Shown: positions 1-64,000 of the stretch, piece after piece
Numbering within the stretch: the stretch's first letter is position 1
Layout: each line of letters starts with the position of its first letter
Assembly: GCA_017432665.1 (NCBI GenBank)
Contig: JAFRIS010000015.1
Span: 2 to 64,001 of the forward strand
Source: Bacilli bacterium
GTDB taxonomy: Bacteria > Bacillota_I > Bacilli_A > RF39 > UBA660
Length of the DNA stretch: 64,000 bases
Direction: 5' to 3'
Notes under the pieces: model-generated
Told to the model about the DNA's origin: nothing
Seen by the model: the letters and a program-made list of their open reading frames with translations, nothing else
Database searches by the model: none
Position numbers and translations under genes: made by a program

Positions 1-2
1 TT

Positions 3-269
3 AAGAAAAAGGATATTTATATTATGTTTAGTGGAGAGATAATTGCTATTACATTAATGGCTTCAGTACCAGGTATATTAATATGTGCTTATATTATTAA
101 TCAATTGTCTCATATTAAGTATTTAGAAGATTATTTTATGATTAATAGTGGTATTGTTATTATTAGTATAATATTAGTATTTGTATTTAATTTACTAGTA
201 GGATTAATTCCTGTATTTAATACAATTAGAAAAAGGCCTGCAGAAATATTAGCAAGGACAGATATTTAA
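3..269 (+). CDS. FtsX-family ABC permease, C-terminal fragment (start lies upstream of window)
   Basis: Frame is open to the window edge. Hydrophobic helices and the tail LIPVFNTIRKRPAEILARTDI mirror the FtsX C-terminus of the fused ABC protein at 41026-44193 (LIPAKSASKRDPVEALRSE). Confidence 0.6.
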   Translation, partial: KKKDIYIMFSGEIIAITLMASVPGILICAYIINQLSHIKYLEDYFMINSGIVIISIILVFVFNLLVGLIPVFNTIRKRPAEILARTDI

Positions 270-336
270 CAGTAATATCTGTTCTTTTTGTTTACAGGAG
301 TGATTTTTGTGATAAAATTAATATAGGTGATGATAT

Positions 337-765
337 ATGAATAGAAAAGGTTTTACAATGGTTGAATTACTAGGAACAGTAGTAATTTTAGGAATTTTAA
401 TGACATTTGGTATGATTACTTTCTTTGGGCAACGTGATAGATCTGCGAAAAAGGCCTATAATTTAATTCATGAAGGAGCTGCTCAAGGAGCAGAAAACTA
501 TTTTATGGACGTTCCAGGAGATAGTACTGTTACAATTGATCAATTAGTAGATCAAGAATATATGGAACCAGCTATTGATCCTTGGGATAAAGAGGGTAAA
601 TGTATTGGAGAAGTTGAAAAAATTCTAGAAGATGAAAACAAGAAACATGATGATGCAATTGATTTATATTATTTTAAAGTTCAAGTAAAATGTGCCCATG
701 GTTGCACTTGCTTAATATATCCTAAGAAAACACCTTGTGAATGTGTAGGAACATATAGAGGCTAG
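337..765 (+). CDS. Type IV pilin-like / competence pseudopilin-like protein (prepilin N-terminal cleavage-methylation motif)
   Basis: N-terminus MNRKGFTMVELLGTVVILGIL matches the G|FT-x-E class III signal followed by a hydrophobic helix. C-terminus is Cys-rich (6 Cys). Confidence 0.75.
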   Translation: MNRKGFTMVELLGTVVILGILMTFGMITFFGQRDRSAKKAYNLIHEGAAQGAENYFMDVPGDSTVTIDQLVDQEYMEPAIDPWDKEGKCIGEVEKILEDENKKHDDAIDLYYFKVQVKCAHGCTCLIYPKKTPCECVGTYRG

Positions 766-776
766 TAGGTGGAATT

Positions 777-2531
777 ATGAATTTCTTGAAGAATTTATAT
801 ACAAAAATATTTAAAAATAAAAATAATAGTAATGAGTGGCTAGATTTCTATGATAGAGAAAATCAAACTATTAAATTTACTAATAGATCTATTTATAATT
901 ATTTGATTAACGAAGTAGGAGAGGATAAAGACTATATTGCTTTAAACTACTTTGAAAATCGCATTAGTTATAATGAAATGTTTGATAAAATTGATATTTG
1001 CGCAAGAGCACTACGTAGTTATGGAGTAAAAGAAGGAGATATAGTAACAATATGTTTACCTAATATGCCAGAAGCTTTATATGCCTTTTATGCTTGTAAT
1101 AAGATAGGAGCTATTGCTGATATGGTTCATCCACTTAGTAGTCCTGAACAAATTAAATTTTATTTAAATGAAAGTAAAAGTAGATTTCTATTTCTAGTAG
1201 ATTTTGATTATGAAAAGTTTGAAAAAGTAATTCCAGAAACATTGGTATATAAAACTATTTTAACCTCTCCTAAATTAAGTATGCCAGTAGGTTTAAATAT
1301 TGGTTATACACTAACTCGTTCAATTAGGACTAAAAGGCCTAGAATGATTGATAAAGATTATATGAGTTGGCATGAATTTATGGAAAAAGGCATTGAATAC
1401 AAAAAAGATTATAAAGCTAATGTTAAGAAAGATGATACTGCGATTATACTGCATAGTGGTGGTACTACTGGTACACCTAAAGGTATTATGATTTCTAATT
1501 ATAGTTTTAATGCTTTGGCCAGACAATCTGCTGTTAATGTAATTGATGTTCGTCCTAAAGATAAAATAATAACAATCCTACCAATATTTCATGGCTTTGG
1601 TTTAGGAGTTTGTGTACATACACCATTATGCTTAAAAGTAGAAACAATCTTAATGCCTGAATATGATGCTAATAGATTTTATAAAATTTGGAAAAATGAT
1701 AGGCCTCATGTAATTTTAGGTGTTCCTACCTTATGGGAAAGTATGATTACTAATAAGAAATTTGATAATGTTGATATGAGTCAATTAAAATATATTGTTA
1801 GTGGAGGAGATCATTTATCAGTAGCTTCTGAAGAAAAGATAAATAAATTTTTAAAGAAGCATGGTGCTAAAGTAAAAATAGCCAAAGGTTATGGAATGAC
1901 CGAATCAGTTGCAGCTACTGCTTATACATTTCCTGATTGTAATGAACCGGGTAGTATTGGTATTCCAATGATTGGTAATACTTATAAAATTTGTGATATT
2001 GATACTGGTAAAGAAGTAAAACGAGGACAAGAGGGAGAAATATGTGTTAACGGGCCAACTCTAATGAAGGGATATTTAAATAATCCTAAAGAAACTAAAC
2101 ACATGCTTCGTAGACATGATGATGGCTTAACTTGGTTACATACTGGTGATATTGGTTATATCGCTGAGAATGGGCATATATTCTATACACAAAGATTAAA
2201 GAGAATGATGTGCGTTTCAGGATTTAATGTTTATCCAAGTATGATAGAAGAAGTTTTAGAGGGCCATAAAGCCGTTAAACAAGCTTGTGTAATAGGAATA
2301 CCTCATCAGTATAAAGTTCATGTTCCCAAGGCTTTTCTAGTGTTAAATGAAGGATATAAATTAAATAGTAAATTAGAAAAAGAATTAAGTGAATTATGCA
2401 AGCATAAATTAGCTGTCTTCTCAGTTCCAAAAGAATATGAAGAAAGAGAAGAGTTGCCAAAGACAATGTATAATAAAGTAGATTATAAAAAGTTAGAAAA
2501 GGAGGAAGAAGAAAAAAGACTTAAGAAGTAA
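777..2531 (+). CDS. AMP-dependent acyl-CoA synthetase/ligase (long-chain fatty-acid-CoA ligase family)
   Basis: AMP-binding signature ILHSGGTTGTPKG, plus GYGMTE and TGDIGY motifs. 584 aa. Confidence 0.85.
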   Translation: MNFLKNLYTKIFKNKNNSNEWLDFYDRENQTIKFTNRSIYNYLINEVGEDKDYIALNYFENRISYNEMFDKIDICARALRSYGVKEGDIVTICLPNMPEALYAFYACNKIGAIADMVHPLSSPEQIKFYLNESKSRFLFLVDFDYEKFEKVIPETLVYKTILTSPKLSMPVGLNIGYTLTRSIRTKRPRMIDKDYMSWHEFMEKGIEYKKDYKANVKKDDTAIILHSGGTTGTPKGIMISNYSFNALARQSAVNVIDVRPKDKIITILPIFHGFGLGVCVHTPLCLKVETILMPEYDANRFYKIWKNDRPHVILGVPTLWESMITNKKFDNVDMSQLKYIVSGGDHLSVASEEKINKFLKKHGAKVKIAKGYGMTESVAATAYTFPDCNEPGSIGIPMIGNTYKICDIDTGKEVKRGQEGEICVNGPTLMKGYLNNPKETKHMLRRHDDGLTWLHTGDIGYIAENGHIFYTQRLKRMMCVSGFNVYPSMIEEVLEGHKAVKQACVIGIPHQYKVHVPKAFLVLNEGYKLNSKLEKELSELCKHKLAVFSVPKEYEEREELPKTMYNKVDYKKLEKEEEEKRLKK

Positions 2532-2545
2532 TTTTCTTCTTTTTA
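2523..2545 (+). terminator. Weak hairpin plus T-run overlapping the ligase stop codon
   Basis: AAGAAG-taatttt-CTTCTT followed by TTTAT; the stem is only 6 bp. Confidence 0.35.
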
Positions 2546-2548
2546 TAT

Positions 2549-3145
2549 ATGGTAGTAAATGATAAGGAAAAACTGATAAAGCACATTTGGTTATATAGAT
2601 CTTTTCTATATCGTTTTACTATGTTTAAAACCACTTTTAAAGATAAAGAAATGAATTTAATTATCGAGGCGTTAAATATCAAAAATAGATATAAAAGAAT
2701 ATATTTTATTATAAACACTTTATGTGATCAAATAGATGAGTACTATAAAGCTTGTAATTTATGTGAATTTAAAAACAATAGATGTTTATGTCATAGAGAA
2801 AAGAAACTTGAATATCTAAATGGTTGTTGTAGGAAATGTCCTTATCAATCAACAAATGGATGTACTACTAAAAACTTTGCATGTAAGATGTTCAATTGCT
2901 CCTATGTCAGAAAAAAGCACAGTGTTTTAACAAATAAAGATTTAGTCTTATTAAAAGTATTAACTCCATTACAGAGATTAGACCTAGCAAGTGACTATTT
3001 TTCATCAATAGAAGAAGTTGCGCTTGACCTTTTTTGGGGACCGTTATATTCTATTCCTAGAACGATTATTAGAACCACAAAAATTATGCTTGGAAAGTAT
3101 AACTTTACTGAAAAATATAACAAAAACAATAAAATGCAACCGTAA
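2549..3145 (+). CDS. Cys-rich hypothetical protein (start uncertain; no clear RBS)
   Basis: ORF with cluster CNLCEFKNNRCLCH...GCCRKCPYQSTNGCTTKNFACKMFNC (12 Cys in about 55 aa), suggesting a metal or Fe-S site. I recognise no family. Confidence 0.45.
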   Translation: MVVNDKEKLIKHIWLYRSFLYRFTMFKTTFKDKEMNLIIEALNIKNRYKRIYFIINTLCDQIDEYYKACNLCEFKNNRCLCHREKKLEYLNGCCRKCPYQSTNGCTTKNFACKMFNCSYVRKKHSVLTNKDLVLLKVLTPLQRLDLASDYFSSIEEVALDLFWGPLYSIPRTIIRTTKIMLGKYNFTEKYNKNNKMQP

Positions 3146-3147
3146 GT

Positions 3148-3176
3148 TTGCAAAATTTCCAAGTGAACTGTATAGA
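3148..3176 (+). promoter_or_regulatory. Putative sigma-A promoter for the 3226 gene
   Basis: TTGCAA, a 17-nt spacer, then TATAGA(AT), about 50 nt upstream of the ATG. Confidence 0.35.
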
Positions 3177-3225
3177 ATGCAACTATAAATTAATGTAAAA
3201 TTTTAGTTACAAGGAAGGTGATAGA

Positions 3226-4866
3226 ATGAAATTTGGAGACAAATTAATAGTTCTAAGAAAAAAGAATGGCTTAAGCCAAGAAGAGTTAGCTGAAAAGCTA
3301 GGTGTATCGAGACAAAGTGTCTCAAAATGGGAAAGCAATAATACTTATCCTGAAACAGATAAGATAGTTCAAATATGTAATTTATTTGACTGCTCAATGG
3401 ATGATCTTATTAATGATAAGGTTACTGATGTAGAAGGGGCATTAAGGAAGAATAAGAATAATTTAAATGAAGTATGGGATTCATTATTAGAATTTATTAC
3501 TAAAACAATTAATATGTTTTCTCATATGAAATTCTCAACTGGATTAAAATGTGTGATTGAGATGGCTATAATAGCTTTTCTATTATGGCTAGTTGGATTA
3601 GGAGTATGTGGTATTACTAGCAGTATAATTGCTAATCTATTTGATTTCTTGGGAGCGAGAGCTTCTAATATAATTGAGGATGTATTAAGAAGTGTATTTA
3701 ATATATTATGGTTTGTAATTGCTGTAATAGCTTTAGTACATACATTTAAAATAAGATATTTAAATTATTATGAAGAAACAGAAAAAGAAGAGAAAAGTAA
3801 TAAGAAAGATTCTACTAATAAGGCAGAAGTAAAAACAGCAGAAAGAGTAGTAATTAGAGATGAAAAAGATAAACCCTTTGCTTTTCTAAGTGTATTATCT
3901 AAGATAGTATTATTTTTCATTAAATTTATAGTGTTCTGGATTGCATTTAGTACTGTATTTGCATTAATTGGATTAGTAATTGCTTTTGTTATATCTTTAG
4001 CATTTATCCCAACTAATATGATATTTGTAGGAAGTACTTTATCATTAGGTGCCGGTGCTACTATTACAGTATTATTCTTACTATTATGTATTTACTTTAT
4101 TATTTCTAAAAAGGTTAATATAAAAATATTTGTAATAGTATTTATTGCTTCATTAGTAACATTTGGAGTAGGTATAGGCGTATGTGCTTTGTCAATAAAG
4201 AATTTTGATATTATTAAAAGAGAAGATAGCAAAAACATAACTATTGAAAAAGTAACTGTTCCAGTTCAACAAGATTTAGTAATAATGAGTAATGATTTAA
4301 GAGAATATAACTTTGTAGTAGATGAATCAATTCCTGCAGACTCTATTCAATTAGAAGTGGCTTATGACCACAATATTAAAGAGTTAAAGAGTAAACAAGA
4401 TGAAGAAGATAAGTTAAATGTCTATAAAGTATATGGAGAATTTAAAGGTGATTATAAGAAGAATTATAAATTATTTATAGATGATTTTAAGAACAACAAA
4501 ATAAATGTAGATCATTTAGATAGTGGAATTAATAGTTTAACTATTAAAGCTAATTCTGAAAATATTAATAGTTTAATTTCTAATTTAGAAAAATTATATC
4601 TACTAGAAAAACATACTGAAGAAAATACTACTAAAGTAAATCGTCATAGAGATAAAGTAATGATAATAAATGGAAGATACGTAGAATATGATGCTAGAAC
4701 TGATGAATTAATTTATAAAGAAATAGCTCCAAAAGATTATAAATGTTCTCGTACTGTTAGAAAAGATACATGGGGAGAAATGATTGAATATCAATGTGCT
4801 AGTCCAGATGAGGATATTGATTATGAAGATTTAGAAGAAGAAATGGAAGAAGATTACGATGAGTAA
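3226..4866 (+). CDS. Membrane-embedded XRE-family HTH protein
   Basis: N-terminus LRKKNGLSQEELAEKLGVSRQSVSKWESNNTYP is a classic HTH_3 motif. Several hydrophobic helices follow (aa ~110-330), then a ~215-aa C-terminal domain ending in the acidic tail DEDIDYEDLEEEMEEDYDE. RBS is AAGGAAGGTG. Confidence 0.75.
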   Translation: MKFGDKLIVLRKKNGLSQEELAEKLGVSRQSVSKWESNNTYPETDKIVQICNLFDCSMDDLINDKVTDVEGALRKNKNNLNEVWDSLLEFITKTINMFSHMKFSTGLKCVIEMAIIAFLLWLVGLGVCGITSSIIANLFDFLGARASNIIEDVLRSVFNILWFVIAVIALVHTFKIRYLNYYEETEKEEKSNKKDSTNKAEVKTAERVVIRDEKDKPFAFLSVLSKIVLFFIKFIVFWIAFSTVFALIGLVIAFVISLAFIPTNMIFVGSTLSLGAGATITVLFLLLCIYFIISKKVNIKIFVIVFIASLVTFGVGIGVCALSIKNFDIIKREDSKNITIEKVTVPVQQDLVIMSNDLREYNFVVDESIPADSIQLEVAYDHNIKELKSKQDEEDKLNVYKVYGEFKGDYKKNYKLFIDDFKNNKINVDHLDSGINSLTIKANSENINSLISNLEKLYLLEKHTEENTTKVNRHRDKVMIINGRYVEYDARTDELIYKEIAPKDYKCSRTVRKDTWGEMIEYQCASPDEDIDYEDLEEEMEEDYDE

Positions 4867-4874
4867 TCTTTTTT
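4851..4874 (+). terminator. Rho-independent terminator
   Basis: AGATTAC-gatga-GTAATCT followed by five T; it overlaps the stop codon. Confidence 0.55.
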
Positions 4875-4884
4875 GTGGTATAAT
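4874..4884 (+). promoter_or_regulatory. Extended -10 element TGTGGTATAAT
   Basis: TGn-TATAAT lies 18 nt upstream of the queH ATG. The same motif recurs at other gene starts (see findings). Confidence 0.4.
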
Positions 4885-4902
4885 TATTAAAGGAGTGGTT
4901 AG

Positions 4903-5493
4903 ATGAACTATGATTTAGAAATGGAAAAGCAAATGAGTAATTTAAAAGAAGGCAGCAAATTACTATTACATGCTTGTTGCGCACCTTGTTCATCTGCTGT
5001 ATTAGAAAGATTAAGTAATTTCTTTGAAATAACTATTCTTTATTACAATCCTAATATTACTGATAAAGAAGAGTATGAAAAGCGAATTAAAGAAATAAAA
5101 AAACTAATATCATTAGTTAAGTATAAATATCCAATTACTTTACTTGAAGGAGATTATGTGCCAGAGAAGTTTTTTGAAATGGCTAAAGGATTAGAAAAGG
5201 AACCAGAAAGAGGTAAACGTTGCTATAAGTGCTATGAAATGCGATTAGAAGAAACAGCTAAGATTGCTGATAAATTAGGATTTGATAACTTTTGTACAAC
5301 ATTAACTCTATCTCCTCATAAGAATGCTAATTGGATTAATGAAATAGGGGAGAAATTAAATAAAGAATATCAAGCAAATTATTTGTATTCTGATTTTAAA
5401 AAGAAAGAAGGGTATAAGAGAAGTATTACCTTGTCTAAACAATATGATTTATATAGACAAGATTATTGTGGATGCATTTATTCTAAAAAATAA
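4903..5493 (+). CDS. queH: Epoxyqueuosine reductase QueH (DUF208 family)
   Basis: LLLHACCAPCSS near the N-terminus and C-terminal DYCGC, at the DUF208 length (196 aa). RBS is AAGGAG. Confidence 0.8.
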   Translation: MNYDLEMEKQMSNLKEGSKLLLHACCAPCSSAVLERLSNFFEITILYYNPNITDKEEYEKRIKEIKKLISLVKYKYPITLLEGDYVPEKFFEMAKGLEKEPERGKRCYKCYEMRLEETAKIADKLGFDNFCTTLTLSPHKNANWINEIGEKLNKEYQANYLYSDFKKKEGYKRSITLSKQYDLYRQDYCGCIYSKK

Positions 5494-5539
5494 CTAGATT
5501 GGAGATGATAATATCAAAACTGACAAGATAATTAAAAAC

Positions 5540-6400
5540 TTGAAAGTGTTTGGAGCAATTTTGATATTATCTGCTTCTTCATGTAGTATTGGCGGTAAAG
5601 TTATTGGAACCGCTGATTTTCAATATGCAATTGAGAGAGAACAAAATATTGATGATTTAAAAGACTATGTTTTACAAGGGTTATGCAAAGTTGATAATAA
5701 ATATTTGTTATCTGCATATGATTGCAAACACATGGATAAATCAGTTTTGTATATTCTGGATGAAGATTTGAAAAGATATACAATAAAAGAATTAGATACT
5801 TATTCCCATGTTGGTGGTATTACTTATGATCCTAAAAATGAAATTGTTTGGATAACTGATGCTGATGGAGTAATTGTAGCTTATGATAAAGACGAAATAT
5901 TAAGTTATCATCCTCTTATAAATACTAATTGTAGAAGAGTATATGTTGGTAGAGAGTTAGATAATATTTTTGGAGAATGTTCTGCTGCTTATATTACATA
6001 TCATGATGATAAATTATATGTAGGTAATTTTAATACTAAGGGTAATACAATTATCAAAGAATTTGAAATAAATGAAATTGGTATGATTAATCCATTTGAT
6101 TATAGAACCCTTAATGTCACAGGGTTTGTTCAAGGATTAACATTTTATGAAGACGGCGATAAAAAGTACTTAATAGTGTCTTCTTCATTTGGTAAACATT
6201 TTGATTCAACATTACAAATTTATGACTTTGATAGTCTTCAATTAATAAAGAAAATTAAAACTAACGAAATGATGGAAGAGATTATTGTTGATGATAATGA
6301 ATTAATTACTATTTATGAATCTAATGCTAAAATTTATAAACACCATAGAAGAGGTACCGATATAATTACGTTAGATATTAATAAAATAATTACAAAATAA
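5540..6400 (+). CDS. Putative lipoprotein, function unknown
   Basis: Signal-like N-terminus MKVFGAILILSASSC with a lipobox-like ASSC. TTG start with no obvious RBS, so the start is uncertain. Confidence 0.5.
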   Translation: MKVFGAILILSASSCSIGGKVIGTADFQYAIEREQNIDDLKDYVLQGLCKVDNKYLLSAYDCKHMDKSVLYILDEDLKRYTIKELDTYSHVGGITYDPKNEIVWITDADGVIVAYDKDEILSYHPLINTNCRRVYVGRELDNIFGECSAAYITYHDDKLYVGNFNTKGNTIIKEFEINEIGMINPFDYRTLNVTGFVQGLTFYEDGDKKYLIVSSSFGKHFDSTLQIYDFDSLQLIKKIKTNEMMEEIIVDDNELITIYESNAKIYKHHRRGTDIITLDINKIITK

Positions 6401-6437
6401 CAAAAATTTGTTATACTTATAGTAGAGGGTGATAAAT

Positions 6438-7760
6438 ATGAAATATTATTGTTTGGGAATCAAAGGTACAGGAATGTCTACTTTAGCTCAAATACTTCAT
6501 GATTTAGGTAATGAAGTAATTGGGTATGATGATGCTAAAGAACATAAATTTACTGAAATAGGTTTAGAAGAACGTAATATTCCTATTTATTATGATGGGA
6601 ATCATATACTTGATCCAGAAACAATAGTTACTTATAGTGCTGCTTTAAGTGAAGATCATCCTGAACTATTAAGGGTAAAAATGTTAGGTTTAAAAATAGA
6701 TAAGTATTGTGAAGTAATGGGCGATGTTATTAATATGTTTAAATCAATTGGTGTCAGTGGTACTCATGGTAAAACAACTACTGCTTCTCTAATCAGACAA
6801 ATCTTAGAATCTGCCGGTGGTTGTAATTACTTCATTGGTGCTGGTGATGGATATGCATCAATGGCCAATGATTACTTTGTTGTGGAAAGTGATGAATTTA
6901 ATCGTCATTTTACTGCTTATCATCCTGCATATTCAATTATTACAAATATTGAAGCAGAACATTTAGAGTGTTATAAAGATATCGATGATATAAGAAATGC
7001 TTTTGAAATATTTGCTAATCAAACTGGAAAATTAGTAGTTGCTAACGGAGATAATCCAGAAGTAAAGAAGATTGATTATACTACTAAAGTATTATTCTAT
7101 GGATTCGGTTTACACAATGATGCAGTCATTAAAAATTTAAAATTATTAGAAGAAGGATCACGTTTTGATTTATACATAAAAGATGAATTATATGGTAGTT
7201 TTGAAGTTCCATTATATGGAAAGCATATGGTTTCTAATGTTTGTGCTGCAATTATGATATGTCGTGAATTGGGAATTGAAAAAGATATTATTCATGAAGC
7301 TTTACTTAACTTTAAAAATGCTAAAAGAAGATTTGCTATTGAAAAAGTAAAGAATACTATCATTGTTGATGATTATGCACATCATCCAACTGAAATAAAA
7401 GCAACTTTAGAGGCCGTAAGACAAAGGTTTCCCAATAAGAGATTAGTAGTTATCTTTAGACCAAATACTTATTCAAGAACAAAAGATTTTAAAAATGAAT
7501 TTATTGAAGCATTAAACACTGCTGATAAAGCTTTTGTCACAGATATTAAATGTGATCGTGAGAATCCTAAAGACTATTATGGTATTAGTTCTAAGACAAT
7601 AATTAATGGCTTGACTGATGGAGATTCAATTAGTGTAGACACAATTGATAAACTTCAAGAAGAAAAAGATTCTGTTATCTGCGTTATGAGTTGTGCCTAT
7701 GTAGAAGACTTATTAAAGGCTATTAGAAACTATTTTAATAGTTTACCAGAAGAAGAATAA
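6438..7760 (+). CDS. murC: UDP-N-acetylmuramate--L-alanine ligase
   Basis: GIKGTGMSTLAQIL Rossmann-type N-terminus, GVSGTHGKTTTASL P-loop and DDYAHHPTE. RBS GAGGGTG precedes the ATG at 6438. Confidence 0.9.
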   Translation: MKYYCLGIKGTGMSTLAQILHDLGNEVIGYDDAKEHKFTEIGLEERNIPIYYDGNHILDPETIVTYSAALSEDHPELLRVKMLGLKIDKYCEVMGDVINMFKSIGVSGTHGKTTTASLIRQILESAGGCNYFIGAGDGYASMANDYFVVESDEFNRHFTAYHPAYSIITNIEAEHLECYKDIDDIRNAFEIFANQTGKLVVANGDNPEVKKIDYTTKVLFYGFGLHNDAVIKNLKLLEEGSRFDLYIKDELYGSFEVPLYGKHMVSNVCAAIMICRELGIEKDIIHEALLNFKNAKRRFAIEKVKNTIIVDDYAHHPTEIKATLEAVRQRFPNKRLVVIFRPNTYSRTKDFKNEFIEALNTADKAFVTDIKCDRENPKDYYGISSKTIINGLTDGDSISVDTIDKLQEEKDSVICVMSCAYVEDLLKAIRNYFNSLPEEE

Positions 7761-7776
7761 TTCTTCTTTTCTTTTG
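7751..7776 (+). terminator. Rho-independent terminator after murC
   Basis: AGAAGAA-taa-TTCTTCT followed by TTTCTTTTG. Confidence 0.7.
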
Positions 7777-7805
7777 TTGAAAAAGAGCCCTTATTATGGT
7801 AGAAT
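7777..7805 (+). promoter_or_regulatory. Putative sigma-A promoter of the LCP gene
   Basis: TTGAAA, a 17-nt spacer, then (TGG)TAGAAT, 19 nt upstream of the ATG at 7825. Confidence 0.5.
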
Positions 7806-7824
7806 TTATTATAGAGGTGGAATA

Positions 7825-9567
7825 ATGACAGAACGTAGAACAGGACGAAGAATGGATCGAAATGCAGATAATAGAACAGAACGTAAAATAGACCAAAATT
7901 CAAGTCGAAATGCAGAAAGAAAAATAGAAAGAAACCCAGAATATACAATGTATCGAAGCACCGGTAGAAGAATGGATAGAAATAGATATCAAAATGATGA
8001 ACACAAGATTGAACGAAATAGAGATAAAGATAAAGAAGTAGGCAGTAAGTTTGTGATAAAAACAGAAAGAGATTCTGATAGAAGTCCAGAAAAGATAACA
8101 AATAGAAATGCAGGCAAAAAAAGAAAAAAAGTATCTCTAAATAAGAAATTTAAGAAGAAAGCATTAAGAGCTAGAAATATCCTAAGTTTAGTTTCATTTA
8201 TACTTGTAGTTGTTTTCATAATATTTCTAGGTATAATGAATATTTTACCTAATAAATATTTATATTTAATTAGTGGAGTATTAATACTTGTTGATTTAAT
8301 TGGTATTTGCTTGATCAATGTTTATAAAAAGACTGCATTAAAAGTAATTGGTTATATCATATTAGGCTTAATTACTATTGGTAGTTCAATTGGTATATAC
8401 TATTTATCAAGTACTAATAACTTTTTAAACAATTCTTTTGGTAAGAAATTTAGTATTGAAAAAAATACATATTATGTAATTACTGCTAGTAGTAATAATT
8501 ATAAAGAAAGCGATATTTCTGATAAAGTAAGTGTTTATAAAGAAACACCTCATTTAGATAAAGCATTGAAAAAACTAAATAAGAAATATGAAGTTACTAC
8601 TAAGAGTTATGATGATGTTGGATTAGTATTTGATAATGTTTTAAATAAAACAGATAAGTTTATGTTAGTAGAAAAGTCTTCATATGAAATAGTTCTATCT
8701 GTACCTGATAAATATAAGAAAGAAAACTTTACAATACTATATGAATTTGATATTTATACAAAAAAGAAAAATAATATTAATACAAATACTAAAAAGTTTA
8801 ATATATATTTAGGTGGTAAAGATTTCACAGGACTAATGGATTTTAATATGATTATTACTGCTAATACTAAAACACATCAATTATTACTTACTAGTGTTCC
8901 TAGAGATTATTATATTGAAGTATATGGTAAGAATCAAAAAGATAAATTGAGTTTTATGAGTGCTTATGGTAGTGATACTAATAAAGCTTCATTATCTAAA
9001 TTATTTGATACTAACATTGATTATAGTGTTACTGTTAACACAGATAGTTTAGTAGAAATAGTAGATTATGTTGGTGGTATTGAGTTCTGTAGTGATTACA
9101 GTTATACAACTACACATGCCATGATTAATCATGATTTTGATGATTCTAAAGGAAAAAAGTTAACTATTAAAAAGGGTTGTCAAAAATTAAATGGAATAGA
9201 AGCCCTAACAGTGGCTAGAGAAAGAAATGCTTTCCCTGGAAGAGATAGGGTAAGACAAGAAAACTGTCAAAAGATATTAGTTGCTATACTTAAGAAATTG
9301 GCTACTACTGATTCAATGATACATTATAATGAGACATTAAATACTATTGGATCATTATATGAAACAGATATTCCTAAAACTGTTATTAGTAATATTTCTA
9401 AAGATATTATAAATAATGGTAATAATTGGAAAATAACTACTCAATCAGTAGATGGTACTGATGGGCATGATAAAGTACATTTATCTAATGTTGTTGATTG
9501 GGTTATGTATCCTGATCAAAAGACTGTTGTAAAAGCACAAAATAAAATTAAAGAGACGTTGAAATAA
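7825..9567 (+). CDS. LytR-CpsA-Psr (LCP) family cell-envelope phosphotransferase with a repeat-rich charged N-terminal tail
   Basis: LLLTSVPRDYYIEV, GGIEFC and LNGIEALTVARERNAFPGRDRVRQENCQKIL form the LCP core. TM helices sit at about aa 120-190. RBS AGAGGTGG precedes the ATG at 7825. Confidence 0.85.
   Translation: MTERRTGRRMDRNADNRTERKIDQNSSRNAERKIERNPEYTMYRSTGRRMDRNRYQNDEHKIERNRDKDKEVGSKFVIKTERDSDRSPEKITNRNAGKKRKKVSLNKKFKKKALRARNILSLVSFILVVVFIIFLGIMNILPNKYLYLISGVLILVDLIGICLINVYKKTALKVIGYIILGLITIGSSIGIYYLSSTNNFLNNSFGKKFSIEKNTYYVITASSNNYKESDISDKVSVYKETPHLDKALKKLNKKYEVTTKSYDDVGLVFDNVLNKTDKFMLVEKSSYEIVLSVPDKYKKENFTILYEFDIYTKKKNNINTNTKKFNIYLGGKDFTGLMDFNMIITANTKTHQLLLTSVPRDYYIEVYGKNQKDKLSFMSAYGSDTNKASLSKLFDTNIDYSVTVNTDSLVEIVDYVGGIEFCSDYSYTTTHAMINHDFDDSKGKKLTIKKGCQKLNGIEALTVARERNAFPGRDRVRQENCQKILVAILKKLATTDSMIHYNETLNTIGSLYETDIPKTVISNISKDIINNGNNWKITTQSVDGTDGHDKVHLSNVVDWVMYPDQKTVVKAQNKIKETLK
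7828..8035 (+). repeat. Degenerate in-frame tandem repeats encoding an R/K/D/E/N-rich tail
   Basis: TGRRMDRN occurs twice; ERKIDQN, ERKIERN and HKIERN units are also present and the repetition is visible at DNA level. Confidence 0.7.
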
Positions 9568-9598
9568 TCAATGTCTTTTGTGGTATATGGAGGTTCCT

Positions 9599-10993
9599 AT
9601 GAATGAATTAATATATAAATATTTTAAAGAAATAAGTAAGATTCCTAGAGAAACTTATCATATTGATGAAATATCTGATTATTTAGTTAACTTTGCTAAA
9701 GAAAGAGGATTAGAAGTAATTCAAGATGATACTAAGAATGTTATTATTAAAAAAGATGCTTCGGAAGGATATATTGATCATGAACCAATAATAATTCAAG
9801 GCCATATGGATATGGTATGTCAAAAGACTAAAGATAGTAATCATGACTTTTCTACTGATGAGATTGAAATAATCGAAGAAAAGGGCTATTTAAAGGCAAA
9901 TAAGACTACTTTAGGTGCTGATAATGGAATTGGTATGGCTATGGCTCTTTCAATCTTAGATAGTGATTTAAAGCATCCTAAAATAGAAGCTGTATTTACT
10001 GTTAATGAAGAAGTAGGAATGGAAGGAGCTTCTAACTTAGACTTTAATAATTTAGAGTCTAAAAGATTAATTAATATAGATTCAGAAGATGAAGGTATTT
10101 TAACTGCTGGATGTGCTGGCGGTATAAGAGTAGAAGTAACTTATCAAGGTGAATTAATCTCTAAAACAGGATATTTATATACTTTAAGTGTTACTAATTT
10201 ATTTGGTGGACATTCAGGAATAGATATAGATAAGAATAGAGTAAATGCGATTAAATGTATTGGGGAATTCTTATCAAAAATAAATAACTTTTATCTAGCA
10301 AGTATCAATGGTGGTAAAGTAGATAATGCTATTTGTGATGATTGTACAATTAAATTTTTATTAGAAAACTATTTTGAATTTACTAATCTAATTGATTCCA
10401 TAAATGAATATTTAAAGAGTAGAGGAGAAGTAAATAGTATAGTAACAATTGAAGAAGAAAAGACAACTACTGATGTATTTACTTTAGAGGATACAAAAAA
10501 TATTATTAACTATATATATAATTCAAGAAATGGGGTTACTTCTTACGAAGATGGATTAGATGATTTAGTAAAGACTTCTCTAAACTTTGGAGTAGTAAGC
10601 ACTGATAATAATACTATTCATATTAAACATTCTGTACGTTCATCTAGCGATATAGAACGAGATGAAATAGTTGAAATGATAAATAATAATGCTACTAGTA
10701 TTAATGCTTTAGTAGAGACAAAAAACCCATATTCTGGCTGGAAATATAATGAAAATTCTCCTTTAAGAAGTTTATTAGAAAAGATATATAAAGAAATGTA
10801 TGAAGAAGATTTAACAATTAATGTAGTTCATGCAGGATTAGAATGTGGAATTTTTGTAGGAAAAAGAAATAATTTAGATTGTGTTTCTATTGGCCCAACT
10901 ATTCTTGGAGCACATACTCCTGAAGAAAAAGTGGATATAGAAAGTGTTAATCGTACCTATGAATATTTAATAAAAATACTTGAAAACCTATAA
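9599..10993 (+). CDS. pepD: Aminoacyl-histidine (Xaa-His) dipeptidase, M20 family
   Basis: GHMDMVCQK, GADNGIGMA and NEEVGMEGA motifs. RBS GGAGG precedes the ATG at 9599. Confidence 0.85.
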   Translation: MNELIYKYFKEISKIPRETYHIDEISDYLVNFAKERGLEVIQDDTKNVIIKKDASEGYIDHEPIIIQGHMDMVCQKTKDSNHDFSTDEIEIIEEKGYLKANKTTLGADNGIGMAMALSILDSDLKHPKIEAVFTVNEEVGMEGASNLDFNNLESKRLINIDSEDEGILTAGCAGGIRVEVTYQGELISKTGYLYTLSVTNLFGGHSGIDIDKNRVNAIKCIGEFLSKINNFYLASINGGKVDNAICDDCTIKFLLENYFEFTNLIDSINEYLKSRGEVNSIVTIEEEKTTTDVFTLEDTKNIINYIYNSRNGVTSYEDGLDDLVKTSLNFGVVSTDNNTIHIKHSVRSSSDIERDEIVEMINNNATSINALVETKNPYSGWKYNENSPLRSLLEKIYKEMYEEDLTINVVHAGLECGIFVGKRNNLDCVSIGPTILGAHTPEEKVDIESVNRTYEYLIKILENL

Positions 10994-11005
10994 TGAGGTG
11001 ATTAG

Positions 11006-12052
11006 ATGAAGAATAATAAAGGGTTAATAATAGCTTTTATACTGCTTATAATATGTTTTGGTATTAATACTATTATGACTATTATAAGTGATAATAATGA
11101 TAATAATTATAATGAGGAATATACTAAAGATACTAAAGTAGTAATTAATGATGATCAGTATATAGCTGTTGCTTTATTCTCTAATAAATCAAATTTGACT
11201 GGTATTTTGTCAGAGGCTGAAACTAGAGATTTAGATATTGAAGTATTACGTACTGATGGTAAAGGTAGTAGGAGTTTTGCAATTAAAGATTATGAAATAT
11301 ATTATTTGGATAAAGATTATTATTTAAATGTCTATAATACTAAATATGATACTAATAAAGTGTTGGCTCAAATAGAAATACTAGGTTTTGCTGATTTATA
11401 TATTACTAATAATGGAATAGTTATATTTAGCGAAGAAAATACTTATTTATATGATTTTAGTACTGATAAAGTTATTAGTTTAAATATTAAATCTCCATAT
11501 GCTGATGATATGAGATATTATAATAAAGCTAATAATACTATATATTATCCAAATGAAGATGGTAATTTAACTAGTTATAATTTTATTAATAAAAAAGAAA
11601 AAGTATTATTTGATTACTATTATATTTATGGTACTAAGTCTAATGATAATTACTTAGTATTGAGAAAAGATAATAATTATTTTTTATATGATTATACTAA
11701 TAACAAGCTTAATAAAGTATTAGATACTAATAATGAGATAATCTGCATGAAAGAAGCATCTATTATTTATACTCATAATAATAAACTTATTTCTAAAAAT
11801 ATAATTACAGATGTCGAAGAAGAACTATATACTTTTAAACTAGACAACTCAAAGAATGAATATGTTGGCGCATCATATAGTTTTCATTCTCAAGAAGAAG
11901 TATATGTAGCTACTTATACAAATATGTGTTCTTCAGGTATTTGTGGACCTGTAGTGAAAGATGAATATATATATAGTTTTAATACTAAGAAAATAACTAA
12001 AATTACTGATAAACTAAAACTGTCTATGTTATTCGAATCTATAAACTATTAA
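11006..12052 (+). CDS. Membrane-anchored hypothetical protein (N/Y/D-rich, possibly a beta-propeller)
   Basis: N-terminal TM segment LIIAFILLIICFGINTIMTII. Repeated Y-Y/N-rich strands. No family recognised. Confidence 0.5.
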   Translation: MKNNKGLIIAFILLIICFGINTIMTIISDNNDNNYNEEYTKDTKVVINDDQYIAVALFSNKSNLTGILSEAETRDLDIEVLRTDGKGSRSFAIKDYEIYYLDKDYYLNVYNTKYDTNKVLAQIEILGFADLYITNNGIVIFSEENTYLYDFSTDKVISLNIKSPYADDMRYYNKANNTIYYPNEDGNLTSYNFINKKEKVLFDYYYIYGTKSNDNYLVLRKDNNYFLYDYTNNKLNKVLDTNNEIICMKEASIIYTHNNKLISKNIITDVEEELYTFKLDNSKNEYVGASYSFHSQEEVYVATYTNMCSSGICGPVVKDEYIYSFNTKKITKITDKLKLSMLFESINY

Positions 12053-12112
12053 TCTAAGATTATTGTAATATTTACATTTTTGTGGTATTATTAAATAGTC
12101 TTAGATTTATAT

Positions 12113-12189
12113 GGCCTGTTGGTGAAGTGGCTTAACACACTGCCCTCTCAAGGCAGCATTCACGGATTCGAATTCCGTACAGGCTACCA
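12113..12189 (+). tRNA. tRNA-Glu (anticodon CUC), CCA encoded
   Basis: Cloverleaf folded by hand. Acceptor stem GGCCTGT/ACAGGCT. Anticodon stem CTGCC/GGCAG with loop CT-CTC-AA. T-arm ACGGA-TTCGAAT-TCCGT. Discriminator A followed by CCA. Close to the B. subtilis tRNA-Glu scaffold. Confidence 0.85.
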
Positions 12190-12197
12190 TGGAAAAT

Positions 12198-12230
12198 AAC
12201 TTAATACATTGAGTATTAAGTTTTTGTTTG
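12198..12230 (+). terminator. Rho-independent terminator after the tRNA
   Basis: AACTTAATAC-attga-GTATTAAGTT followed by TTTTGTTTG. Confidence 0.8.
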
Positions 12231-12252
12231 TTATAATTATAATGGTGATAGT

Positions 12253-12795
12253 ATGAAACTATTTAAAGACGAAAAATTATCAAAAAGAAATGTTTTCAAT
12301 TTACTAGTCTTAGTAATGATAATAGGTGGAATTACTGGATTTGTTTATGAAGAAATATTTTATTACTTTGATTTAGGTCAATTAGTAAAAAGAGGCTCTA
12401 CTTACGGTCCTTGGATACCAATTTATGCCTTTGGAAGTGCTTTTATTACTATCATAACTTATAAGTATAAGGATAAGCCATTAATCGTATTTGGTCTTTC
12501 GTTATTAATCACAGGAGTATTAGAATACTTAACTGGAATGTTCTTCTATGAAGTATTACATACTAGATTATGGGATTATAATACCGAAATATTAAATTTT
12601 GGTAATATTAATGGTTATGTTTGTTTAAGAAGTGTCTTATTGTTCGGTTTTGCCGGATTATTTTTAATATATTGTATAGTTCCTAAGATTTTGAAAGTAA
12701 TGAAGAGGGTAGATCAAAAGTTATTAAATAATACATGTTTAATTTTAATAATTTTATTTGGAATAGATATTTTAATGTACATGTTTTTGAAATAA
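12253..12795 (+). CDS. Polytopic membrane protein, putative ABC-transporter type IV (PF06541/CmpB-like)
   Basis: GPWIPIYAFGS and TRLWDYN motifs, as I recall them from PF06541. Five to six hydrophobic helices. Confidence 0.6.
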   Translation: MKLFKDEKLSKRNVFNLLVLVMIIGGITGFVYEEIFYYFDLGQLVKRGSTYGPWIPIYAFGSAFITIITYKYKDKPLIVFGLSLLITGVLEYLTGMFFYEVLHTRLWDYNTEILNFGNINGYVCLRSVLLFGFAGLFLIYCIVPKILKVMKRVDQKLLNNTCLILIILFGIDILMYMFLK

Positions 12796-12797
12796 TT

Positions 12798-12828
12798 GAA
12801 TAAATATTAAGTTATTTATTCTTTTTTA
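12798..12828 (+). terminator. Rho-independent terminator
   Basis: GAATAAATA-ttaagt-TATTTATTC followed by TTTTTT. Confidence 0.75.
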
Positions 12829-12881
12829 TTGAAAAAAAATCAAAAATATATTAAAATTTTATAGTAGGATAGGTGAGAAGA

Positions 12882-13964
12882 ATGAATAATGGGGTTACAA
12901 CTAATAACAATACACAACAACCAGCACCAGCTAATATAGAAAATACTTTAACTCCAATGGCTGGGGTTAAAATAGCACCTGCTGAAGGTATGCCTGTTGA
13001 TGCTTCTAGTAAAGATGGAGCTCTTAATGCGAATAATAAGCAATCACCAGTTGTGGCAGCACAACAACCAGCCCAAGCTGTTGTTCAACCAACACCAGTG
13101 GCACCACCACAACCACCTGTACAACCAGTTGTTAAACCGACTGAAACACCTCAACCAGTTCAATCTACAGAACCAGTGGTACCACCTGCAAATAATGCAC
13201 CTCAGTTTACTGGCCCACCTGTTAGAAAGAAAAGTGGTTTAACGCCAATTCTATTGATTATTATTTTAGGTTTGGGATTCTATTTGGTTTATTCAACTAG
13301 AACTTATAATGCTAGAATAGAAAACTTAACGTATGAATGTACCCCTGTAACTTCAGCTAAAGAAGATACAGAGTTAGATTTAGATTCTACTTTAGTTAGA
13401 GATTTATATAGTAGAGTAGTAACTAATATTAGAGAAGATTTAGCTCAACCTGAGTTTAATGATAATATGAAAATATATTTAGCTTATAGACAAATACCTG
13501 AAGAATATAAATATGATTCTAATTGTAATTTATTTAGTGGTACTGCTATGGAACCATATAAATGTGAAGTGTCTACTAAATTTAAACCTAAAGCTATTAA
13601 AGAAGAAACTGTACAGTTATATTTAAAGAAACTGTATGGAGAAAAAACGGAAATAGCATTAGCTAATATTCGTCTAGGTAGAAACTCATGTATTGGAGGA
13701 TACCAATATATCGCAAAAAGAGGAGAATTTGTTCAAGGATACTGCTCTTCTGATGTAGCTACTTCATTTAAAGTTGATAAGGAATTAAAGAAAGCAACAA
13801 GCAATAGAAATACTATTATCTTAACTGAAGAAGTAAAATATCATGAAGCTGAAAAACAAGCATTACCAGAAAGTCTTAAGAGTGGAACTTACTATTATAC
13901 ATTTAGATTAGATATGAATTATAACTATGTACTTGTAAGTAAAACATACCAATCTAAGTATTAA
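12882..13964 (+). CDS. Hypothetical membrane-anchored protein with Pro/Gln/Val-rich N-terminal region
   Basis: PAQAVVQPTPVAPPQPPVQPVVKPTETPQPV tract, then TM helix LTPILLIIILGLGFYLVY, then a ~215-aa C-terminal domain. RBS AGGTGAG precedes the ATG at 12882. Confidence 0.6.
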   Translation: MNNGVTTNNNTQQPAPANIENTLTPMAGVKIAPAEGMPVDASSKDGALNANNKQSPVVAAQQPAQAVVQPTPVAPPQPPVQPVVKPTETPQPVQSTEPVVPPANNAPQFTGPPVRKKSGLTPILLIIILGLGFYLVYSTRTYNARIENLTYECTPVTSAKEDTELDLDSTLVRDLYSRVVTNIREDLAQPEFNDNMKIYLAYRQIPEEYKYDSNCNLFSGTAMEPYKCEVSTKFKPKAIKEETVQLYLKKLYGEKTEIALANIRLGRNSCIGGYQYIAKRGEFVQGYCSSDVATSFKVDKELKKATSNRNTIILTEEVKYHEAEKQALPESLKSGTYYYTFRLDMNYNYVLVSKTYQSKY

Positions 13965-13976
13965 AGGAGGATGAAT

Positions 13977-14501
13977 ATGGACATCAAGACTGTAGTAACA
14001 GGGTATTTAGATGAAAATTGTTATTTATTAATAAAGAATGGTACTTGCTTAGTGATTGATCCAGGAGATGACTATAATGATATTAGAAATGAAATAGGCG
14101 ATAATAAAGTAATAGGAGTGCTAATTACTCATTCTCATTTCGATCATATAGGAGCTCTAAGAAATTTCTTAGTAAAAAGAAGTATAAAAATATTCAAAAA
14201 GAGCAATCTGGAAGAAAAAGAATATACTATTGGAGATTTTAAATTTAAGTGTATTTATACCCCTGGTCATTCAAAAGATTCAGTAACTTTCTATTTTGAA
14301 GAAGAAAAAGCAATGTTCCCAGGTGATTTCATATTTAATGAAAGCATTGGTAGATGTGATTTACCAGGTGGAAGTGAATCTGATATGCAAGAAAGTATTA
14401 AAAAGATATTAGAATATCCTGATGATATAGCTTTATATCCAGGACATAATTCAACTACTACTTTAGGATATGAAAAAGAAAATAATCCATATTTAAAATG
14501 A
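13977..14501 (+). CDS. MBL-fold metallo-hydrolase (glyoxalase II-like)
   Basis: LITHSHFDHIG, then TPGHS and D..PG.H motifs. An alternative ATG at 13971 directly abuts the GGAGG. Confidence 0.8.
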   Translation: MDIKTVVTGYLDENCYLLIKNGTCLVIDPGDDYNDIRNEIGDNKVIGVLITHSHFDHIGALRNFLVKRSIKIFKKSNLEEKEYTIGDFKFKCIYTPGHSKDSVTFYFEEEKAMFPGDFIFNESIGRCDLPGGSESDMQESIKKILEYPDDIALYPGHNSTTTLGYEKENNPYLK

Positions 14502-14560
14502 TTATTTTCTTTTATTTTGTATGTATTTATGTTATTATATTAAGTCATAGAGGTGGTTAT

Positions 14561-14863
14561 ATGAAGATTTGGACTAAAGTACATATTAAAGATAAAAACA
14601 AAGATGTAGAGACAATAGCCAAATCATTAACTAACTACTTATATGGATATGGCCCTATATTAGATTTAAGTCGTAAGTATAAGATATTTCCTCAAGATAG
14701 AGCAGAAATAGATAAATATACAGCAGATAGAATAGCAGGTCTTTTGATGCTATATTTATCGAAAGATTATAATAGAATAAATGATATAGTTAATAAATAC
14801 AATATTGATGCTGCTGAACTAAATAATATTGTACCGGAAATTGAAGGCTATATAGAAAAATAA
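14561..14863 (+). CDS. Hypothetical protein (100 aa)
   Basis: RBS AGAGGTGG lies 5 nt before the ATG at 14561. The upstream part of the tracked ORF lacks an RBS. Confidence 0.5.
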   Translation: MKIWTKVHIKDKNKDVETIAKSLTNYLYGYGPILDLSRKYKIFPQDRAEIDKYTADRIAGLLMLYLSKDYNRINDIVNKYNIDAAELNNIVPEIEGYIEK

Positions 14864-14888
14864 AACATCGAATATTCGATGTTTTTTT
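14862..14888. terminator. Bidirectional rho-independent terminator
   Basis: AAAACATCGAAT/ATTCGATGTTTT perfect palindrome with A-run and T-run flanks. It serves both the + gene and the small - ORF. Confidence 0.8.
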
Positions 14889-14973
14889 ATATATAAATCA
14901 AGACACTGAAAAATCCAATTATCATTGCTAGTAACATAATTACCGCAACTATCTTTATAACTTTATCACTCAC
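14887..14973 (-). CDS. Unannotated 28-aa hydrophobic peptide MSDKVIKIVAVIMLLAMIIGFFSVLIYI (GTG start)
   Basis: Absent from the ORF track, presumably because it is too short. It has its own TTTACT-17-TATAAT promoter, RBS GAGGTGAGG 3-5 nt before the GTG, and a stop codon abutting the bidirectional terminator. Confidence 0.55.
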   Translation of the reverse strand: MSDKVIKIVAVIMLLAMIIGFFSVLIYI

Positions 14974-14993
14974 ATGCCTCACCTCATGTACTA

Positions 14994-15022
14994 ATTATAT
15001 AGTATTTAGCTAAAAAAGTAAA
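14994..15022 (-). promoter_or_regulatory. Putative sigma-A promoter of the small peptide gene
   Basis: On the minus strand: TTTACT, a 17-nt spacer, TATAAT, 20 nt upstream of the GTG. Confidence 0.5.
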
Positions 15023-15069
15023 TTCTTTTTATTGAATAATAAATTTATATAAAAACTGTCAATTTACAC

Positions 15070-15098
15070 TTGATATTTTACTGTAAAGTAATTATAAT
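15070..15098 (+). promoter_or_regulatory. Putative sigma-A promoter of the HTH gene
   Basis: TTGATA, a 17-nt spacer, TATAAT, 20 nt upstream of the ATG at 15119. It is divergent from the small-peptide promoter. Confidence 0.55.
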
Positions 15099-15118
15099 TA
15101 TATTAGGAGGGTAATAAA

Positions 15119-15886
15119 ATGAAGGAATTAAATGTTATATTAACTGAATTAGGTATAAGTAAGGTAAGATTAGCTAAGTATTTAGGTGTTTCAAGACAAA
15201 TGCTTTATAACTATTTAGCAATTGAAAATATTAATGATTGGCCAAAAGAAAAGGCTGCTAAATTACTTAGTTTATTAAATATTGAAGATATTAATGAACT
15301 AAGTAATATTAAAGTAACTGGTGAATATATTATTGATGTAGAGAATAGATTAAATGAAGGGGTAAAAGATTCTTCAAATAAAGAGGTTTTAGCAGATCTA
15401 AAAGGTTTTAATAAGAAAGAACAAGAATTATTATCCGATATAATTAATCTTTTAAAAGAGAAGTTAGCTTCTGATAAAACTAAAGATACTTATAATACAT
15501 ATTTATATTTATTCCATTTCCTACAATCAATGGAAACTACTGAAGAATTGAAATATATCTTAGCTTATATGTCTAAATCATTAGGATTTGTAGATCCAAT
15601 GGAATTTGCTTTTAATAAAGATAAACAATTTATTTTTGAAAGTATTTTATTCAGTGCTATGACATTATATAATAACGGAGGAGCTTCTAAGAGTAAATTA
15701 GGAGAGTCTCATAAGAGATTTGTACAAAATATTGAACAAAAGAAAGAAGAAAAGCTATCTCGTACTCAAGAGTTAAATACAGTAAAGATTCAAGCATTAA
15801 AAGAACTAGGATTTACTGAAATAAATGAGGATAATGCTAAAGAAGTATTTGAAAAGATAGCTGAAATTCAATCAAGAAAAGTATAA
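15119..15886 (+). CDS. HTH-domain protein with helical C-terminal domain (possible peptide-responsive regulator)
   Basis: The N-terminal segment LGISKVRLAKYLGVSRQMLYNYL is HTH-like. The remainder is predicted helical. RBS is AGGAGGG. Confidence 0.6.
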   Translation: MKELNVILTELGISKVRLAKYLGVSRQMLYNYLAIENINDWPKEKAAKLLSLLNIEDINELSNIKVTGEYIIDVENRLNEGVKDSSNKEVLADLKGFNKKEQELLSDIINLLKEKLASDKTKDTYNTYLYLFHFLQSMETTEELKYILAYMSKSLGFVDPMEFAFNKDKQFIFESILFSAMTLYNNGGASKSKLGESHKRFVQNIEQKKEEKLSRTQELNTVKIQALKELGFTEINEDNAKEVFEKIAEIQSRKV

Positions 15887-15917
15887 AACATATTTGATTT
15901 CCAAATATGTTTTTTTA
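15886..15917 (+). terminator. Rho-independent terminator
   Basis: AAAACATATTTG-atttc-CAAATATGTTTT followed by TTT. Confidence 0.8.
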
Positions 15918-15952
15918 TGTTATTATATATATGATAGGAGAGAGTAGAGCAG

Positions 15953-16423
15953 ATGAAGAAGTGGAAGAAGATATTATTAATAGTATTAGGTATAATTGTT
16001 TTAATTGCTATTTTAGTATTAATTGTCATGCGCATAAATACAGAAACTTTTGAAGAAAAAATGTCTGAAAAAGGATTTGCAATAACTAATATTATTGATA
16101 ATCATAAAAAAGAAAAAACTATAGTTAGAGCTTATGAAGCTACTGAAAAAGATAATAAATATAAAATAAGTATTTTAGAGTTTACTACTAGTAAAGCTGC
16201 TACTAAATATTTTAATAAAGAGAAAGATCGTTATAATAGTGAAAAAGACCCGGATTCAGCAATAAACTACTCTGTACAAAATAATAGAGAAAGATACACT
16301 ATAACTACAGCTAAAAACAGATATATTGCATTATATAAGCATTTAAGCACAATAGTTTATTATGATATTGATATTAAATATAGTGAAGAAGTAATTAATT
16401 TATTAGATGAATTGGGTTATTAA
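15953..16423 (+). CDS. Membrane-anchored hypothetical protein
   Basis: N-terminal TM segment ILLIVLGIIVLIAILVLIVM. RBS is AGGAGAGAG. Confidence 0.55.
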   Translation: MKKWKKILLIVLGIIVLIAILVLIVMRINTETFEEKMSEKGFAITNIIDNHKKEKTIVRAYEATEKDNKYKISILEFTTSKAATKYFNKEKDRYNSEKDPDSAINYSVQNNRERYTITTAKNRYIALYKHLSTIVYYDIDIKYSEEVINLLDELGY

Positions 16424-16458
16424 TAGTACTATTCTCTCAACTTTTCTCTATAGTATCA

Positions 16459-16486
16459 ACTTCCTATAATTGATATTATGTTAACT
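16459..16486 (+). other. dif: dif chromosome-dimer resolution site (XerC/XerD target)
   Basis: ACTTCCTATAA-TTGATA-TTATGTTAACT compared with B. subtilis dif ACTTCCTAGAA-TATATA-TTATGTAAACT: 10/11 matches in each arm. It lies in the convergent gap where gene orientation flips. Confidence 0.8.
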
Positions 16487-17009
16487 TCTATATGTTTGTT
16501 TTTGATTTAGTGTATTATTACCTATTGTTATCAAGTATTTCTATTATTTACTACTCTATTGTCTAAATATAAGTACAATAATTGTAAATTATTATATAAG
16601 AAAATTTTTAATTTTCTTTTTTTTATTTATATTTTTATCTATAATACTCTATATTATATAAGGCCATTATTATCTTCTATATAGGTAATAGGATAAGACT
16701 ATCCACTTATATACTCCTCCCCCCTCCTTGGTCAAAATACATAAATTAGGGGATGCATTTTAAGCGATTTATATTTGATTAGATGAACAATTCATCATCT
16801 AAATCCCTTAAAACTAATTTTCTTTTTTTAATAAAAAAACACTTAGATACATTACATGAAATATTATATATATGAAGAACAATTTATTTATATTTATTGG
16901 AAGAAGGGGAAATATATCCTATTTTATTTTCATAAGATTAAAATGTTTATTATAGTTATTTTTAATAATTATTATTAATATAGAAAAAATAATCATATCA
17001 TTATAATTA

Positions 17010-17055
17010 AAAAACAACAAAACAAAAATAGAGGAGATGCATTGATCTCCTCTAT
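17010..17055 (-). terminator. Rho-independent terminator of the 17060-17578 gene
   Basis: ATAGAGGAGAT-caatgc-ATCTCCTCTAT followed by TTTTTGTTTTGTTGTTTTTT on the minus strand. Confidence 0.8.
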
Positions 17056-17059
17056 TTAA

Positions 17060-17578
17060 TTACTCCCCTATTTTTATGCTTAAACTATTTTTTAATTCAT
17101 TAATCCCGTTTTCACAGACTTTATCTTTAGAATTATCAAATCCAACAGAAAACTCTACAATGTAATTATCAGAAGTTTTATTATTAGGATCATAATAAAG
17201 CATATAGTACTGATAATCATCTTGATTAGCAATTTTACAAGTGTACCAAGTATTATCATTAATTTTTTCTGGCAATAAGCATTCAGGACCAAAATTATTA
17301 ATTAACGATGTATCAGTAATATTTCCATTAGAATCAAGAACTATATCATTGTTTGAAATATGGTGAATAGTGAAGTAGCATGAAGCGTCCACCTTCTTAT
17401 TACTATATTCTATCCAATTATACTCTTCTTTATATCTAAAATCTTTTGGTACTTTATAATCTAAACTTTCAAATTCCATTTTCATATTTGCACGAGTTAT
17501 CATTGTATCTACTAATACTGTCCCAACAGCAATTAAAACCAATCCTACACAAATTAATAATTTACTTTTATTTTTCAT
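17060..17578 (-). CDS. Membrane-anchored hypothetical protein
   Basis: N-terminal TM segment LLICVGLVLIAVGTVLV. RBS is GGGGAGATA. Confidence 0.55.
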   Translation of the reverse strand: MKNKSKLLICVGLVLIAVGTVLVDTMITRANMKMEFESLDYKVPKDFRYKEEYNWIEYSNKKVDASCYFTIHHISNNDIVLDSNGNITDTSLINNFGPECLLPEKINDNTWYTCKIANQDDYQYYMLYYDPNNKTSDNYIVEFSVGFDNSKDKVCENGINELKNSLSIKIGE

Positions 17579-17594
17579 ATCTATATCTCCCCTA

Positions 17595-18761
17595 TCATTC
17601 CAATATTTCTAAAATACTTTCTCCAATTTCTGGTTCACTTATATCAAAATTATCTGCGATAGTAGCTCCTATATTAGCTAATGTTTCAAAAGGTGATAGT
17701 CGTCTAGGAGTTTTAAAATTTCTACTATAGATAATTACTGGTACATTTTCTCTGGTATGACCATTACCTGTAAAAGTAGGATCATTACCATGATCAGCAG
17801 TTATAATAAGCAAGTCTTCTAAATCTAATTTGTTAATAACTATAGATATATCTACATCTAATTCTTCAATAGCTTTAGCATAACCTTCTACATCTCTAGT
17901 ATGTCCATATAATGAATCAAAATCACACAGATTAACCATACATAGACCCATGAACTTTTTATCAATAATATCAATAAGTTTATTTATTGCTTCACTATTA
18001 CTAGTAGCTTTAATATTCTTATTAATACCTTGTCCATCAAAAATATCATTTATTTTACCTATACCTATAACACTATAATTATTTTCATCTAATTTATCTA
18101 GAATAGTTCTTTTTGGTGGTTTAATAGCAAAGTCTTTACGACAATTATTAATTAACTTATATTTATCAGGAGTACCATTAAATGGTCTAGCAATAATCCT
18201 GGCAATTCTCCAATTATGTTTTAATGATTCACTTCTAATCTTTTCACAATACTCATGTAGAGTTGCGATTGGAATGCAATCTTCATGAGCCGCGACTTGT
18301 AAGTCAGAATCAGCAGAAGTATAAACTATTAGAGAACCATAATTAAATTGTCTTTCTCCCAGTTCATTAATAATGGCATTATCATTAGAACATTTATTAC
18401 CTATTACTGATCTACCTGTAATACTTTCTATACCAGCTAATATTTCATAAGGGAAGCCCTCATTATAAGCTTTAAAAGGAATTTCATTTTTTAATCCAAC
18501 AATTTCATAATGACCATTAACTGAATCTTTACCAGCATTAATAGGTTTAGCAATTGTGTAATAGGCATCTACATTTTCATTTTCACTCATATTAAGGGTA
18601 TCTAAGAAACCAATCTTTTTCAAATTAGGAACAAATAAATCATCATTTTCGACGATATGTCCTAAAGTATTAGCTCCGACATCACCATAATTAGCAGCAT
18701 CAGTAGTTTCACCTACTCCTAATGAATCTAAAACCAATAAGAATATTCTTTTAAATTTCAT
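17595..18761 (-). CDS. deoB: Phosphopentomutase
   Basis: MKFKRIFLLVLDSLGVGE N-terminus, ITADHGNDPT, and the typical ~390-aa length. Confidence 0.9.
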   Translation of the reverse strand: MKFKRIFLLVLDSLGVGETTDAANYGDVGANTLGHIVENDDLFVPNLKKIGFLDTLNMSENENVDAYYTIAKPINAGKDSVNGHYEIVGLKNEIPFKAYNEGFPYEILAGIESITGRSVIGNKCSNDNAIINELGERQFNYGSLIVYTSADSDLQVAAHEDCIPIATLHEYCEKIRSESLKHNWRIARIIARPFNGTPDKYKLINNCRKDFAIKPPKRTILDKLDENNYSVIGIGKINDIFDGQGINKNIKATSNSEAINKLIDIIDKKFMGLCMVNLCDFDSLYGHTRDVEGYAKAIEELDVDISIVINKLDLEDLLIITADHGNDPTFTGNGHTRENVPVIIYSRNFKTPRRLSPFETLANIGATIADNFDISEPEIGESILEILE

Positions 18762-18781
18762 AAAGACACTCCTTTATTTTA

Positions 18782-19675
18782 TTATTCATCTTTTTTACTC
18801 CTCAAATGATATTCATTATAATCTTCTATTACTTTTTCATCACTTACTTTAGTATATATCTTAGTAGTAGATATATCAGAGTGACCTAGCATTTCTTGAA
18901 CACTTCGAAGATCTGCTCCTCTATTTACTAAATGGGTCGCAAAACTATGTCTCAAAGTATGAGGAGAAATATTAGAATTTAAACCTTTATCATCTAAAAT
19001 GCTTTTTAGATTCTTAAAGAATCCTTGTCTAGTCATACCTTGACCATGGTTATTCAGAAACAACTTATTACAAGGCTTTTTCTTTAATAATAAATGTCTT
19101 CGATCAACATATTCTTTTAAATAGTAAATTGAATACTCTCCTAGTGGAATATCTCTTTCTTTACTACCTTTCCCAAGAATTCTAATTAAACAATTATTTA
19201 TATCAATATCATTCATTTCTAGATTAATTAATTCACTTACTCGTAAACCACATCCATACATTAATTCTAACATAGCTTTATTTCGATAGTCAAATGGCGT
19301 TTCTAGTTTAATATCAAGTAAATTGTCAATATCTTCAACACTTAATGCTTTAGGTAATGCTTTCTTTAATTTGGGACGTTCTATAAATTCAGAAACATCT
19401 TCTTTAACTAGTTTTTCTTTTAGTAAATATTTATGAAAATTCTTAATTACAGTTAAATTATGAGCTATAGTAGTAGTTTCTTCTTCATTTCTTTTTTTTA
19501 AAAAATCTTTAATATCATCACTACTTATATTATTAATATTAGTAATATGTTTTTTGTTTAAATAATATTTATAAACTTCTAAATCATTTTTATATGATAC
19601 TTTAGTACGATCAGATAAACCTTTTTCAAAGATACAATAATTTAAGAAATCTTCTATTGCAGTTTCTATATCCAT
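18782..19675 (-). CDS. xerD: Tyrosine recombinase XerD-type
   Basis: HTLRHSFATHL...GADLRSVQEMLGHSDISTTKIYT catalytic region at ~297 aa. Adjacent to deoB, as in B. subtilis ripX-drm. RBS AGGTGA precedes the ATG at 19675. Confidence 0.8.
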   Translation of the reverse strand: MDIETAIEDFLNYCIFEKGLSDRTKVSYKNDLEVYKYYLNKKHITNINNISSDDIKDFLKKRNEEETTTIAHNLTVIKNFHKYLLKEKLVKEDVSEFIERPKLKKALPKALSVEDIDNLLDIKLETPFDYRNKAMLELMYGCGLRVSELINLEMNDIDINNCLIRILGKGSKERDIPLGEYSIYYLKEYVDRRHLLLKKKPCNKLFLNNHGQGMTRQGFFKNLKSILDDKGLNSNISPHTLRHSFATHLVNRGADLRSVQEMLGHSDISTTKIYTKVSDEKVIEDYNEYHLRSKKDE

Positions 19676-19751
19676 ACTAATCACCTATTATAATTATAAC
19701 ATTATTTTTACAATAATTCTAATCTTTGGTAAAATATAAATGGTGATTAAT

Positions 19752-20966
19752 ATGAATAAACCATTGGCTATTAAATTAGCACCTAAATCATTAAAAGATG
19801 TCTTAGGACAAGAGCATTTAATTGGTAAAGGTAAAATACTTACTAATTTAGTTAAGAATAAGAAGTTATTCTCAATGATTCTTTATGGTCCTCCAGGTAT
19901 AGGAAAGACTAGTATAGCTAGTGCTTTAGTAAATGATTTAGATATAAGATATAGAATGTTAAATGCTACTATTAATACTAAGAAAGATATAGATGTAGTT
20001 ATAGAAGAAGCTAAAATGTATGGAGAAATTGTATTAATAATGGATGAGATACATAGACTTAATAAAGATAAACAAGATATATTACTTCCTCAAATAGAAA
20101 GTGGTTTAATTACTTTAATAGGAATGACTACTAGTAATCCATATCATGCGATTAATCCAGCTATTAGATCAAGATGTCAATTATTTGAATTACATGAGTT
20201 AGATCAGAATGATATTTTAAAGGGCCTTAAAAAGGCCATAAAACACCCTGATTTAGAGGGAATTAAAATAGATGATAAAACACTTAAGATGATAGCAAAA
20301 CTCTCTGGAAATGACCTAAGATTTGCTTATAACTTATTAGAGATAGCTTACTACTCTACTGATGATAAAATTATAACTGAAGAAGTAGTTAAAAGTATAA
20401 ATAGCAAACCAGTATTCTTCTCTGATAAAAATGGTGATGGTCATTATGATGTATTAAGTGGATTGCAAAAATCTATTAGAGGAAGCGATGTAGATGCATC
20501 CCTACACTATTTAGCAAGATTAGTAACTGAAGGAGATTTAGAATCTATTTATAGAAGATTAAGTGTAATAGCTTATGAAGATATAGGATTAGCTAATCCA
20601 GCAATAGGCCCTAGATTAGATGCTGCTATTAATGCAGCAGAGCGAACCGGTCTACCAGAGGCTAGAATACCGTTAGGTACAATAGTAACAGAAATGGCTT
20701 TATCACCAAAGAGTAATACTGCTCATGTAGCATTTGATGAAGCACTAGAAGACATAGAAAAAGGTAATACAGGTAATTTACCAAATCATTTAAAAAATGT
20801 CCCAGATAGTGGTTATAAATACCCTCATGATTATCCAGGAGCATTTGTTAAACAACAATATCTGCCAGATAAAATTAAAAATAAAAAGTATTATCAGCCT
20901 AAAGATATTGGATATGAGAAAAATATTAAAGAAATCTATGAAAGATTAGAAAGACTAAAAAAATGA
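19752..20966 (+). CDS. rarA: Replication-associated recombination protein A (MgsA/RarA AAA+ ATPase)
   Basis: LRPKSL-type start (LAPKSLKDVLGQEHL), Walker A GPPGIGKTS, MDEIHRLNK, and C-terminal MgsA domain (YDVLSGLQKSIRGSD). Confidence 0.9.
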   Translation: MNKPLAIKLAPKSLKDVLGQEHLIGKGKILTNLVKNKKLFSMILYGPPGIGKTSIASALVNDLDIRYRMLNATINTKKDIDVVIEEAKMYGEIVLIMDEIHRLNKDKQDILLPQIESGLITLIGMTTSNPYHAINPAIRSRCQLFELHELDQNDILKGLKKAIKHPDLEGIKIDDKTLKMIAKLSGNDLRFAYNLLEIAYYSTDDKIITEEVVKSINSKPVFFSDKNGDGHYDVLSGLQKSIRGSDVDASLHYLARLVTEGDLESIYRRLSVIAYEDIGLANPAIGPRLDAAINAAERTGLPEARIPLGTIVTEMALSPKSNTAHVAFDEALEDIEKGNTGNLPNHLKNVPDSGYKYPHDYPGAFVKQQYLPDKIKNKKYYQPKDIGYEKNIKEIYERLERLKK

Positions 20967-21119
20967 TATATTAATTTATATCATTTTTTATTTCATTATA
21001 ATAATTTGATAATTGTTAAATGAGAATAATACAATAAACTAAATTGTATTAGTAAAAAACTTTTGCTTCAGATCAAATATAATGCTTACCTTAATTAGTA
21101 ATTCGAAAACACATATTTA

Positions 21120-23138
21120 TTATTCAACCAAATATGGATTATTCATACTACCAGTACCATTTGTGTATTCTGTTTCTGGTTTTAGGGATATGACTGGACG
21201 AACACCGAGTGAATAACTAACTCGACTCGAACTATTATTATTATCATTAATAATAGAATTATAGCTACGATCAATAAAAATATAGCTTGGTGATAATGTC
21301 CAATAGTTTCCAGATGATTTAAGAATATTTGTATTTGTTAATAATCTTCCTTCTTGCATGCTTATTAATCCTACCGGAAATGATAGATTAGCTTTTTCAT
21401 TAGCTATAGCAAATTTATCAGTTATATTTGTACAATTTAAGTTAGTGTCATTATTGTTAAAAAGTAATTCAGAGGAAACACTTCCTCCATTAGGATCCCA
21501 ACTACCTAGATTATTAATATTTCTATTGTTACAAAAAATTATATCTTCTAAATTACTTGTGTAATTTGTCATATATTTTTTATACCAAGCATCAATACCA
21601 GTTTTAATTGTTGAATTTTTACTATTAACATTATCTGCGCTTAATATATTATTTATAGCATTTGATATATCATTATCTCCATTTAATTGATAATAATATA
21701 TGTTAGGGTTATAGTAATAACTTATGTATTTTACTGCTGAACAGCTTATATTTTCATCTAAGCATGTATAATGATGTGTAGATAAATCTGTTTGATTTGA
21801 AGCATTGGGTAAATCCCAGATGTTTTTTATATCTCCTGTCAAAGTATATGTTCCATTATTATATGTTATCTTTTCCCCATATTTATAATTATGCTCAATT
21901 CCCCAATAGTAATAACCTGCATTAGACGTAGATTCCGTTATATGTTTTATATTTGAACATGTTATACTTGTACCATCACAAACATATTTATTTTTATAGT
22001 TCTCATAGGAACCATTATACCAATCAGTATATGATACTTGAGTTGGACTATTTATTGTATATGTATTATCACCATTGTTAGTATATGAATTACCAATTAC
22101 CATAGATACATTTAAATCTCCACCAACTAATCTCTTTGCATATAAATTTGCTCCATTTACTCCTAATATATACCAAGCATTGGTAGATGTCCCACTAGCC
22201 ATAATATATTTATTTACCAAATTATTATAATCACTTAAACTAGATATAAGTTGAGGATTATTTAATGTATATTGATTAGTTACCATATTTCCATAATCAA
22301 TTGAATCTGAATAATAATAAGAAGTATTAAGTTCCATATTACTATCACTAATATAATAAATTTGTGATTGAATTTCTATAGGATTTTCTGAATTATACAT
22401 ATAACCAACATAAGCTGGTGAATTATAGTTTTGATTGAATTGTAAATTACCAAATTGTGAGTAATTTGAATCACCTGTTATTTTAATAGCACTATATGTT
22501 GAGCCACTTACTAATTTATCTACTAAATAAAGTGTATTACATGTTAAAGATGTACTTCGACAAGTATATTTTCCCTGGCTGATTGTTCCTGATTCAGTTT
22601 CTCCAGATAATGTGAAAAGATTGTTTTCAGCATCATATGTATAGTCATTACCATAAGCATATGTACTAGATAAATATATGGTACTTGCAGAATCATAACC
22701 AACATGTTTACCTCTGGTATTTAAACACTTACCCCCTACTGCTTCTCCATTATAAATCATCTTAACTCCACCAGTATCTGTTGTTCTTATCATTTGCCAA
22801 CAATGGTTTGCAAATATAACATTATTCATATTAGTAATTGCAGTTCCATTAGTATCATTATTAGCCCACCAATAATATATTTTTTCATTACCTACTTCTG
22901 CCATTGAGTCTTGATGATTATTAGTATACTCTTTGGCATACGTACCTACTTTTGCAGCTTTTTTTAATACTCCATATAAAGTACGATCATATTTTGATAT
23001 GTTTAGTGTTCCATTTATTCCTAGATTCGTAGTAAATACTGAATATCCAATTCCTAAGAACACTACTAAAAGAATGATACTTGATATAATCATTCTTTTT
23101 TTTCTACGTATATTAGATGAGAATTTTCTATTAAACAT
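21120..23138 (-). CDS. Large N/Y/T/S-rich signal-anchored surface protein with three Y-x-C-x6-C modules
   Basis: Basic N-terminus followed by TM segment IISSIILLVVFLGIGYSV. Repeated units YTCRSTSLTC, YVCDGTSITC and YTCLDENISC. C-terminal YWTLSPSY...LGVRPVISLK motif. Confidence 0.6.
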   Translation of the reverse strand: MFNRKFSSNIRRKKRMIISSIILLVVFLGIGYSVFTTNLGINGTLNISKYDRTLYGVLKKAAKVGTYAKEYTNNHQDSMAEVGNEKIYYWWANNDTNGTAITNMNNVIFANHCWQMIRTTDTGGVKMIYNGEAVGGKCLNTRGKHVGYDSASTIYLSSTYAYGNDYTYDAENNLFTLSGETESGTISQGKYTCRSTSLTCNTLYLVDKLVSGSTYSAIKITGDSNYSQFGNLQFNQNYNSPAYVGYMYNSENPIEIQSQIYYISDSNMELNTSYYYSDSIDYGNMVTNQYTLNNPQLISSLSDYNNLVNKYIMASGTSTNAWYILGVNGANLYAKRLVGGDLNVSMVIGNSYTNNGDNTYTINSPTQVSYTDWYNGSYENYKNKYVCDGTSITCSNIKHITESTSNAGYYYWGIEHNYKYGEKITYNNGTYTLTGDIKNIWDLPNASNQTDLSTHHYTCLDENISCSAVKYISYYYNPNIYYYQLNGDNDISNAINNILSADNVNSKNSTIKTGIDAWYKKYMTNYTSNLEDIIFCNNRNINNLGSWDPNGGSVSSELLFNNNDTNLNCTNITDKFAIANEKANLSFPVGLISMQEGRLLTNTNILKSSGNYWTLSPSYIFIDRSYNSIINDNNNSSSRVSYSLGVRPVISLKPETEYTNGTGSMNNPYLVE

Positions 23139-23222
23139 CTTATCACCTATTATTCATACCATAATAAGTATACACCAAATATACATTTATATCAATTAAA
23201 AAGAATAGCTTTAACTATCCTT

Positions 23223-24161
23223 TTATAAATTAATAATAAACATTTCTAATAATGCATTCGCATCTAAATCAGTAGTTTTCATCTTAAAATCTATATTACT
23301 TAATTCTTGAAGTAAATGTAATAGTGTTTCTTCAGTATATAACTTAGTTAATTCTCTAGTTTTAGTAATACGATAATCAGATTTCTCTTCTAACATATTA
23401 GCTATTTCATGATCAGATATCTTTTCTTTTTCTAATAGTTTTACTTGATATATTATTCTTATTTGACTAGATAACAATCCAATAATACTTATAGGTTCAA
23501 AGTTATATGATAATAACTCTTTATATCTTTTTAAAGCACTTTTCTTATCTCTTAAAGCTATACTTCTAGAGAATGAGAAAGTTAAGTCTTTAGAATCTCC
23601 TAATTTCTTATCTACTATAGCTCTTACATCATCTTCAGTAATTACTTTTTCAAACAACTTATAATCTTTTAATTTTAAACATTCATTATAAATCTTAGAT
23701 ATATCTCCTAGACAATATTCATCTAATAGATTAACTGTATTACTATCTATTTCATAATCCCTTAATTGTTGTCTAATATAACTTTTAGTATTCATTTCTA
23801 CTTTAATATATTGACATTTATCTTTTAATACTTTACCTATTTTAGAATTGCCGGATAACTTATTAACTTCAATAAGTAATAAATTATCAGGATTAGGATT
23901 ATCTAAATACTTAAATAAGTGTTCAAAATCATTTTTATAATCATCATATTTTAATGAATCAATATTTTTAATAATTATTACTTTTTGTTGAGTAAATAAC
24001 CCATAAGTATCTAAATCTTCTAGAGCTTTTTCTAATTCAGTTTCTTCTAAATCATATTTAAAAACACTAGCTTTATTAAATTTGTTATCTTTAATTATCT
24101 TAGTTTGCTCTTGTTCCATGGCAAGGGAATCATCACATTCCAATACATAATTATTATTCAT
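23223..24161 (-). CDS. holA: DNA polymerase III delta subunit
   Basis: Delta-like layout at ~312 aa: YVLECDDSLAMEQE start, LFTQQKVIIIKN, NPNPDNLLLIE, EPISIIGLLSSQIRIIYQVK and DFKMKT...ALLEMFII. The start overlaps the alaS stop by 8 nt. Confidence 0.65.
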   Translation of the reverse strand: MNNNYVLECDDSLAMEQEQTKIIKDNKFNKASVFKYDLEETELEKALEDLDTYGLFTQQKVIIIKNIDSLKYDDYKNDFEHLFKYLDNPNPDNLLLIEVNKLSGNSKIGKVLKDKCQYIKVEMNTKSYIRQQLRDYEIDSNTVNLLDEYCLGDISKIYNECLKLKDYKLFEKVITEDDVRAIVDKKLGDSKDLTFSFSRSIALRDKKSALKRYKELLSYNFEPISIIGLLSSQIRIIYQVKLLEKEKISDHEIANMLEEKSDYRITKTRELTKLYTEETLLHLLQELSNIDFKMKTTDLDANALLEMFIINL

Positions 24162-26847
24162 GTTCTTTAATAACCTTTTCGATATGTTTAACAATTTCTT
24201 CTACTTTGTCTGCAGATTTACCTCCACCTTGACCAAATTTAGGACTTCCTCCTCCATTTCCTTCAGAGCGAAGTGAAGCATCTTTTACTATTTCCCCTGC
24301 ATGAACGAATGAATTACTCTTAGCTATGAAATTAATACTATTATCATCTTTAACATTCATTAAGAAGATAAAGCCATTCTTCATTTCATTCATAATAGCA
24401 TCTGCGATACTCTTAAGAATATTTATATCTTTATTCTTAAGTTCCATTATTAATACTTCTACACCATTAACTTCTTTAATATGTTCACGATAAATATCTA
24501 GATTTTCTAAGGTTTCTTTTTCTTTTAAATCATAATATTTCTTTTCTAATTCTTTTACTTCTTGATGAACATATTGTAGTTCATTTTTGTTATAAATAAT
24601 ATCTTTATATGATTCTGGTTGATCATCATTAATGTCTACATCAAATTCTAGTTTCATACCACTCTTCTTAGCTTCTTCTAGAATTTCTTTTGCTTTCATT
24701 AATAATTTAACTTTTTCATCATTATATGGTTTAATTGTCTCTTCTATAATTGGTTCAATCTTAGGACCAGTAGCTGCTTCTATACGGTATACGTTACTAC
24801 CTTTAGATTCACATGAATAAACAGCCAAATTACCTATTTCACTAGTGTTAGAAGCATGTGTACCTCCACATAATTCAATAGATTTACCTATTTTAACTAC
24901 TCTAACTTCATCACCATATTTTTCGTTGAATAATGCCATAGCTCCTAACTTTTTAGCTTTATCTATAGGCATTATTTCAGTAGATACAATTAAGTCTTCC
25001 CCTATCATGTCATTTGCAAATTCTTCTACTTCTAATATCTTTTGATCAGTCATTTTACCAGAATAAGTAAAGTCAAATCTTAATCTTTCATCATCAACAT
25101 AACTACCTGCTTGTTTAATAGTATTAGATACTACTTGTTGAAGAGCATATTGTAAGATATGAACACTTGAGTGATCTGCTTCAATTCTCTTTCTTCTGTC
25201 TTTATCTATTACTAATTCACATTCATCACCAACAGTAATTACACCATCTAATAATTTAACTTTATGAATATGTTGACCATTAGGAGCTTTAAATACATCG
25301 ATTACATGAGCTTTAAAATTCTTGCCAGTAATCATACCAGTATCACTAACTTGCCCACCTGATTCAGCATAGAAACATGTTCTTTCCATAGATATATAAG
25401 TATCATGATCTATACTATCAACCATTTCATCTTTAGAGAATATTGCTTGTACTTTACTCTTTAAACGATAAGTACCATATACAAATTCAGATGGTTCAGT
25501 AAAGTCTAATAATACTTTCTTTTGATTTGCCATTGCGGAAGTATTCTTAGCATTTTTTCTAGCTAATTCTTTTTGAGCATCCATATATTTATCAAATTCT
25601 TCTTTAGATACTTTATATCCTAATTCTTCTAAGTATTCTTCAGTTAACTCAAATGGGAATCCATAAGTATCATATAATTTAAATGCTTCTTCTCCACTAA
25701 TATATCCATCATTAGATTCTTCTACTAATTCTTTTAATCTTCTTTCTCCTGATTCAAGAGTCTTTAAGAATAATTGTTCTTCTTCTAATACAGTAGCTTC
25801 TACTTCTGCTCTTCTTTCAACTAAATACGGATAAGCATCTTTCATTACATCTACTACATCAGATACTATCTTATACATAAATGGACTTTCCATACCAATT
25901 GCTCTACCAAAACGAACACTTCTTCTTAATAATCTTCTAAGAACATAACCACGACCTACATTTTCAAAACAAGCTCCATCAGCAATAGCAAAAGTAATTG
26001 CTCTAATATGATCAGCTATTATTTTGAATTCTTTTTGTCCTTCATAAGGTTCAGTAGCTAGTTCTTCTATATGCTTAACTATTGGTTTAAATAAGTCTGT
26101 TTCAAAGTTAGAATCTACTCCTTGGAAGATACAACACCATCTTTCTAAACCAGCACCTGTATCAATATTTTTACTTGGTAATTCTTGGTAATCTTTTCTG
26201 TCTACGCCTTCTTTTGAATTAAATTGTGAAAAGACATTATTCCAAATTTCTACATATCTTTCTTGATCCTCATCATTAAAGAATTTTTCTAAAGCATCTC
26301 CATCAGGATCAAATTCTTCTCCTCTATCAAAGAATATTTCAGAATCTGGTCCACAAGGACCTTCTCCTATTTCCCAATAATTGCCTTCAAGTCTAGCAAT
26401 ATGACTTTCATCAATACCAACTTCTACCCATTTATCAAATGCTACATCATCATCAGGATATACTGTTACATATAATAAATCTTTATCAATACCAAAGTAT
26501 TCTGGACTGGTTAACATTTCAAAAGAAAATTCAATTGCTTCTTCTTTAAAATAATCTCCTACACTAAAGTTACCCATCATTTCAAAGAAAGTTTGATGTC
26601 TCTTTGTAATACCAACATTTTCAATATCGTTAGTACGTATACATTTTTGAATACTAACTAATCTTCTACAGTCGGGAACTTCACTTCCATCAAAATATTT
26701 TTTTAACGGAGTAACACCAGCATTTATCCATAATAAACTATCATCATTAATTGGAACTAATGGTGCACTATCAAAAATCTTATGTCCTTTATTTATAAAG
26801 AACTTAAACCACATTTCTCTTATATCATTATGACTCATATATTTCAT
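24154..26847 (-). CDS. alaS: Alanine--tRNA ligase
   Basis: FFINKGH...SAPLVP, WINAGV and FEMMGNFS class II motifs. HSSVHILQ editing domain and C-terminal DHHA1 domain (GGGSPKFGQGGG). 897 aa. Confidence 0.95.
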   Translation of the reverse strand: MKYMSHNDIREMWFKFFINKGHKIFDSAPLVPINDDSLLWINAGVTPLKKYFDGSEVPDCRRLVSIQKCIRTNDIENVGITKRHQTFFEMMGNFSVGDYFKEEAIEFSFEMLTSPEYFGIDKDLLYVTVYPDDDVAFDKWVEVGIDESHIARLEGNYWEIGEGPCGPDSEIFFDRGEEFDPDGDALEKFFNDEDQERYVEIWNNVFSQFNSKEGVDRKDYQELPSKNIDTGAGLERWCCIFQGVDSNFETDLFKPIVKHIEELATEPYEGQKEFKIIADHIRAITFAIADGACFENVGRGYVLRRLLRRSVRFGRAIGMESPFMYKIVSDVVDVMKDAYPYLVERRAEVEATVLEEEQLFLKTLESGERRLKELVEESNDGYISGEEAFKLYDTYGFPFELTEEYLEELGYKVSKEEFDKYMDAQKELARKNAKNTSAMANQKKVLLDFTEPSEFVYGTYRLKSKVQAIFSKDEMVDSIDHDTYISMERTCFYAESGGQVSDTGMITGKNFKAHVIDVFKAPNGQHIHKVKLLDGVITVGDECELVIDKDRRKRIEADHSSVHILQYALQQVVSNTIKQAGSYVDDERLRFDFTYSGKMTDQKILEVEEFANDMIGEDLIVSTEIMPIDKAKKLGAMALFNEKYGDEVRVVKIGKSIELCGGTHASNTSEIGNLAVYSCESKGSNVYRIEAATGPKIEPIIEETIKPYNDEKVKLLMKAKEILEEAKKSGMKLEFDVDINDDQPESYKDIIYNKNELQYVHQEVKELEKKYYDLKEKETLENLDIYREHIKEVNGVEVLIMELKNKDINILKSIADAIMNEMKNGFIFLMNVKDDNSINFIAKSNSFVHAGEIVKDASLRSEGNGGGSPKFGQGGGKSADKVEEIVKHIEKVIKEHE

Positions 26848-26849
26848 AA

Positions 26850-27398
26850 TTACACATCCTTTTCAAGTATTTCTTTTAATCTTTCAATTACTTCTTCTTT
26901 AGTACCATTATTTAAAATATAATAATCTGCGAAAGCAATTGGACCACCTTTATATAGATTCTCTATTTCTGATATATCACGATATTTAATAGCTTCAGCA
27001 TCAAATGGACGATCTGGCCTCTCCGCGACACGTTTATATCTAATATCTTTATCTGTAACTACACAGACTAATTTTAAATCCTTAAATCTTTCAATCAAAT
27101 AAGTATATTCATACCAGGAATATAAACCATCTAATACAACATTAGTATCTTTAATAGCTTCTCTAATTTCTGGTTCTAAGAACTTAGCATAACATTCTGG
27201 ACCATGTTCTTCTCTTAATTTCTCACGGAATTCTTTTTCGCTCTTACCATCTTCAGTTCTTTCTATTCCAGCTTCTTCCATTAATTTATAAGTAATACCA
27301 CCAAAGTATAATTTAGTCCACCCTTCAGCTTCTAAATATTCTGTAACTACACTTTTCCCAGTACCACTCATTCCTACTACTGCGATTAGTTTGTTCAT
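26850..27398 (-). CDS. P-loop nucleotide/nucleoside kinase-like protein
   Basis: Walker A VVGMSGTGKS at the N-terminus in a ~180-aa kinase-sized protein. Substrate unknown. Confidence 0.55.
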   Translation of the reverse strand: MNKLIAVVGMSGTGKSVVTEYLEAEGWTKLYFGGITYKLMEEAGIERTEDGKSEKEFREKLREEHGPECYAKFLEPEIREAIKDTNVVLDGLYSWYEYTYLIERFKDLKLVCVVTDKDIRYKRVAERPDRPFDAEAIKYRDISEIENLYKGGPIAFADYYILNNGTKEEVIERLKEILEKDV

Positions 27399-27406
27399 AT
27401 TATCAC

Positions 27407-27940
27407 CTACTTCTCTTCTTCTCTAACTATTTCTACTGCTTTTTCCTTTAATTCCTTTAAATTTATATTTTCTACTACATAATCAAAATTATTATAATTA
27501 TCTATTTCTAATTCTGTAATATGATTCTTTTCTTCTTCGTTTAATCTATCATCATAATTAGATCTTTCTAATTTGATAGTTACTACATCCATATACTTGG
27601 CTTTAATAAATTCAAATTCTTTTACTAATCTAGCATCAGTAATAATAAATGTATCAAAGAAATTTTCTAATATTTCAATATCTTCAAATAATCGATCTAA
27701 TAGGAAATTATCTTTACCCATCTTTTCTTTTATTATTTCAATACCCATTTTTTGTAAGAATTCACGAGGCTTATCTTCTCTACTATCCCAATCAAAATAG
27801 TTTCTAGCATAACCATATAATGGCTCTGTAATATGCATTACACATGGTTTATGGCCATAATCCTTTAATTCCTCTTTTAAATACTCACCAAATGTACTCT
27901 TACCACTTCTAGCTTTACCACCAATTACATATACTTTCAT
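27407..27940 (-). CDS. P-loop kinase-like protein (dNMP-kinase-like)
   Basis: Walker A VIGGKARSGKST at the N-terminus. 177 aa. RBS is AAAGGAG. Confidence 0.5.
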   Translation of the reverse strand: MKVYVIGGKARSGKSTFGEYLKEELKDYGHKPCVMHITEPLYGYARNYFDWDSREDKPREFLQKMGIEIIKEKMGKDNFLLDRLFEDIEILENFFDTFIITDARLVKEFEFIKAKYMDVVTIKLERSNYDDRLNEEEKNHITELEIDNYNNFDYVVENINLKELKEKAVEIVREEEK

Positions 27941-27961
27941 TTTTATTCTCCTTTACAAATA

Positions 27962-28130
27962 CAAATAAAAGACCAAATATAGGAGGACATAAAGCCCGGT
28001 ACCATCCTATCTTGGTCTTAATTTCTTTTTAACGATTTTCACCGATAAAACTCCAAAAGTAGCTTCCACTAAGATTATTATTAACTTCCACCAACCGTTA
28101 ACTCTCTTTAAATAATTACTTACTGTACTC
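27962..28130 (-). promoter_or_regulatory. T-box riboswitch leader, Ala specifier (GCU)
   Basis: Read on the minus strand. AGAGAG (28102-28107). GGTGGAA distal loop (28086-28092). Specifier GAA-GCU-A (codon at 28061-28063). T-box GGATGGTACCGGG (27995-28007). Terminator helix AAGACCAA...TTGGTCTT followed by TTATTTG (27962-28019). Confidence 0.85.
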
Positions 28131-28155
28131 ATCTTTTATCATAGTTTTATATTTA

Positions 28156-29301
28156 CTAATTTTCTGTTATTTTTTCAATCCAACCATGTTTTTCATTAAA
28201 GAATTTAAAGAATACTTTCAAACAAGCAATAGCTGGAGTTGCGATAACCATACCTAATATACCAAAGAAATGTCCGAAAATCAATAGTCCAAGCATAATT
28301 GTTACCGGATGTAGTTCCATAGTATGTCCCATAATCAATGGTTGATAGAAATTATTTTCTAACATTTGAACTACTAAAATAGAAATAACTACACATATAC
28401 CAGTAACCGGACTAATAGTAAATCCAACAATAATTGCCGGTATAGCTCCAATATATGGTCCAAAATAAGGGATAATATCAGTAACTGCACAGAATAATGC
28501 GAATAATATTGGTGCTTCTAATCCAGCTAATGTTAAACCAATGCTTTGAGTTAAGAATACTAATAACATTACCATTAATACTCCTGTAACATAACTTCTT
28601 AAAGAAGTATTAATACGATGAGTTAATTCAGTATAACTTTCTTGCCAATCTTTTGGTATTAAACTAAATAATTTACTATTAACTTTATCAAAATCAAATA
28701 ATAAGTAGAAACCAATCATTAATCCTAAAACAAAGTTAACTCCCCCACTGATAATAGATTTACCTGCAGATAATATATATTTAGGAAGATCAGCACCTAT
28801 ACTTAAACCTAAATTAGTAACATAAGAAGTAATTTCAGATTTAATTTCTGCAGTTTTAATTAAATTACCACTATCTAATGTCTTAACTAAATTTAAAGCA
28901 AAATCAGTAATATCTTCAAATATAACTGGAGCTACTCTAACAAAATCTTTAACTTGAGATATTAAAGATGGAATGAATAGATAAGATATTAAGAATATGC
29001 CACCTAAAATCAGTAAATAAACAATAATACACCCTACTAACCTAGGTAACTTCTTTGTTTGAAACCAATCAACTAAAGGATCAAATAACCAAGCTATTAT
29101 AATTCCAATAAAGATTGGAGATATAACTACAAAGAATTCTCCTATATACTTGAATAAATTCCATTCTTTTAATAAATATGTACCAAGTAATATTATACAA
29201 ATAATAGCCATTAAATAACCAATATTCATAAGCTTTTTACCAGTACTTAAAATACTATTTAAGCTAACATAATCTATTTCTTTATCTTTAATTTTTTTCA
29301 T
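28156..29301 (-). CDS. AI-2E family transporter (PerM/UPF0118)
   Basis: About 8 TM helices. IPYFGPYIGAIPAIIVG and GILGMVIATP motifs are typical of the family. Confidence 0.8.
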   Translation of the reverse strand: MKKIKDKEIDYVSLNSILSTGKKLMNIGYLMAIICIILLGTYLLKEWNLFKYIGEFFVVISPIFIGIIIAWLFDPLVDWFQTKKLPRLVGCIIVYLLILGGIFLISYLFIPSLISQVKDFVRVAPVIFEDITDFALNLVKTLDSGNLIKTAEIKSEITSYVTNLGLSIGADLPKYILSAGKSIISGGVNFVLGLMIGFYLLFDFDKVNSKLFSLIPKDWQESYTELTHRINTSLRSYVTGVLMVMLLVFLTQSIGLTLAGLEAPILFALFCAVTDIIPYFGPYIGAIPAIIVGFTISPVTGICVVISILVVQMLENNFYQPLIMGHTMELHPVTIMLGLLIFGHFFGILGMVIATPAIACLKVFFKFFNEKHGWIEKITEN

Positions 29302-29408
29302 ATGTTACCCTCCTACTAATATATTATATCATGTAAATTTATTTTTTAAATAATAATTATTCATTTTCTTCAAATAATTTATTTAGTATAATACATATAG
29401 GTGATTTT

Positions 29409-29987
29409 ATGAAAACCATTAAAGAAAATATTAGTAATGAAATAGTTATAAAGAATTCTAGATTTATTGCTTTAGTATATAGATTAAATAATAATGATAT
29501 TACTGATATTCTAAAAGAGATAAAAGAAACTTACCCAAAAGCAACACATTATTGTTACGGATATAGTTATAATGAATATAAAAAGTATTCTGATGATGGA
29601 GAACCTAGTGGTACTGCAGGAGCTCCTATTATGAATGTAATTGAAAAAGAAAACTTAAATAATATTTTAATCGTAATTGTAAGATACTTTGGAGGTATTA
29701 AACTAGGAGCTGGTGGTTTAGTAAGAGCTTATACTAAAGCTTCTACAGAGGCCTTAAAACAGGCTGAATTTCTTGAATTAGATAAAGGTTATAAAATACT
29801 CATAGAATTTTATTATAGCGATGAGAAGCAAGTAAATTATCTTTTAAATGACTATGAGATTATTGATAAGAAATATGATGAGAAAATAACTTATACAGTT
29901 CTAGTGGATGACAGAATACTAGAAAAATTACATAATTATAATTATCAAGTACTGGAGGAATTATACATAGAAAAAAGGAATTGTTAA
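29409..29987 (+). CDS. yigZ: YigZ/IMPACT family protein (UPF0029)
   Basis: IKNSRFIA, ATHYCYGY and DDGEPSGTAGAPIMNVI motifs. Confidence 0.85.
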   Translation: MKTIKENISNEIVIKNSRFIALVYRLNNNDITDILKEIKETYPKATHYCYGYSYNEYKKYSDDGEPSGTAGAPIMNVIEKENLNNILIVIVRYFGGIKLGAGGLVRAYTKASTEALKQAEFLELDKGYKILIEFYYSDEKQVNYLLNDYEIIDKKYDEKITYTVLVDDRILEKLHNYNYQVLEELYIEKRNC

Positions 29988-29996
29988 TTCCTTTTT
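29971..29996. terminator. Bidirectional terminator shared by convergent genes
   Basis: AAAAGGAATT-gtt-AATTCCTTTT flanked by A-run and T-run. Confidence 0.7.
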
Positions 29997-30315
29997 ATAT
30001 TTTCTTTTTCTTAATAAATATCTTCCCAACATAGTATAGGAAAATAACCATTATACCTATATATACCCATCTAAGTACTACATTAATTACTCCCCAATTA
30101 ATTGTATATTTATTGATCATATCAAGTAAACTACCTGGTAAATAATCACTAATATATTTTGTAATTTTTCCAAAAGGTAAATTATCTTTAAGATAAGTTA
30201 GTAATCGCAAAGTAATATCAACTATCGCAATAAACAAGATATATGAATGAAACTTATTATAATTCATAATAACTATTATTAATAGAATAATAAATACAAT
30301 TAAATCTATATACAT
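29995..30315 (-). CDS. Small membrane protein, unknown function
   Basis: Three hydrophobic helices and a basic C-terminus. 106 aa. Confidence 0.5.
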   Translation of the reverse strand: MYIDLIVFIILLIIVIMNYNKFHSYILFIAIVDITLRLLTYLKDNLPFGKITKYISDYLPGSLLDMINKYTINWGVINVVLRWVYIGIMVIFLYYVGKIFIKKKKI

Positions 30316-30455
30316 AGAACCACTTCCTATTCTTTTTAATTGTATAATAAAAAATTATCTTTTTCAATAATATCTTAACACAATTCGACAGATTGAAGAT
30401 TCCAATAATTGACTTATTTTATGATATTAAGTATATTTATTATAGAGGTGTTAAT

Positions 30456-31088
30456 ATGGAATATGTTTATGAAAAACCTGCTGATGAAAAACTATATGAG
30501 GAAATGCGTCGTAAGTCTCTACAAGGTGAACCAGTAAAAAGACCTAGAAAGAGAATTAGAATAAATAAGAAAGTAGTTGCTAGAAATTTTGCTATTTTAA
30601 TGACTATTATTACTTTAACAGCTTCAGTTGGTCAATTATCTAGTTCTATGAGAGAAAAGATTAGAGAAAATGCTTTATATAATCAATATTTTGAAGATTA
30701 TATGGATGAAGTCTTCCATCAAGCTACACATCATGTTGATGGTACTGTTAATGATTTTTATCTTGATTATGAAATGCTAGGAAATTATATTGATAATGCA
30801 GATGATAAAGATTTAGCTATATCTTTAACTCAACGAGCTATTGAGTCTAAGAATTTAACTGATGATGAAGATCAAATGGATCGGGTACTTGCTGAGACTG
30901 ATTTAGGAGTTGATTCATATGATCAATATTTAAGTCAGAAAGAAGAATATGCCGGATATCAAGATAAAGATAAATTTGTTGAAGATACTAAGAAAAAAAC
31001 TAATGAACAAGCAAGTAAAAGTGACACTGATCAAATGCTTGAAAAAGATGAAGAAACAAAAGTTGAATCAGGAGGAAAAAATCTATGA
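30456..31088 (+). CDS. Hypothetical single-pass membrane protein, acidic C-terminal domain
   Basis: RBS AGAGGTG precedes the ATG at 30456. TM segment FAILMTIITLTASVG. The stop overlaps the next start (ATGA). Confidence 0.5.
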   Translation: MEYVYEKPADEKLYEEMRRKSLQGEPVKRPRKRIRINKKVVARNFAILMTIITLTASVGQLSSSMREKIRENALYNQYFEDYMDEVFHQATHHVDGTVNDFYLDYEMLGNYIDNADDKDLAISLTQRAIESKNLTDDEDQMDRVLAETDLGVDSYDQYLSQKEEYAGYQDKDKFVEDTKKKTNEQASKSDTDQMLEKDEETKVESGGKNL

Positions 31089-31300
31089 AAGAGTTAGAAG
31101 TAATAGAAATAAATAATGCTAGTTATGTAGTGTTAAAAGAAATTGCTCATAATGATACATCATTTCTTTATCTTTCAAACGTTAATGATGAAGAAGATAC
31201 AATGATTAGGAAAACTGAAGGTGATATGATAGTACCTTTAGCTAGTGAAGAAGAATTTGAAATAGCTTGTAATTTACTAGTAAAACAAGGATTAATATAA
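31085..31300 (+). CDS. Small acidic protein (DUF1292-like?)
   Basis: 71 aa, translationally coupled to the upstream ORF. The family assignment is only an impression. Confidence 0.4.
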   Translation: MKELEVIEINNASYVVLKEIAHNDTSFLYLSNVNDEEDTMIRKTEGDMIVPLASEEEFEIACNLLVKQGLI

Positions 31301-31326
31301 AAAAGAAGTATAAAACTTCTTTTTTT
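31298..31326. terminator. Bidirectional terminator
   Basis: AAAAAGAAGT-ataaa-ACTTCTTTTT between convergent genes. Confidence 0.8.
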
Positions 31327-31558
31327 ATTCATCTACTTGGAAATCAACTACATCATTATTATCTTTAACTAGTTTTGTAATTGATTCTTCTGCTTTTTTT
31401 AATTTCTCATCACAAGCCTTAGCTAATTTCATAGCTTTATTAAATTCTTCAATAGCATCATCTAAAGGAACATCTCCAACCTCTAGTTTTTTTACTATCT
31501 CTTCTAATTTTTCTAAACTTTCTTCAAAGCTTAATTCTTTTTCTTTTTTCTCAGCCAT
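31325..31558 (-). CDS. xseB: Exodeoxyribonuclease VII small subunit
   Basis: SFEESLEKLEEIVKKLEVGDVPLDDAIEEFNKAMKL is the classic XseB pattern. 77 aa. Confidence 0.9.
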   Translation of the reverse strand: MAEKKEKELSFEESLEKLEEIVKKLEVGDVPLDDAIEEFNKAMKLAKACDEKLKKAEESITKLVKDNNDVVDFQVDE

Positions 31559-31567
31559 AATTACCTC

Positions 31568-31942
31568 CTAAAATATTAATATAATTGTATTTAAAATCAT
31601 TAAAACAGTACAAATGACATGTAATTTTAAATTTTTCCTTTTTAGTAAAGAATAGATTGTTAAAATGATTCCACCAATACTACATAGTATTGAAATGTAC
31701 TTTTCAGTTTGTTCATATTTTATTAAACGAGCTTTCGCTTTTTCAGCAGCCATTTGTTTATTTTGATAATCCTCTTTCCATCTTTGTTCTTCTTCTGGAG
31801 TTCTAAAAGCAACTTGTCCCCATTGATTTCTTAAAGAAGCAAATATTTGGTCATGCATATTAATACCAAAATTAATAATACTAACTATTAATATTAAAAT
31901 AATTAATATTGGAAAATCCTTATTCTTCTTAACATCATCCAT
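31568..31942 (-). CDS. Small membrane protein inserted between xseA and xseB
   Basis: Hydrophobic helices at both ends around a charged middle (WKEDYQNKQMAAEKAKARL). Its ATG directly abuts the xseA stop codon. Confidence 0.5.
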   Translation of the reverse strand: MDDVKKNKDFPILIILILIVSIINFGINMHDQIFASLRNQWGQVAFRTPEEEQRWKEDYQNKQMAAEKAKARLIKYEQTEKYISILCSIGGIILTIYSLLKRKNLKLHVICTVLMILNTIILIF

Positions 31943-33196
31943 CTACAACACTTCTGCATCTACTTTACCATCTTTAAAGTTAACTTCGATGCAATCCCCT
32001 TTCTTTATCTTTTTACTACTATTAATTACTTTTCCATTAACTTTAGTCATTGTATATCCTCTTTGTAATGTAAGCAATGGACTTAGTGTTTCTAATTTAC
32101 TAACTAGATTTAAATACTTATTAGCTTTATTATCTAGTAATTTATAAGGACTTTTTAAAATATAAGAACTTTTAATTTTAATTAATTCTTTACCTTTTAA
32201 ATTAACTAAATTAATAGTACTATGTCTTAATCTTTCAAATATATTATCAAAAATCATTTCTTTAGTTTGATAGATAACCATTGGATTTTTAAAGACATTA
32301 CTAGTCATTAAGTCATTTAATTTTCTCTTGTTTAAATCTATCTTATTATTAATAGTATTATTTAATCTAATATTAATTTGATTTAAATATTTAGTAACAT
32401 CACTAACTTGTGGCACAGCCATTTCAGCAGCACCTGTAGGTGTTGGAGCACGAAGATCAGCAACGAAATCAGCGATTGTAAAATCAATTTCATGTCCTAC
32501 TGCACTGATTACCGGAGTCTTACAATTAAATATTGCTCTAGCAACTATCTCTTCATTAAATGCCCACAAGTCTTCAATAGATCCTCCTCCACGACCTACA
32601 ATTAATGTATCTAAGTCATAAGAATCAGCTCTTTTTATTTGTCTAACTATATCTTCTTTTGCTTCTTCCCCTTGAACTAAGGCAGGGAATAAATATACTT
32701 CTGCTAGTGGCCATCTTCTTTTAATAGTAGAAATAATATCTTTAATAGCAGCACCTGTAGGAGCAGTAACTACCCCTATTCTATTTGGTATTTTAGGAAT
32801 AGGTTTCTTGAATTTTTCATCAAACAAACCTTCTTCTTGTAATTTCTTTTTTAATTGCTCATAAGCAATAAATAAATTACCAATACCATCTTCTAGCATT
32901 TCATTGACATAGATTTGATATTGCCCTGTAGCTTCAAAAACACTTATTTTACCGGTTACTAATACTTTCATTCCATCTTGTGGTACAAATTTTACACCTT
33001 TAGTCGCACTAGAAAACATAATGGCATTAATTCTGCTACCTTCATCCTTTAAAGTGAAATAGTAATGTCCTCTACTGTGAGCTTTAAAATTAGATATTTC
33101 ACCTTTTAAAAACACTTCGTTTAAATTAACATCATTATCAATTTTATATTTAATATATCTAGTAAGTTGAGTTACTGATATATATTTATCATTCAT
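31943..33196 (-). CDS. xseA: Exodeoxyribonuclease VII large subunit
   Basis: N-terminal OB fold (VFLKGEISNFKAHSRGHYYFTLKD), IGVVTAPTGAAIKDI and RGGGSIEDLWAFNEE. Confidence 0.9.
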   Translation of the reverse strand: MNDKYISVTQLTRYIKYKIDNDVNLNEVFLKGEISNFKAHSRGHYYFTLKDEGSRINAIMFSSATKGVKFVPQDGMKVLVTGKISVFEATGQYQIYVNEMLEDGIGNLFIAYEQLKKKLQEEGLFDEKFKKPIPKIPNRIGVVTAPTGAAIKDIISTIKRRWPLAEVYLFPALVQGEEAKEDIVRQIKRADSYDLDTLIVGRGGGSIEDLWAFNEEIVARAIFNCKTPVISAVGHEIDFTIADFVADLRAPTPTGAAEMAVPQVSDVTKYLNQINIRLNNTINNKIDLNKRKLNDLMTSNVFKNPMVIYQTKEMIFDNIFERLRHSTINLVNLKGKELIKIKSSYILKSPYKLLDNKANKYLNLVSKLETLSPLLTLQRGYTMTKVNGKVINSSKKIKKGDCIEVNFKDGKVDAEVL

Positions 33197-33210
33197 AAAC
33201 TCAACTCCTT

Positions 33211-33615
33211 TTATTTCTCTTCATCATGATATATTTTATCTAGTACTCCATTAATCATCTTAGTCACAGCATCATCACTATACTTTTTAGATAATTCTAT
33301 TGCTTCATTAATCGCTACTACACTTGGAGTATCAGTCTCTATTAATTCATAAATGCCTAATAATAGAATTGCTTGATCTACTTTACTAAGTCTATCAATA
33401 GTCCAATCTTTCTTTAAATACTTATTAGCCTTCTTAATAAGTTTATTTTTATTTTTAACTATTCCATTAATAGAATCAGTAACAAAGTCATTTTCTATTT
33501 CTAATTGTTCTTTAATTAAATCTTTATATTCAAAATCGATATTAGCTTCTTCATACATATTGGCTTGATATAGAACTTTAATAATAATATCTCTTAATTC
33601 ACTACGATTTTTCAT
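33211..33615 (-). CDS. nusB: Transcription antitermination factor NusB
   Basis: 134 aa. WTIDRLSKVDQAILLLGIYEL and INEAIELSKKY motifs. Lies in the nusB-xseA-xseB order. Confidence 0.85.
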   Translation of the reverse strand: MKNRSELRDIIIKVLYQANMYEEANIDFEYKDLIKEQLEIENDFVTDSINGIVKNKNKLIKKANKYLKKDWTIDRLSKVDQAILLLGIYELIETDTPSVVAINEAIELSKKYSDDAVTKMINGVLDKIYHDEEK

Positions 33616-33676
33616 AATATCACCTACTTAATTATACCATATTTATTATAACAAAAATAGAACTAAGTTAATAGTT

Positions 33677-36229
33677 CTATTTCTTATTATTAATTTCTTT
33701 TTTTAAGTCATATAAATAGTTTAATGCTTCCATAGGAGTCATTTCTAATGGATTAATGCTATTAATCTTTTCTTCTATTTCATTCTTTTCTTCTACAATT
33801 TCATCTTCCATAAGTTCAAACAAACTAGTTTGAGTAAATGTTTCATTCTTTTTACTTTTCTTTTCATATACATTTAATATATCATTTGCTCTATCAATTA
33901 AACTATCAGGTAGATGAGCAAGACTAGCTACATGAATTCCATAACTTTTGTCTACAGCTCCAGGTTTTACTTTATGTAAGAAAGTAATAGTACCATTGTC
34001 TTCTACTGCAGATACATGAACATTTTTTAAATGTTTTAAATCCCTTTCTAAAGCAGTTAATTCATGATAATGAGTTGAGAATAATGTCTTAGCCCCTATT
34101 TTATCATGAATATATTCTAGTATTGCTTGAGCAAGACTCATACCATCATATGTCGCAGTACCTCTACCTAATTCATCAAATAGTACTAAACTATTAGGAG
34201 TAGCTTCAGATATTGCAGTATTAGCTTCTTTCATTTCAACCATAAAAGTAGATTCACCACTAACTAAATCATCACTAGCTCCAATACGAGTAAAGATCTT
34301 ATCAAATATAGGCATTTTAGCACTCTTACAAGGGACAAAGCAACCTATTTGAGCCATTATAACTGTAATACCCAATTGACGCATATAAGTACTTTTTCCT
34401 GCCATATTTGGACCTGTTATTAAGAGGATAGAAGTCTTCTTATCCATAATAATATCATTAGGAACATATTTATCTTTAATAACTTGTTCAACTACTGGAT
34501 GACGGCAATCAATTAGTTCAATAATTCTATCTTTAACAAGTTCAGGTCTAACAAAATTATATTGATCGCTTACAATGGAAAAAGCTTGTATCATATCAAC
34601 TTCACTAATTACTTTAGAAACTTTTTGTAAGTCACTAACATATCTTTTCACTACTTCTCTAATATCCATAAATAATTTATATTCAAGTGAAATAATCTTT
34701 TCTTCTGCTCCTAGTATTATATTTTCTTTTTCTTTTAATACAGGAGTAATATATCTTTCAGCATTCGCAAGAGTTTGTTTTCTCTCATATCCAAATTCTT
34801 CTTTAACTAAATTAGTTTGTCCTTTACTAACTTCTATATAATAACCAAATACTTTATTAAAACCTACTTTTAAATTCTTAATACCAGTTCGCATCTTTTC
34901 TTCTTGTTCCATAGAAAGAATAAAATCTTTAGAACCACTACTAATCTTCTTTAATTCATCAAGTTCTTCATTATAACCTTCTTTTATTAATCCTCCTTCA
35001 TGTAAAGTAAAAGGAGCATCTTCATTTATAGTTCTTTCAAGCAATGAATATACTTCATCAAAAGTATCAATGGTTTTATCATATTTTAATTCTTCTAATA
35101 TTTTCTTAATAGTAGGTAATTCTTTTAAAGAATGCTTTAATTGTAATAAATCTTTCGCATTTAAATTACCATAACTTATTCTTCCTACTAATCTTTCCAA
35201 GTCATATACTTCATTTAATGATTTTATTAAGTCATCTCTTAAAATAAATTCTGTTCTAAGAGTAGATACTAAATCATAACGTCTCTCCAACTCTTTTTTA
35301 TCAGTTAAAGGATTTAAAATACTATGTTTTAAATATCTACTACCCATCGCAGTCTTACATTTATCAAGTAACCATAATAAACTATATTGTCTATCTCTGT
35401 TTCTAATAGTTTCTACTAATTCTAAATTCTTAACTGTATTAGTATCAAATTCTAAATACTCAGAAGCTCTTACAATAATGCATTCTTGTAAGTGATGTAA
35501 GTCACCTTTCTTAGTCTCAAGAATATAATATAGTAAATGCTTTAATGTAGTAATTAATCTAATATCTTCGATATTTTCATATATATAATCATAATCTTTA
35601 TCTTCCAATTGTTCTTTTTGAATAGATACTAACACATCATAATTAGTTCTTAAAATATCTACTATTCTTCTATCAATGTTATCACTAACTATAACTTCTC
35701 TAAATCCATTTCTAGTAATTTCTTTAATTAATTTATCAATATCACCATCTACTAAAGTTGCATATACTTCTCCTGTAGATATATCTGCATAACTAATACC
35801 AAAACAATAATCAAAGGAACATATATTAGCTATATAATTATTACTCTTAGAATCAATATTAGTATCTAATCTAGTACCTTTAGTAACCACTTGTATAACA
35901 TCTCTTTTAACCATACCTTTAGTCTCTTTAGGATCTTCTAATTGTTCACAAATGGCTACTTTATATCCTTTATTAATTAATTCATCTAAGTATGAAATGT
36001 AGGCATGATGAGGAATACCACACATAGGAACTCTTTCATCTAATCCTGCTTGTTTACCAGTAAGAGTAAGTTCAAGTACTCGTGAAGCTGTAATTGCATC
36101 ATCAAAAAACATTTCATAGAAATCTCCAAGACGAAAGAAGATAATTGAGTCTTCATACTTATCTTTGATATCCATATATTGTTGCATCATAGGACTAAGT
36201 TTAGTTCTATCAACTTCACTTCTCTTCAT
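33677..36229 (-). CDS. mutS: DNA mismatch repair protein MutS
   Basis: LSPMMQQYMDIK...FFRLGDFYEMF N-terminus, Walker A GPNMAGKST, DELGRGTATYDG and STHYHEL. The ATG at 36229 lies 5 nt after GGTGA. Confidence 0.95.
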   Translation of the reverse strand: MKRSEVDRTKLSPMMQQYMDIKDKYEDSIIFFRLGDFYEMFFDDAITASRVLELTLTGKQAGLDERVPMCGIPHHAYISYLDELINKGYKVAICEQLEDPKETKGMVKRDVIQVVTKGTRLDTNIDSKSNNYIANICSFDYCFGISYADISTGEVYATLVDGDIDKLIKEITRNGFREVIVSDNIDRRIVDILRTNYDVLVSIQKEQLEDKDYDYIYENIEDIRLITTLKHLLYYILETKKGDLHHLQECIIVRASEYLEFDTNTVKNLELVETIRNRDRQYSLLWLLDKCKTAMGSRYLKHSILNPLTDKKELERRYDLVSTLRTEFILRDDLIKSLNEVYDLERLVGRISYGNLNAKDLLQLKHSLKELPTIKKILEELKYDKTIDTFDEVYSLLERTINEDAPFTLHEGGLIKEGYNEELDELKKISSGSKDFILSMEQEEKMRTGIKNLKVGFNKVFGYYIEVSKGQTNLVKEEFGYERKQTLANAERYITPVLKEKENIILGAEEKIISLEYKLFMDIREVVKRYVSDLQKVSKVISEVDMIQAFSIVSDQYNFVRPELVKDRIIELIDCRHPVVEQVIKDKYVPNDIIMDKKTSILLITGPNMAGKSTYMRQLGITVIMAQIGCFVPCKSAKMPIFDKIFTRIGASDDLVSGESTFMVEMKEANTAISEATPNSLVLFDELGRGTATYDGMSLAQAILEYIHDKIGAKTLFSTHYHELTALERDLKHLKNVHVSAVEDNGTITFLHKVKPGAVDKSYGIHVASLAHLPDSLIDRANDILNVYEKKSKKNETFTQTSLFELMEDEIVEEKNEIEEKINSINPLEMTPMEALNYLYDLKKEINNKK

Positions 36230-36246
36230 ACCTCTCACCAGTTTTT

Positions 36247-36257
36247 ATTATATCAAA
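36247..36257 (-). promoter_or_regulatory. Extended -10 element TTTGATATAAT upstream of mutS
   Basis: TGn-TATAAT 17 nt upstream of the mutS ATG, immediately after a terminator. Confidence 0.4.
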
Positions 36258-36267
36258 AATAAAATAA

Positions 36268-36304
36268 TAAAAAAAGAAAAGTATTACTTTTCATCAGTAA
36301 TACT
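36268..36304 (-). terminator. Rho-independent terminator (second of two in series)
   Basis: Minus strand: AGTATTAC-tgatgaaaa-GTAATACT followed by TTTCTTTTTTTATT. Confidence 0.7.
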
Positions 36305-36477
36305 AGATATTTTTAATAAACAATATATAAATAATAAATTAAATAATATAATTATTGATATTAATATCTTAATAAAATCCCCTCCAGAACTCTTTTATCA
36401 AACTATTATAAAAAAGTAAAATCAAGGATTTTAATAATTCAAGTAATTATAGTTTCTAATTTTAAAAATTACAAAAT

Positions 36478-36524
36478 AAAAGAAGATCCAATTAATTTTA
36501 ATTTATTAAAGGATCTCCTTTTGT
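36478..36524 (-). terminator. Terminator of the ABC exporter operon
   Basis: Minus strand: AAGGAGATCC, an AT-rich loop, GGATCTTCTT, followed by TTATTTTG. Stem has one mismatch. Confidence 0.55.
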
Positions 36525-36606
36525 GGTTATAATATATCATATTTTTAAGAAAATTGCAATACTTATCGCAAAAACTACGAAGTTGCATATTAATTATAAT
36601 ACAAAT

Positions 36607-38727
36607 TTATTTTTGAAATTGAGAGTTATATAATTTAGCATAGAAACCATTCTTCTTTAATAGTTCTTCGTGTTTACCTTGCTCTACTATATTTCCTTCA
36701 TCCATTACTAAAATTAAATCAGCATTTTTAATTGTACTTAATCTATGAGCAATAATAAAACTTGTCTTCCCAACTGTTAATTTATCCATGGCTTTTTGAA
36801 CTAATTCTTCTGTACGAGTATCAACATTACTTGTTGCTTCATCTAAGATTAAGAATGGTGCATCTTCAATCATACCACGAGCAATAGTTAATAACTGTTT
36901 TTGTCCTGATGAAATAGTATTATTATCACCTACATCTGCGCCTAATCCTTTTGGAAGTGTTTTAATAAAGTGATCTACTCCAACATTTTTGCATACATCC
37001 CATAAATCATCATCAGTAATACCTTTATTATTAAAGATTAAATTCTCACGAATTGATCCATCAAATAACCACGTATCTTGTAAAACCATATCAAATAATT
37101 CATGAATATTATCTCTAGGTAAATCTTTAATAGATACTCCATCTATTAAGATATCTCCATCATTAATTTCATAGAATTTCATTAATAGATTAACCATAGT
37201 TGTTTTACCTGCTCCTGTAGGACCTACAATAGCTATTTTATCTCCTGATTTAACTGAAGCAGTAAAATCTTTAATAATAGTTTTATCTTCACTATAACCA
37301 AATTTAATATTCTTAAATTCAATATTACCTTTAACATTGTTTCTATCTAATCTAGATTTAATATTATTCTCATCACTTAATTCAGTCTCTTCTAAGAATT
37401 CAAATACTCTTTCTCCTGCAGCTCCTACAGATTGCATTGTAGTTAAGGCTTGAGCTATACGAGATAATGGATTAGTAAATAATCTTACATAAATCATAAA
37501 TGCAACTATAACACCAAAAGTAATATAATCATTCATTACTAGAATAGCACCTACTACACATACCATTACATAACCAAAGTTACCAATGAATCCCATTAAT
37601 GGTTGCATAATACCTGATAGGAATTGACTTTTACGATTACATTCAAATAATCTATCATTTATTTTATTAAATTCTTTCAATGCTTCTTTTTCACCATTAT
37701 ATGATTTAACTACACTATGTCCTGAATATATTTCTTCTATATGTCCATTTAAATTACCAAGTTCTTTCTGTCTTTGAATAAAGTATTTTTGACTTATTCT
37801 TAGCAGCATAAATGATAAAGCAAAGCCTATAATACTAGAAGCAATTGCGGTTAATGCCATTATCCAATTAGTTACAAACATCATAACTATTGATCCTAGG
37901 AATAATGTAATATTAGTAACTAAAGATGTAACAGCATCACTAATATTAATACCTATAGTATCAACATCATTAGTAACACGAGATAAAACATCTCCGGCTT
38001 CATGTGAATCAAAGTACTTTAATGGTAAATGATTAATCTTACTACTAATATCACTTCTTAACTTTTTAGCATAACCTATTCCTACATAGGCCATTATAAT
38101 TCCTTCTACATAAGCAAATATAGAATTTAATAGATAAATTATACCTAGAATAATTGATCTTCTTTTTAATTCATCAGTATTCATTTTAGGCTCAATTAAA
38201 CTTTTAATAGAATTAGGTAATTCTTCAGCTTTCTTTAATAAATCATCTGTTTCTACATCTTCAGTTATCGTACTCATTAGAGTTAAATATTCTAACTGAT
38301 CTTTAGTAGAAATAGTCACTCCATCTACTTCTATATCAGTAAATATTTTTTCTTTTTCTTTATCTGGAAGTTTCATTAGTGAAATAATAAAATCATTTTG
38401 TCCTTCATTTACGAAATCTTTAGCTTGTTTATCATCTTTTACTAACTCATTAAAACCTTGAGCTTTAGGTGGAGCATAATTATTAATAGCATTAGCAAAT
38501 ATTTCATTAGATACCTTTTCTAATTCTTTCATATTTGGCTTTATACCTTCAGTAATTACATCAGTAACATCAGCTAATTTATTAGGAGCTACTGTAGATA
38601 GAACTGCTGCTGAAAAGGCAAAAAACACCGCAATTATCAACATATATTTCCAATGATCTAAATTTTTAAATAATTTAATCATTGTTCCAACAAAGTCTTT
38701 TGATTTTTCTTGATTACGATTATGCAT
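36607..38727 (-). CDS. ABC exporter, fused permease/ATPase (long subunit of a heterodimer)
   Basis: Six TM helices plus Walker A GPTGAGKTT, signature SSGQKQ and Walker B ILDEATS. About 140-aa insertion between TM1 and TM2. The ATG at 38727 overlaps the upstream stop (ATGCATAA). Confidence 0.9.
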   Translation of the reverse strand: MHNRNQEKSKDFVGTMIKLFKNLDHWKYMLIIAVFFAFSAAVLSTVAPNKLADVTDVITEGIKPNMKELEKVSNEIFANAINNYAPPKAQGFNELVKDDKQAKDFVNEGQNDFIISLMKLPDKEKEKIFTDIEVDGVTISTKDQLEYLTLMSTITEDVETDDLLKKAEELPNSIKSLIEPKMNTDELKRRSIILGIIYLLNSIFAYVEGIIMAYVGIGYAKKLRSDISSKINHLPLKYFDSHEAGDVLSRVTNDVDTIGINISDAVTSLVTNITLFLGSIVMMFVTNWIMALTAIASSIIGFALSFMLLRISQKYFIQRQKELGNLNGHIEEIYSGHSVVKSYNGEKEALKEFNKINDRLFECNRKSQFLSGIMQPLMGFIGNFGYVMVCVVGAILVMNDYITFGVIVAFMIYVRLFTNPLSRIAQALTTMQSVGAAGERVFEFLEETELSDENNIKSRLDRNNVKGNIEFKNIKFGYSEDKTIIKDFTASVKSGDKIAIVGPTGAGKTTMVNLLMKFYEINDGDILIDGVSIKDLPRDNIHELFDMVLQDTWLFDGSIRENLIFNNKGITDDDLWDVCKNVGVDHFIKTLPKGLGADVGDNNTISSGQKQLLTIARGMIEDAPFLILDEATSNVDTRTEELVQKAMDKLTVGKTSFIIAHRLSTIKNADLILVMDEGNIVEQGKHEELLKKNGFYAKLYNSQFQK

Positions 38728-40480
38728 TTTGTAACTCCTCCTCACTAAGTTGTGATAAAGCTATTTCTTTATAGACATCACAAGTTTTTAATAGTTCTTG
38801 ATGAGTTCCAACTCCTACACATTCACCTTTATCTAAAACAATTATTTTATCAGCGTTCATTATAGTACCAATTCTTTGAGCAACAATTAAACTAGTAGAA
38901 TCCTTCATATGTTTCTTTAATTCTTCTCTTAGTTTGGCATCAGTTTGATAGTCTAATGCGCTAAATGAATCATCAAATATATAAATCTCTGGTTCCCTTG
39001 CAATCGCTCTAGCAATACTTAGTCTTTGTTTTTGACCACCACTTACATTCGTACCTCCACGAGCTATGTGTGCTTTATAATCTTTATCCATCTTTTCTAC
39101 AAAGTCTTTTCCTTGAGCTATTTTAATAGCTTCTTTTACTTTGTCCATTGATGGTTTTTCTTTACCATTATCTCCGTAACTAACATTATCATATACTGAA
39201 CCAGTAAACATAAAAGCAGTTTGTGAGATGTAACCTATTCTATTATTTAATTCATGTAAGTCATAATCTTTTACATTAACTCCATCTACAAATACTTCTC
39301 CTAGAGTAGCATCATATAATCTTGGGACTAAATTGATTAAAGTACTTTTACCACTACCAGTAGATCCGATAAAAGCAACCGTTTCACCCTTCTCTGCTTT
39401 AAAACTAATATTTTTTAATAAGTATTCATCAGCATCAGGATATTTGAAACTAACATTTCTAAATTCAACAGTTCCTTTTTCATTAGTATCTCCCTTAAAG
39501 TTACCTGATTTAATAGATGGTTCTTCATCTAATACTTCATTAATACGCTTAGCTGATACTCTAGCTCTAGGTAATATCATAAATATCATTGTAAGCATTA
39601 AGAATGAGAATATTACTTGAATACCATAACTAGAGAATACTACCATGTTACTAAACATAGTAATTTTATCCATCATTCCACTCTTAATAATTAACATTGC
39701 TCCGACTACATATATACCTAAGTGCTGAAAATGCATAACAAAATTCATAATTGGATCAAATAAAGCAAATGTCTTAGTAATAGTTAGATGTGTATCAGAT
39801 AATTTATCATTAACTTTACCAAATCTTTTTCCCATAAACTTCTCTGCATTAAAAGCATATACTACTCTAATACCTAAAATATTTTCTCTAGTAACTCCAT
39901 TTAATTTATCAGTTAATGTCTGAATAATTTGAAATCTAGGTGAAACAATACTAATAATAGTTAAGTTAGTAACTACAATAATAATTACTCCTACCCCAGT
40001 AACCAAACTTAACTCAGTACTTTTACCAAGTATTTTAGTTAATGCCCAAATAGCCATTACTGGAGATTTTATTAATAATTGTAGCCCCATTGCTAGTAAC
40101 ATTTCAATTTGTGTCACATCATTAGTTGTTCTAGTAATTAAACTACTTGTTTTAAATTTCTTTATTTCGTTTATTCCAAATGATTCAACTTTTTCAAATA
40201 TTTTTCTACGCATTGTTTTTGAGAATGTCGCAGCTAAAAGTGAAGTAAAGAATCCTACAGTAATAGTACATGCTAAAGAAGCAAAAGCACATAATACCAT
40301 ATGTCCTCCAGCAATAAGAATAGATTCCATAGTACTTTCTTCCGTCTGTACAAGTCTTGTTATTTCACTCATATATTCAGGTATTCTTAAGTCTAAGAAA
40401 ACTGAAACAACTACTAATGTAGCAACTATTAAAACTATTAATAAATCTTTTTTTGTTAAATATCTAAATAATCTTAGCAT
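38720..40480 (-). CDS. ABC exporter, fused permease/ATPase (short subunit)
   Basis: Walker A GSTGSGKST, signature SGGQKQRLSIARA and Walker B IFDDSFSALD. Confidence 0.9.
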   Translation of the reverse strand: MLRLFRYLTKKDLLIVLIVATLVVVSVFLDLRIPEYMSEITRLVQTEESTMESILIAGGHMVLCAFASLACTITVGFFTSLLAATFSKTMRRKIFEKVESFGINEIKKFKTSSLITRTTNDVTQIEMLLAMGLQLLIKSPVMAIWALTKILGKSTELSLVTGVGVIIIVVTNLTIISIVSPRFQIIQTLTDKLNGVTRENILGIRVVYAFNAEKFMGKRFGKVNDKLSDTHLTITKTFALFDPIMNFVMHFQHLGIYVVGAMLIIKSGMMDKITMFSNMVVFSSYGIQVIFSFLMLTMIFMILPRARVSAKRINEVLDEEPSIKSGNFKGDTNEKGTVEFRNVSFKYPDADEYLLKNISFKAEKGETVAFIGSTGSGKSTLINLVPRLYDATLGEVFVDGVNVKDYDLHELNNRIGYISQTAFMFTGSVYDNVSYGDNGKEKPSMDKVKEAIKIAQGKDFVEKMDKDYKAHIARGGTNVSGGQKQRLSIARAIAREPEIYIFDDSFSALDYQTDAKLREELKKHMKDSTSLIVAQRIGTIMNADKIIVLDKGECVGVGTHQELLKTCDVYKEIALSQLSEEELQNA

Positions 40481-41033
40481 TAACACCCTTCTTTCTAAAA
40501 TCACAATTCAATTCATGGTCATTTATTACACCAATTGCTTGAAGATAAGAATATATTATTGTAGTTCCTACAAAAGACATTCCTCTTCTTTTTAAATCTT
40601 TACTAATTTTATCTGATAATTCATTTGAAGTAACAAATTTATCATCTTTATTATAAATAATTTTATTATTAGTAAATGACCATATATAAGTACTAAAAGA
40701 GCCGTATTCTTCTATTATATTTATAAATGCTTTAGCATTTTGAATACTAGCTCTTATTTTTAGTTTATTTCTAATTATTCTTTTATCAGTAAGTAATTGA
40801 GATACTTTTTCTTCATCGTAATTAGATATTTTTTTATAATCAAAATTATCAAAATCTTCTCTAAAAGCTTCTCTCTTATTTAATATACATTCCCATGATA
40901 ATCCTGCTTGAAATGATTCTAAAATTAACATTTCAAACAAGTGTTTATCATTATATGATGGAACTCCCCATTCTTCATCATGATATTTTATATACAAGGG
41001 ATTATCTATATTTACCCACTTACATCTATTCAC
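40464..41033 (-). CDS. tag: DNA-3-methyladenine glycosylase I
   Basis: RCKWV...YHDEEWGVP...LFEMLILESFQAGLSW is the Tag signature. 189 aa. Confidence 0.9.
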   Translation of the reverse strand: MNRCKWVNIDNPLYIKYHDEEWGVPSYNDKHLFEMLILESFQAGLSWECILNKREAFREDFDNFDYKKISNYDEEKVSQLLTDKRIIRNKLKIRASIQNAKAFINIIEEYGSFSTYIWSFTNNKIIYNKDDKFVTSNELSDKISKDLKRRGMSFVGTTIIYSYLQAIGVINDHELNCDFRKKGVNAKII

Positions 41034-44000
41034 TTCTAAGTGCCTCCACAGGATCTCTCTTAGATGCAGATTTAGCAGGAATCAATCCACCAATTAATGT
41101 AAGAATTACACTTAATACTACAAGAGTAACTGCTCCTGCTGGGGCAAGTACAGCATTAAGTGGAATATTACCTGTATATTTATGAAGAATAGCATTAATA
41201 ATTGGAATTAATGAATAAGTAATACCAATACCAATTAATCCTGATAATAATCCAATAATAAAAGTTTCGGCATTAAATATTGATGAAATATTCTTTTTAC
41301 TAGCACCTATTGCTCTTAAAATACCAATTTCCTTAGTTCTTTCATAAACACTTATATAAGTAATGATACCTATCATTATTGAAGATACTATTAAAGAAAT
41401 AGATACAAAGGCAATTAAGACATAACTTACTGCATTAACTATAGTTTTAACAGAGTTCATTAAGATACCAGTAGCATCAGTATATCTTATTTCTTTGTCT
41501 TCAGCTTTTAATTTCTTTTGCTTTTTATTATACTTATCAATAAAATCTAAGAAATGTTCTTTCCCATCAAAACTATTAAAGTAAAATGAAATATATGTAG
41601 GTTCCTCTAAATCTTGATAACCAAAATTGATTAAATTATTCTTAGCAGTCTTATCAGTTTTAGTCATCATTGCACTTATTATTCTTGTTAACTCTTCTTC
41701 AGTTAGTTTCATTTGAAAACTTTCAGCAATCTTTTGCTGATCGACATTAAAGGCATTAGCAAGATTTGCAGTTATACTCGCAACTAATTCTCCAACTTGA
41801 GTCATTACTGCTTTCTTAATTTTTGCTTCTGTCATAACTTTACCCATAGTCTCACAAGCACCAATTATTTCAGCATTTTCCATTAACGGGTCAATAATCA
41901 TTGCAGTCATATTCTTATCAATTCTAGCAGTAGGATTTTCTGGATCAGTAGTTAGTGATGGATCCATCTTTGCATAAGTAGTTACATATGTTTTAAATAA
42001 GCCCTTAATTATTGCAGAAAATGATTTCTTATAAGCATCTTTTGGAACTACATATTCGTTTTCTAAATTAGTCAAATCTTTATTAATCTTAGTAGACTTA
42101 TCTAAATTATTATCTACATATTTATCTACATCATTTAAACTTATTGTTTCTCCGGCATTATCAAATGAATCGGTAATAGAATTCTTTAAAGCATTTTTAT
42201 AAGCATTAGTTGCTTTAGTAGTATCAATATTTATGGACTCATTTATTTCTTTCATCTTTTGAGTTGTATCTCTTTCTATTTTATTTTGATCAATATTAAT
42301 ATTAAAAGCACTACTTAATTTAGCTTGATCTATTGTAACTATATCTTGAAAATCTAATCCTACTTTATCAGAATCATCATCAAATCTTTTATTAGATAAA
42401 ACATCTATATCAGTATTACCTAATTGTTTTTGAACAATTTCAGTCTTACTGGCATTATTAATAATATGTTTAATTAAATCAGATCTATAGTTTACTCCAG
42501 GTAATAAAGCTGTAGAACTAGTACCGGGCTTTGCACTTACTACACCAACTATTTTTAATCTAGTCGCATCTTTATATAGATTGTTCATATAATCATCGTT
42601 TTTACTCATATCTTCATATACTTTGTATTCACTATTATATCTATATAAATTACTAGGTTCTATTAATCTTAAATCTATGTTTAATAAATCATCATAAGTT
42701 AATTCTAATGGTTTATTATTAATATTTACTGATTCTCCAGCCATTATTTTAGTAACCATATCAGTTAATTCTTTATTATCTCTAAGTCCTAATGAATAAA
42801 CAAGTAAATCAGAAATAGAATTTGGTTCTGATAATACAATAATCATTTCATTATATTTCTTTGGCCATCTACCAGCAAGTACATTATATTGTTCATCTAA
42901 AGTGTTTTGATCATCTACCATTTGCGAATAAATACTACCCATTGATGAAAATGAACTTGTGATGGAATCACTATAAAAACTAGAAAATAAATTACTAGGA
43001 TTTACTTTAGACAATTTCTTAGTTGAATCAATGGTATAAATATATGGATCTATACTATAAGAATAACTAACTGAAGATAAATCATCTTCTACTTTGTCAT
43101 AGTTAGCTAGTAAATAATTATTAAAACTTCTTAAATCATTTGATTTTATATTAGAAAACATATTAGTCAAGAACTGTTGTTCTTTAACTACATCACTATT
43201 CTTTTCAGCTTTATCACCTGATTGCATAGCAAGTAACAATCCTGTAACATCTGTTGATTCCTGAGTAATCATCAATGGATAAGATGTTAGAGTATCTTCT
43301 TGAATAGAATCTACATAATTTTGAAATCCTGTTGATACAGCAAGTATTAACGCAATACCAATTATACCAATACTACCTGCAAAAGCTACTAAGATAGTTC
43401 GCCCTTTTTTAGTCATTAAGTTATTAAATGATAAAGCAAGAGCAGTTAAGAATGACATATTTGTTTTACCACTATTATTGTAACTTAGTTCTTTATTCTC
43501 TTCTTCTTTATATGCATTCGTGTCTGAAGTTATTTCTCCATCTTTAATATTTATTATTCTATTAGCATATTCATTAGCTAAATCCGGATTATGAGTAACC
43601 ATAACAACTAATTTATTCTTTGAAATTTTCTTTAAAATTTTCATTATTTGAACACTAGTTTCTGAATCTAATGCTCCTGTAGGTTCATCAGCAAGTAAAA
43701 TATCAGGATCATTAACAAGTGCTCTAGCAATCGCAACTCTTTGCATTTGCCCACCAGATAATTGATTAGGACGTTTATTAATATGATCTCCAAGACCAAC
43801 TTCAATCAAAGCTTTTTTAGCTCTTCTATTAGCTTCTTTTTTAGATATACCAGATAATGTTAACGCAAGTTTAACATTAGATAAAATAGTTTGGTGATTG
43901 ATTAGATTATAACTTTGGAACACGAAACCAACTCGGTGGTTTCTATAACTATCCCAGTCTCTATCTTTATATTTCTTAGTACTAGTACCATTAATTATTA

Positions 44001-44193
44001 ATTCACCTGAATCATAATGATCAAGACCACCTATAATATTTAACAAAGTAGTCTTACCAGATCCAGATGGACCTAATATAGCAGCAAACTCACTTTCCCT
44101 AAAGCTAATACTAACTTCTTTTAAAGCATTTTGTTTAAATCCACCAGTACTATAAGTTTTTGTAATTTTCTTTAACTCTAGCATATCTTTCAC
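41026..44193 (-). CDS. MacB-like ABC transporter, fused ATPase and FtsX permease with a very large extracytoplasmic domain
   Basis: N-terminal ATPase (GPSGSGKTTLLN, LSGGQMQRVAIARAL, LLADEPTGALD), TM segment, about 600-aa loop, and C-terminal FtsX helices. Confidence 0.85.
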   Translation of the reverse strand: MKDMLELKKITKTYSTGGFKQNALKEVSISFRESEFAAILGPSGSGKTTLLNIIGGLDHYDSGELIINGTSTKKYKDRDWDSYRNHRVGFVFQSYNLINHQTILSNVKLALTLSGISKKEANRRAKKALIEVGLGDHINKRPNQLSGGQMQRVAIARALVNDPDILLADEPTGALDSETSVQIMKILKKISKNKLVVMVTHNPDLANEYANRIINIKDGEITSDTNAYKEEENKELSYNNSGKTNMSFLTALALSFNNLMTKKGRTILVAFAGSIGIIGIALILAVSTGFQNYVDSIQEDTLTSYPLMITQESTDVTGLLLAMQSGDKAEKNSDVVKEQQFLTNMFSNIKSNDLRSFNNYLLANYDKVEDDLSSVSYSYSIDPYIYTIDSTKKLSKVNPSNLFSSFYSDSITSSFSSMGSIYSQMVDDQNTLDEQYNVLAGRWPKKYNEMIIVLSEPNSISDLLVYSLGLRDNKELTDMVTKIMAGESVNINNKPLELTYDDLLNIDLRLIEPSNLYRYNSEYKVYEDMSKNDDYMNNLYKDATRLKIVGVVSAKPGTSSTALLPGVNYRSDLIKHIINNASKTEIVQKQLGNTDIDVLSNKRFDDDSDKVGLDFQDIVTIDQAKLSSAFNINIDQNKIERDTTQKMKEINESINIDTTKATNAYKNALKNSITDSFDNAGETISLNDVDKYVDNNLDKSTKINKDLTNLENEYVVPKDAYKKSFSAIIKGLFKTYVTTYAKMDPSLTTDPENPTARIDKNMTAMIIDPLMENAEIIGACETMGKVMTEAKIKKAVMTQVGELVASITANLANAFNVDQQKIAESFQMKLTEEELTRIISAMMTKTDKTAKNNLINFGYQDLEEPTYISFYFNSFDGKEHFLDFIDKYNKKQKKLKAEDKEIRYTDATGILMNSVKTIVNAVSYVLIAFVSISLIVSSIMIGIITYISVYERTKEIGILRAIGASKKNISSIFNAETFIIGLLSGLIGIGITYSLIPIINAILHKYTGNIPLNAVLAPAGAVTLVVLSVILTLIGGLIPAKSASKRDPVEALRSE

Positions 44194-44252
44194 ACAAACT
44201 TTCTATTATATTATACTAAAATTATTTATGTTAAACAATAAAAAAGGAAGAA

Positions 44253-45203
44253 TTATTCTCCTTTTTTCTTAGCTACTTTTTCAAATTTTAGACCTTTTTC
44301 TTTTAGCTCTACAATAGTTAACATTTTCTTATTTAAAACTTCTTGTAATGAATACTTTCTCTCAGCTCTACCTCTAATAGCTGGTTGAATAATAGTGATT
44401 TTATCTTTCTTAGCATATTCAAAGACATAGTCATATTCATTATCACTATAGAATATTTCTTTAGGTATTTCTATTTCATTACCTTCTTCATCTACTTCTG
44501 GTTCTGGTTTTTCAGATAAATCTTCTATTTCAAAAATAAACTTAAAATCATCGTCTTTATAAGTACAAAAGTCATCCATAAACCTTGTATCATCAGGAGC
44601 AAAGTACACATCATTTATATTTTGCTTATGACAACGATACATTGTTAAACCGTTATTAGTAAAATCATCGTTCTTATCAAAAAACATTAATGTAGTTTTA
44701 TCTTTATGAAGTCCAACATAATTTAATTTACTATCTATATCATCAAGTATTCGCCAATTTTTAGCAATATAATCAGATAAAGGCTTACTATTTTTACCAT
44801 CTTTAAGATTAATACTATCTAAACAGTATAAATATACTTTTACTTTTAAATTAGCGTAGTATAATTTGGCTTTTTCATGACAATTACTAATTACTTCAGT
44901 TTCTACAGTAAATGTATCTTCTTTTGTAAATTTACGAGGAACTTTTAAATCAAAAGTTAATATTTTAAAACTAATATTAGATGAATCTACTAATGGTTCA
45001 TTTGTAGATGCTTTTACTTTTCTTTCTGCTACATAGAAGAAACCTCTATATGTTTGAATACTAGTTTTAGAATCAAAACTACTAATATTAAATATTGGTA
45101 CTTCCCCAGAATTCATTCTAACATAATCTAATCCCGCTAATAAGAAGCCAATGACTATGATAATTATTAATGCATTTCTAATTGCTTTTAATACTGCTCT
45201 CAT
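44253..45203 (-). CDS. Membrane-anchored hypothetical protein
   Basis: N-terminal TM segment ALIIIIVIGFLLAGL. No family recognised. Confidence 0.5.
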   Translation of the reverse strand: MRAVLKAIRNALIIIIVIGFLLAGLDYVRMNSGEVPIFNISSFDSKTSIQTYRGFFYVAERKVKASTNEPLVDSSNISFKILTFDLKVPRKFTKEDTFTVETEVISNCHEKAKLYYANLKVKVYLYCLDSINLKDGKNSKPLSDYIAKNWRILDDIDSKLNYVGLHKDKTTLMFFDKNDDFTNNGLTMYRCHKQNINDVYFAPDDTRFMDDFCTYKDDDFKFIFEIEDLSEKPEPEVDEEGNEIEIPKEIFYSDNEYDYVFEYAKKDKITIIQPAIRGRAERKYSLQEVLNKKMLTIVELKEKGLKFEKVAKKKGE

Positions 45204-45244
45204 ACAAATCCCTCTTTATCATAAATAATTATATCAAAAATTAA

Positions 45245-45276
45245 TCAATAATAAAAGAACTATTTAAAGTTCTTTT
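45245..45276 (-). terminator. Rho-independent terminator of the lipid-kinase gene
   Basis: Minus strand: AAAAGAAC-tttaaata-GTTCTTTT followed by ATTATTG. Confidence 0.6.
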
Positions 45277-45289
45277 AATTATCTAATAT

Positions 45290-46165
45290 CTATATTTTTT
45301 CTAAAATTAAATCTATCAATTCTTGATCATAATATACTTCTATTCCACTTTTAATAATACTAATATCAAATTTACTAGCACATAATTCTTCTCCATCTAT
45401 ATTACAAGAAACCATTTTAGGAGATTTTATAGTAAGCTTATCAGTCTGTAATACTTTTATTTTAGGATAATATAAATGAAGAGCATCTTTCATGCTATTA
45501 ATCATTCTAGCCATCCCATATTTATTAGTTTTATAGGCTAATACTACTTCTAATATACCATCAGTAAGAGAACTATTAGGAGATACTTTATATCCTCCTC
45601 CATAGTATCTTGCATTGCAAACAGCTATTGTAGTGAATGTTTCTCTAATATATTGATCATTTATATCAACTTCAAAATATCGAGCTTTATATCTTAAAAA
45701 ATTAACTAATAAACTCATTTTATAACGATACTTTTTTGGTAGCATTTTACTATGAACAATATCAATATTATTACCTATTTCTGCATCTATTCCAAAACAA
45801 GCTATATTGATAAAATATTTATCATTAATTTTAACTAAGTCTACTCTATTTATTCCTTTTTTTAATAATTCTCTATTAGTACGATAGAAATCATTCCCAG
45901 TACCATAAGGAATATATCCTAAAACATTATTAGTACCAGCAATAGCATTTAAAACTCTATTTATAGTACCATCTCCACCTACTGCGATAATAATATTACG
46001 AGATTTAGAATATTTTTTTAAAATACTTTCAGTAGTTACAGTAATACTATTTATTTCAATAACAAAGTCTAATTTTTTCTTTTTACACACTCTTTCTATT
46101 TGTTTCTTAATAATATTAGTCTCTGTCTTTAAACTAAATTGATTTAATAAGAAGATATATTTCAT
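45290..46165 (-). CDS. Diacylglycerol/lipid kinase family protein (DagK/YegS-like)
   Basis: IIAVGGDGTINRV, PYGTGNDF and C-terminal NIDGE. RBS AGGTGGTG precedes the ATG at 46165. Confidence 0.8.
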   Translation of the reverse strand: MKYIFLLNQFSLKTETNIIKKQIERVCKKKKLDFVIEINSITVTTESILKKYSKSRNIIIAVGGDGTINRVLNAIAGTNNVLGYIPYGTGNDFYRTNRELLKKGINRVDLVKINDKYFINIACFGIDAEIGNNIDIVHSKMLPKKYRYKMSLLVNFLRYKARYFEVDINDQYIRETFTTIAVCNARYYGGGYKVSPNSSLTDGILEVVLAYKTNKYGMARMINSMKDALHLYYPKIKVLQTDKLTIKSPKMVSCNIDGEELCASKFDISIIKSGIEVYYDQELIDLILEKI

Positions 46166-46180
46166 AATATCACCACCTAA

Positions 46181-46191
46181 ATTATACCACA
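46181..46191 (-). promoter_or_regulatory. Extended -10 element TGTGGTATAAT
   Basis: Lies immediately after the terminator T-run and 15 nt upstream of the ATG at 46165. Confidence 0.4.
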
Positions 46192-46215
46192 AAAAAGAAA
46201 GTAATAATACTTTCT
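46190..46215 (-). terminator. Rho-independent terminator closing the 46227-54842 operon
   Basis: Minus strand: AGAAAGTA-ttat-TACTTTCT followed by TTTTTT. Confidence 0.75.
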
Positions 46216-46226
46216 CTGTATAGCAT

Positions 46227-46574
46227 TTATTTACTATTTATACCTAACAAATTAGTTAATTTATCAGCAAAACTTTTTCCGAACATTTGTCTAATTGCTG
46301 CGACTAACTCAGTATAATTTTTTATAATGTTATTTTCTAATACATAAATCAAATTTTCAAAATTCTTATCCATAGTTGAAAAAGTATCGTCAAACGTATC
46401 AATAATTGTATTATAATCTAAGCCAGCAACTGAAAAGCATGAAGAACTAGAGTCTAATACTCTTCTAATATTATTATTATATTCATTACTGATAGCTTCT
46501 CTTTGATTCTTTAAAGATGTTAAAACTGTTTTTAATTCTGCAGTTGTAATTGCATTTCCACTATAACTAGCCAT
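46227..46574 (-). CDS. Small all-helical protein, paralogue of the 48937-49275 product
   Basis: 115 aa. Shares the N-terminal LK...L.K.....I...YN pattern and the C-terminal tail F-G-K-S-FADKLTNLLGINSK with the 112-aa protein (FNKTFASELGNLLDINK). RBS is GAGGTGA. Confidence 0.65.
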   Translation of the reverse strand: MASYSGNAITTAELKTVLTSLKNQREAISNEYNNNIRRVLDSSSSCFSVAGLDYNTIIDTFDDTFSTMDKNFENLIYVLENNIIKNYTELVAAIRQMFGKSFADKLTNLLGINSK

Positions 46575-46579
46575 TTAGA

Positions 46580-47254
46580 TCACCTCGAAATTGCACTTTC
46601 TATTGCAGAGATATTCTTAGCTTGATTTTCTTTAACCATATCTCTTGCTTGTTCATATGTACTGCATAATAATTCTAAAGCAGCAATTGTATTAGTGACT
46701 TTCTTATCCATACCAGTTAATTTAGATGTGTAACTAGCACAATCTTCACCCACCCAAGAATTATCAAGTTTAGCAACATTTCTCTTAGTTTCAACTTCCC
46801 AAGAATTTTTTAAAGAGGAAATTGATTTCTTTAAAGTAGCAATAATTTCTTCTAATTGATTATATGTAATATTTAAATCTTGTCCAGTTCCAGGAAGAAC
46901 AACTCCATATTTTGGTTGAATAACACCTGAAGGTGGATTAATCATTACACCATATTTTGGTTGAGGTGGCACATGACTAATTGCGACACCATATTTAGCT
47001 TGAATATAATTATTAAAGTTTCCACTACTTGTAGCAGTACCATAACCCATCTTTCCAGAAAATTGTTGTTTAGAATTCACAAGATTTTCTATATTTGGAG
47101 AACTTGCGGTAACTACCGATTCAGAAAAATCGCCATTTGTTTCAAGAAAAGCATCTGCAGTTGGAACAACTGCATTTGCACTATTTTCAACGATTCCAAA
47201 TACAGTTGAATCAGGATTTTTCCATGTAATTTTTGCTACTGATTTATAGGCCAT
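46580..47254 (-). CDS. PKYGV-repeat protein with C-terminal WXG100-like helical domain
   Basis: aa 68-122 read KMGYG...AKYGV...PQPKYGV...IQPKYGV. aa 130-224 are helical with LDNSWVGEDCASYTSKL (W-x-G turn). RBS is AGGAGG. Confidence 0.7.
   Translation of the reverse strand: MAYKSVAKITWKNPDSTVFGIVENSANAVVPTADAFLETNGDFSESVVTASSPNIENLVNSKQQFSGKMGYGTATSSGNFNNYIQAKYGVAISHVPPQPKYGVMINPPSGVIQPKYGVVLPGTGQDLNITYNQLEEIIATLKKSISSLKNSWEVETKRNVAKLDNSWVGEDCASYTSKLTGMDKKVTNTIAALELLCSTYEQARDMVKENQAKNISAIESAISR
46889..47053 (-). repeat. In-frame tandem repeats encoding (P/Q)-x-P-K-Y-G-V units
   Basis: CAACCAAAATATGG(T/A)GT occurs twice, plus GCTAAATATGGTGT. Three perfect KYGV units and one degenerate KMGYG unit. 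Confidence 0.8.
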
Positions 47255-47282
47255 ACTATAATACCTCCTAGTCTACAATATA

Positions 47283-47293
47283 ATATTAACACA
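47283..47293 (-). promoter_or_regulatory. Possible internal extended -10 element TGTGTTAATAT ahead of the repeat-protein gene
   Basis: Lies in the only sizeable gap (49 nt) within the operon, 28 nt upstream of the ATG at 47254. Confidence 0.3.
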
Positions 47294-47303
47294 TAAAAAT
47301 TAT

Positions 47304-48677
47304 TTATTCAACAAAATCTGTTCCCAATATTTCTTTCATACACATATTTGGCACTTTTTCTTTATAATTCCATGTATGAAACGAATCCCCTCTACAATAT
47401 TTAAAACTCTTACATTTTTTACATTTTGCATTAGTAGTTAAGCGTTTTTTTCTAAAGATTTCAAATTTGTTTTCCCAGACATCTACAAAATTGTCTGTTT
47501 TAATATTTCCTTGAACTAACGATTGATCTCTAACGTTTGGACAAACACAGATATCGCCATTAGCTAAAATACTTCCGATAAATAATCCAGCACCACAAAT
47601 GAAACTGTGATCACGTAAAATATTTTCATATTTAAGACCTAAATAATGACTACAGTCATAATCAACTATCATTTTACCTTCTAAACGCTTTTCGCGAATA
47701 AAATTAAACATATATATTAAACCATCTTTATCGAGCAAAATACCATCATTATCATAGGCTCTACCAATAGGATCCACTCCCATTACACGCCATTCTTCAA
47801 TACCTTTATCAAGTAACATTTGATATATGTCTTCTAATTCATTTAAATTCTTTTTGTTCGCAACAGTAGTGATCTGAAGTGATCTTAAAGTTTCTAAACC
47901 TTTTAATAGATCAATAGCTTTCATAATTTTATCGTATGAACCAGGTACTCTTCTAAAACTTTCATGTGTTTCTTTTAGACCATCTAAACTAATAGAAATA
48001 CTTTCCATATTTGTTCGACGGAAATTTTCAATTGTTTTTTCATTAATAAGCATTCCATTTGTAGTAATTCCCCATCTAAAACCTAATCCTACAGCATACT
48101 CCATGATATCAAATAAGTCTTTACGCATTAGAGGTTCTCCACCTGTCACAGTAAGAAAAACATTTTGAGCACCATATCTATTATGTATTTCTAAGAGAGT
48201 TCTTTTTAAATCCTCTGTACTTATTTCGTCTTTAGGTATTTTATAACCACAACTACTTCCACAATGTTCACACTTAGCATTACATCTAAGAGTTACTTCA
48301 AGAAATAAATTAGTTAGAACAGGATTTTCAACATAAAAATTTACTTCATCTGCGATTTGTTCTAAATCTTTCTTTTTTGCTTTTATAACTTTTTTAGTAG
48401 TTTTATTATTTAAATCATTAAAATCATGAGGAGTACGATAAAGTTTATCTCTTTCTAACTTTTCGAAGCACTCTGAAATACTATCTACAAACTTAGTCGC
48501 ATCTTCCAAGGCTCCAATAAATTCTTTTCTATTTTCTCCTTCTAATAATTTATCTGCACTATCTTCTTCACTTTTTATTTCTTTTTTCAACGACTTTAAT
48601 TGCTTCTTTAAATTTTTATACTCTTTAATATCATTGTCATTTTCATTTTCTTGTGCTTGTTTTTCTTTTAGTCTCAT
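47304..48677 (-). CDS. Radical SAM enzyme with C-terminal SPASM domain and ~115-aa coiled-coil N-terminal extension
   Basis: CNAKCEHC (CX3CX2C; DNA 48261-48284), GGEPL, and the C-terminal Cys cluster CSHY...FICGAGLFIGSILANGDICVCPN...CKKCKSFKYCRGDS...NMC. The start overlaps the upstream stop (ATGA). Confidence 0.85.
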   Translation of the reverse strand: MRLKEKQAQENENDNDIKEYKNLKKQLKSLKKEIKSEEDSADKLLEGENRKEFIGALEDATKFVDSISECFEKLERDKLYRTPHDFNDLNNKTTKKVIKAKKKDLEQIADEVNFYVENPVLTNLFLEVTLRCNAKCEHCGSSCGYKIPKDEISTEDLKRTLLEIHNRYGAQNVFLTVTGGEPLMRKDLFDIMEYAVGLGFRWGITTNGMLINEKTIENFRRTNMESISISLDGLKETHESFRRVPGSYDKIMKAIDLLKGLETLRSLQITTVANKKNLNELEDIYQMLLDKGIEEWRVMGVDPIGRAYDNDGILLDKDGLIYMFNFIREKRLEGKMIVDYDCSHYLGLKYENILRDHSFICGAGLFIGSILANGDICVCPNVRDQSLVQGNIKTDNFVDVWENKFEIFRKKRLTTNAKCKKCKSFKYCRGDSFHTWNYKEKVPNMCMKEILGTDFVE

Positions 48678-48928
48678 TCGGCTACCTCCTGGTTATCAAT
48701 TAAATCTTGTTTTAGTTGCCAACTCTCTTTTAATAAATCTAATTGTTCTAAAATAGCGACAATAGTTTTATCAGTGCTTTTAATCTTCTTTATAAACTCA
48801 TCACATAACTCATCTTTCCATGATTGTCGTAGATTTTCTAAATCATATATATTTAAATCATTCCAAATCTTATGGATTTTTTCAGTAGTTTTATCAATAT
48901 TTGCAATTATAATCTCTTTATTTTCCAT
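48674..48928 (-). CDS. Small helical protein, WXG100-like (W-x-D variant), paralogous to the C-terminal domain of the 46580-47254 product
   Basis: 84 aa. LRQSWKDELCDEF aligns with LDNSWVGEDCASY. RBS is AGGTGA. Confidence 0.6.
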   Translation of the reverse strand: MENKEIIIANIDKTTEKIHKIWNDLNIYDLENLRQSWKDELCDEFIKKIKSTDKTIVAILEQLDLLKESWQLKQDLIDNQEVAE

Positions 48929-48936
48929 AAATTCAC

Positions 48937-49275
48937 CTACTTATTAATATCTAATAAATTACCTAGTTCTGAAGCAAAGGTTTTATTAAATAATTCTTTT
49001 ATTTCAACAGAAAGATTTTCATATTCAGGAATAATTTTTGTGAGTAAAAGATTAGTCAATTCTGAAATATCACTATCAAATCTAGTGAATAGTTTTTTTA
49101 ATTCATCACTAATTCCAACAATATCTTCTTTTGATTTAATTAATTCTTTTTGGCTTGTAGTTAATATATCTTTTAATGATTCATTATACAAATCCATTAT
49201 TTCATTTTTTTCTTTAATTAAATTATTAGTTATTTTTCTTAAATCCCCAGTATTAACAATAACTTGATTATTCAT
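48937..49275 (-). CDS. Small all-helical protein, paralogue of the 46227-46574 product
   Basis: 112 aa with the shared C-terminal tail motif. RBS is AGAGG. Confidence 0.65.
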   Translation of the reverse strand: MNNQVIVNTGDLRKITNNLIKEKNEIMDLYNESLKDILTTSQKELIKSKEDIVGISDELKKLFTRFDSDISELTNLLLTKIIPEYENLSVEIKELFNKTFASELGNLLDINK

Positions 49276-49276
49276 A

Positions 49277-50155
49277 TTAAACCTCTATTAATTCATACTC
49301 TCTAGAACCAACGCCAAGTTCAGCTGCCCTTTCAATAGTATGAATACCATTTCTAGAATTAACTCTTTCCATAAAGTGTTCTTTTCCTGAATCATCACTA
49401 TTCATAACGATATCAATACAAGCTTGATCTATAGCCACTGGATCTAGAGAAATTAAAATACCCATATCTTTCATACAAGGATCTTCAGCCTCAGCACAGC
49501 AGTCACAATCTACACTCATATTAGCCATAACATTAATAAATACCATATTACCCTTGAAATAGTCTACTACTGCAGAAGCGGCCTCTGCCATACTTTCTAA
49601 GAAATGATCTTGAGGAGGCAAATTATTCCATAAACTATATTGGTCTTTATTAGTTCCTGCAGAATGAATCCAACTTTTTCCTTCACTAGATGCACAACCA
49701 ATAGATAATTGTTTTAGTGCTCCTCCATAACCTCCCATTGGATGTCCTTTGAAATGTGAAAGTACTAACATAGAATCATAGTTGGCAATATTTTTTCCTA
49801 AATAATCTTCTTTTAAATGTACTCCATTTTTGATAGGAATCGCTAAATCAGGTCCTTCAGCATCCATTAAATCAAAATTAAATAATTTACTCCATCCATG
49901 TTTTTCAATAGTTTTTAAATGCTTTTCAGTAGTATTTCTTTCTCCTGCATAAGCAGTATTACATTCAACAACAGTACCATTAACATAATCAATCATTGGC
50001 TTCATAAATTCTGGTTTTAAATAGTTTTGATTACCTTCTTCACCTGAATGTACTTTAACTGCTACTTTTCCAGTAAGCTCTTTACCAAGTTTTTTATACA
50101 TATCAACTACCTTTTCAGGTGTTACTTCTTTACAATAATATACTTTTGCTTTCAT
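49277..50155 (-). CDS. DUF362 domain protein (putative Fe-S/metal-binding)
   Basis: MKAKVYY...GKVAVKVHSGEEGNQNYLKP...VVECNTAYAGERN is typical of DUF362 as I recall it. Cys cluster VDCDCCAEAEDPC. RBS TAGGAGGA precedes the ATG at 50155. Confidence 0.75.
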   Translation of the reverse strand: MKAKVYYCKEVTPEKVVDMYKKLGKELTGKVAVKVHSGEEGNQNYLKPEFMKPMIDYVNGTVVECNTAYAGERNTTEKHLKTIEKHGWSKLFNFDLMDAEGPDLAIPIKNGVHLKEDYLGKNIANYDSMLVLSHFKGHPMGGYGGALKQLSIGCASSEGKSWIHSAGTNKDQYSLWNNLPPQDHFLESMAEAASAVVDYFKGNMVFINVMANMSVDCDCCAEAEDPCMKDMGILISLDPVAIDQACIDIVMNSDDSGKEHFMERVNSRNGIHTIERAAELGVGSREYELIEV

Positions 50156-50174
50156 ATTATTCCTCCTATCAATA

Positions 50175-53100
50175 TTATAACACAAATTTATCAGTACTAT
50201 CTAATACAGGTTCTTCTTCATTAATCATACTGGCAATTTCTTCATTAGATTTTACATTTCGTAAATAGTTAGTAATTACTTCTTTCATTTTTTCATAGCC
50301 ACTAGAATCCATTTTGTGAGAAACAAACTCATCATGATTTTTACCTATTTTTCCTTCGAAGTTTTCTCCAAAATCCCAGATTTGATAATTTTCTTTGAAT
50401 TCTTCAAAATCTTTTGATCTGTTTGCAGCTTCTAAGAATGATAAACAAGCATCATAGAATGAACCACCATTTTGTAATATCCAGTTTTCTACTCCTACTC
50501 CTCCTAGTCCACCTTCAGACGGATTGGAAAAATGTCCTTTATAACAGTGAGCTTCTTTTAAAACCTTTTTAGCTAAAATAATATTAGCTACTACTAGTTT
50601 ATACTTTTCTTCTCCATATTGGTCTCTAATACTCTCTAAACGGTCCTTTAAGCAAAGATCAGTAGTATATTCAATACCATCAGTCTTAGGTGTAAAAGAA
50701 ATATCAATATCAATTGTATCAGCTATTTCACCAGGATTAACGCCACTAAATCTAAAATCACCTTTATTAGTAATCTCAACAGTACCACCATTTTCAAGTA
50801 TTTTTTCTTTTATTGCGACTTTTAATTTTTCTATTAATACAGTATTTTTAAAAATATTAGTATCTAGACGCATCATATAATCAAAATCACTATCATTTGG
50901 TTTATTAGTACCTCTACCAGTAGAACCAGTATCAATTAATTCTGAGAAACCAAATGTAATATCTTTACTTAGATAAGGTCGTAATTCACGGATACCTTGT
51001 TCTTTACAAACTTCTTCTATTACAGCAAATATTATTTGTTGAATAGCAGCAACATTACTAGCATTGTCATCTAAAGATTTAGCAATTTCAACTATTTCAG
51101 GAGTTTCTAAATTATCAGATAATTTGTATTCAGGACATCCCAAATGGGATAATCCTTGCATTTTACTTCGTAATTCTAAATAATCATCATAAGTAAATAT
51201 CAAATTATTATCAGTATCTACTACTGGTATATATACTCCTTTACGAGCTAATTCATAACCAATTTGCTTATTAGGAATTTCTGTAACAATATGGTCAATA
51301 TAACCTATTGGGAATCCCGTACGGATACCAAAATGTTCTTCTGTACCAGTTCTAAACAATTCATAGTTTCGCATATTGTCTCTAATTCTCTTAGGTAATT
51401 CTTTATTCTTATTTTCCATATCACGTGATTCAAAAAATTTATCACTTTTTAAAACAAAGTATATTGGTCCATGTGTTGCGGCAGGAGTAGCTGAAACGCT
51501 CTCTACAAAAGACCCACCCTTAGCTATCTTTATACAGTCAGTATCTAAAGGGGTGTAATCAGTATTGGCATCACAACCCAAGAATTCTTGAGCTACACTA
51601 CCATTATCTAGAATACGTCCTAAGAATTTAATATCACCAATTCCTTTGATTAAATCACCAGCTTTAAGAGAAAAATCAGTTTTATCTTTATTTCTTTCTG
51701 TAATAGAATCTAATGCTGAATCAATAATTCTTCTAGCATCTTCAACGCTTTCAATACCTGCGAAGTAACAATACATCTTTACAATTCTATCTGCTATTGA
51801 ACTAGAATTATCAACTTTTAAGAACTTACTTAAATTCTTAATATTTTCAATAGGATCATCCACTTCTACAAATTCATCTTTATTAGGCATTCTACTGTAG
51901 TTATAGATGGCTTTTAAACACTCAGAAAATTGCTTTAGCAAATGAACTTGATCTAAAGATAATGGTCCATATAATTCACCAGTTATTATTTCTCGATAAA
52001 GTTTTTCTCCAGCTTCAATATTATCAAGATAATCAACAAAATCTGTATTAGCTGATTCTAAATTAATTCTAATTAAATCAGCAAATATAATAGCATCTTT
52101 TATTTCAGGATGATCTTCATACTTTTTTAATACTGGTGACATACGATCAAAAATTGGCATATCAGGATTAATAGTCTTATAGACTAAAAATCTTTTACCA
52201 AAACCAGGGATATGATTACTAGCAAATATTTTTTCAATAGTATCAAACTTTTCTAAAGGATCATCTACATATAATAATTGTCTTTCTAATTCAGTTCTAA
52301 TTCTAACTAATTCAGAAGAATTAGCATAAGAGATTCTATTAAACAATTCTCCTAAAATCGCAATTCTTTCTTCAGTTAATTCATGATAATTTTCTCTAAT
52401 AAAATCCCTAAATTCTTGTTGCGAATTTTCATCATCTTCACGGATTTTTTTATACTGTTCCATGATTAAATACTTTCTTCTATTATCTTCTTCTCTAGTT
52501 TTCCCTTCAAGTTGTAAATCAGCCATAAATAACATATCATGATTACCGAATGCTATATTTGTTTCACTAAAGTATTTAATATTCTCTTCAGTATATACAA
52601 TATATTTACCATAAAAAGCATCTTTTAGTTGAGGAGATACACTATCAGAACAAAACATTTCTGAATGACTTTTAAATACTTCTCTATAAGTTTCATCGTA
52701 TTCTTCTCCATTTAATACCATCTGATAGGCATTTTGTTCCATGGCTTCATAAGAATGATTATGAGCTCTTGAATCTAAAAATTTACCATAGATTGGAGCT
52801 AACTTATAAAATTCTTCTTCAGACAACGTACTATGAATTTTTCTGGTCATTGCTCTATAATCTTTTTGTCTTAGTATTTCAACTAATTCAGGATTTTCCT
52901 TTATGATTCTAGCACCCAATTTACCTTCCATTAAAATTCTTCTAATATAATTATCCGATATATCAGAAAAATCAAATTGTGGATAGCGTTTAATCATTTC
53001 CTCATTTAATACTATCCAATCTGCGTTTTTATAGTCATCATGTCCTATGTAATCATCATAAATTGCCTTATAAAACTGATTTTGTACTTCTTCTTCAGAT

Positions 53101-54842
53101 TTAGTAAAATCAAAATCATCTTCATAAAGAATAGTTTCAAAAAACAGCATGTTTTGATTTAAGAAATTTAAAAAGTTTTCATTTCCAAATCTCTCACAAT
53201 ATTCTCCAACAAACCAAATGTTTTTAGAAAACCTATATCTAATATCATGAGTACATAGATACTCTCTTTGTTCAGTAGTTAAATATTGTATTGTTGCACA
53301 ATTAGTTATATATTGAATTTTTGAAAATTCCTTAGGCACAATTAAATCTGGACTTATTTTTGAAAAATCTGGCACTTCAGACAAACGATTTGAGTCATTT
53401 AAATAAGTCTCTATCATCCATCGAACAAAATCTTCATATCTAGGTGGTTTATGAAATGGAATACGGTTATAATTATCAATTAGACGTTCAATAAAGCCAC
53501 TTTCATAAATTTCTTTATATAATTCATACATATTAGATTCTTGACTAAATCTATATAAGTTACCCGCTCCTACTCTATCAATTACATCTTGTGAATCAAA
53601 ATCTTTAATTATAATATGTTCATAATCTTCTAATTCGCTTGGATCAGGTATGTCAAAAACAATTTTAGTAAACATTTCAGAGAAACCTTCTGGTATTTTT
53701 GATCCAGCCATACCTTCTGTTAAATACTTACGAACTTCAGCACGAAGTGTATCTTCTATCCTATTAGGATTAAAATCAGTAGAATAATCTAATACTTTAG
53801 GAGCGTTTTCATTGCTAAATAACGCATGCATAAGTTGTGGATATTTATTATTTAATTCAATTACTTTTTGATATCCAATTTCTTCATACATCTTAGCAAA
53901 ATTATTTGGTATTTTGTAATCAACAGAAAAATCATATTCTAATACTGTAAATATTTCTTGATTATTAACTAAATCATCATAAGTTAATGTTCCTTTATAA
54001 TATCTATCTATTAAACCTTGATCGGTAGTATAATTTTCAATAAAAATTGTTTTAAAAGTACTTTTAGTCGCATCGGATTTACCTAAAAGTTCAAAAGCAA
54101 AAGATTCTCTTAATTCTTGATTTATATGATTCATTATTTCCTTAACATCAAATCTATCAATAAGTTCTTGATTAAGAAAACTGATATTATTAATAATTAC
54201 TAAGTAAAAATTTGGATCTTCTTTATAAGCTTTAATTGCGGGTTCTACACCGTATGAATTAATAAATCTATGTAATTCAAAATCTCTAACATATCGATGA
54301 TTTCTAGAAAATTTAGCTATTTGTTCAGGAGAAAATCCAATTAAATCTTCTATTACACATTGACCATTTAAGTATTTTTGTCTAAATTCAATATCAAAAC
54401 TATCATCTAAGAAAACATCCGGATGATTTCTAATGGTTTCTTCACCAAATACTTGACGAGATATTTCAAAAGTAACTCTTTCTCCTTCTAACGTATTTAA
54501 ATATTGATAATTAATAATATTACAATTTTCAAAATTAATATTTGCAATTTCTAAATAACAACCCAAATCTAATAAGTTTATTGTTGCATTAGTACCATTA
54601 AAAGAAATACTTTTATCTTTTGGAACAAAAATAACAAAATCATATTCTGTAGAAGGAATATCACTCAAGTCATAAGAAGTTAGTTCTTGCAATAAAGGAT
54701 ATATTGTATTTCCATATTCCTCAATTAATTTTAATGCTTGAGTATCGTCAACGTTATCAGAATCAGCAAATATTCTTTCATTTTCTGCATTAATTTTAGA
54801 AACTATTTCTCGAAAATGTTCTAGAGTTATCTTTTCCCTCAT
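50175..54842 (-). CDS. 1555-aa cytoplasmic protein with C-terminal Pol-beta-superfamily nucleotidyltransferase-like region; remainder unassigned
   Basis: No signal peptide or TM segment. ELIDTGSTGRGTNKPNDSDFDYMMRLD (DNA 50880-50927), then TIDIDISF, then ILAKKVLKEAHCYKG...GGLGGVGVENWILQNGG. RBS is AGGAGAG. Confidence 0.6.
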   Translation of the reverse strand: MREKITLEHFREIVSKINAENERIFADSDNVDDTQALKLIEEYGNTIYPLLQELTSYDLSDIPSTEYDFVIFVPKDKSISFNGTNATINLLDLGCYLEIANINFENCNIINYQYLNTLEGERVTFEISRQVFGEETIRNHPDVFLDDSFDIEFRQKYLNGQCVIEDLIGFSPEQIAKFSRNHRYVRDFELHRFINSYGVEPAIKAYKEDPNFYLVIINNISFLNQELIDRFDVKEIMNHINQELRESFAFELLGKSDATKSTFKTIFIENYTTDQGLIDRYYKGTLTYDDLVNNQEIFTVLEYDFSVDYKIPNNFAKMYEEIGYQKVIELNNKYPQLMHALFSNENAPKVLDYSTDFNPNRIEDTLRAEVRKYLTEGMAGSKIPEGFSEMFTKIVFDIPDPSELEDYEHIIIKDFDSQDVIDRVGAGNLYRFSQESNMYELYKEIYESGFIERLIDNYNRIPFHKPPRYEDFVRWMIETYLNDSNRLSEVPDFSKISPDLIVPKEFSKIQYITNCATIQYLTTEQREYLCTHDIRYRFSKNIWFVGEYCERFGNENFLNFLNQNMLFFETILYEDDFDFTKSEEEVQNQFYKAIYDDYIGHDDYKNADWIVLNEEMIKRYPQFDFSDISDNYIRRILMEGKLGARIIKENPELVEILRQKDYRAMTRKIHSTLSEEEFYKLAPIYGKFLDSRAHNHSYEAMEQNAYQMVLNGEEYDETYREVFKSHSEMFCSDSVSPQLKDAFYGKYIVYTEENIKYFSETNIAFGNHDMLFMADLQLEGKTREEDNRRKYLIMEQYKKIREDDENSQQEFRDFIRENYHELTEERIAILGELFNRISYANSSELVRIRTELERQLLYVDDPLEKFDTIEKIFASNHIPGFGKRFLVYKTINPDMPIFDRMSPVLKKYEDHPEIKDAIIFADLIRINLESANTDFVDYLDNIEAGEKLYREIITGELYGPLSLDQVHLLKQFSECLKAIYNYSRMPNKDEFVEVDDPIENIKNLSKFLKVDNSSSIADRIVKMYCYFAGIESVEDARRIIDSALDSITERNKDKTDFSLKAGDLIKGIGDIKFLGRILDNGSVAQEFLGCDANTDYTPLDTDCIKIAKGGSFVESVSATPAATHGPIYFVLKSDKFFESRDMENKNKELPKRIRDNMRNYELFRTGTEEHFGIRTGFPIGYIDHIVTEIPNKQIGYELARKGVYIPVVDTDNNLIFTYDDYLELRSKMQGLSHLGCPEYKLSDNLETPEIVEIAKSLDDNASNVAAIQQIIFAVIEEVCKEQGIRELRPYLSKDITFGFSELIDTGSTGRGTNKPNDSDFDYMMRLDTNIFKNTVLIEKLKVAIKEKILENGGTVEITNKGDFRFSGVNPGEIADTIDIDISFTPKTDGIEYTTDLCLKDRLESIRDQYGEEKYKLVVANIILAKKVLKEAHCYKGHFSNPSEGGLGGVGVENWILQNGGSFYDACLSFLEAANRSKDFEEFKENYQIWDFGENFEGKIGKNHDEFVSHKMDSSGYEKMKEVITNYLRNVKSNEEIASMINEEEPVLDSTDKFVL

Positions 54843-54859
54843 ACTTATCTCTCCTAAAT

Positions 54860-56710
54860 CTATTTCTTTAATACTAAAACCCCATGGCTATCTATTTCTT
54901 CTTTATTAGTATTTTTATGACTATGTATTATTTCATAATCTCGATACTTTTCTGGTATATATAAATTACTTTTACTACTAGATCTATTCATAGTAAATAA
55001 AATCTGTTCATCATCTTTAGAACGAGTAAACATAAAATATTTATCATTAATATCGATGATATCTAAATCAGCTGTTTCTAAGTATTTTTCTTTGTTCCTA
55101 ATCTTACCAATACTTCTTACAAATTCCAACATATCATTATCTATATTATTCCATGGAAAAGGTCTTCTATTAGCTAAATTACCCATTCCTTGTAATCCTA
55201 CTTCATCACCATAAAATATTGATAAAATACCGGGCAAATAAGTTAATGTATATAAATAAGTCTTATAAATATCTTTACCCAATTCATAACTTTCAGGCGA
55301 TAACTTGTAATCTTTTTGCCAATAAATATTATTATTGGATAAATTCCAAGCCCATTCTCCATTATATTGAAATTCTCTAGTACCAAAAATATTAATGGCT
55401 CTACTAATATCATGAGTGGATGTAAAGTTCATTAAACTATTAAGGGTATCATCAGGATACTCTGTTTTTAATTGATATAAAACATCTTTCAATTTATTAA
55501 CATCTCGATACTTAATATATCGTATCAAGGCATCTACTAGTGTGTAATTCATAACGGTATCCATACCTTGACCAGATGAAATATAACTTCTATTCATGCG
55601 CATTGGATTCTTCCAAACTTCACCTAAAATAAAACCATCAGACTTGTTTCTTTTTACTGCTCTTCTAATTCCTTCTATAAATTCATCAGATAATTCATCA
55701 GCAACATCTAATCTTAATCCATCAATACCTAGACTAAACCATAAATCAATTATGCCACCTTCGCCATAAATATAATCTTGCCATATCTCTGAACTACCAT
55801 CACAAACAGGCAAATTTTTCATGCCCCACCAGTAATCAAAGAATGTTTGATTATTATGAATATATTTACGATAAAAGTCATAATATTGAGAATCATGGCT
55901 TTGATAAGCTCCTAAATTATCAAAATTACCATATTGATTAAAATACTTACTATCATTACCAGTATGATTAAAAACAGCATCTAAAACAATTTTAATATCT
56001 AATTCATGAGCTTTATCACACAACTCTTTTAAATCACTATTAGTACCAGCATAAGGATCTACTATTTCATAATTGGCAGCATCATAGCGATGATTAGACT
56101 GCGACCAAACAATCGGACTTAAATAAATGATACTAACTCCAAGAGACTTTATATAATCTAATTTATCTATTATTCCCTGTAGGTCACCGCCATAGAAGTC
56201 AGCATTCCAAATACCTTCATCATTTGGTCCTATTACAACATCTTCGTCCCAAGAAGTATGAATAGTACGATGTGGCATTTCTTTAGGTAATTCTTTATTA
56301 CCTCTATAAAATCTATCTACAAAAATATGATACATCATTTTACCCTTAGCCCAATCAGGAACTTCAAAATTAACACTTAATTTCCACATGTCTTCAGTTG
56401 ATATTTGATTAGGCTTATCATTATTCTTCTTTTTAAAATACATATAATTATTGTTTGCAACTAAAGAGAAATAATAATGATATAAAGCACTTGTATCTAA
56501 TATTACTTGTGTTTCAAAACACGCATACTCAGAAGTATTATTAGTATGATGCATATTAAAAAGAATTCTTCTTTGATTATCTTCAACGATAAAACTCATT
56601 CTTTCAATCCATCCTAATGATAATGGCACTTTTACAAATACATCATATTTTTCATGTAAATTATCAATTGTTTCTATCTTTTTTAATTCAAATTTTACAT
56701 CATCTAACAT
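54860..56710 (-). CDS. GH13 alpha-glycosidase (neopullulanase/cyclomaltodextrinase/maltogenic amylase type), cytoplasmic
   Basis: IYLSPIVWSQSNHRYDAANY, GIDGLRLDVADEL, GEVW and FTSTHD conserved regions. No signal peptide. Confidence 0.85.
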   Translation of the reverse strand: MLDDVKFELKKIETIDNLHEKYDVFVKVPLSLGWIERMSFIVEDNQRRILFNMHHTNNTSEYACFETQVILDTSALYHYYFSLVANNNYMYFKKKNNDKPNQISTEDMWKLSVNFEVPDWAKGKMMYHIFVDRFYRGNKELPKEMPHRTIHTSWDEDVVIGPNDEGIWNADFYGGDLQGIIDKLDYIKSLGVSIIYLSPIVWSQSNHRYDAANYEIVDPYAGTNSDLKELCDKAHELDIKIVLDAVFNHTGNDSKYFNQYGNFDNLGAYQSHDSQYYDFYRKYIHNNQTFFDYWWGMKNLPVCDGSSEIWQDYIYGEGGIIDLWFSLGIDGLRLDVADELSDEFIEGIRRAVKRNKSDGFILGEVWKNPMRMNRSYISSGQGMDTVMNYTLVDALIRYIKYRDVNKLKDVLYQLKTEYPDDTLNSLMNFTSTHDISRAINIFGTREFQYNGEWAWNLSNNNIYWQKDYKLSPESYELGKDIYKTYLYTLTYLPGILSIFYGDEVGLQGMGNLANRRPFPWNNIDNDMLEFVRSIGKIRNKEKYLETADLDIIDINDKYFMFTRSKDDEQILFTMNRSSSKSNLYIPEKYRDYEIIHSHKNTNKEEIDSHGVLVLKK

Positions 56711-56735
56711 ATTCTAGCCTCGTTATAATTATAGC

Positions 56736-56768
56736 AAATAAAAAGAGAAATTACTATATTCTCTTTTT
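56736..56768 (-). terminator. Terminator of the PAP2 gene, upstream boundary of the GH13 unit
   Basis: Minus strand: AAAAAGAGAA-tatagtaat-TTCTCTTTTT followed by ATTTG. A TATAAT sits 17 nt before the GH13 ATG. Confidence 0.6.
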
Positions 56769-57416
56769 AGTATGATCTACTAATTTAACTGATGTTAAAT
56801 AAGCTAATACTAATGTAATTGATATTATAATACCTCCTATAATATCACTAATCCAATGAACTCCAGATAGAGTTCTACCTATTACTAACAAAAGCATTAA
56901 AAATATAGCTGAACAATCAAATACTTTTAATAAACTTTTATTCTTAATATAGAATTTTGCGACATATATAGAAGTAAGACAAATACATATAGCCAGCATA
57001 GTATGGGATGAAGGATATGACGCTTCTAAGACTCCTTCTTGTAAAAATGGTCGATAATTAATAATTACTTTCTCAAAGAAAATGTAAATAACTCCTAATA
57101 GTACATAAAAACAGCCAAGTAATAATATTCTTTTGTCGACTTGTAAAAGACTTCTTCTTTCATATAATTGTTTAGCTCCTATTAGTCCAAAGAAGCCAAC
57201 TAATAAAAATGGTAACACTCCTAAATATTTAGTAATGGTATACCAAGTCTTATTATAACCAACTAAATCTCTGAATGATTCATTGACACTGGAAAAACCA
57301 ACCTTACTTCCATAAGGACCAATACTAGCAACATCTACTACTTTAACTAAAATAGTATAAACAATTGAAATAACAAGACATATAATTGTTAATTTTAATA
57401 AACTTTCTTTTTTCAT
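56754..57416 (-). CDS. PAP2-family membrane phosphatase
   Basis: YPSSHT and SGVHWISDIIGG motifs. Six TM helices. Confidence 0.85.
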   Translation of the reverse strand: MKKESLLKLTIICLVISIVYTILVKVVDVASIGPYGSKVGFSSVNESFRDLVGYNKTWYTITKYLGVLPFLLVGFFGLIGAKQLYERRSLLQVDKRILLLGCFYVLLGVIYIFFEKVIINYRPFLQEGVLEASYPSSHTMLAICICLTSIYVAKFYIKNKSLLKVFDCSAIFLMLLLVIGRTLSGVHWISDIIGGIIISITLVLAYLTSVKLVDHTKKRI

Positions 57417-57427
57417 AATTCATCCCC

Positions 57428-57904
57428 TTAATATATTTCGTTATCATCACTATTTTTATATTCATCAAATACTTTTATAGTTTCATCACGATCCATTTTT
57501 GTTAATTTTAAGACATTATTGTCTCCATCATTACTTTTTAAATCGAATATAAAATCGTATATAAAATCATCTCTAAAACCAATATTTTCAGCATCATGTT
57601 TAGTATTACCATAATAAACTGTCTTTATATTAGCCCAAATGATAGCGGATAAACACATTGGACAAGGATAACAAGTAGTATATATTTCACAATCACTTAA
57701 GTCATAAGTATTAAGCTTACTACAAGCATCTCTAATAGCCATTATTTCAGCATGAGCAGTTGGATCGTTAGCACTTAATACATGATTAGCACCTTTACCA
57801 ATTATTTCTCCATCTTTAACGACACAAGCTCCAAAAGGACCGCCTGCTTTAGTTTTTAAATTATCTCTAGCCAAATTATTTGCTTCTTCCATATATTTAT
57901 TCAT
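57428..57904 (-). CDS. guaD: CDA-fold nucleoside/base deaminase, guanine deaminase (GuaD)-like
   Basis: GGPFGACVVKDGEIIGKGANHV..NDPTAHAEIMAIRDA...CYPCPMCLSAI...FRDDFIYDFI closely parallels B. subtilis GuaD from memory. Confidence 0.7.
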   Translation of the reverse strand: MNKYMEEANNLARDNLKTKAGGPFGACVVKDGEIIGKGANHVLSANDPTAHAEIMAIRDACSKLNTYDLSDCEIYTTCYPCPMCLSAIIWANIKTVYYGNTKHDAENIGFRDDFIYDFIFDLKSNDGDNNVLKLTKMDRDETIKVFDEYKNSDDNEIY

Positions 57905-57924
57905 TTATTATCTCCCCTATTCTT

Positions 57925-58641
57925 CTATAATACTTTTCTACTTACTGTATCATAAATATCTTCTCTATTAGCATCATAAGTAATAGTAACTTCTTCATCG
58001 CGTAATGGATTATAATGTTCTACTCTTACTGAATAGCCTTCTTTTTGTAGAGGACTCTTCATTTTATCAAATACCTCTTTAGGTATTTCAGTAATTATTG
58101 GTGTCATAATACCATCTTTTTCAGTAGGAATAGTTGAATCAAACAAGTAATAATTATCATTATTTTTTACTAAATTATAAGCATGAACTTCACTTTTTCC
58201 ATTTTTATTAATTTCGCTAACTTTATAGTAGCTTTTAAGTCCCAAACTTTTTAATAAGTTTTGTGAAAGCATTGCTCTTTCAACACACATAGCACTATTC
58301 TTACCTTTTAAATTAGAAACTTTACCAATTTCAGTTTCATCATCAATATCATCTTCATCAGGATAATTATCTAGACGTGTAGAAATATTAGAATAATCTC
58401 CAAAATAATCACATACAGTATTTAAAACTGCCTGGGCAAGAATTTCAAAATCACTACTATCTAATTTTGTTAATTCTTCCTTTAACATTTTATATGCATC
58501 AGTAACATCGCCAATGACACATGGAATAATAGCAGATAGTCCAGTTTCAACTAGGACTTCCTCTTCTGTAAAGATACCATCAAAAGATGAAGCAATCCCT
58601 CCTAAATACATATTACCTATGCGGTTACATCCAATACGCAT
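57925..58641 (-). CDS. Transglutaminase-like (papain-fold) Cys-His-Asp protein
   Basis: NSAMCVERAMLSQNLLKSLGL...EVHAYNLV...YYLFDST gives a Cys, His, Asp spacing typical of the transglutaminase core. Confidence 0.55.
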   Translation of the reverse strand: MRIGCNRIGNMYLGGIASSFDGIFTEEEVLVETGLSAIIPCVIGDVTDAYKMLKEELTKLDSSDFEILAQAVLNTVCDYFGDYSNISTRLDNYPDEDDIDDETEIGKVSNLKGKNSAMCVERAMLSQNLLKSLGLKSYYKVSEINKNGKSEVHAYNLVKNNDNYYLFDSTIPTEKDGIMTPIITEIPKEVFDKMKSPLQKEGYSVRVEHYNPLRDEEVTITYDANREDIYDTVSRKVL

Positions 58642-58649
58642 ACTATAAC

Positions 58650-59033
58650 CTACTTTCTATGATATTTTGCTTTTAATTTATTCAGTTGATCAATATACCA
58701 CTTCTTATTCTCTTCTAACTCTCTTTTTTCTAATTTTTTATCTTCTAAATTATGATATTTTTCTCTTATTTTTAACTCTTTCTTATACATCTCCATTGAT
58801 AATTCTTTACTTTCACTATCAAATAAATTACCTTCATAAATAGAAAGAGCAATATCCATTAACCTACCATCAGTTAATTCTTCTGGTTTATTTTTTCTTA
58901 CTTCAATTAAATACTCTTTTAAATTAATATTATGTTGCTTTAAATATACCTCTATTTTAACAATGGTTTTATGTTCAATATTTAATTCAGATAAAACTTC
59001 TACAAAAAGTTTTCTTTCATCGCCTAATTTCAT
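58650..59033 (-). CDS. Hypothetical helical protein
   Basis: RBS TAGGAG lies 8 nt before the ATG at 59033. Overlaps the upstream ORF by 17 nt. Confidence 0.45.
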   Translation of the reverse strand: MKLGDERKLFVEVLSELNIEHKTIVKIEVYLKQHNINLKEYLIEVRKNKPEELTDGRLMDIALSIYEGNLFDSESKELSMEMYKKELKIREKYHNLEDKKLEKRELEENKKWYIDQLNKLKAKYHRK

Positions 59034-59532
59034 ATGTAGAACTCCTACCATATATACCAACAATACCATCTAAATAATTATATAGCTCACTAGAGGCTTT
59101 ACGATAATCTTTTGGATACATTCCTCTACCTTTAGCAATCAACTCTCTACCATCAGAAAAATGCACTTCTAAAGCGAAATTATCAATTTCAGATGCGGTT
59201 TTATCAATTTCTTCAAAACCATTCCATTCATAAATTTTCTGTTTATTTATTAAATCTCTTAAGCCGTCTAATTGTCTCTTAATTACAACACCATTAATTC
59301 TTCTAGTGCTTCTATTAGTAGTTCTTTCGCTGATTGTTACTATAGTTCTTCTCTTGGTTTTTCTAATTTCACAGTCAAAATATGCATTGTTTTTATTACC
59401 ATATGAGTATTTAAAACTAATAATATCTCCTTCATATGGAGTTTTTCTATTTTTATATAATTCTATTCCTACAGTAGCAGCTGCGATAATTAATAGAATA
59501 ATAATTATAATTATAGTCAAATGTTTCTTCAT
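59017..59532 (-). CDS. Membrane-anchored hypothetical protein
   Basis: N-terminal TM segment LTIIIIIILLIIAAATVGI. RBS is GAGGAGG. Confidence 0.5.
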   Translation of the reverse strand: MKKHLTIIIIIILLIIAAATVGIELYKNRKTPYEGDIISFKYSYGNKNNAYFDCEIRKTKRRTIVTISERTTNRSTRRINGVVIKRQLDGLRDLINKQKIYEWNGFEEIDKTASEIDNFALEVHFSDGRELIAKGRGMYPKDYRKASSELYNYLDGIVGIYGRSSTYEIRR

Positions 59533-59603
59533 AAATCCTCCTCTAATACAATTTTATTATAGCAAAAATAACAATAATAAAAAAGAGTAAATACTCTTTC
59601 CTA

Positions 59604-59870
59604 TCATTTATTATTTGTTTTTTCAATAATTAATTCTTGAATACTAGAACTATCAGTTACTAGCGTTGAATTATCAATATGAAGATGATCAAAAGCATTA
59701 TTTGATAAAGCAATATTAACGATATAATTAGCTAACTCAAGTAAGTCTATTTTACTACCTTTAATAAGTAATTCATTATTGTTCAATGAAATGTCTATTC
59801 CCATTGAATCAGCAGTATTAACATCAGTTTTCTTATCACTTAAGTAATCTATAATTTCCAAAATAATCAC
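59604..59870 (-). CDS. Small acidic hypothetical protein (88 aa)
   Basis: RBS is GAGGTGA. No family recognised. Confidence 0.45.
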   Translation of the reverse strand: MIILEIIDYLSDKKTDVNTADSMGIDISLNNNELLIKGSKIDLLELANYIVNIALSNNAFDHLHIDNSTLVTDSSSIQELIIEKTNNK

Positions 59871-59885
59871 CTCAAAATATAAGTA

Positions 59886-60317
59886 TTATTCAACAATACA
59901 AGAATTTTCATATTCAATTACATAATCTTTAATATTATATGAATGATCACTAAACCATTGTTCTGCTTTTTCCTTAGCTATTGCTGGATGTTCACAATTA
60001 GATATAGCAATTATTATAGCTAATTTTTTATCATCATTAATATATGGGTAAAACGAAAAATCAGAATCATCTACTTTTAGTAATTCATCATAAATTGTGT
60101 ATGATTCCATTATTTGATCATCATCATTACCATTCAATTTATCACATACTTGATGCATTTCTTCTTCTGTCTTAAATGTATAAGTCATATCTTTTTCATA
60201 ATCATAACACGAGTACTTATCTTTATTTACATTATTAATCAAAACAAAAACTATTATGAATACTATAAATGTCATCAAAAACACTACTATAGGAATTATT
60301 TTCTCTTTATTCTTCAT
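59886..60317 (-). CDS. Membrane-anchored hypothetical protein with four Cys
   Basis: RBS AAGGTGGG lies 7 nt before the ATG at 60317. The ATG overlaps the upstream TAA by 1 nt (TAATG). TM segment IIPIVVFLMTFIVFIIVFVLI. Confidence 0.5.
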   Translation of the reverse strand: MKNKEKIIPIVVFLMTFIVFIIVFVLINNVNKDKYSCYDYEKDMTYTFKTEEEMHQVCDKLNGNDDDQIMESYTIYDELLKVDDSDFSFYPYINDDKKLAIIIAISNCEHPAIAKEKAEQWFSDHSYNIKDYVIEYENSCIVE

Positions 60318-61294
60318 TATTTTACCCACCTTATAAGTTGATATAACCTCATACTTGCATTAGATTTAGCAGAATATGTCATCATAGTAGAACATTTATA
60401 ATCATTACAATTATTGGTAAATCTATGCCCACCATCAAAGACAACAGCACTACCAGTACTTTTATTAACACTGTAAATAGAGAAAGTATGTGCCTTAACA
60501 CCAATTATATCTCCTGGTTGTATTATTCCTTTTTGAATGGCAGTTTTAACATTCATAGAACCATCAAATTTATATTGCTTTGTATATTGGGTAATTTTTC
60601 CTTTATATCCTTGAAATCCTCCATAACCAACAGAGTTCACAACTGTACGTTTTCCTAATACATCGGTAAGTCCCCAATTTGTTGGAACTACACATGTAGT
60701 AGCAACTAATCTTCCACTTTCTGCTGCTTTAATAGCTTCAGCCCAAGTCCTTTTTGAATCACCATAATTATATTCTACTCTAGGATGATACTTAGCAATA
60801 GCGTCACTTAATCGTTTAGAATTATTATAATTACTAGTTAAAAATCTATTACAGTATTCCAAATTACCACATGAAGTAATAGGAGTATCTACACCACTAT
60901 AACTACTATCACCACCACTTACACTAGGATCATAACCATTAGGATCAGAAATAATAGATTGCCTATTTCCTGGATGTGGATCAATATAAGTTGGTTTTAA
61001 ATTAGGTTTAGTGGCACTTTTCCAGCAAGAACTAATTTCAAAATTATTACCTAGTAAAGCCATACTTACATTAACAATAGTTGGAATCATAAATAAAACT
61101 ATTAGAGCTATAATGCTATTCCTAATCTTACTAGGAACTTTTTTCTCTTCAGGATTTTTAACTAGCATTGTAAGATTAATAGTCAAACTAATAATAGCTA
61201 GCATCGGACCAACTATCCAAATAATATTTAATACATTTTTAACCATGTATAAAAAACTGGCTAAAACTGCATTATTACAATCAACTAAAATCAT
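60317..61294 (-). CDS. Two-TM membrane protein with extracytoplasmic Cys/His domain (possible papain-like NlpC/P60- or CHAP-like hydrolase)
   Basis: Two N-terminal TM helices. C-terminal ATTCVVPTNWG...GVKAHTFSIY...FDGGH. The family call is only an impression. Confidence 0.4.
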   Translation of the reverse strand: MILVDCNNAVLASFLYMVKNVLNIIWIVGPMLAIISLTINLTMLVKNPEEKKVPSKIRNSIIALIVLFMIPTIVNVSMALLGNNFEISSCWKSATKPNLKPTYIDPHPGNRQSIISDPNGYDPSVSGGDSSYSGVDTPITSCGNLEYCNRFLTSNYNNSKRLSDAIAKYHPRVEYNYGDSKRTWAEAIKAAESGRLVATTCVVPTNWGLTDVLGKRTVVNSVGYGGFQGYKGKITQYTKQYKFDGSMNVKTAIQKGIIQPGDIIGVKAHTFSIYSVNKSTGSAVVFDGGHRFTNNCNDYKCSTMMTYSAKSNASMRLYQLIRWVK

Positions 61295-61354
61295 AACATC
61301 ACGCTTTCATTAACTGAATTTTATCATAACTATCTTTATATAACAATATTTTTA

Positions 61355-62812
61355 CTATTCTTCAATAAATTCACTTTCACAAGTAATATTAATCTTTAAA
61401 TCCTTTAAAGCCTTCTTATCAGTACCAGAAACAATATATGTAGCATGTGCTTCACAATCTTTCAAATTAGCTAAATTTGCCATAGCTTTAGCGGCTAATG
61501 GATTAGTAACAGAACAAATGCTAAGCGCTGTAAGGACTTCGGTTAAACTAAGTCTATCACCAGAACCCATGTTCTTTTTTAATTCAAGAATCGGTTCTAA
61601 AATAGTTGGACTTAGTAAATATATATCATCAGGTATTTTACTTATATATTTAATTGCATTTAAAACAACAGTTCCAGCTGGAGTTAATAAATCAGTTTGT
61701 TTCCCAGTAATAATTTTTCTATTTACTTTTATCGCTATTACAGGAAGACCATTCTCTTTTTTCTTTTTATCTAGAGCGGGCTTAATAACATCTAAATACA
61801 TTTCATCAATATTTAGTTCATTCATTAATAATTTTATTTTCTTATAAGTACTTTGTTCACATAATCCCATCTTGTAATTATTCAATTCATTATAATATCT
61901 TCTTACAATCTCCTTTTTACAAGCTTCTTCTACTACTTTTTCATCAGTAATACAAAAACCCACCATATTAACTCCCATATCTGTAGGAGAGCAATAAATA
62001 TCTTTATTTGAAACTTTATTTAATATACTTTGTAAAATAGGAAATGTTTCTATATCACGATTATAATTAACTGCTGTAATTCCGTATTTTTCTAAATGAA
62101 AAGGATCAATCATATTAACATCATTTAAATCAGCAGTAGCTGCTTCATAAGCTAAATTAACCGGATGTTTTAAAGGCAAATTCCATACTGGAAATGTCTC
62201 AAACTTAGCATAACCAGCATTAACGCCTCTTTTATTTTCATGATAGATTTGTGAAAGACAAGTTGCTAGTTTACCAGAACCTGGTCCTGGTGCATTAACT
62301 AGTATTAAAGGTTTAGTTGTTTCTATATATGGATTAGCCCCATACCCTTCATCACTAACAATCATATCCACATCAGTAGGATATCCTTTTGTAGCTGTAT
62401 GAATATAGGTTTTAATACCATTTCTATTAAGTTGATTAATAAACTTATCGACACTTGCTTGATTCTTATATAAAGTAATAACAACACTATTTACAGAAAA
62501 GCCCATTTTCTTAGACTTATTAATTAATGACAAAGTTTCTTGATCATAAGTAATACCATATTCTCCTCTAGTCTTATTCTTTTCAATATCTCCTGCATTA
62601 ATACAAAATATTATCTCTAAATCATTTTTAAGTTCTTTAAACATACTGATTTTTACATCATTCTTAAAACCAGGTAGTATTCTTGCTGCATGAGAATCAT
62701 CAAATAACTTACCACCTACTTCAAGATATAATTTATCAAACAATTTAAATCTTTCTTTAATCTTTTCACTTTGTATTTTTACATATTTATTATTATCAAA
62801 ACCTTTTTTCAT
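61355..62812 (-). CDS. DUF1846 (UPF0371) family protein
   Basis: MKKGFDNNKYVKIQSEKIKERF start and ~485-aa length are typical of UPF0371. RBS ATAGGAGA precedes the ATG at 62812. Confidence 0.75.
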   Translation of the reverse strand: MKKGFDNNKYVKIQSEKIKERFKLFDKLYLEVGGKLFDDSHAARILPGFKNDVKISMFKELKNDLEIIFCINAGDIEKNKTRGEYGITYDQETLSLINKSKKMGFSVNSVVITLYKNQASVDKFINQLNRNGIKTYIHTATKGYPTDVDMIVSDEGYGANPYIETTKPLILVNAPGPGSGKLATCLSQIYHENKRGVNAGYAKFETFPVWNLPLKHPVNLAYEAATADLNDVNMIDPFHLEKYGITAVNYNRDIETFPILQSILNKVSNKDIYCSPTDMGVNMVGFCITDEKVVEEACKKEIVRRYYNELNNYKMGLCEQSTYKKIKLLMNELNIDEMYLDVIKPALDKKKKENGLPVIAIKVNRKIITGKQTDLLTPAGTVVLNAIKYISKIPDDIYLLSPTILEPILELKKNMGSGDRLSLTEVLTALSICSVTNPLAAKAMANLANLKDCEAHATYIVSGTDKKALKDLKINITCESEFIEE

Positions 62813-62895
62813 GTCTATTCTCCTATCTATATTCATTTTATAATTATATAACATTTAAGTAAATATAAAACAAAAAAATAAAGAGTAATTACTCT

Positions 62896-63447
62896 TTATT
62901 TTGAATTAGAAATCTGTTTTAGTTTCTTTTTTACATTATGAATTGGTATTAAAATCGGTATTATAAGCAAAAAAATCATTGGAACTAAAATAGATACTAT
63001 CACAAAAGTTGGTAGTGTATTAGGATTCCTTGTTAAAATAGTATTATTATAAATGATTATATACCAAATAACAGTAATAATAGAAACTATTCCAAGACGA
63101 ATGGAAATAAATAGTATTTTATCATCTGCAGAATATCTATTACCTTCTTTAATAACAGAATCTCCTATCGAGTGTGTTAGTCTTGCATGGGATGAATGAA
63201 AATTAAAGAAATCATAAATAGATCTTATTGTATCTAAAGCACTTAAATAATCCCTGTTAAATAGTAAATATTTACCACTACATAGTTTTATTGCTCCAAT
63301 ATATACTGAAATAAAGATTATTCCTAAAAATACATAATTAATTATTTGATTAATATCAACTATGATAAAGGAATTAACAAAGTAATATAATGCGACAAAA
63401 AGAAGAGTTATTATTACTGAGATCCCATTATTGTTAGATTTATTCAT
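62896..63447 (-). CDS. Polytopic membrane protein, unknown function
   Basis: Four to five hydrophobic helices. RBS is AGGAGAA. Confidence 0.5.
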   Translation of the reverse strand: MNKSNNNGISVIITLLFVALYYFVNSFIIVDINQIINYVFLGIIFISVYIGAIKLCSGKYLLFNRDYLSALDTIRSIYDFFNFHSSHARLTHSIGDSVIKEGNRYSADDKILFISIRLGIVSIITVIWYIIIYNNTILTRNPNTLPTFVIVSILVPMIFLLIIPILIPIHNVKKKLKQISNSK

Positions 63448-63459
63448 TTGAGTTTTCTC

Positions 63460-64000
63460 CTAACTATTTTTAGTAAATTTTTCTTCTAATAATCTTACTG
63501 GATATGATTTGTCAGTCATTAACGTAGATATTGATAAATTGTTATGAATATTATAAATAATTTCAGCTAAATACTCTGATACATCACAGATATGAAGCCA
63601 TTTTTCACTTCTATATTCTTCAGGTATATATGAAAGATTAGTAGTATATACTCCTGATAGTTTTTTCTCTTCATAGTACTCTTTAAACTTATCTATTCCT
63701 CGAGTAAACAATGCATATGTTACACATACATAAATATGTGAAACACCATATTTATTTAATTCCTCAATACAGTCAAACATACTGCCTCCTGATGAAATCA
63801 TATCATCACTTATTATTGCAGTATACCCCTCTAAATTCTTATTACCTGTATAATCATGACTAATAACTGGATATTTACCATCTACTAAATTATTATAGTC
63901 TCGCTGCTTTACAAATCCTCCTGCTTCACGATGAATAAACTTTGAATTAAATGAATTTAAATAAACATTTCTTCTACCAGTAGCACCATTATCAGGAGCT
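63460..64000 (-). CDS. prs: Ribose-phosphate pyrophosphokinase, C-terminal part (start beyond window edge)
   Basis: Frame is open to position 64000 by hand translation (APDNGATGRRNVYLNSF...GYTAIISDDMISSGGS). DDMISSGGS is the PRPP-binding loop. Confidence 0.8.
   Translation of the reverse strand, partial: APDNGATGRRNVYLNSFNSKFIHREAGGFVKQRDYNNLVDGKYPVISHDYTGNKNLEGYTAIISDDMISSGGSMFDCIEELNKYGVSHIYVCVTYALFTRGIDKFKEYYEEKKLSGVYTTNLSYIPEEYRSEKWLHICDVSEYLAEIIYNIHNNLSISTLMTDKSYPVRLLEEKFTKNS

Follow-up and report, generated by a model that had tools for sequence, protein, structure and literature searches.

We found, in the genome of an uncultured Bacilli bacterium of the gut or rumen, a five-gene cassette in which a radical SAM/SPASM (rSAM/SPASM) enzyme, probably a tyramine-splicing one, is encoded next to its probable WXG-tailed substrate. 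The window, i.e., the whole stretch of DNA that was analysed, comprises 64,000 nucleotides (contig JAFRIS010000015.1 of assembly GCA_017432665.1). To the explanation as a whole, a splicease-type maturase acting on a WXG-tailed protein with KYG repeats, we assign a probability of about 0.6, with its chemistry, docking, and export being predicted. Spliceases cut a tyramine unit (−135 Da) out of a protein backbone, where an α-keto-β-amino acid remains. Because the cassette combines an rSAM enzyme with a Lys-Tyr-Gly-repeat protein, it most likely represents a novel variant of these systems, in which ESAT-6-like helical modules have been added. The possible novelty lies in the architecture, with a WXG-tailed substrate, an 84-aa paralogue of its tail, an N-terminal extension of the enzyme, and an unannotated family of 112- and 115-aa proteins. 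What the analysis shows is which genes are present and syntenic, which motifs are conserved, and to which class the folds belong; the features are listed in Table 1.

Table 1 Features of the cassette and its surroundings (positions within the window)
Feature	Position	Strand	Basis
Intrinsic-terminator-like hairpin with U-run, end of unit	46190..46215	-	Folding, sequence inspection
115-aa helical hairpin protein, last cassette gene	46227..46574	-	AlphaFold
224-aa probable substrate: disordered N-terminal half, X-Y-G repeats, C-terminal WXG100-like hairpin	46580..47254	-	Homologues, AlphaFold
WXG100-like helix-turn-helix domain, aa 127-224 of the 224-aa protein	46583..46876	-	Profiles, model, Foldseek
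Repeat tract, aa 84-119, three Q-[A/P]-K-Y-G-V sites	46898..47005	-	Alignment A2
Radical SAM/SPASM enzyme, 457 aa, probable tyramine splicease	47304..48677	-	Pfam, NCBIfam, homologue alignment
Helical N-terminal extension of the enzyme, aa 1-115, clade-specific	48333..48677	-	Profile search
84-aa hairpin protein, paralogue of the 224-aa C-terminal WXG-like domain	48674..48928	-	Pairwise comparison, hhalign
112-aa helical protein, paralogue of the 115-aa protein, unannotated helical family	48937..49275	-	BLASTP, synteny
DUF362 protein, lineage-specific neighbour outside the cassette	49277..50185	-	PF04015 at 9.4e-51
1555-aa orphan protein (giant)	50175..54842	-	Insertion relative to closest relatives
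Weak nucleotidyltransferase-like motif in the giant, aa 1296-1350, GSTGRGT...DSDFD	50793..50957	-	PADLOC

Gene content and extent of the conserved unit

All seven open reading frames (ORFs) that the initial annotation had listed on the minus strand between 46227 and 54842 were found again, together with the gaps, ribosome-binding sites, and terminators described for them. The intergenic gaps are 19, 1, 8, −4, 49, and 5 nt, with the DUF362 gene starting at the ATG at 50155 (292 aa) chosen by the gene caller, and 17 nt separate the end of the GH13 gene from the start of the gene for the 1555-aa giant. A purine-rich Shine-Dalgarno-like site lies 5–10 nt 5′ of every start (AGGAGAG, AGGAGGA, AGAGG, TAGGTGA, AGGAGGT, AGGAGGT, and CGAGGTGA). 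The AT-rich hairpin and U-run 3′ of the 115-aa gene (46180–46226, −16 kcal/mol) was not picked up by a generic terminator scan because it has too few G-C pairs; another hairpin with a U-run was found upstream of the GH13 gene. A promoter-like TGgTATAAT site, for the next gene, follows the first of these hairpins.

The conserved unit is smaller than the seven genes initially proposed. It consists of the genes for the 112-aa protein, the 84-aa protein, the rSAM/SPASM enzyme, the 224-aa protein, and the 115-aa protein, because the giant is absent in the closest relatives and the DUF362 and GH13 genes adjoin the cassette in one lineage only. This order was found again in the related loci L003, L004, L075, and L088, and the same parts occur in rearranged order in L005, L090, and L092, with the cassette inserted in unrelated genomic contexts such as between gap and pgk in L088. 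The evolutionary coupling of the enzyme to small helical proteins was therefore confirmed, and homologues of the enzyme do co-occur elsewhere with genes of the Y-G-repeat and 112/115 types. The DUF362 and GH13 genes adjoin the cassette only in L001–L004, and no DUF362 gene was found beside it in L005, L075, L088, L090, or L092. The gene for the giant is missing from L003 and L004, where the DUF362 gene directly follows that for GH13; a homologue was found in none of the related loci, and Pfam, NCBIfam, and PDB searches gave no match. For the putative nucleotidyltransferase tail ascribed to the giant, there are the GS...DxD motif and one weak match (E 9.7e-5, 19.9 bits) to the “Cyclase” (CD-NTase) model of PADLOC. 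The DUF362 protein, the GH13 protein, and the 1555-aa protein are not part of the system, and the role alongside the enzyme once suggested for the giant and the DUF362 protein was not borne out.

The radical SAM/SPASM enzyme and its N-terminal extension

The enzyme matches PF04055 (3.7e-23) and the SPASM domain PF13186 (2.8e-7), and C132, C136, and C139 of the CX3CX2C motif as well as the downstream SPASM cysteines are invariant among 23 homologues. Its best NCBIfam match is TIGR04133 (“rSAM_w_lipo”, function unknown), yet at 303.8 bits it stays below the cutoff of 425. TIGR04133 is also the best curated model for each of ten relatives (290–331 bits), and because all of these scores fall short of the cutoff, the clade is a sister of TIGR04133 without a curated model of its own. 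Members of TIGR04133 presumably pair with a lipoprotein family, to judge from the name of the model. Lipoprotein-like Y-G substrates occur in some relatives from the Clostridia (L066, L068, and L076). On the Nif11-class maturase model TIGR04103, the enzyme scores as a non-member (117.6 bits, cutoff 725). Beyond TIGR04133, it is about equally similar to AhbD, MftC, NirJ, and peptide maturases, and its NCBIfam matches include MftC (139 bits), PqqE (82 bits), and WgkB.

With MftC and PqqE the enzyme shares the SPASM-type rSAM architecture and a putative Tyr-centred chemistry: MftA ends in ...GVY, with Tyr beside Gly/Val, and PqqE acts on Glu-x3-Tyr. However, both of these enzymes have single-site precursors with other motifs and depend on an RRE protein (MftB or PqqD), and we know of no repeats inside proteins for either. 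Pfam and NCBIfam searches found no PqqD-like (RRE) match in the cassette.

The N-terminal extension was found by profile search only in those homologues of the enzyme that neighbour a WXG-tailed substrate (L001–L005 and L075), and L088–L093 have the same layout of extended enzyme and WXG-tailed substrate. Its profile is weakly similar to that of the 84-aa family (probability 52%, E 1.4e-4). Candidates for an activating or recognition helix are this extension, the hairpin of the substrate, and the 84-aa protein.

A Y-G repeat protein is the widespread partner of the enzyme

For the 224-aa protein, 35 homologues were found, and in alignment A2 the members of the family have two to six Q-P-K/A-Y-G-V repeats. 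In the window, the repeats read QAKYGV or QPKYGV, three in all, with Y88, Y101, and Y116 as the predicted splice sites, and G-Y-G at aa 70–72 is a possible fourth site. The repeat region is disordered in the AlphaFold model. A protein with Y-G motifs is the only partner that recurs in most of 80 related loci and is usually encoded just downstream of the enzyme, whereas the helical proteins are confined to a few small clades. At least one Y-G-[V/I/P] motif is present in the product of the immediate downstream same-strand gene in 46 of 74 cases (62%) and at least two in 31 of 74, compared with 12% and 1.8%, respectively, of 950 ORFs at least four genes away. As the initial annotation supposed, the enzyme most likely acts on the product of a neighbouring gene, but its target is probably the run of KYG repeats in the 224-aa protein rather than the helical hairpins.

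The consensus of the sites is [P/V]-Q-x-[V/K/L]-Y-G-[V/I/P]-P, in which Y, G, and V/I/P at +2 were set by the search pattern used to pick the sites, and the position before Tyr is unconstrained (V, K, L, A, M, or I). Gln stands at −3 in 100 of 155 sites. X-Y-A replaces X-Y-G in some members (YPAYATRP in L088, SLYAAP in L090, and PPKYAPAP in L041); to our knowledge, splicing of X-Y-A sites has not been reported for the known spliceases. The substrates in the related loci are about 65 to 1231 aa long, and in other clades the proteins with Y-G repeats have signal peptides, are lipoproteins, or are anchored in the membrane, which hints at a destination outside the cytoplasm.

Relation to spliceotide systems and to CtA

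The initial annotation held that the locus fits neither a RiPP cluster nor a type VII secretion system (T7SS) locus. The cassette indeed does not match a classical leader-dependent RiPP cluster with its short leader-bearing precursor, RRE, and peptidase or exporter: no RRE, leader peptidase, C39/PCAT, or other peptidase was found in it by Pfam and NCBIfam, and no PCAT within the top 80 related loci. That view, however, leaves out the spliceotides, among which there are protein substrates and RRE-less binary systems (PMC11414181, PMC10849128). Spliceotide spliceases are rSAM/SPASM enzymes, with PlpX(Y)/PcpX(Y) as type I, RhaX/RcsX/RasX as type II, and “A” precursors (PMC11414181, PMC11626197, PMC10533398, PMC10849128). 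YG-rich ORFs beside rSAM/SPASM genes are the hallmark by which these systems have been mined, in 189 genera and with 27 confirmed pairs (PMC10849128; PMC11414181; PMC11626197), and the consensus in our loci resembles both of the validated splice tags PIRP(L/M)YGLPI and AVAA(M)YGVVFPG (PMC10533398).

As in the spliceotide systems, the rSAM/SPASM gene adjoins that of a precursor whose X-Y-G sites, one or more in number, have a variable X and precede a hydrophobic residue or Pro. Spliceotide substrates can likewise be protein-sized, some of the systems are binary and lack a separate RRE, and their enzymes need a helix for activation or docking, for which the window offers candidates. Unlike the spliceotide systems, the cassette has no Nif11/NHLP leader and no Y protein, and it adds the WXG100-like tail of the substrate, three helical proteins, and an enzyme extension of about 115 aa, as well as X-Y-A sites in relatives. 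By comparison with curated models, the enzyme is also TIGR04133-like and falls below the Nif11-class model.

The best PDB match of the A2 profile is CtA (Cthe_0535 of Clostridium thermocellum, the cargo of PCAT1 in PDB 6v9z and 8vp3), aligned over the KYGV repeats of CtA. CtA has four [K/M]-Y-G-[V/I] repeats, which align with those of the window substrate, and an rSAM/SPASM gene lies directly upstream of PCAT1 and CtA. The encoded enzyme is 32% identical to that of the window over the whole core and scores best on TIGR04103 (252 bits), with TIGR04133 third (182 bits), so that it bridges the two models. In contrast to the window system, the CtA system has a double-glycine leader, a dedicated PCAT exporter, and no WXG-like modules, and its rSAM enzyme carries a C-terminal TPR domain. 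PCATs serve spliceotide pathways, and the modified form of CtA is reported as undetermined (PMC10885120).

If the KYG repeats are the target, the enzyme is expected to remove tyramine, with a loss of 135 Da at each site, and not to introduce a cross-link (−2 Da). A Tyr-centred cross-link inside Q-x-x-Y-G-V instead of backbone splicing, either a triceptide-like three-residue cyclophane between the Tyr ring and C-beta of Val/Ile/Pro or a PqqE-like Gln-Tyr link, is unlikely; it would yield a rigid, protease-resistant repeat tract. The strongly conserved Gln at −3 could point to Gln-Tyr chemistry, the residues at +2 would suit a cyclophane, although they were set by the picking of the sites, and the Y-A variants fit a side-chain cross-link more easily than the XYG splicing described so far. 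The position of the enzyme outside the Nif11-class equivalog, with PqqE, MftC, and WgkB among its matches, is likewise consistent with cross-linking. However, cyclophane motifs (aromatic-X-X) tolerate any middle residue. In our loci, Tyr is almost always followed by Gly or Ala and preceded by any residue, which is the signature of spliceases (PMC11414181), and the best model of the CtA-side enzyme is the Nif11-class maturase.

The WXG100-like domain and the helical partner proteins

In the AlphaFold model, the C-terminal domain of the 224-aa protein consists of two helices (131–164 and 170–223), and its best Foldseek matches are WXG100/EsxB/ESAT-6 proteins (target TM-score 0.74–0.80). The loop contains W167-x-G169, of which W167 and G169 are invariant among 25 sequences of the family, as are C172 and C197 of the domain. 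Profile matches stay below threshold for both PF06013 (E 1.3e-4, 22.6 bits, threshold 27.3) and TIGR03930 (E 2.4e-4, 21.3 bits, threshold 44.85), and a few homologues have precomputed PF06013 matches, some of them flagged as weak or faint. The 84-aa protein is 24% identical to this domain (E 9e-8; hhalign probability 96%, E 2.7e-9), with W-K-D in its loop and W-x-D or W-x-G in relatives, and has orthologues in L003, L004, L005, L075, L041, L051, and L088.

The 115- and 112-aa proteins are 29% identical over 105 aa (BLASTP, E 3e-13), so both paralogous pairs described initially are real, the 84/224 pair also by profile-profile comparison. The model of the 115-aa protein shows two long helices (pLDDT 84), and no significant PDB match was found by sequence or by fold. 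The 112/115 family, which is syntenic in L003–L005, L075, L088, and L092, comprises 187 representative clusters; none of 50 members matched Pfam, and the domain forms the N-terminal module of many long low-complexity proteins without a signal peptide. Of the four proteins initially labelled “WXG100-like”, only the 84-aa protein and, by its C-terminal domain, the 224-aa protein merit the label; neither member of the 112/115 pair has a W-x-G or a significant sequence or structure match to WXG100.

Like WXG100/ESAT-6 proteins and the T7SSb complexes of LXG effectors with their helical partners, the cassette has a hairpin of about 100 aa with a W-x-G turn, a paralogous small hairpin, and additional helical proteins of about 110 aa encoded alongside. 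A T7SSb-like or other signal-peptide-independent effector module is nevertheless improbable as the main explanation. In such a module, the tail and the small partners would target the 224-aa protein for export, e.g., to serve at the surface or in competition, and its modification by the rSAM enzyme would be secondary. The WXG100 fold of the tail, the 112/115 domains that head long proteins without a signal peptide in a manner reminiscent of LXG-type effectors, and the Y-G repeats on signal-peptide, lipoprotein, and membrane-anchored proteins of other clades would fit such a module. However, as noted initially for the window, no EssC/EsaA/EssB-type gene is present among its ORFs of at least 250 aa, and no T7SS core genes were found within ~10 kb of L005, L041, L051, L065, L088, L090, or L092. 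The WXG domain lies C-terminal to the cargo, which differs from LXG effectors, and no relation of the 112/115 family to WXG100, Lap1, or Lap2 could be detected. Export of this kind and splicing are compatible and do not exclude each other.

The proposal of the initial annotation that the enzyme cross-links or otherwise modifies the helical hairpins themselves (the 84-aa protein, the 112/115 pair, or the WXG domain) into a covalently stabilised secreted or structural bundle, for which the invariant Cys172 and Cys197 would be possible sites, is highly improbable. Within the window clade, synteny between the enzyme gene and those of the helical proteins is tight, and one of the two cysteines aligns with a Cys of the 84-aa protein, but most homologues of the enzyme (>55% core identity) have no helical neighbours yet have a Y-G protein, and a second cassette in L005 (84-like, X-WXG, and 112-like) has neither an rSAM gene nor Y-G repeats, which shows that the helical module works without the enzyme.

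Proposed mechanism and implications

In the splicing model, the rSAM/SPASM enzyme would work in the cytoplasm on the 224-aa protein, whose disordered N-terminal half contains the three Q-x-K-Y-G-V sites. The Tyr of each X-Y-G would lose a tyramine equivalent (C8H9NO, −135.07 Da) and the backbone would be rejoined. More tentatively, the C-terminal hairpin of the substrate may dock the repeats via the N-terminal extension of the enzyme; such docking could stand in for an RRE or leader and would correspond to a naturally occurring form of the “activating helix” required by known spliceases. The 84-aa and 112/115-aa proteins may be partner or chaperone modules that probably form a bundle with the substrate hairpin, for its stabilisation or for export without a signal peptide.

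A more far-reaching version, which we consider doubtful when all of its parts are taken jointly, is that of a naturally “self-activating” splicease. Its fused N-terminal hairpin would heterodimerise, EsxA/EsxB-style, with the WXG100-like follower domain of the substrate and the heterodimer would replace both leader and RRE. The resulting poly-(alpha-keto-beta-lysine) protein would be exported without a signal peptide, aided by the 84-, 112-, and 115-aa partners, and in the gut or rumen it would inhibit trypsin-like proteases in a multivalent manner. The TIGR04133-like clade would then make backbone-spliced proteins, including membrane-anchored, lipoprotein, and multidomain ones and X-Y-Ala sites, common in uncultured gut Bacilli and Clostridia.

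Even if splicing proves wrong, the rSAM family would stand out for its strong conservation and for the Y-G/A motif that is its universal target. If splicing is right, it would yield a concrete, testable prediction of how CtA, the model cargo in the many studies of PCAT1, is modified. The WXG100-like hairpin follower and the helical enzyme extension would then constitute a new recognition logic for spliceases. This logic resembles that of the engineered “helix-fused” spliceases now in use for protein labelling, and natural versions could therefore serve as tools. The Lys-derived ketoamide repeats would suggest secreted inhibitors of trypsin-like proteases of the gut. Tyramine splicing would reach into a large unannotated clade found widely among uncultured Firmicutes of the gut and rumen, with full proteins rather than small RiPPs as its substrates.

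Results

Gene layout and transcription signals

The seven minus-strand open reading frames that the initial annotation had read as one operon were recovered at the same coordinates, and their gaps of 19, 1, 8, −4, 49 and 5 nt (taking the gene-caller's ATG for the DUF362 gene), the 17 nt between the stop of the upstream GH13 gene and the start of the gene for the 1555-aa giant protein, and a Shine-Dalgarno-like purine run before each gene were all reproduced. Folding confirmed both terminators, i.e., an AT-rich hairpin with a U-run 3′ of the 115-aa gene (−16 kcal/mol for the stretch in the table) and a second hairpin with a U-run upstream of the GH13 gene; a generic terminator scan lists neither because their hairpins contain few G-C pairs. 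An extended −10 promoter-like TGgTATAAT right after the cassette terminator and before a YegS/DAGK-like lipid kinase gene supports a transcript boundary there. The window DNA has ~27% G+C, and sister MAGs of the source MAG originate from goat, yak and cattle rumen. The window also encodes a 325-aa protein with a borderline match to PF18895 T4SS_pilin (26.8 bits vs a cutoff of 26.6) and a Xer/phage-integrase-family gene.

Coordinates of features in the window and in related loci (L numbers)
Feature	Location	Coordinates	Strand	Remark
Xer/phage-integrase-family gene	window	18782-19684		
Promoter-like site	window	46165-46200		TGgTATAAT
Stretch folded for cassette terminator	window	46180-46226		
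115-aa protein	window	46227-46574	−	
224-aa protein	window	46580-47254	−	
Invariant Cys pair	window	46583-46876		aa 172 and 197, in WXG-like domain
rSAM/SPASM enzyme	window	47304-48677	−	
84-aa protein	window	48674-48928	−	
112-aa protein	window	48937-49275	−	
DUF362 protein	window	49277-50185	−	as listed
1555-aa giant protein	window	50175-54842	−	
325-aa protein	window	60317-61294		
Second helical module	L005	12920-15056		
X-Y-Ala site	L032	7986-9458		QVVYAGP in substrate
X-Y-Ala site	L041	8994-9845		PPKYAPAP in substrate
X-Y-Ala site	L088	11402-12007		YPAYATRP in substrate
X-Y-Ala site	L090	8238-8909		SLYAAP in substrate
C. thermocellum CtA locus	L083/L084	3941-8168		

Extent of the conserved unit

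Synteny was compared across 80 genome loci encoding homologues of the radical SAM (rSAM)/SPASM enzyme and several metagenome contigs. In the closest relatives (L003 and L004, enzyme 79% identical), GH13 is followed directly by DUF362, without the giant; DUF362 and GH13 stand beside the cassette in L001-L004 only, and L075 and L088 carry the cassette's five genes in unchanged order in unrelated genomic contexts, with the L088 cassette placed between gap and pgk. On the basis of this synteny, the conserved unit comprises the genes for the 112-aa protein, the 84-aa protein, the rSAM enzyme, its putative substrate and the 115-aa protein, i.e., five genes instead of the seven proposed initially, and the coupling of an rSAM/SPASM enzyme to WXG-like modules proved real and conserved. 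Rearranged versions of the cassette's parts occur in L005, L090 and L092, the last with two enzymes and two substrates.

The DUF362 product, a clear PF04015 protein, was rejected as a core part, i.e., as a dedicated reductase partner, on the same distribution. The giant was dropped as unrelated to the system: none of the related loci encodes a homologue, it matches nothing in Pfam, NCBIfam or PDB sequences, and it lacks an HExxH motif. Of the nucleotidyltransferase tail assigned to it earlier, what stands is its sole signal, a weak CD-NTase match over a GS...DxD motif near the C-terminus (aa 1296-1350; PADLOC, E 1e-4). At the exact position of its gene, GH13 and DUF362 meet at a 30-nt junction in the closest relatives, and the gene thus looks like a recent single-gene insertion. 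An anti-phage defence reading was rejected: the PADLOC output was limited to weak coiled-coil matches and a viperin-like rSAM similarity of a generic kind.

The rSAM/SPASM enzyme

Pfam identifies radical SAM and SPASM domains in the window enzyme, for which the best curated model is TIGR04133 "rSAM_w_lipo" (303.8 bits vs a cutoff of 425), followed in NCBIfam by AhbD, MftC, NirJ and various peptide maturases at no more than 145 bits. All clade members tested score 290-331 bits against TIGR04133, below its cutoff, and by these profiles the clade lacks a dedicated curated model. Across Bacilli and Clostridia MAGs, the rSAM core is highly conserved, with 47-61% identity, and most homologues are ~365 aa long and lack the small helical neighbours. 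The window enzyme has a helical N-terminal extension of ~115 aa, which is shared only by those homologues that adjoin a WXG-tailed substrate (L001-L005 and L075 by profile search, with a matching layout in L088-L093) and which weakly resembles the family of 84-aa hairpins (profile probability 52%, E 1.4e-4). One MAG, RGIG3504, carries two rSAM paralogues, one (L004) with a WXG-tailed cassette and the other (L011) with an RF39-type PQxVYGIP protein and a VirD4-like ATPase.

Tyr-Gly motif proteins as partners

The recurrent partner of the rSAM homologues, usually encoded just downstream, is a product with x-Y-G-[V/I/P] repeats. At least one Y-G-[V/I/P] site occurs in 46 of 74 same-strand downstream neighbours (62%) and at least two in 31 (42%), vs background rates of 12% and 1.8% among 950 ORFs at least four genes away. 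A Tyr-Gly motif protein is the partner common to most loci, and the likely target of modification is accordingly the KYG repeat tract, not the helical proteins as first proposed. Within the window, such Tyr-Gly density is confined to the 224-aa protein, which has three sites (Y88, Y101 and Y116). Among 155 sites selected for Y-G-[V/I/P], the consensus ahead of Y-G is [P/V]-Q-x-[V/K/L], with a strongly conserved Gln at −3, and Pro follows behind; the residue preceding Tyr varies freely.

Tyr-Gly motifs and their setting in the partner proteins
Group or loci	Motif	Setting
Window clade	QPKYGV	disordered tract ahead of WXG-like hairpin
RF39-like Bacilli	KY(D/N)IxPE(D/E)NxPQ(K/E)VYG(I/V)P	multidomain proteins up to 1231 aa
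Clostridia	KYGV, LYGPP, EYGI	~110-aa proteins, between signal/TM segment and C-terminal TM helix
L066, L068, L076	ALYGVP	lipoprotein-like proteins
L031-L033	QVLYG(V/A/P)	behind N-terminal helical domain, ahead of C-terminal anchor

A parallel with CtA and PCAT1

When the profile of the 224-aa family was compared with PDB sequences, the best match was CtA (6v9z_C, 8vp3_D), the cargo of the Clostridium thermocellum transporter PCAT1, over VKYGV...IKYGV...IKYGV...PMYGI. The C. thermocellum locus is present in metagenomes (100% identity over the 49-aa CtA query fragment) in the gene order rSAM/SPASM, PCAT1, CtA, the first of these products being 552 aa long and carrying a TPR domain at its C-terminus. 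Its rSAM protein matches TIGR04103 best (Nif11-class peptide maturase 3, 252 bits), then TIGR03913 and then TIGR04133 (182 bits), and has 32% identity with the window enzyme across the core as well as the motif C-x3-C-x-H-C-G-S-S-C in common. Since this operon joins an rSAM enzyme and PCAT1 to CtA, and CtA carries four [K/M]-Y-G-[V/I] sites behind its GG leader, the cargo that PCAT1 naturally carries is probably a spliceotide, i.e., the product of a splicease, which excises tyramine (−135 Da) at X-Y-G. Spliceotide exporters include PCATs, and the modified form of CtA had no assignment as of 2023 (PMC10885120); no mention of CtA as a spliceotide was found in the PCAT1 structural literature, in a search to which the PCAT1 paper of Lin et al. 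2015 did not belong.

WXG100-like hairpins

The WXG100-like label given to both pairs of small proteins is supported for the tail of the 224-aa protein and its 84-aa paralogue and not supported for the 112/115-aa pair. The C-terminal ~95 residues of the 224-aa protein have subthreshold matches to PF06013 WXG100 (E 1.3e-4) and TIGR03930 (E 2.4e-4). In the AlphaFold model of the protein (25-sequence alignment), a disordered stretch (residues 1-128) precedes two helices (131-164 and 170-223) that meet at an S-W-V-G turn, of which W167 and G169 do not vary within the family. Foldseek ranks WXG100 proteins highest for this tail (S. agalactiae 3gvm, B. anthracis EsxB 4j41, GBS1074, T. curvata EsxA/B and CFP10/ESAT-6), with target TM-scores of 0.74-0.80 and an E of ~0.07, a value in line with the small size of the hairpin. 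The second helix of the domain holds two invariant Cys, one of which aligns with a Cys of the 84-aa paralogue; they could form a disulfide between subunits or bind metal. The 84-aa protein is indeed a paralogue of this domain (E 9e-8; profile-profile probability 96%, E 2.7e-9), the family HMM having been built from trimmed domains with the repeat tract left out. A second helical module in L005 encodes three proteins: an 84-like one of 90 aa, one of 480 aa that combines GLSAEAR-type repeats with the same type of WXG-like domain at its C-terminus, and a 112-like one of 113 aa; as it contains no rSAM gene and no Tyr-Gly sites, the helical module is a separable kit.

The 112/115-aa helical family

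The 112-aa and 115-aa proteins are paralogous, as first noted (29% identity, E 3e-13), and the latter is confidently predicted as a two-helix hairpin (pLDDT 84). Neither sequence contains W-x-G, and a WXG100 or Lap-like identity was not supported: the profile gave nothing significant against PDB (best E 0.015, unrelated helical bundles), Foldseek matches had E above 5, a Pfam scan of 50 members returned no match, and hhalign detected no relation to the 84-aa and 224-aa C-terminal families. The domain defines an unannotated family of 187 representative clusters at 50% identity (relatives of the 115-aa protein include P0163-P0312) and ends at a conserved boundary, F-N-x-x-F-A-x-E-x-x-x-L-L-G-I. 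In many clusters it forms the N-terminal ~110 aa of low-complexity Ser/Thr/Gly/Pro-rich proteins of 200-580 aa without signal peptides, an arrangement typical of signal-peptide-independent secretion substrates.

Export genes

EssC/EsaA/EssB-type genes were found neither among the ORFs of at least 250 aa in the 64-kb window nor near any related locus, and a T7SS or PCAT beside the cassette was discarded for the window and its relatives alike. A CD1115-family soluble VirD4/TraG-like ATPase (~430-460 aa) is encoded just upstream of the rSAM gene in RF39-like Bacilli (L007, L008, L010, L011, L014-L017, L019 and L024-L026), and in some of these loci genes for an M10-like HExxH protein and an ADP-ribosylglycohydrolase also lie around that of the Y-G protein; L090 has a HerA-like ATPase in place of the VirD4/TraG-like one. 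The modified proteins could depend on such ATPases for export or coupling.

Discussion

The window enzyme is probably a splicease with the 224-aa protein for a substrate, an assignment to which we give a probability of about 60%. The assignment rests on the CtA parallel, on the resemblance of QPKYGVV in the window clade to the validated splice tags PIRPLYGLPI and AVAAGYGVVFPG (PMC10533398), and on the motif pattern, in which Y-G is constant and the residue ahead of it is free. Spliceases are rSAM/SPASM enzymes first discovered with Nif11-type precursors, and a census scoring YG-rich ORFs beside rSAM-SPASM genes detected these systems in 189 genera, with 27 pairs confirmed, as summarised in PMC10849128. 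The locus had been held to fit neither a RiPP nor a T7SS template; its enzyme most likely belongs to this known kind. Unlike the known splicease class, several relatives have X-Y-Ala sites, for which no description as splice sites was found in the splicease literature searched, Gln at −3 is strongly conserved, and the enzyme clade falls below the TIGR04133 cutoff. These differences would suit an enzyme that cross-links Tyr, a chemistry that we consider unlikely here because a constant Y-G after a free residue fits splicing better than it fits a cyclophane-type motif.

Literature searches returned nothing useful on TIGR04133, on rSAM and SPASM with WXG100, or on PKYGV/VYGIP-type motifs, and no description of a WXG-tailed substrate with a helical partner set and an extended enzyme was found, the splicease census of Scott et al. 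2022 lying outside the search. Known spliceases require an activating helix, supplied by a Y protein or a precursor leader, and fusion of this helix to the splicease yields a leader-independent enzyme (PMC11414181). In the simplest model of the splicease reading, the C-terminal hairpin of the substrate would dock on the enzyme, hairpin to hairpin, and the 84-aa paralogue and the 112/115-aa proteins would join them in a bundle, serving export or stability. With its WXG-tailed substrate, set of helical partners and extended enzyme, the cassette would be a variant of the splicease system.

What the first reader, a model, noticed from the sequence alone, without database searches (positions are those of the whole stretch)
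46580..47254. Tandem PKYGV repeats fused to a WXG-like domain: candidate radical SAM substrate embedded in a protein rather than a short leader-core peptide
Seen in sequence: aa 68-122 contain KMGYG, AKYGV, PQPKYGV and IQPKYGV, also repeated at DNA level (CAACCAAAATATGGTGT) and spaced by Pro-rich linkers. A ~95-aa helical domain with NSWVGED follows. The gene sits directly downstream of the SPASM enzyme, after the only real gap in the operon, and that gap contains an extended -10-like TGTGTTAATAT. Established knowledge: SPASM/twitch enzymes such as StrB (streptide Lys-Trp bond) and the three-residue cyclophane-forming enzymes act on short motifs that contain an aromatic residue and are often present in several copies per precursor. 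Inference: each K-Y-G-V unit (an aromatic residue plus two following residues, with an adjacent Lys) could be one cross-link site. The helical WXG-like domain could then serve the recognition or carrier role normally played by a leader peptide.
Basis: partly seen in the sequence, partly recalled or inferred. Interest (0 to 1): 0.75.

Follow-up and report, generated by a model that had tools for sequence, protein, structure and literature searches.

The report
Tyr-Gly repeat protein beside radical-SAM enzyme
A 224-residue protein from an uncultured rumen/gut Bacilli bacterium has a floppy tail with repeated Gln-Pro-Lys-Tyr-Gly-Val units attached to an ESAT-6-like helical hairpin, and it is almost certainly the target of the radical-SAM enzyme encoded just upstream, which most likely cuts tyramine out of each Tyr-Gly site to leave a reactive ketoamide, as known "splicease" enzymes do.

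Summary
On the minus strand, 46580-47254 encodes a 224-aa protein with YG sites at Y71, Y88, Y101 and Y116 (three as KYGV). The DNA repeat is present three times. A C-terminal helix-W167-V-G169-helix hairpin follows.

The motif Q-[P/A]-[K/A/L]-Y-G-V is conserved in 33 of 34 homologues, with 2-7 copies. Every locus with enough sequence has the same radical SAM/SPASM gene immediately upstream.

The decisive evidence comes from relatives of the enzyme (52-68% identical). They sit next to unrelated proteins that also carry x-Y-G repeats, typically P-Q-x-V-Y-G-[I/V/P]-P. 45 of 74 downstream ORFs have at least two sites, against 4 of 455 other ORFs. True TIGR04133 enzymes neighbour lipoproteins with C-E-Y-G-S-P or C-Y-G-M-P.

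Only Tyr-Gly is universal. The Lys is not conserved, so the proposed Lys/Tyr cross-link is not supported. X-Y-G is the target of tyramine spliceases (PlpX).

The KYGV-repeat peptide CtA sits beside an rSAM whose best curated match is the PlpX family. Joint phylogeny with that family has only 50% bootstrap, so the chemistry is inferred, not shown.

The hairpin domain also occurs on paralogues without YG sites, so it looks like a carrier or docking module. No type VII secretion genes lie nearby.

Verdict: a new protein-embedded variant of a known kind.

The parts
46580..47254 (-). Substrate gene, 224 aa: a disordered N-terminal region with YG repeats followed by a C-terminal WXG100-like hairpin
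   Evidence: ORF and translation. 35 homologues, all from uncultured gut/rumen Bacilli-type MAGs. Alignment A1. AF2 model.
46889..47053 (-). Repeat region, aa 68-122, with four YG sites at Y71, Y88, Y101 and Y116. Consensus Q-[P/A]-[K/A]-Y-G-V. Proposed modification sites.
   Evidence: 144 sites in 34 homologues, with Q(-3) 82%, G(+1) 94% and V(+2) 85%. The DNA repeat is present three times. The region is predicted disordered.
46583..46882 (-). WXG100-like helical hairpin domain, aa 125-224: helix 131-166, turn W167-V-G169, helix 170-223
   Evidence: Pfam WXG100 E=1.3e-4, 22.6 bits, below the 27.3 cut-off. TIGR03930 21.3 bits, below 44.85. AF2 hairpin. Foldseek top hits are HP0062, B. anthracis EsxB, CFP10/ESAT6 and EsxGH, with target-normalised TM 0.70-0.80 but E about 0.15. 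W167, G169, D171 and C172 are invariant.
47255..47303 (-). 49-nt intergenic gap between the rSAM and substrate genes. It contains the substrate's AGGAGG ribosome-binding site and the TGTGTTAATAT string.
   Evidence: The promoter scan is not above the shuffle background.
47304..48326 (-). Radical SAM/SPASM catalytic core, aa 118-457. Cluster motif C132-x3-C136-x-H-C139-G-S-S-C143.
   Evidence: Pfam Radical_SAM 3.7e-23 and SPASM 2.8e-7. Best NCBIfam match is TIGR04133 at 303.8 bits, below the 425 cut-off. AF2 mean pLDDT 88. Foldseek neighbours are SkfB, CteB, SuiB, anSME, ChlB and PqqE.
48327..48677 (-). N-terminal helical extension of the rSAM, aa 1-117: hairpin H3-37/H47-80 with an L-x-G-E-N turn, then H92-117
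   Evidence: AF2. Conserved in the WXG-associated clade and absent from the ~364-aa relatives. Weak profile match to B84 (hhalign 51%, E 1.5e-4). Encoded as a separate 76-aa gene with its own downstream RBS in L034 (32% identity, E 8e-9).
48674..48928 (-). B84: an 84-aa helical protein, paralogue of the substrate's WXG-like domain. Its stop overlaps the rSAM start by 4 nt.
   Evidence: hhalign B84 family vs substrate C-terminal domain: 94.8%, E 4.9e-8. Conserved upstream of the rSAM in L001, L002, L004-L006, L015-L017, L019, L021-L024, L034, L055 and L094; in L007 a B84-like gene lies downstream of the rSAM.
48937..49275 (-). A112: a 112-aa helical protein, paralogue of C115
   Evidence: hhalign A vs C 99.9%, E 5e-32. 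No significant Pfam or PDB match.
46227..46574 (-). C115: a 115-aa helical protein that always follows the substrate gene (5-nt gap)
   Evidence: Conserved downstream of the substrate in L001-L007 and many metagenome loci. The same A/C-type gene also follows WXG-like paralogues that lack YG sites.
49277..50185 (-). DUF362 protein, 302 aa. A neighbour, not a core part of the cassette.
   Evidence: Pfam DUF362 9.4e-51. Present only in the closely related syntenic loci L001, L004, L005 and L016; absent in L002, L006 and L007.

Best explanation
The 224-aa protein is a multi-site, protein-embedded substrate of the rSAM/SPASM enzyme encoded 49 nt upstream.

Proposed mechanism: the enzyme acts on each x-Tyr-Gly unit in the disordered N-terminal tail. 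Most probably it excises a tyramine equivalent (C8H9NO, -135.07 Da per site) and rejoins the backbone. [quoted passage not shown]

The C-terminal WXG100-like hairpin is not modified. It works as a carrier or docking module. It probably pairs with other helical-hairpin proteins of the cassette: B84, the enzyme's own N-terminal hairpin, and A112/C115. This would hold the tail at the enzyme and/or hand the product on for assembly or export.

The product would carry 3-4 electrophilic ketoamide groups. A likely role is protease inhibition; Lys-derived ketoamides would suit trypsin-like enzymes.

Shown here: the repeats, their conservation, the hairpin fold, the conserved gene cassette, and the association of x-Y-G with this enzyme superfamily.
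Inferred: that the enzyme modifies this protein, the splicing chemistry, the docking mode and the biological role.
For: (1) The motif is conserved with variable copy number (2-7) in 33 of 34 homologues. Only Y and G are near-invariant.

(2) The rSAM is immediately upstream in all 7 loci with sequence there (L001-L007). The A-B-rSAM-substrate-C cassette is conserved even where the flanking genes differ.

(3) The motif follows the enzyme, not the scaffold.
- 45 of 74 complete ORFs directly downstream of rSAM homologues have at least two Q-x(1,2)-Y-G-[VIPTA] sites, against 4 of 455 other ORFs of 100 aa or more. At least three of those 4 (L053, L091, L093) also lie next to or just downstream of the rSAM.
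- The scaffolds range from 85 to 970 aa and have no Pfam family in common with the window protein.

(4) True TIGR04133 enzymes (31-35% identical) neighbour 'radical SAM-associated putative lipoproteins' with one C-E-Y-G-S-P or C-Y-G-M-P site.

(5) CtA, the PCAT1 cargo, has VKYGV, IKYGV, IKYGV and QPMYGI and matches the repeat profile at E 0.0025. In Acetivibrio mesophilus its operon is rSAM/SPASM - PCAT - CtA. That rSAM's best curated family is TIGR04103, the PlpX type, at 238 bits.

(6) Partners of TIGR04103 and TIGR03913 enzymes also carry x-Y-[G/A]: Nostoc ...IALYGLPPELF, and DUF1843 peptides MLYGG, KPYGVAISD and QPYGA followed by a C-terminal helical hairpin.

(7) From the literature:
- Spliceases excise tyramine at X-Y-G with variable X (PMC11414181; PMC9811515).
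- Natural splice tags PIRPLYGLPI and AVAAMYGVVFP resemble QPKYGVVLPG (PMC10533398).
- YG-rich neighbours of rSAM-SPASM genes were the successful mining criterion, with 27 pairs confirmed (PMC10849128).
- An activating helix from a leader or a separate Y protein can be fused to the enzyme. This parallels the fused versus separate N-terminal hairpin seen here.

(8) The NJ tree places the window clade with TIGR04133 (96%) and recovers this group as sister to TIGR04103 + TIGR03913 + CtA-type.
Against: No chemistry was measured.
- The rSAM is not a member of the curated splicease family: TIGR04103 scores 117.6 bits against a 725 cut-off, which is no better than heme or mycofactocin rSAM models.
- The joint clade with TIGR04103 has only 50% bootstrap, with few outgroups.
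- Whether TIGR04133-type enzymes are spliceases is not documented in any paper I could read. Scott et al. 2022 (Chem) is not held.
- A few homologues have Y-A instead of Y-G (P0024, P0031, L033). Whether spliceases tolerate this is unknown to me.
- One D-Y-G site in RcsA was not spliced (PMC11626197), yet L031 has six QPDYGV sites.
- Q at -3 is strongly conserved in this family and its sister clade and has no known role in splicing.
- The docking model rests on a 51% hhalign match and on analogy.
Confidence: 0.5

Rival explanations
1. Cross-link model. The rSAM forms a C-C or C-O bond between the Tyr ring and a neighbouring residue: Lys at -1, Gln at -3 or Val at +2. Each repeat would become a small cyclophane, as in triceptides, streptide, ryptides or PqqE.
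For: SPASM enzymes commonly cross-link aromatic residues in repeated short motifs (general knowledge). Structural neighbours include SuiB, PqqE and CteB. Q at -3 is 82% conserved in the family and invariant among the sites scored in the sister clade, although that search pattern required a Q.
Against: No candidate partner residue is universal across the enzyme superfamily.
- K(-1) is A, L, V, D, E or C elsewhere.
- Q(-3) is missing in three of four CtA repeats and in the TIGR04133 lipoproteins.
- +2 is V, I, P, S or M.
- In three-residue cyclophane motifs the middle residue is the variable one. Here the middle residue (Gly) is the conserved one.
Confidence: 0.2
2. Other chemistry at the Tyr-Gly site by the same enzyme. 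Candidates are epimerisation, beta-hydroxylation, C-alpha/C-beta cleavage of the Tyr side chain (as in ThiH/HydG), or oxidative decarboxylation-type chemistry as in MftC.
For: The enzyme-motif association is strong, but the chemistry is unconstrained by sequence. MftC, which acts on a C-terminal Val-Tyr, is among the better-scoring curated families at 138.9 bits.
Against: There is no precedent for these reactions at internal X-Y-G sites. The only experimentally established rSAM reaction defined by an X-Y-G motif is tyramine excision. MftC needs a C-terminal Tyr.
Confidence: 0.15
3. There is no enzyme-substrate relation. The protein is an ordinary WXG100/type VII secretion substrate, or a structural protein whose Pro/Tyr/Gly-rich repeats are linkers or wall-binding elements. 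The rSAM acts on something else, such as a cofactor linked to the DUF362 neighbour.
For: The WXG-like domain family includes many members without YG sites (90 of the best 150 representatives). Some rSAM homologues lack an obvious YG neighbour, for example L011 and L046. AhbD-type cofactor enzymes score moderately.
Against: The x-Y-G enrichment next to the rSAM is extreme and recurs on unrelated scaffolds and in other phyla. DUF362 is absent from half of the cassettes. No EssC, EsaA or EssB genes occur in the window or in the fetched loci.
Confidence: 0.08

Closest known systems
Spliceotides and tyramine spliceases (PlpX/PlpY, PcpX, RhaX, RcsX, RasX; NCBIfam TIGR04103; Morinaka 2018; Scott 2022)
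   Same: An rSAM with a SPASM domain sits next to a precursor with one or several X-Y-G sites where X varies. The local context is similar: PlpA 'AVAAMYGVVFP' and 'PIRPLYGLPI' against 'IQPKYGVVLPG'. Protein-sized substrates and leader-independent recognition of a short tag are both known. A small helical partner can be separate or fused to the enzyme.
   Different: The enzyme is outside TIGR04103 (118 bits against a 725 cut-off) and groups with TIGR04133. The precursor has no Nif11, NHLP or double-glycine leader. The sites are N-terminal to a C-terminal WXG100-like hairpin. The cassette has three extra helical proteins. There is no PqqD-like RRE. The chemistry is untested.
TIGR04133 rSAM/SPASM with TIGR04134-type 'radical SAM-associated putative lipoprotein' (Bacteroidota, Treponema)
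   Same: This is the closest curated enzyme family: 304 bits, 31-35% identity, 96% bootstrap. The partner protein carries an x-Y-G-x-P site.
   Different: The score is below the family cut-off of 425. The partner there is a lipoprotein with a single site right after the lipobox, encoded upstream of the enzyme. Here the partner is a cytoplasmic-looking protein with 3-7 sites and a WXG-like domain, encoded downstream.
CtA, the cargo of the peptidase-containing ABC transporter PCAT1 (Acetivibrio thermocellus; PDB 6V9Z)
   Same: It has tandem [V/I]-K-Y-G-V and Q-P-M-Y-G-I repeats in a disordered region. The profile match is E 0.0025. It is encoded in an operon with an rSAM/SPASM enzyme.
   Different: CtA is a 90-aa double-glycine-leader peptide exported by a PCAT. 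Its rSAM (510 aa, with TPR repeats) is only 33% identical to the window enzyme and groups with TIGR04103/TIGR03913.
GDL-motif / DUF1843 peptides with TIGR03913 rSAM/SPASM maturase
   Same: The architecture is analogous: an N-terminal x-Y-[G/A] site ('KPYGVAISD' against the window's 'AKYGVAISH') followed by a C-terminal helix-turn-helix 'follower'.
   Different: These have a single site and are 56-64 aa long. They are proteobacterial or Bacteroidota. The enzyme clade is different, and the hairpin is not WXG-like.
WXG100 / ESAT-6 family (PF06013, TIGR03930), type VII secretion substrates
   Same: Helix-turn-helix hairpin of about 95 aa with an invariant W-x-G turn. The best structural matches are EsxB, HP0062 and CFP10/ESAT6. 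Small helical paralogues are encoded alongside, as with EsxA/EsxB pairs.
   Different: It scores below both HMM cut-offs. The domain is C-terminal to a long disordered region rather than a ~100-aa stand-alone protein or an N-terminal targeting domain. No T7SS machinery genes lie nearby.

Membership tests
Spliceotide system (tyramine splicease + X-Y-G precursor) | rSAM enzyme with CxxxCxxC cluster motif and a SPASM domain | tested here: met
   Pfam Radical_SAM 3.7e-23 and SPASM 2.8e-7. Motif C132/C136/C139.
Spliceotide system (tyramine splicease + X-Y-G precursor) | Adjacent precursor carries conserved X-Y-G site(s) with variable X | tested here: met
   4 sites in the window protein and 144 sites in 34 homologues. 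Y is fixed by the search pattern, G is 94% and X is K, A or L.
Spliceotide system (tyramine splicease + X-Y-G precursor) | Enzyme belongs to the curated PlpX family (TIGR04103 / IPR026482) or to a clade of validated spliceases | tested here: not met
   TIGR04103 scores 117.6 bits against a 725 cut-off. The NJ tree joins the window/TIGR04133 group to the TIGR04103 group with only 50% bootstrap. Sequences of the 27 validated spliceases were not available.
Spliceotide system (tyramine splicease + X-Y-G precursor) | [quoted passage not shown] | not testable with these tools
   Needs co-expression and LC-MS/MS.
Spliceotide system (tyramine splicease + X-Y-G precursor) | Activating helix from a leader or a small Y protein bound to the enzyme | tested here: inconclusive
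   The candidates are all helical: B84, and the N-terminal hairpin of the enzyme, which is fused here and a separate 76-aa gene in L034. No binding or similarity to PlpY/PqqD was shown.
TIGR04133 rSAM/SPASM family | HMM score at or above the curated cut-off (425 bits) | tested here: not met
   303.8 bits. The ~364-aa sister-clade proteins score 306-317 bits.
TIGR04133 rSAM/SPASM family | Partner is a small lipoprotein encoded next to the enzyme | tested here: not met
   The window protein has no signal peptide or lipobox. The Parabacteroides and Treponema partners do.
WXG100 / ESAT-6 (PF06013, TIGR03930) | Helix-turn-helix hairpin with W-x-G in the turn | tested here: met
   AF2 gives H131-166, W167-V-G169 and H170-223. 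W167 and G169 are invariant. Foldseek top hits are WXG100 proteins with target TM 0.70-0.80, although E is about 0.15.
WXG100 / ESAT-6 (PF06013, TIGR03930) | HMM score above the family threshold | tested here: not met
   PF06013 22.6 bits against 27.3. TIGR03930 21.3 bits against 44.85.
WXG100 / ESAT-6 (PF06013, TIGR03930) | About 100 aa in size and encoded with type VII secretion machinery (EssC/EccC ATPase) | tested here: not met
   The protein is 224 aa with the domain at the C-terminus. No FtsK/SpoIIIE-type ATPase or other T7SS gene is in the 64-kb window or the fetched loci. The rest of the genome could not be searched.
Three-residue cyclophane RiPPs (triceptides) / streptide-type Lys-aromatic cross-links | Conserved aromatic residue plus a conserved cross-link partner (residue +2, or a Lys), with a variable middle residue | tested here: not met
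   The middle residue (G) is the conserved one. The partner candidates K(-1), Q(-3) and V(+2) all vary across the enzyme superfamily.

The most novel reading that the evidence does not exclude
The WXG100-like hairpin is a new kind of recognition and delivery module for a protein-modifying rSAM enzyme. In this reading, the enzyme's own N-terminal hairpin (fused here, a separate gene in L034) and/or the paralogue B84 pair with the substrate's C-terminal hairpin, in the way EsxA pairs with EsxB. This feeds the disordered Tyr-Gly tail into the active site. The A/C-type partners then hand the modified protein to an ESX-like or other export route. The bacterium would thus release a protein carrying several ketoamide (or otherwise modified) warheads. 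That would link ESAT-6-type proteins to radical-SAM post-translational chemistry for the first time.
Probability: 0.2. Interest if true: 0.8.

Novelty: new variant of a known kind. Interest (0 to 1): 0.62.

Why it matters
If the chemistry is tyramine splicing, this is a natural case of several beta-amino-acid/ketoamide sites installed in a folded-domain protein, not a leader-core peptide. The recognition and carrier architecture is also unreported: a C-terminal ESAT-6-like hairpin plus helical partners, one of which is fused to the enzyme.

It would add compact, naturally fused enzymes and short tags (Q-P-K-Y-G-V) to the protein-engineering toolbox built on spliceases.

The comparison also ties together three sets of 'orphan' proteins as probable X-Y-G targets of one enzyme superfamily:
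- TIGR04133-associated lipoproteins of Bacteroidota;
- V-Y-G-I-P repeat proteins, seen in two sampled gut/rumen loci (L009, L013) next to a conjugative-type coupling protein gene;
- the structural-biology model cargo CtA.

Each of these can be tested directly by co-expression and mass spectrometry.

Tried and rejected
- Lys-Tyr or Tyr-Val cross-link as the conserved chemistry: rejected because K(-1) and V(+2) are not conserved across the family or superfamily.
- Promoter in the 49-nt gap: the consensus scan is not above the shuffle background.
- T7SS context: no EssC-like or other T7SS genes in the window or loci. The window flanks are housekeeping genes: AlaRS, MutS, Mur ligase, ABC transporters.
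- DUF362 as part of the system: present only in closely syntenic loci.
- Curated families for the repeat region, CtA fragment, sister-clade substrates and A/C proteins: no significant Pfam, NCBIfam or PDB-sequence hits.
- Solved structure of a close rSAM relative: none. The best are BlsE and SkfB at E 1e-13 to 1e-15. No splicease structure appears among the fold matches.
- Phage records: no homologue of the sister-clade rSAM.
- Literature linking WXG100 with radical SAM: nothing relevant in the held library.
- Scott et al. 2022 (Chem) and supplementary sequences of validated spliceases could not be obtained. Direct comparison with validated enzymes was therefore replaced by TIGR04103 scoring and one Nostoc TIGR04103 member.
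- Agathobacter rectalis homologue (H4): different context, with an MFS transporter. Not followed further.
Full report
**1. Observation**

The finding's coordinates hold an ORF on the minus strand (46580-47254, 224 aa). An AGGAGG ribosome-binding site lies about 8 nt upstream of the ATG.

The protein has four Tyr-Gly sites: GKMGYGTAT (Y71), IQAKYGVAI (Y88), PQPKYGVMI (Y101) and IQPKYGVVL (Y116). None of 100,000 shuffles of the protein gave three KYGV.

The DNA repeat CAACCAAAATATGGTGT is present three times on the minus strand, at 46947, 46902 and 46986, with 0, 1 and 2 mismatches. None are expected by chance.

AlphaFold2, run with a 34-sequence alignment, predicts residues 1-128 as disordered. 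It then predicts a hairpin: helix 131-166, turn W167-V-G169, helix 170-223, with pLDDT about 70-83.
- Pfam WXG100 and TIGR03930 match this domain, but below their thresholds (22.6 against 27.3 bits; 21.3 against 44.85 bits).
- Foldseek's best PDB matches are WXG100 proteins: HP0062, B. anthracis EsxB, CFP10/ESAT6 and EsxGH. Target-normalised TM is 0.70-0.80, but E is only about 0.15, as expected for a simple hairpin.

The gene lies 49 nt downstream of an rSAM/SPASM gene (47304-48677). That is the largest gap in the cassette. The TGTGTTAATAT string is present, but promoter-like matches are not enriched in this AT-rich region.

**2. Source and family**

The exact protein is annotated only as a hypothetical protein of a 'Bacilli bacterium' MAG. 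Relatives come from rumen and gut MAGs labelled Bacilli, Erysipelotrichaceae, 'Tenericutes' or Clostridium.

An exhaustive profile search of 1.84 billion representative proteins finds only 174 clusters at E <= 1e-3.

In 34 aligned homologues the C-terminal domain is highly conserved (NSWVGxDC...ALELLCSTYEQARDMV). The N-terminal region varies in length but carries 2-7 copies of Q-[P/A]-[K/A/L]-Y-G-V in 33 of 34 sequences. Over 144 sites:
- Q(-3) 82%
- P or A at -2, 83%
- K 57%, A 30% and L 7% at -1
- G 94% and A 6% at +1
- V 85% at +2

**3. Gene context**

In all seven loci that extend far enough (L001-L007), an rSAM 68-82% identical to the window's sits directly upstream of the substrate gene. 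The order is A(~112 aa)-B(~84 aa)-rSAM-substrate-C(~115 aa) in L001, L002 and L004-L006, even where the flanking genes differ. L007 keeps rSAM-substrate-C, with its A- and B-like genes downstream.

DUF362 and the DAG kinase are shared only by close syntenic relatives.

Profile comparisons give these relationships:
- A and C are paralogues (99.9%).
- B is a paralogue of the substrate's WXG-like domain (94.8%, E 5e-8).
- B weakly matches the N-terminal extension of the enzyme (51%, E 1.5e-4).

AlphaFold2 models the enzyme confidently (mean pLDDT 88). It shows an N-terminal hairpin (H3-37/H47-80, turn L-x-G-E-N), then H92-117, then the rSAM/SPASM core.

In locus L034 this hairpin is a separate 76-aa gene (32% identity, E 8e-9). 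It is followed by its own RBS and then a 370-aa rSAM. The hairpin is therefore a separable module.

The 64-kb window is otherwise housekeeping chromosome and has no type VII secretion genes.

**4. The motif follows the enzyme**

The rSAM core is 52-68% identical to a large clade of ~364-aa rSAM/SPASM proteins from gut and rumen metagenomes. In two sampled loci (L009, L013) these sit next to a VirD4/TraG-type coupling protein gene.

Their downstream genes have no Pfam family in common with the window protein and range from 85 to 970 aa. Yet they carry repeats such as ENVPQFVYGIP, DNVPREVYGIP, QLVYGPPQ and PQMLYGPPP.

- 45 of 74 complete ORFs immediately downstream of an rSAM homologue have at least two Q-x(1,2)-Y-G-[VIPTA] sites.
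- Only 4 of 455 other ORFs of 100 aa or more do, and at least three of those four (L053, L091, L093) also lie next to or just downstream of the rSAM.

Further out, genuine TIGR04133 enzymes of Parabacteroides and Treponema (31-35% identical) neighbour 'radical SAM-associated putative lipoproteins'. These have a single C-E-Y-G-S-P or C-Y-G-M-P site right after the lipobox.

The repeat profile also hits CtA, the model cargo of the PCAT1 transporter, which has VKYGV, IKYGV, IKYGV and QPMYGI (E 0.0025). In Acetivibrio mesophilus the CtA homologue is in an operon rSAM/SPASM-PCAT-CtA. That rSAM's best curated family is TIGR04103, the PlpX/splicease type (238 bits), followed by TIGR03913 and TIGR04133.

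Partners of a Nostoc TIGR04103 enzyme and of TIGR03913 enzymes likewise carry x-Y-[G/A]:
- Nostoc: ...IALYGLPPELF.
- TIGR03913 partners (DUF1843 peptides): MLYGG, KPYGVAISD and QPYGA. In these the site is N-terminal and a helical hairpin follows, an architecture parallel to the window protein.

**5. Mechanism**

The only feature common to all these partners is Tyr-Gly (rarely Tyr-Ala) in a Pro-rich or hydrophobic context. The residue before Tyr is free to vary: K, A, L, V, M, D, E or C.

This is the definition of the splicease target. Spliceases are rSAM/SPASM enzymes that excise a tyramine equivalent at X-Y-G. [quoted passage not shown]

Supporting points from the literature:
- Natural splice tags (PIRPLYGLPI, AVAAMYGVVFP; PMC10533398) resemble IQPKYGVVLPG.
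- Mining for YG-rich neighbours of rSAM-SPASM genes is how further spliceases were found. 27 pairs are confirmed and 939 predicted.

I therefore take tyramine splicing as the most likely reaction. Under this model:
- The tail would carry Lys- and Ala-derived ketoamides.
- The WXG-like hairpin would be an unmodified carrier or docking domain.
- The published finding that an activating helix can come from a leader, from a separate Y protein, or be fused to the enzyme parallels the fused and separate N-terminal hairpin seen here.

Protease inhibition is the function reported for spliceotides. For this protein it is only an inference.

**6. Limits**

- No chemistry is shown.
- The enzyme is not in TIGR04103 (118 bits against a 725 cut-off) and is below the TIGR04133 cut-off (304 against 425).
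- A 20-sequence NJ tree groups the window and sister clades (97%) with TIGR04133 (96%). It groups TIGR04103 + TIGR03913 + CtA-type together (100%). The union of the two groups, set against MftC, PqqE, NirJ, TIGR04053, TIGR04347 and ScfB, has only 50% bootstrap.
- The key paper (Scott et al. 2022, Chem) is not held. I cannot say whether TIGR04133-type or Firmicutes V-Y-G-I-P systems are among its validated or predicted types. My recollection that it covers protein-sized precursors rests on memory only.
- Q(-3) conservation and the occasional Y-A sites are unexplained.

**7. The WXG-like domain**

The same C-terminal domain, followed by an A/C-type gene, occurs on paralogues whose long N-terminal regions have no YG sites: L034 318 aa, L007 480 aa and L094 266 aa. 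Of the best 150 representative relatives, 90 have no site, 22 have one and 38 have two or more.

Single-site variants exist: VVSLYGVSP and AVALYGVFKPGP.

Other architectures put 9-13 Q-[P/T]-[K/L]-Y-G-V repeats C-terminal to a helical domain: P0214, P0297 and L091.

The hairpin is therefore a general module onto which a YG tail has been grafted. Whether it serves export, assembly or enzyme docking is open.

**8. Verdict**

- The reading 'protein-embedded rSAM substrate' is strongly supported by comparative evidence.
- The specific Lys/Tyr cross-link idea is not supported.
- The most likely mechanism is X-Y-G tyramine splicing, which makes this a new architectural variant of a known kind.
- No paper in the held library links WXG100 proteins with radical SAM modification.

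Noticed in passing
window 50175-54842 (minus strand): A 1555-aa ORF with no Pfam or NCBIfam family lies between the alpha-amylase gene and DUF362. The syntenic locus L001 lacks it, so it looks like an insertion. Residues 1296-1350 (GSTGRG...DSDFDYMMRLD) weakly match a CBASS-type oligonucleotide cyclase / nucleotidyltransferase model (PADLOC PDLC00776, E 9.7e-5).
   Followed up: partly
L009 5001-6758; L013 2126-8345; L035-L089 (metagenome loci): A large sister clade of ~364-aa rSAM/SPASM genes (52-68% identical) occurs in gut and rumen contigs. In L009 and L013 it sits directly after a VirD4/TraG-like coupling protein gene, and in L013 also after an ADP-ribosylglycohydrolase gene. It is followed by proteins of 85-970 aa with 2-6 repeats of K-Y-D-[IV]-x-P-E-D-N-x-P-Q-x-V-Y-G-[IV]-P and, in several (e.g. 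L040, L047, L058), a shared unannotated domain (...NGNGxYPxNWNEFIDLxSEYEILFKK).
   Followed up: partly
L095 4174-8264 (Acetivibrio mesophilus RLII01000002.1): CtA is the cargo used unmodified in the PCAT1 cryo-EM structures (6V9Z and others). Here its homologue is encoded in an operon rSAM/SPASM-TPR (510 aa) - PCAT - CtA, and it has four x-Y-G repeats. Its natural form is probably rSAM-modified at these sites. A 2023 review states that the modified substrate is undetermined.
   Followed up: partly
L096 2129-4053 (Parabacteroides distasonis); L097 2586-4062 (Treponema saccharophilum): The 'radical SAM-associated putative lipoproteins' next to TIGR04133 enzymes each carry one Y-G-x-P site directly after the lipobox cysteine region (GFSCGENGEIPCEYGSP; LTSCYGMP). 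This suggests the same site-specific modification near the mature N-terminus of a lipoprotein.
   Followed up: partly
L100 537-1252; L101 1159-1872: DUF1843 / 'GDL-motif' peptides come in triplets upstream of TIGR03913 rSAM genes. They have an N-terminal x-Y-[G/A/M] site (MLYGG, KPYGVAISD, PMYMA, VLYAA, QPYGA) followed by a helix-GD-helix hairpin. This is a 'core first, helical follower second' layout like the window protein.
   Followed up: no
L034 1393-2696; L007 11839-13634; L094 6402-7506: Paralogous gene pairs: a long Ser/Gly/Pro-rich or repeat-rich N-terminal region with a C-terminal WXG-like domain but no YG sites, followed by an A/C-type small helical gene. One of them (L094 266 aa) has a predicted membrane-spanning segment. 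This looks like a family of hairpin-tagged disordered proteins of unknown purpose in these Bacilli MAGs.
   Followed up: no
L091 1712-2827 and L093 2560-3591 (opposite strand to the rSAM); P0214, P0297: Proteins of 343-371 aa with an N-terminal helical domain and 7-13 C-terminal Q-[T/P]-[K/L]-Y-G-V repeats. In L091, L093 and P0214 many repeats are followed by a Cys within two residues (e.g. YGVVC). They converge on, or lie next to, rSAM homologues. P0214 ends in a hydrophobic anchor and a basic tail.
   Followed up: no
window 48540-48566 (rSAM aa 38-46) and alignment A2: The turn of the enzyme's N-terminal hairpin has a conserved L-[LMF]-x-G-E-N motif, reminiscent of the L-x-G turn of LXG-type T7SS effectors. 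This could be coincidence.
   Followed up: no

What the first reader, a model, noticed from the sequence alone, without database searches (positions are those of the whole stretch)
47304..48677. SPASM radical SAM enzyme carrying a charged coiled-coil N-extension instead of a recognisable RRE
Seen in sequence: the first ~115 aa (KEKQAQENENDNDIKEYKNLKKQLKSLKKEIKSEEDSADKLLEGENRKEF...) are strongly charged and heptad-like. The radical SAM core starts only at about aa 120 (FLEVTLRCNAKCEHC). The C-terminus holds at least 7 Cys in the SPASM arrangement (CGAG...NGD.CVCPN...CKKCKSFKYCRG). The start codon overlaps the stop of the 84-aa WXG-like gene (ATGA). Established knowledge: many RiPP maturases use an N-terminal PqqD-like RRE to bind their substrates. 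Inference: here a coiled coil may dock onto the helical bundle proteins encoded on both sides, which would be an unusual substrate-recruitment mode.
Basis: partly seen in the sequence, partly recalled or inferred. Interest (0 to 1): 0.65.

Follow-up and report, generated by a model that had tools for sequence, protein, structure and literature searches.

The report
Radical SAM enzyme with helical extension
A real iron-sulfur "radical SAM" enzyme carries an unusual all-helical front end and sits in a conserved five-gene cassette, next to a secretion-type (WXG100-like) protein with repeated Lys-Tyr-Gly motifs, the signature of enzymes that cut tyrosine out of protein backbones; that chemistry is inferred here, not shown.

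Summary
Window 47304-48677 (minus strand) encodes a 457-aa radical SAM/SPASM enzyme. Its first ~118 residues are 46% charged, all-helical, and conserved in about 38 relatives.

- **Start codon:** it has a strong ribosome-binding site and overlaps the stop of the 84-aa gene (ATGA).
- **Not an RRE:** the extension has three helices and no strands, and no detectable relative outside this enzyme clade.
- **Likely origin:** its first two helices resemble the small WXG-like hairpin protein encoded just upstream. The profile comparison gives P=5.6e-4, above all 300 shuffles.
- **Likely substrate:** across this unnamed sister group of TIGR04133, the neighbouring protein carries tandem X-Tyr-Gly motifs. 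Here it is the 224-aa downstream protein, with KYG three times in a disordered stretch followed by a WXG100-like hairpin. XYG repeats are the hallmark of tyramine-excising "spliceases".
- **Limits:** the docking idea is plausible but unproven. The extension arose once, and sister enzymes without it keep the same cassette.

I file it as a new variant of a known kind, with interest about 0.6.

The parts
48937..49275 (-). 112-aa helical 'partner-type' protein, first gene of the cassette and a paralogue of the 115-aa protein
   Evidence: Scores 136 bits against the partner-family HMM. No Pfam family matches. A gene of this type lies upstream of the enzyme in most long-form loci.
48674..48928 (-). 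84-aa small WXG-like helical hairpin protein without Tyr-Gly repeats; its stop overlaps the enzyme's start (ATGA)
   Evidence: Aligns with the C-terminal domain of the 224-aa protein and scores 103 bits against the WXG-like HMM. The overlap is read directly from the sequence. Its family is the best match of the enzyme's N-extension.
48324..48677 (-). N-terminal extension of the enzyme (aa 1-118): three helices, 46% charged. Helices 1-2 are probably a degenerate WXG-type hairpin. Helix 3 has a counterpart in the short-form relatives.
   Evidence: AF2 helices at 2-37, 47-80 and 92-117, no strands. Composition. Conserved in 32 aligned relatives. Found only in this clade among 1.84 billion representatives. 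hhalign against the small WXG-like family gives P=5.6e-4, and 0 of 300 shuffles reach that score.
47658..48323 (-). Radical SAM core (aa 119-340) with CX3CX2C at C132/C136/C139
   Evidence: Pfam Radical_SAM, E=3.7e-23. Invariant motif residues are listed. Foldseek neighbours are SkfB, SuiB, anSME and PqqE.
47304..47657 (-). SPASM domain (aa 341-457) plus the stop codon. Seven invariant Cys (342, 361, 379, 419, 422, 428, 446). The fourth Cys of CX2CX5CX3C is replaced by Ser432.
   Evidence: Pfam SPASM, E=2.8e-7. Invariant columns. Cys positions.
46895..47005 (-). Tyr-Gly repeat region of the 224-aa protein (aa 84-120), the predicted modification sites: AKYGV (Y88), PKYGV (Y101), PKYGV (Y116). 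A further GYG lies at Y71.
   Evidence: Positions. The region is disordered in the AF2 model, pLDDT below 50. In the 29 homologues whose sequences were read, 28 carry tandem Q[PA][KA]YG[VT] (or YA) motifs, up to 7 copies; P0153 has none. Y101/G102 and Y116/G117 are nearly invariant columns.
46580..46882 (-). WXG100-like helix-turn-helix domain of the 224-aa protein (aa 125-224), with NSWVG in the turn
   Evidence: AF2 helices at 131-164 and 170-223. Pfam WXG100 E=1.3e-4, below the cutoff. TIGR03930 E=2.4e-4. The domain profile hits ESAT-6 and EsxA in the PDB at E of about 4e-3.
46227..46574 (-). 115-aa helical partner-type protein, last gene of the cassette
   Evidence: Scores 155 bits against the partner-family HMM. 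It follows the Tyr-Gly protein in every long-form locus read that has DNA held.

Best explanation
**The cassette.** The gene is the enzyme of a conserved five-gene cassette: partner, small WXG-like, radical SAM/SPASM, Tyr-Gly-repeat WXG-like, partner.

**The enzyme and its substrate (inferred from gene neighbourhood).** The enzyme belongs to a large, unnamed sister group of TIGR04133. In that group the neighbouring protein almost always carries tandem X-Tyr-Gly motifs. I therefore infer that the enzyme modifies the K-Y-G sites (Y88, Y101, Y116) in the disordered N-terminal half of the 224-aa protein encoded 50 nt downstream.

**The chemistry (inferred by analogy).** The most likely reaction is the one known for XYG motifs. 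[quoted passage not shown]

**What is shown about the extension.** It is a lineage-specific, all-helical module and not an RRE.

**What is inferred about the extension.** Its first two helices are probably a diverged copy of the WXG-type hairpin encoded just upstream, fused to the enzyme. I propose that this built-in hairpin pairs with the hairpin domain of the substrate or with the small partner proteins, much as WXG100 proteins pair with each other. It would then hold the substrate, or activate the enzyme, while the flexible Tyr-Gly stretch is threaded into the active site. That is the job done elsewhere by an RRE, by the PlpY protein or by a leader helix.

**My confidence in each step**
- The extension is real and not an RRE: 0.95.
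- The enzyme acts on the Tyr-Gly sites of its neighbour: 0.8.
- The reaction is tyramine excision: 0.5.
- The extension derives from a WXG-like hairpin: 0.5.
- The extension has a docking or activating role: 0.4.
For: **1. The enzyme is real, and its structural neighbours are peptide-modifying enzymes.** Foldseek finds SkfB, SuiB, anSME, PqqE, ChlB and EpeE.

**2. The Tyr-Gly association is family-wide.**
- 40 of 68 family loci have an ORF with at least 2 copies of [PQ]x(1-3)YG[VIALTP] within 700 nt of the enzyme gene.
- Only 7 of 374 control ORFs have two or more copies.
- The association holds in short-form Bacilli loci, where the repeat unit is KxKYD[IV]xPEDNVPQxVYG[IV]P.
- It holds in Lachnospiraceae at 40-46% identity, with NxxPxxVYGPPEWF repeats or a 62-aa lipoprotein carrying YYGCPNS.
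- It also holds at about 30% identity in L070 and L071.

**3. The window's substrate family fits.** Of the 29 homologues read, 28 carry tandem Q[PA][KA]YG[VT] or YA motifs, up to 7 copies, followed by a conserved WXG-like domain; P0153 has none. The repeat region is disordered.

**4. XYG is the known splicease target.** XYG is the target of rSAM/SPASM spliceases, and YG-rich neighbours were the published mining criterion for them (PMC11414181, PMC10533398, PMC10849128, PMC11626197). Known splice tags such as PIRPLYGLPI and AVAAGYGVVFP (PMC10533398) look like QPKYGVVLP here.

**5. The conservation pattern fits.** Y and G (or A) are fixed, while the residues on either side vary. That matches XYG and not a three-residue cross-link motif.

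**6. The extension.**
- It is strictly tied to the WXG-like cassette in about 10 different genomic backgrounds.
- Its gene is translationally coupled to the 84-aa gene.
- hhalign against the small WXG-like family gives probability 30% and P=5.6e-4, colinear over helix-turn-helix, with 'LLxG' aligned on the W-x-G turn.
- Reversed and shuffled controls never reach that score (0 of 300).

**7. Precedents.**
- In spliceases a helix from PlpY or from the substrate leader binds and activates the enzyme, and it still works when fused to the enzyme (PMC11414181).
- In this same family the 515-aa forms carry a different N-terminal domain. That domain is homologous to a domain of their own Tyr-Gly substrates (phmmer E from 2.5e-9 to 6e-5). 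Accessory domains therefore move between enzyme and substrate.
Against: - No biochemical data exist, and no splicease structure or sequence was available for comparison.
- The PlpX family model TIGR04103 matches at only 117.6 bits against a cutoff of 725. That is no better than AhbD (144.7 bits) or MftC (138.9 bits).
- Several lineages have Tyr-Ala instead of Tyr-Gly: L006, L095, P0144 and P0151. One homologue, P0153, has no Tyr-Gly motif at all.
- The extension arose once, so the co-occurrence is not independent evidence.
- Sister enzymes without helices 1-2 (P0041, P0044) have the same cassette.
- The upstream 84/112-type gene pair is absent from some long-form loci, L006 and L016.
- The high pTM of 0.88 suggests the extension packs in a fixed position on the enzyme itself. 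That would fit an intramolecular role.
- The homology to WXG-like hairpins has only 30% hhalign probability.
- No type VII secretion genes lie in the 64-kb window.
Confidence: 0.45

Rival explanations
1. The extension is an intramolecular element. It could be a built-in activating or capping helix bundle that packs on the enzyme's own barrel, in the way the PlpY helix or a leader helix does in spliceases, or it could be a stabilising or oligomerising domain. In this reading it does not dock onto the neighbouring proteins, and substrate recognition rests on the Tyr-Gly core sequence alone.
For: - The whole-protein pTM of 0.88, with pLDDT 78-95 over aa 1-120, points to a fixed position relative to the core.
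- Sister enzymes without helices 1-2 serve the same type of cassette.
- Spliceases can act without a leader once an activating helix is supplied in cis (PMC11414181).
- A helix 3 equivalent is present in the short-form relatives.
Against: - The first two helices resemble a WXG-type hairpin, a fold that normally pairs with another hairpin.
- The enzyme gene is tightly translationally coupled to the 84-aa hairpin gene.
- Model coordinates could not be inspected, so packing on the core is an inference from pTM only.
Confidence: 0.3
2. The enzyme does act on the Tyr-Gly repeats, but with a different radical chemistry. Candidates are a Tyr-centred cross-link or cyclophane, epimerisation, or some other backbone or side-chain change.
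For: - The closest family model is the uncharacterised TIGR04133, not the PlpX model.
- Structural neighbours include cross-linking and epimerising enzymes: SuiB, SkfB, PqqE, EpeE.
- Natural Tyr-Ala variants exist.
- The fourth Cys of the SPASM motif is Ser in at least 90% of the aligned family. This is an unusual cluster environment of unknown meaning.
Against: - Only Y and G/A are fixed in the repeats, and the neighbouring residues vary. Three-residue cyclophane motifs conserve the third residue, as far as I know.
- PqqE-type and MftC-type reactions need a fixed Glu or a C-terminal Tyr (my own knowledge), and neither is present here.
- Tandem XYG next to an rSAM/SPASM gene was the criterion that yielded 27 experimentally confirmed splicease pairs (PMC10849128).
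Confidence: 0.3
3. The enzyme has nothing to do with its neighbours. It would be a cofactor or other small-molecule radical SAM enzyme (AhbD/NirJ-like), and the extension would be an unrelated appendage.
For: The second-best family models are AhbD, MftC and NirJ at 120-145 bits.
Against: - All those scores are far below the family cutoffs.
- Adjacency to Tyr-Gly-repeat proteins is conserved from 100% down to about 30% identity, in unrelated genomic backgrounds.
- No cofactor-pathway genes accompany the enzyme.
Confidence: 0.05

Closest known systems
Tyramine spliceases of spliceotide pathways (PlpX/PcpX with PlpY; RhaX, RcsX, RasX)
   Same: - Both are radical SAM enzymes with a SPASM domain.
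- The substrate is encoded next door and carries one or several X-Tyr-Gly sites with Pro/Val/Leu flanks.
- Protein-sized substrates are known in both.
- Both rely on an accessory helix rather than a canonical RRE, and that helix can sit on a separate protein, on the substrate or on the enzyme (PMC11414181, PMC10533398, PMC11626197).
   Different: - This enzyme is not a member of the PlpX family model (117.6 bits against a cutoff of 725).
- The substrate is a WXG100-like protein whose folded domain lies C-terminal to the sites.
- The accessory module is a natural N-terminal three-helix fusion, whereas the published fusions were engineered at the C-terminus.
- Some lineages use Tyr-Ala.
- No activity has been shown.
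- I could not read Scott et al. 2022 (Chem 8:2659), which lists 939 predicted systems. The short-form relatives may already be catalogued there.
TIGR04133 'rSAM/lipoprotein system' radical SAM/SPASM family (uncharacterised)
   Same: It is the best-scoring family model for every branch examined, at 240-311 bits over nearly the full core. One Lachnospiraceae branch also pairs with a small lipoprotein.
   Different: All scores are below the curated cutoff of 425, so these proteins form a sister group and are not members. TIGR04133 has no N-terminal extension and no assigned function.
RRE-bearing rSAM/SPASM peptide maturases (SuiB, CteB, PqqE with PqqD)
   Same: They share the core fold and auxiliary-cluster domain. 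They also share an N-terminal add-on of about 100 residues placed before the barrel.
   Different: The add-on here is all-alpha with no beta sheet, and it matches no RRE or PqqD profile. It fails the strict beta3-alpha3 definition of an RRE (PMC12710340).
WXG100 / ESAT-6 family (EsxA, EsxB)
   Same: The 224-aa C-terminal domain and the 84-aa protein are helix-turn-helix hairpins of about 90-100 residues, with W-x-G or a W-x-D variant in the turn. They are encoded in pairs with a second small helical protein. The top PDB sequence hits are ESAT-6 and EsxA.
   Different: - Scores are below the family cutoffs.
- No type VII secretion genes lie in the window.
- One member carries a long disordered Tyr-Gly repeat region, and the pairs flank a radical SAM gene. 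The two-term literature search (radical SAM + WXG100) returned only three papers, none with either term in title or abstract.

Membership tests
RiPP recognition element (RRE, PqqD-like) | [quoted passage not shown] | tested here: not met
   The AF2 model of aa 1-120 has three helices and no strand, with block pLDDT 78-95.
RiPP recognition element (RRE, PqqD-like) | Detectable similarity to PqqD or RRE profiles or to solved RRE structures | tested here: not met
   No Pfam hit falls in aa 1-120 at E<0.1. A profile of 32 extensions searched against PDB sequences gives only weak matches, all E>=0.077, mostly keratin and other coiled-coil proteins. No dedicated RRE-Finder or HHpred run was possible.
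Tyramine splicease (spliceotide X protein) | Radical SAM CX3CX2C motif plus a SPASM auxiliary-cluster domain | tested here: met
   One deviation: the fourth Cys of CX2CX5CX3C is Ser.
Tyramine splicease (spliceotide X protein) | An adjacent substrate gene with conserved X-Tyr-Gly site(s) | tested here: met
   The next gene has KYG three times plus one GYG. The motif is conserved in 28 of the 29 homologues read and is family-wide. Some lineages have Tyr-Ala instead.
Tyramine splicease (spliceotide X protein) | Membership of the PlpX sequence family (IPR026482, which I take from memory to correspond to TIGR04103), or of a published splicease type | tested here: not met
   TIGR04103 scores 117.6 bits against a cutoff of 725. 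Placement among the published types (Scott 2022) could not be tested because that paper and the sequences are not held.
Tyramine splicease (spliceotide X protein) | Loss of C8H9NO (135.06 Da) at the site, with alpha-ketoamide formation | not testable with these tools
   This needs co-expression and mass spectrometry.
TIGR04133 radical SAM/SPASM (rSAM/lipoprotein system) | Score at or above the curated cutoff of 425 bits | tested here: not met
   The window protein scores 303.8 bits. Relatives score 240-311 bits.
WXG100 (for the 224-aa and 84-aa neighbours) | A helix-turn-helix hairpin of about 100 residues with W-x-G in the turn | tested here: met
   AF2 helices at 131-164 and 170-223, with NSWVG at 165-169. 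The 84-aa protein aligns to this domain, with W-K-D here and W-x-G in its relatives.
WXG100 (for the 224-aa and 84-aa neighbours) | Score above the Pfam PF06013 or TIGR03930 cutoff | tested here: inconclusive
   PF06013 scores 22.6 bits against 27.3, and TIGR03930 scores 21.3 against 44.85. Three homologues carry a precomputed PF06013 hit. The PDB profile search puts ESAT-6 and EsxA on top at E of about 4e-3. Foldseek's top hit is EsxEF but it is not significant.
WXG100 (for the 224-aa and 84-aa neighbours) | Association with a type VII secretion apparatus (EssC/FtsK-type ATPase) | tested here: not met
   None was found among the ORFs I scanned in the 64-kb window (most of those of about 300 aa or more). 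The rest of the genome could not be examined.

The most novel reading that the evidence does not exclude
The enzyme recruits its substrate by mimicry of an Esx-type dimer. Its N-terminal extension would be a captured, degenerate WXG100 hairpin that forms a four-helix bundle with the substrate's own WXG100-like domain or with its partner. The product would be a WXG100-scaffold protein, possibly exported, that displays several alpha-ketoamide (beta-amino acid) warheads made by tyramine excision. That would be a ribosomal, protein-sized protease-inhibitor or reactive effector in gut and rumen Bacilli. It would link radical SAM backbone splicing with the WXG100/type VII world for the first time.
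Probability: 0.15. Interest if true: 0.85.

Novelty: new variant of a known kind. Interest (0 to 1): 0.6.

Why it matters
- **A third way to recruit or activate.** If the reading is right, this is a natural example of a splicease-type enzyme that has fused a helical recognition or activation module to itself. It would parallel fusions that were only recently engineered for protein labelling. It would also be a route distinct from RREs and leader helices.
- **A new class of target.** It would extend backbone splicing from small peptides to WXG100-type proteins.
- **A testable function for many unannotated genes.** Hundreds of protein clusters in uncultured rumen and gut Bacilli and Lachnospiraceae would gain a testable function.
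- **Practical use.** The short QPKYGV-type repeats and their compact enzymes could serve as new splice tags for installing ketoamide handles in proteins.

Tried and rejected
- **Complex model.** No model of the complex exists.
- **Extension against solved structures.** The extension profile searched against PDB sequences gives only weak matches (all E>=0.077), mostly coiled-coil proteins.
- **Extension against the 112/115-aa partner family.** There is no similarity (P=0.19).
- **Exhaustive search with the extension.** phmmer against 1.84 billion representatives finds only long-form enzymes and their fragments.
- **Search with the 84-aa protein.** It found only two relatives. I gathered more from neighbouring loci instead.
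- **Substrate fold search.** Foldseek on the substrate model puts Esx proteins on top, but not significantly.
- **Defence systems.** PADLOC gives only generic viperin-like radical SAM similarity.
- **Literature.** Nothing is held on TIGR04133 and nothing relevant links radical SAM with WXG100. Scott et al. 2022 is not held, and splicease sequences are not in the held supplements. No direct sequence comparison with PlpX or RhaX was therefore possible.
- **Cyclophane (triceptide) chemistry.** I consider it unlikely, because the invariant positions are Y and G, not the third residue.
- **PqqE-like Glu-Tyr or MftC-like C-terminal Val-Tyr chemistry.** I consider both unlikely, because there is no fixed Glu and no C-terminal Tyr.
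- **Reductase partner.** The DUF362 gene next to the cassette is not a conserved partner. It is adjacent only in close relatives.
Full report
**The observation**

The ORF lies at 47304-48677 on the minus strand and encodes 457 aa. Its ATG follows an AGGAGG box by 7 nt and overlaps the TGA of the upstream 84-aa gene (ATGA). There is no other in-frame ATG in the first 130 codons. Residues 1-118 are 46% charged, against 28% for the rest of the protein.

Pfam places Radical_SAM at aa 127-288 and SPASM at aa 369-423, and nothing in aa 1-120. The CX3CX2C motif is C132/C136/C139. The C-terminal part has eight Cys, and seven are invariant in 58 relatives. The fourth Cys of the usual CX2CX5CX3C is Ser432 in at least 90% of the aligned family.

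The extension is translated and under selection. About 38 distinct proteins of 443-457 aa (55-82% identical overall) align across it without frame breaks, and their hydrophobic positions are conserved.

**What the extension is**

An AlphaFold2 model built on 58 sequences is confident (pLDDT 91.8, pTM 0.88). It shows three helices at 2-37, 47-80 and 92-117, with no strand before residue 123. An RRE is strictly a beta3-alpha3 winged helix (PMC12710340), so this is not one.

- A profile of the extension finds nothing but coiled-coil noise among PDB sequences.
- An exhaustive phmmer search of 1.84 billion representatives finds only long-form enzymes and assembly fragments of them. The extension is confined to this clade.
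- Helix 3 has a counterpart in the ~364-aa relatives. Helices 1-2 are the true addition.
- Helices 1-2 match the family of the small WXG-like protein encoded directly upstream. hhalign gives probability 30% and P=5.6e-4 over 59 colinear columns spanning helix-turn-helix, with the conserved 'LLxG' of the extension aligned on the W-x-G turn.
- Reversed alignments score 10-11 against the real 25.1, and none of 150 column shuffles or 150 heptad-block shuffles reaches the real score.
- The larger WXG-like set gives a weaker match (P=0.004), and the 112/115-aa partner family gives none.

I read this as suggestive evidence, not proof, that the extension began as a fused copy of the neighbouring hairpin gene.

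**The surroundings**

The 84-aa protein is a paralogue of the C-terminal domain of the 224-aa protein. The 112-aa protein is a paralogue of the 115-aa protein. The locus is therefore partner, small hairpin, enzyme, Tyr-Gly hairpin protein, partner.

The 224-aa protein models as a disordered stretch (aa 1-130), followed by a helix (131-164), a turn (NSWVG, 165-169) and a second helix (170-223). Its domain profile hits ESAT-6 and S. aureus EsxA first among PDB sequences, at E of about 4e-3. Pfam WXG100 and TIGR03930 match below their cutoffs. 'WXG100-like' is a fair description.

The five-gene cassette recurs with every long-form enzyme examined, in about ten unrelated chromosomal backgrounds. 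Sometimes the enzyme is duplicated in tandem (L004, L097). The window itself is ordinary chromosome, with MutS, AlaRS, ExoVII, a Mur ligase and LytR-CpsA-Psr. It has no type VII secretion gene.

**The likely substrate**

The disordered half of the 224-aa protein carries AKYGV, PKYGV and PKYGV (Y88, Y101, Y116), plus a GYG at Y71. Of the 29 homologues whose sequences were read, 28 have tandem copies of [VI]Q[PA][KA]YG[VT], up to seven, in front of the conserved hairpin domain. A few lineages use Tyr-Ala instead, and one homologue has no motif.

The same theme runs through the whole enzyme family.

- The ~364-aa 'short' enzymes of other Bacilli MAGs are followed by proteins of 170-1230 aa. These carry one to five copies of KxKYD[IV]xPEDNVPQxVYG[IV]P.
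- Lachnospiraceae relatives at 40-46% identity sit beside DUF805 membrane proteins with NxxPxxVYGPPEWF repeats, or beside a 62-aa lipoprotein ending in YYGCPNS.
- Relatives at about 30% identity are followed by YG-rich proteins.
- Overall, 40 of 68 family loci have an ORF with two or more such motifs within 700 nt of the enzyme gene. Only 7 of 374 control ORFs do.

The enzyme family is thus tied to Tyr-Gly motifs, not to any one substrate scaffold.

**The likely chemistry**

Tandem X-Tyr-Gly next to a radical SAM/SPASM gene is the signature of spliceases. [quoted passage not shown] YG-rich neighbours were the criterion by which 27 enzyme-substrate pairs were found and confirmed (PMC10849128). 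Known splice tags such as PIRPLYGLPI and AVAAGYGVVFP (PMC10533398) resemble QPKYGVVLP.

In the repeats here only Y and G/A are fixed. That fits XYG. It does not fit a three-residue cyclophane motif, nor PqqE-type or MftC-type reactions.

Sequence alone does not settle the matter.

- The best family model is the uncharacterised TIGR04133, at 304 bits against a cutoff of 425.
- The PlpX model TIGR04103 scores 118 bits against a cutoff of 725, no better than AhbD or MftC.
- Structural neighbours are generic peptide-modifying SPASM or twitch enzymes, and no splicease structure exists.

I put tyramine excision at about 0.5. I put 'acts on the Tyr-Gly sites of the neighbour' at about 0.8.

**What the extension does**

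In spliceases, recognition does not use a true RRE. An alpha-helix from the small Y protein, or from the substrate's leader, binds one site on the enzyme and activates it. That helix still works when fused to the substrate or to the enzyme (PMC11414181).

In the present family, accessory domains also move between partners. The 515-aa enzyme forms carry a ~150-aa N-terminal domain that is homologous to a domain found in their own Tyr-Gly substrates or as a separate ORF. A fused helical module with a recognition or activation role is therefore in character.

A WXG-type hairpin is a fold that pairs with another hairpin.

The evidence is circumstantial, however.

- A neighbour-joining tree of the core shows that the long forms are a single clade. 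Its sister group is P0041/P0044.
- Those sister enzymes have the WXG-like cassette but lack helices 1-2. The extension was therefore gained once and is not needed for this substrate type.
- The upstream hairpin/partner gene pair is not always present.
- The high pTM fits an extension packed on the enzyme itself equally well.
- I could not model a complex.

**Comparison and novelty**

The system works most like a spliceotide pathway. It is not a member of the PlpX family model, of TIGR04133, or of the RRE class. The neighbours are distant WXG100-like proteins without a visible secretion apparatus.

I found no relevant paper linking radical SAM enzymes with WXG100 proteins and none on TIGR04133. 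I could not read Scott et al. 2022, which catalogues 939 predicted spliceases. The short-form relatives, for example in Acholeplasma sp. CAG:878, may already be listed there. The long form, with its fused helical module and WXG100-like substrates, is known only from metagenome assemblies. I therefore call it a new variant of a known kind.

**Verdict**

- The feature is real and is not an RRE.
- The more important finding is that this is a predicted Tyr-Gly-modifying system, probably a splicing one, acting on a WXG100-like protein.
- Interest is 0.6.

Noticed in passing
window 50175-54842 (-): A 1555-aa ORF has no Pfam family. Its only hit is a weak PADLOC match to an oligonucleotide cyclase / nucleotidyltransferase motif at aa 1296-1350 (E about 1e-4). 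The gene is absent from the otherwise syntenic locus L001, where DUF362 directly follows the alpha-amylase gene. It looks like an insertion.
   Followed up: partly
L008 3687-4988, L018 3580-4959, and by eye L025, L027, L028 (upstream of short-form enzymes): In L008 and L018 a VirD4/TraG-type coupling-protein ATPase of 433-459 aa (Pfam T4SS-DNA_transf, TrwB_AAD_bind) lies immediately upstream of the short-form enzyme; L025, L027 and L028 (430-455 aa) have similar N-termini with a GKTT motif by eye only and were not scanned. In L006 a HerA-like ATPase lies about 1.5 kb upstream of a long-form enzyme. This hints at a link between Tyr-Gly-repeat proteins and a translocation motor.
   Followed up: partly
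P0051, P0060, P0071, P0082, P0085, P0086 (514-520 aa); L025 5642-6271; L026 6081-7982: A second kind of N-terminal extension (~150 aa) on some enzymes is homologous to a domain at the front of their own Tyr-Gly-repeat substrates, or to a stand-alone ORF (phmmer E from 2.5e-9 to 6e-5). The accessory domain shuffles between enzyme and substrate.
   Followed up: partly
L063 4983-6572, L065 and L067 4986-6560, with 61-62-aa ORFs beside them: Lachnospiraceae enzymes of 524-529 aa carry a ~190-aa C-terminal extension with an HSHP...S..D motif reminiscent of a JAMM metalloprotease. Pfam does not confirm it. They are flanked by small lipoproteins ending in YYGCPNS(K/R)KVKKLNL.
   Followed up: partly
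window 47382-47384 (codon of Ser432) and the whole family: The fourth cysteine of the SPASM CX2CX5CX3C motif is Ser in at least 90% of the 58 aligned relatives. Gly430 and His434 beside it are invariant, and Asp431 is conserved in all but the most distant sequences. One auxiliary cluster may have an open or non-Cys ligand site.
   Followed up: no
L004 6001-7356 and 7599-8963; L097 1-417 and 434-1780: Tandem duplicated long-form enzyme genes sit within one cassette. In L004 there are also two Tyr-Gly substrates with different N-terminal regions but near-identical hairpin domains.
   Followed up: no
L006 7399-8070, L095 4902-5507, P0144, P0151: Several lineages have Tyr-Ala repeats (for example QPLYAVKDP or YPAYATRP, up to five copies) in place of Tyr-Gly. 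This is either a relaxed specificity or a different reaction.
   Followed up: no
window 60317-61294 (-): A 325-aa ORF matches Pfam T4SS_pilin at aa 20-76 (26.8 bits, just above the 26.6 cutoff), in an otherwise housekeeping chromosomal stretch.
   Followed up: no
L042 3222-4469 (-), L044 to 783 (-), L054 2746-3846 (-): In some short-form loci the Tyr-Gly protein is divergently transcribed and carries 9-10 repeats (QVLYG, or VQPKYGVE/VCPP), behind an N-terminal helical domain. The VQPKYGV unit there is the same as in the long-form substrates.
   Followed up: no
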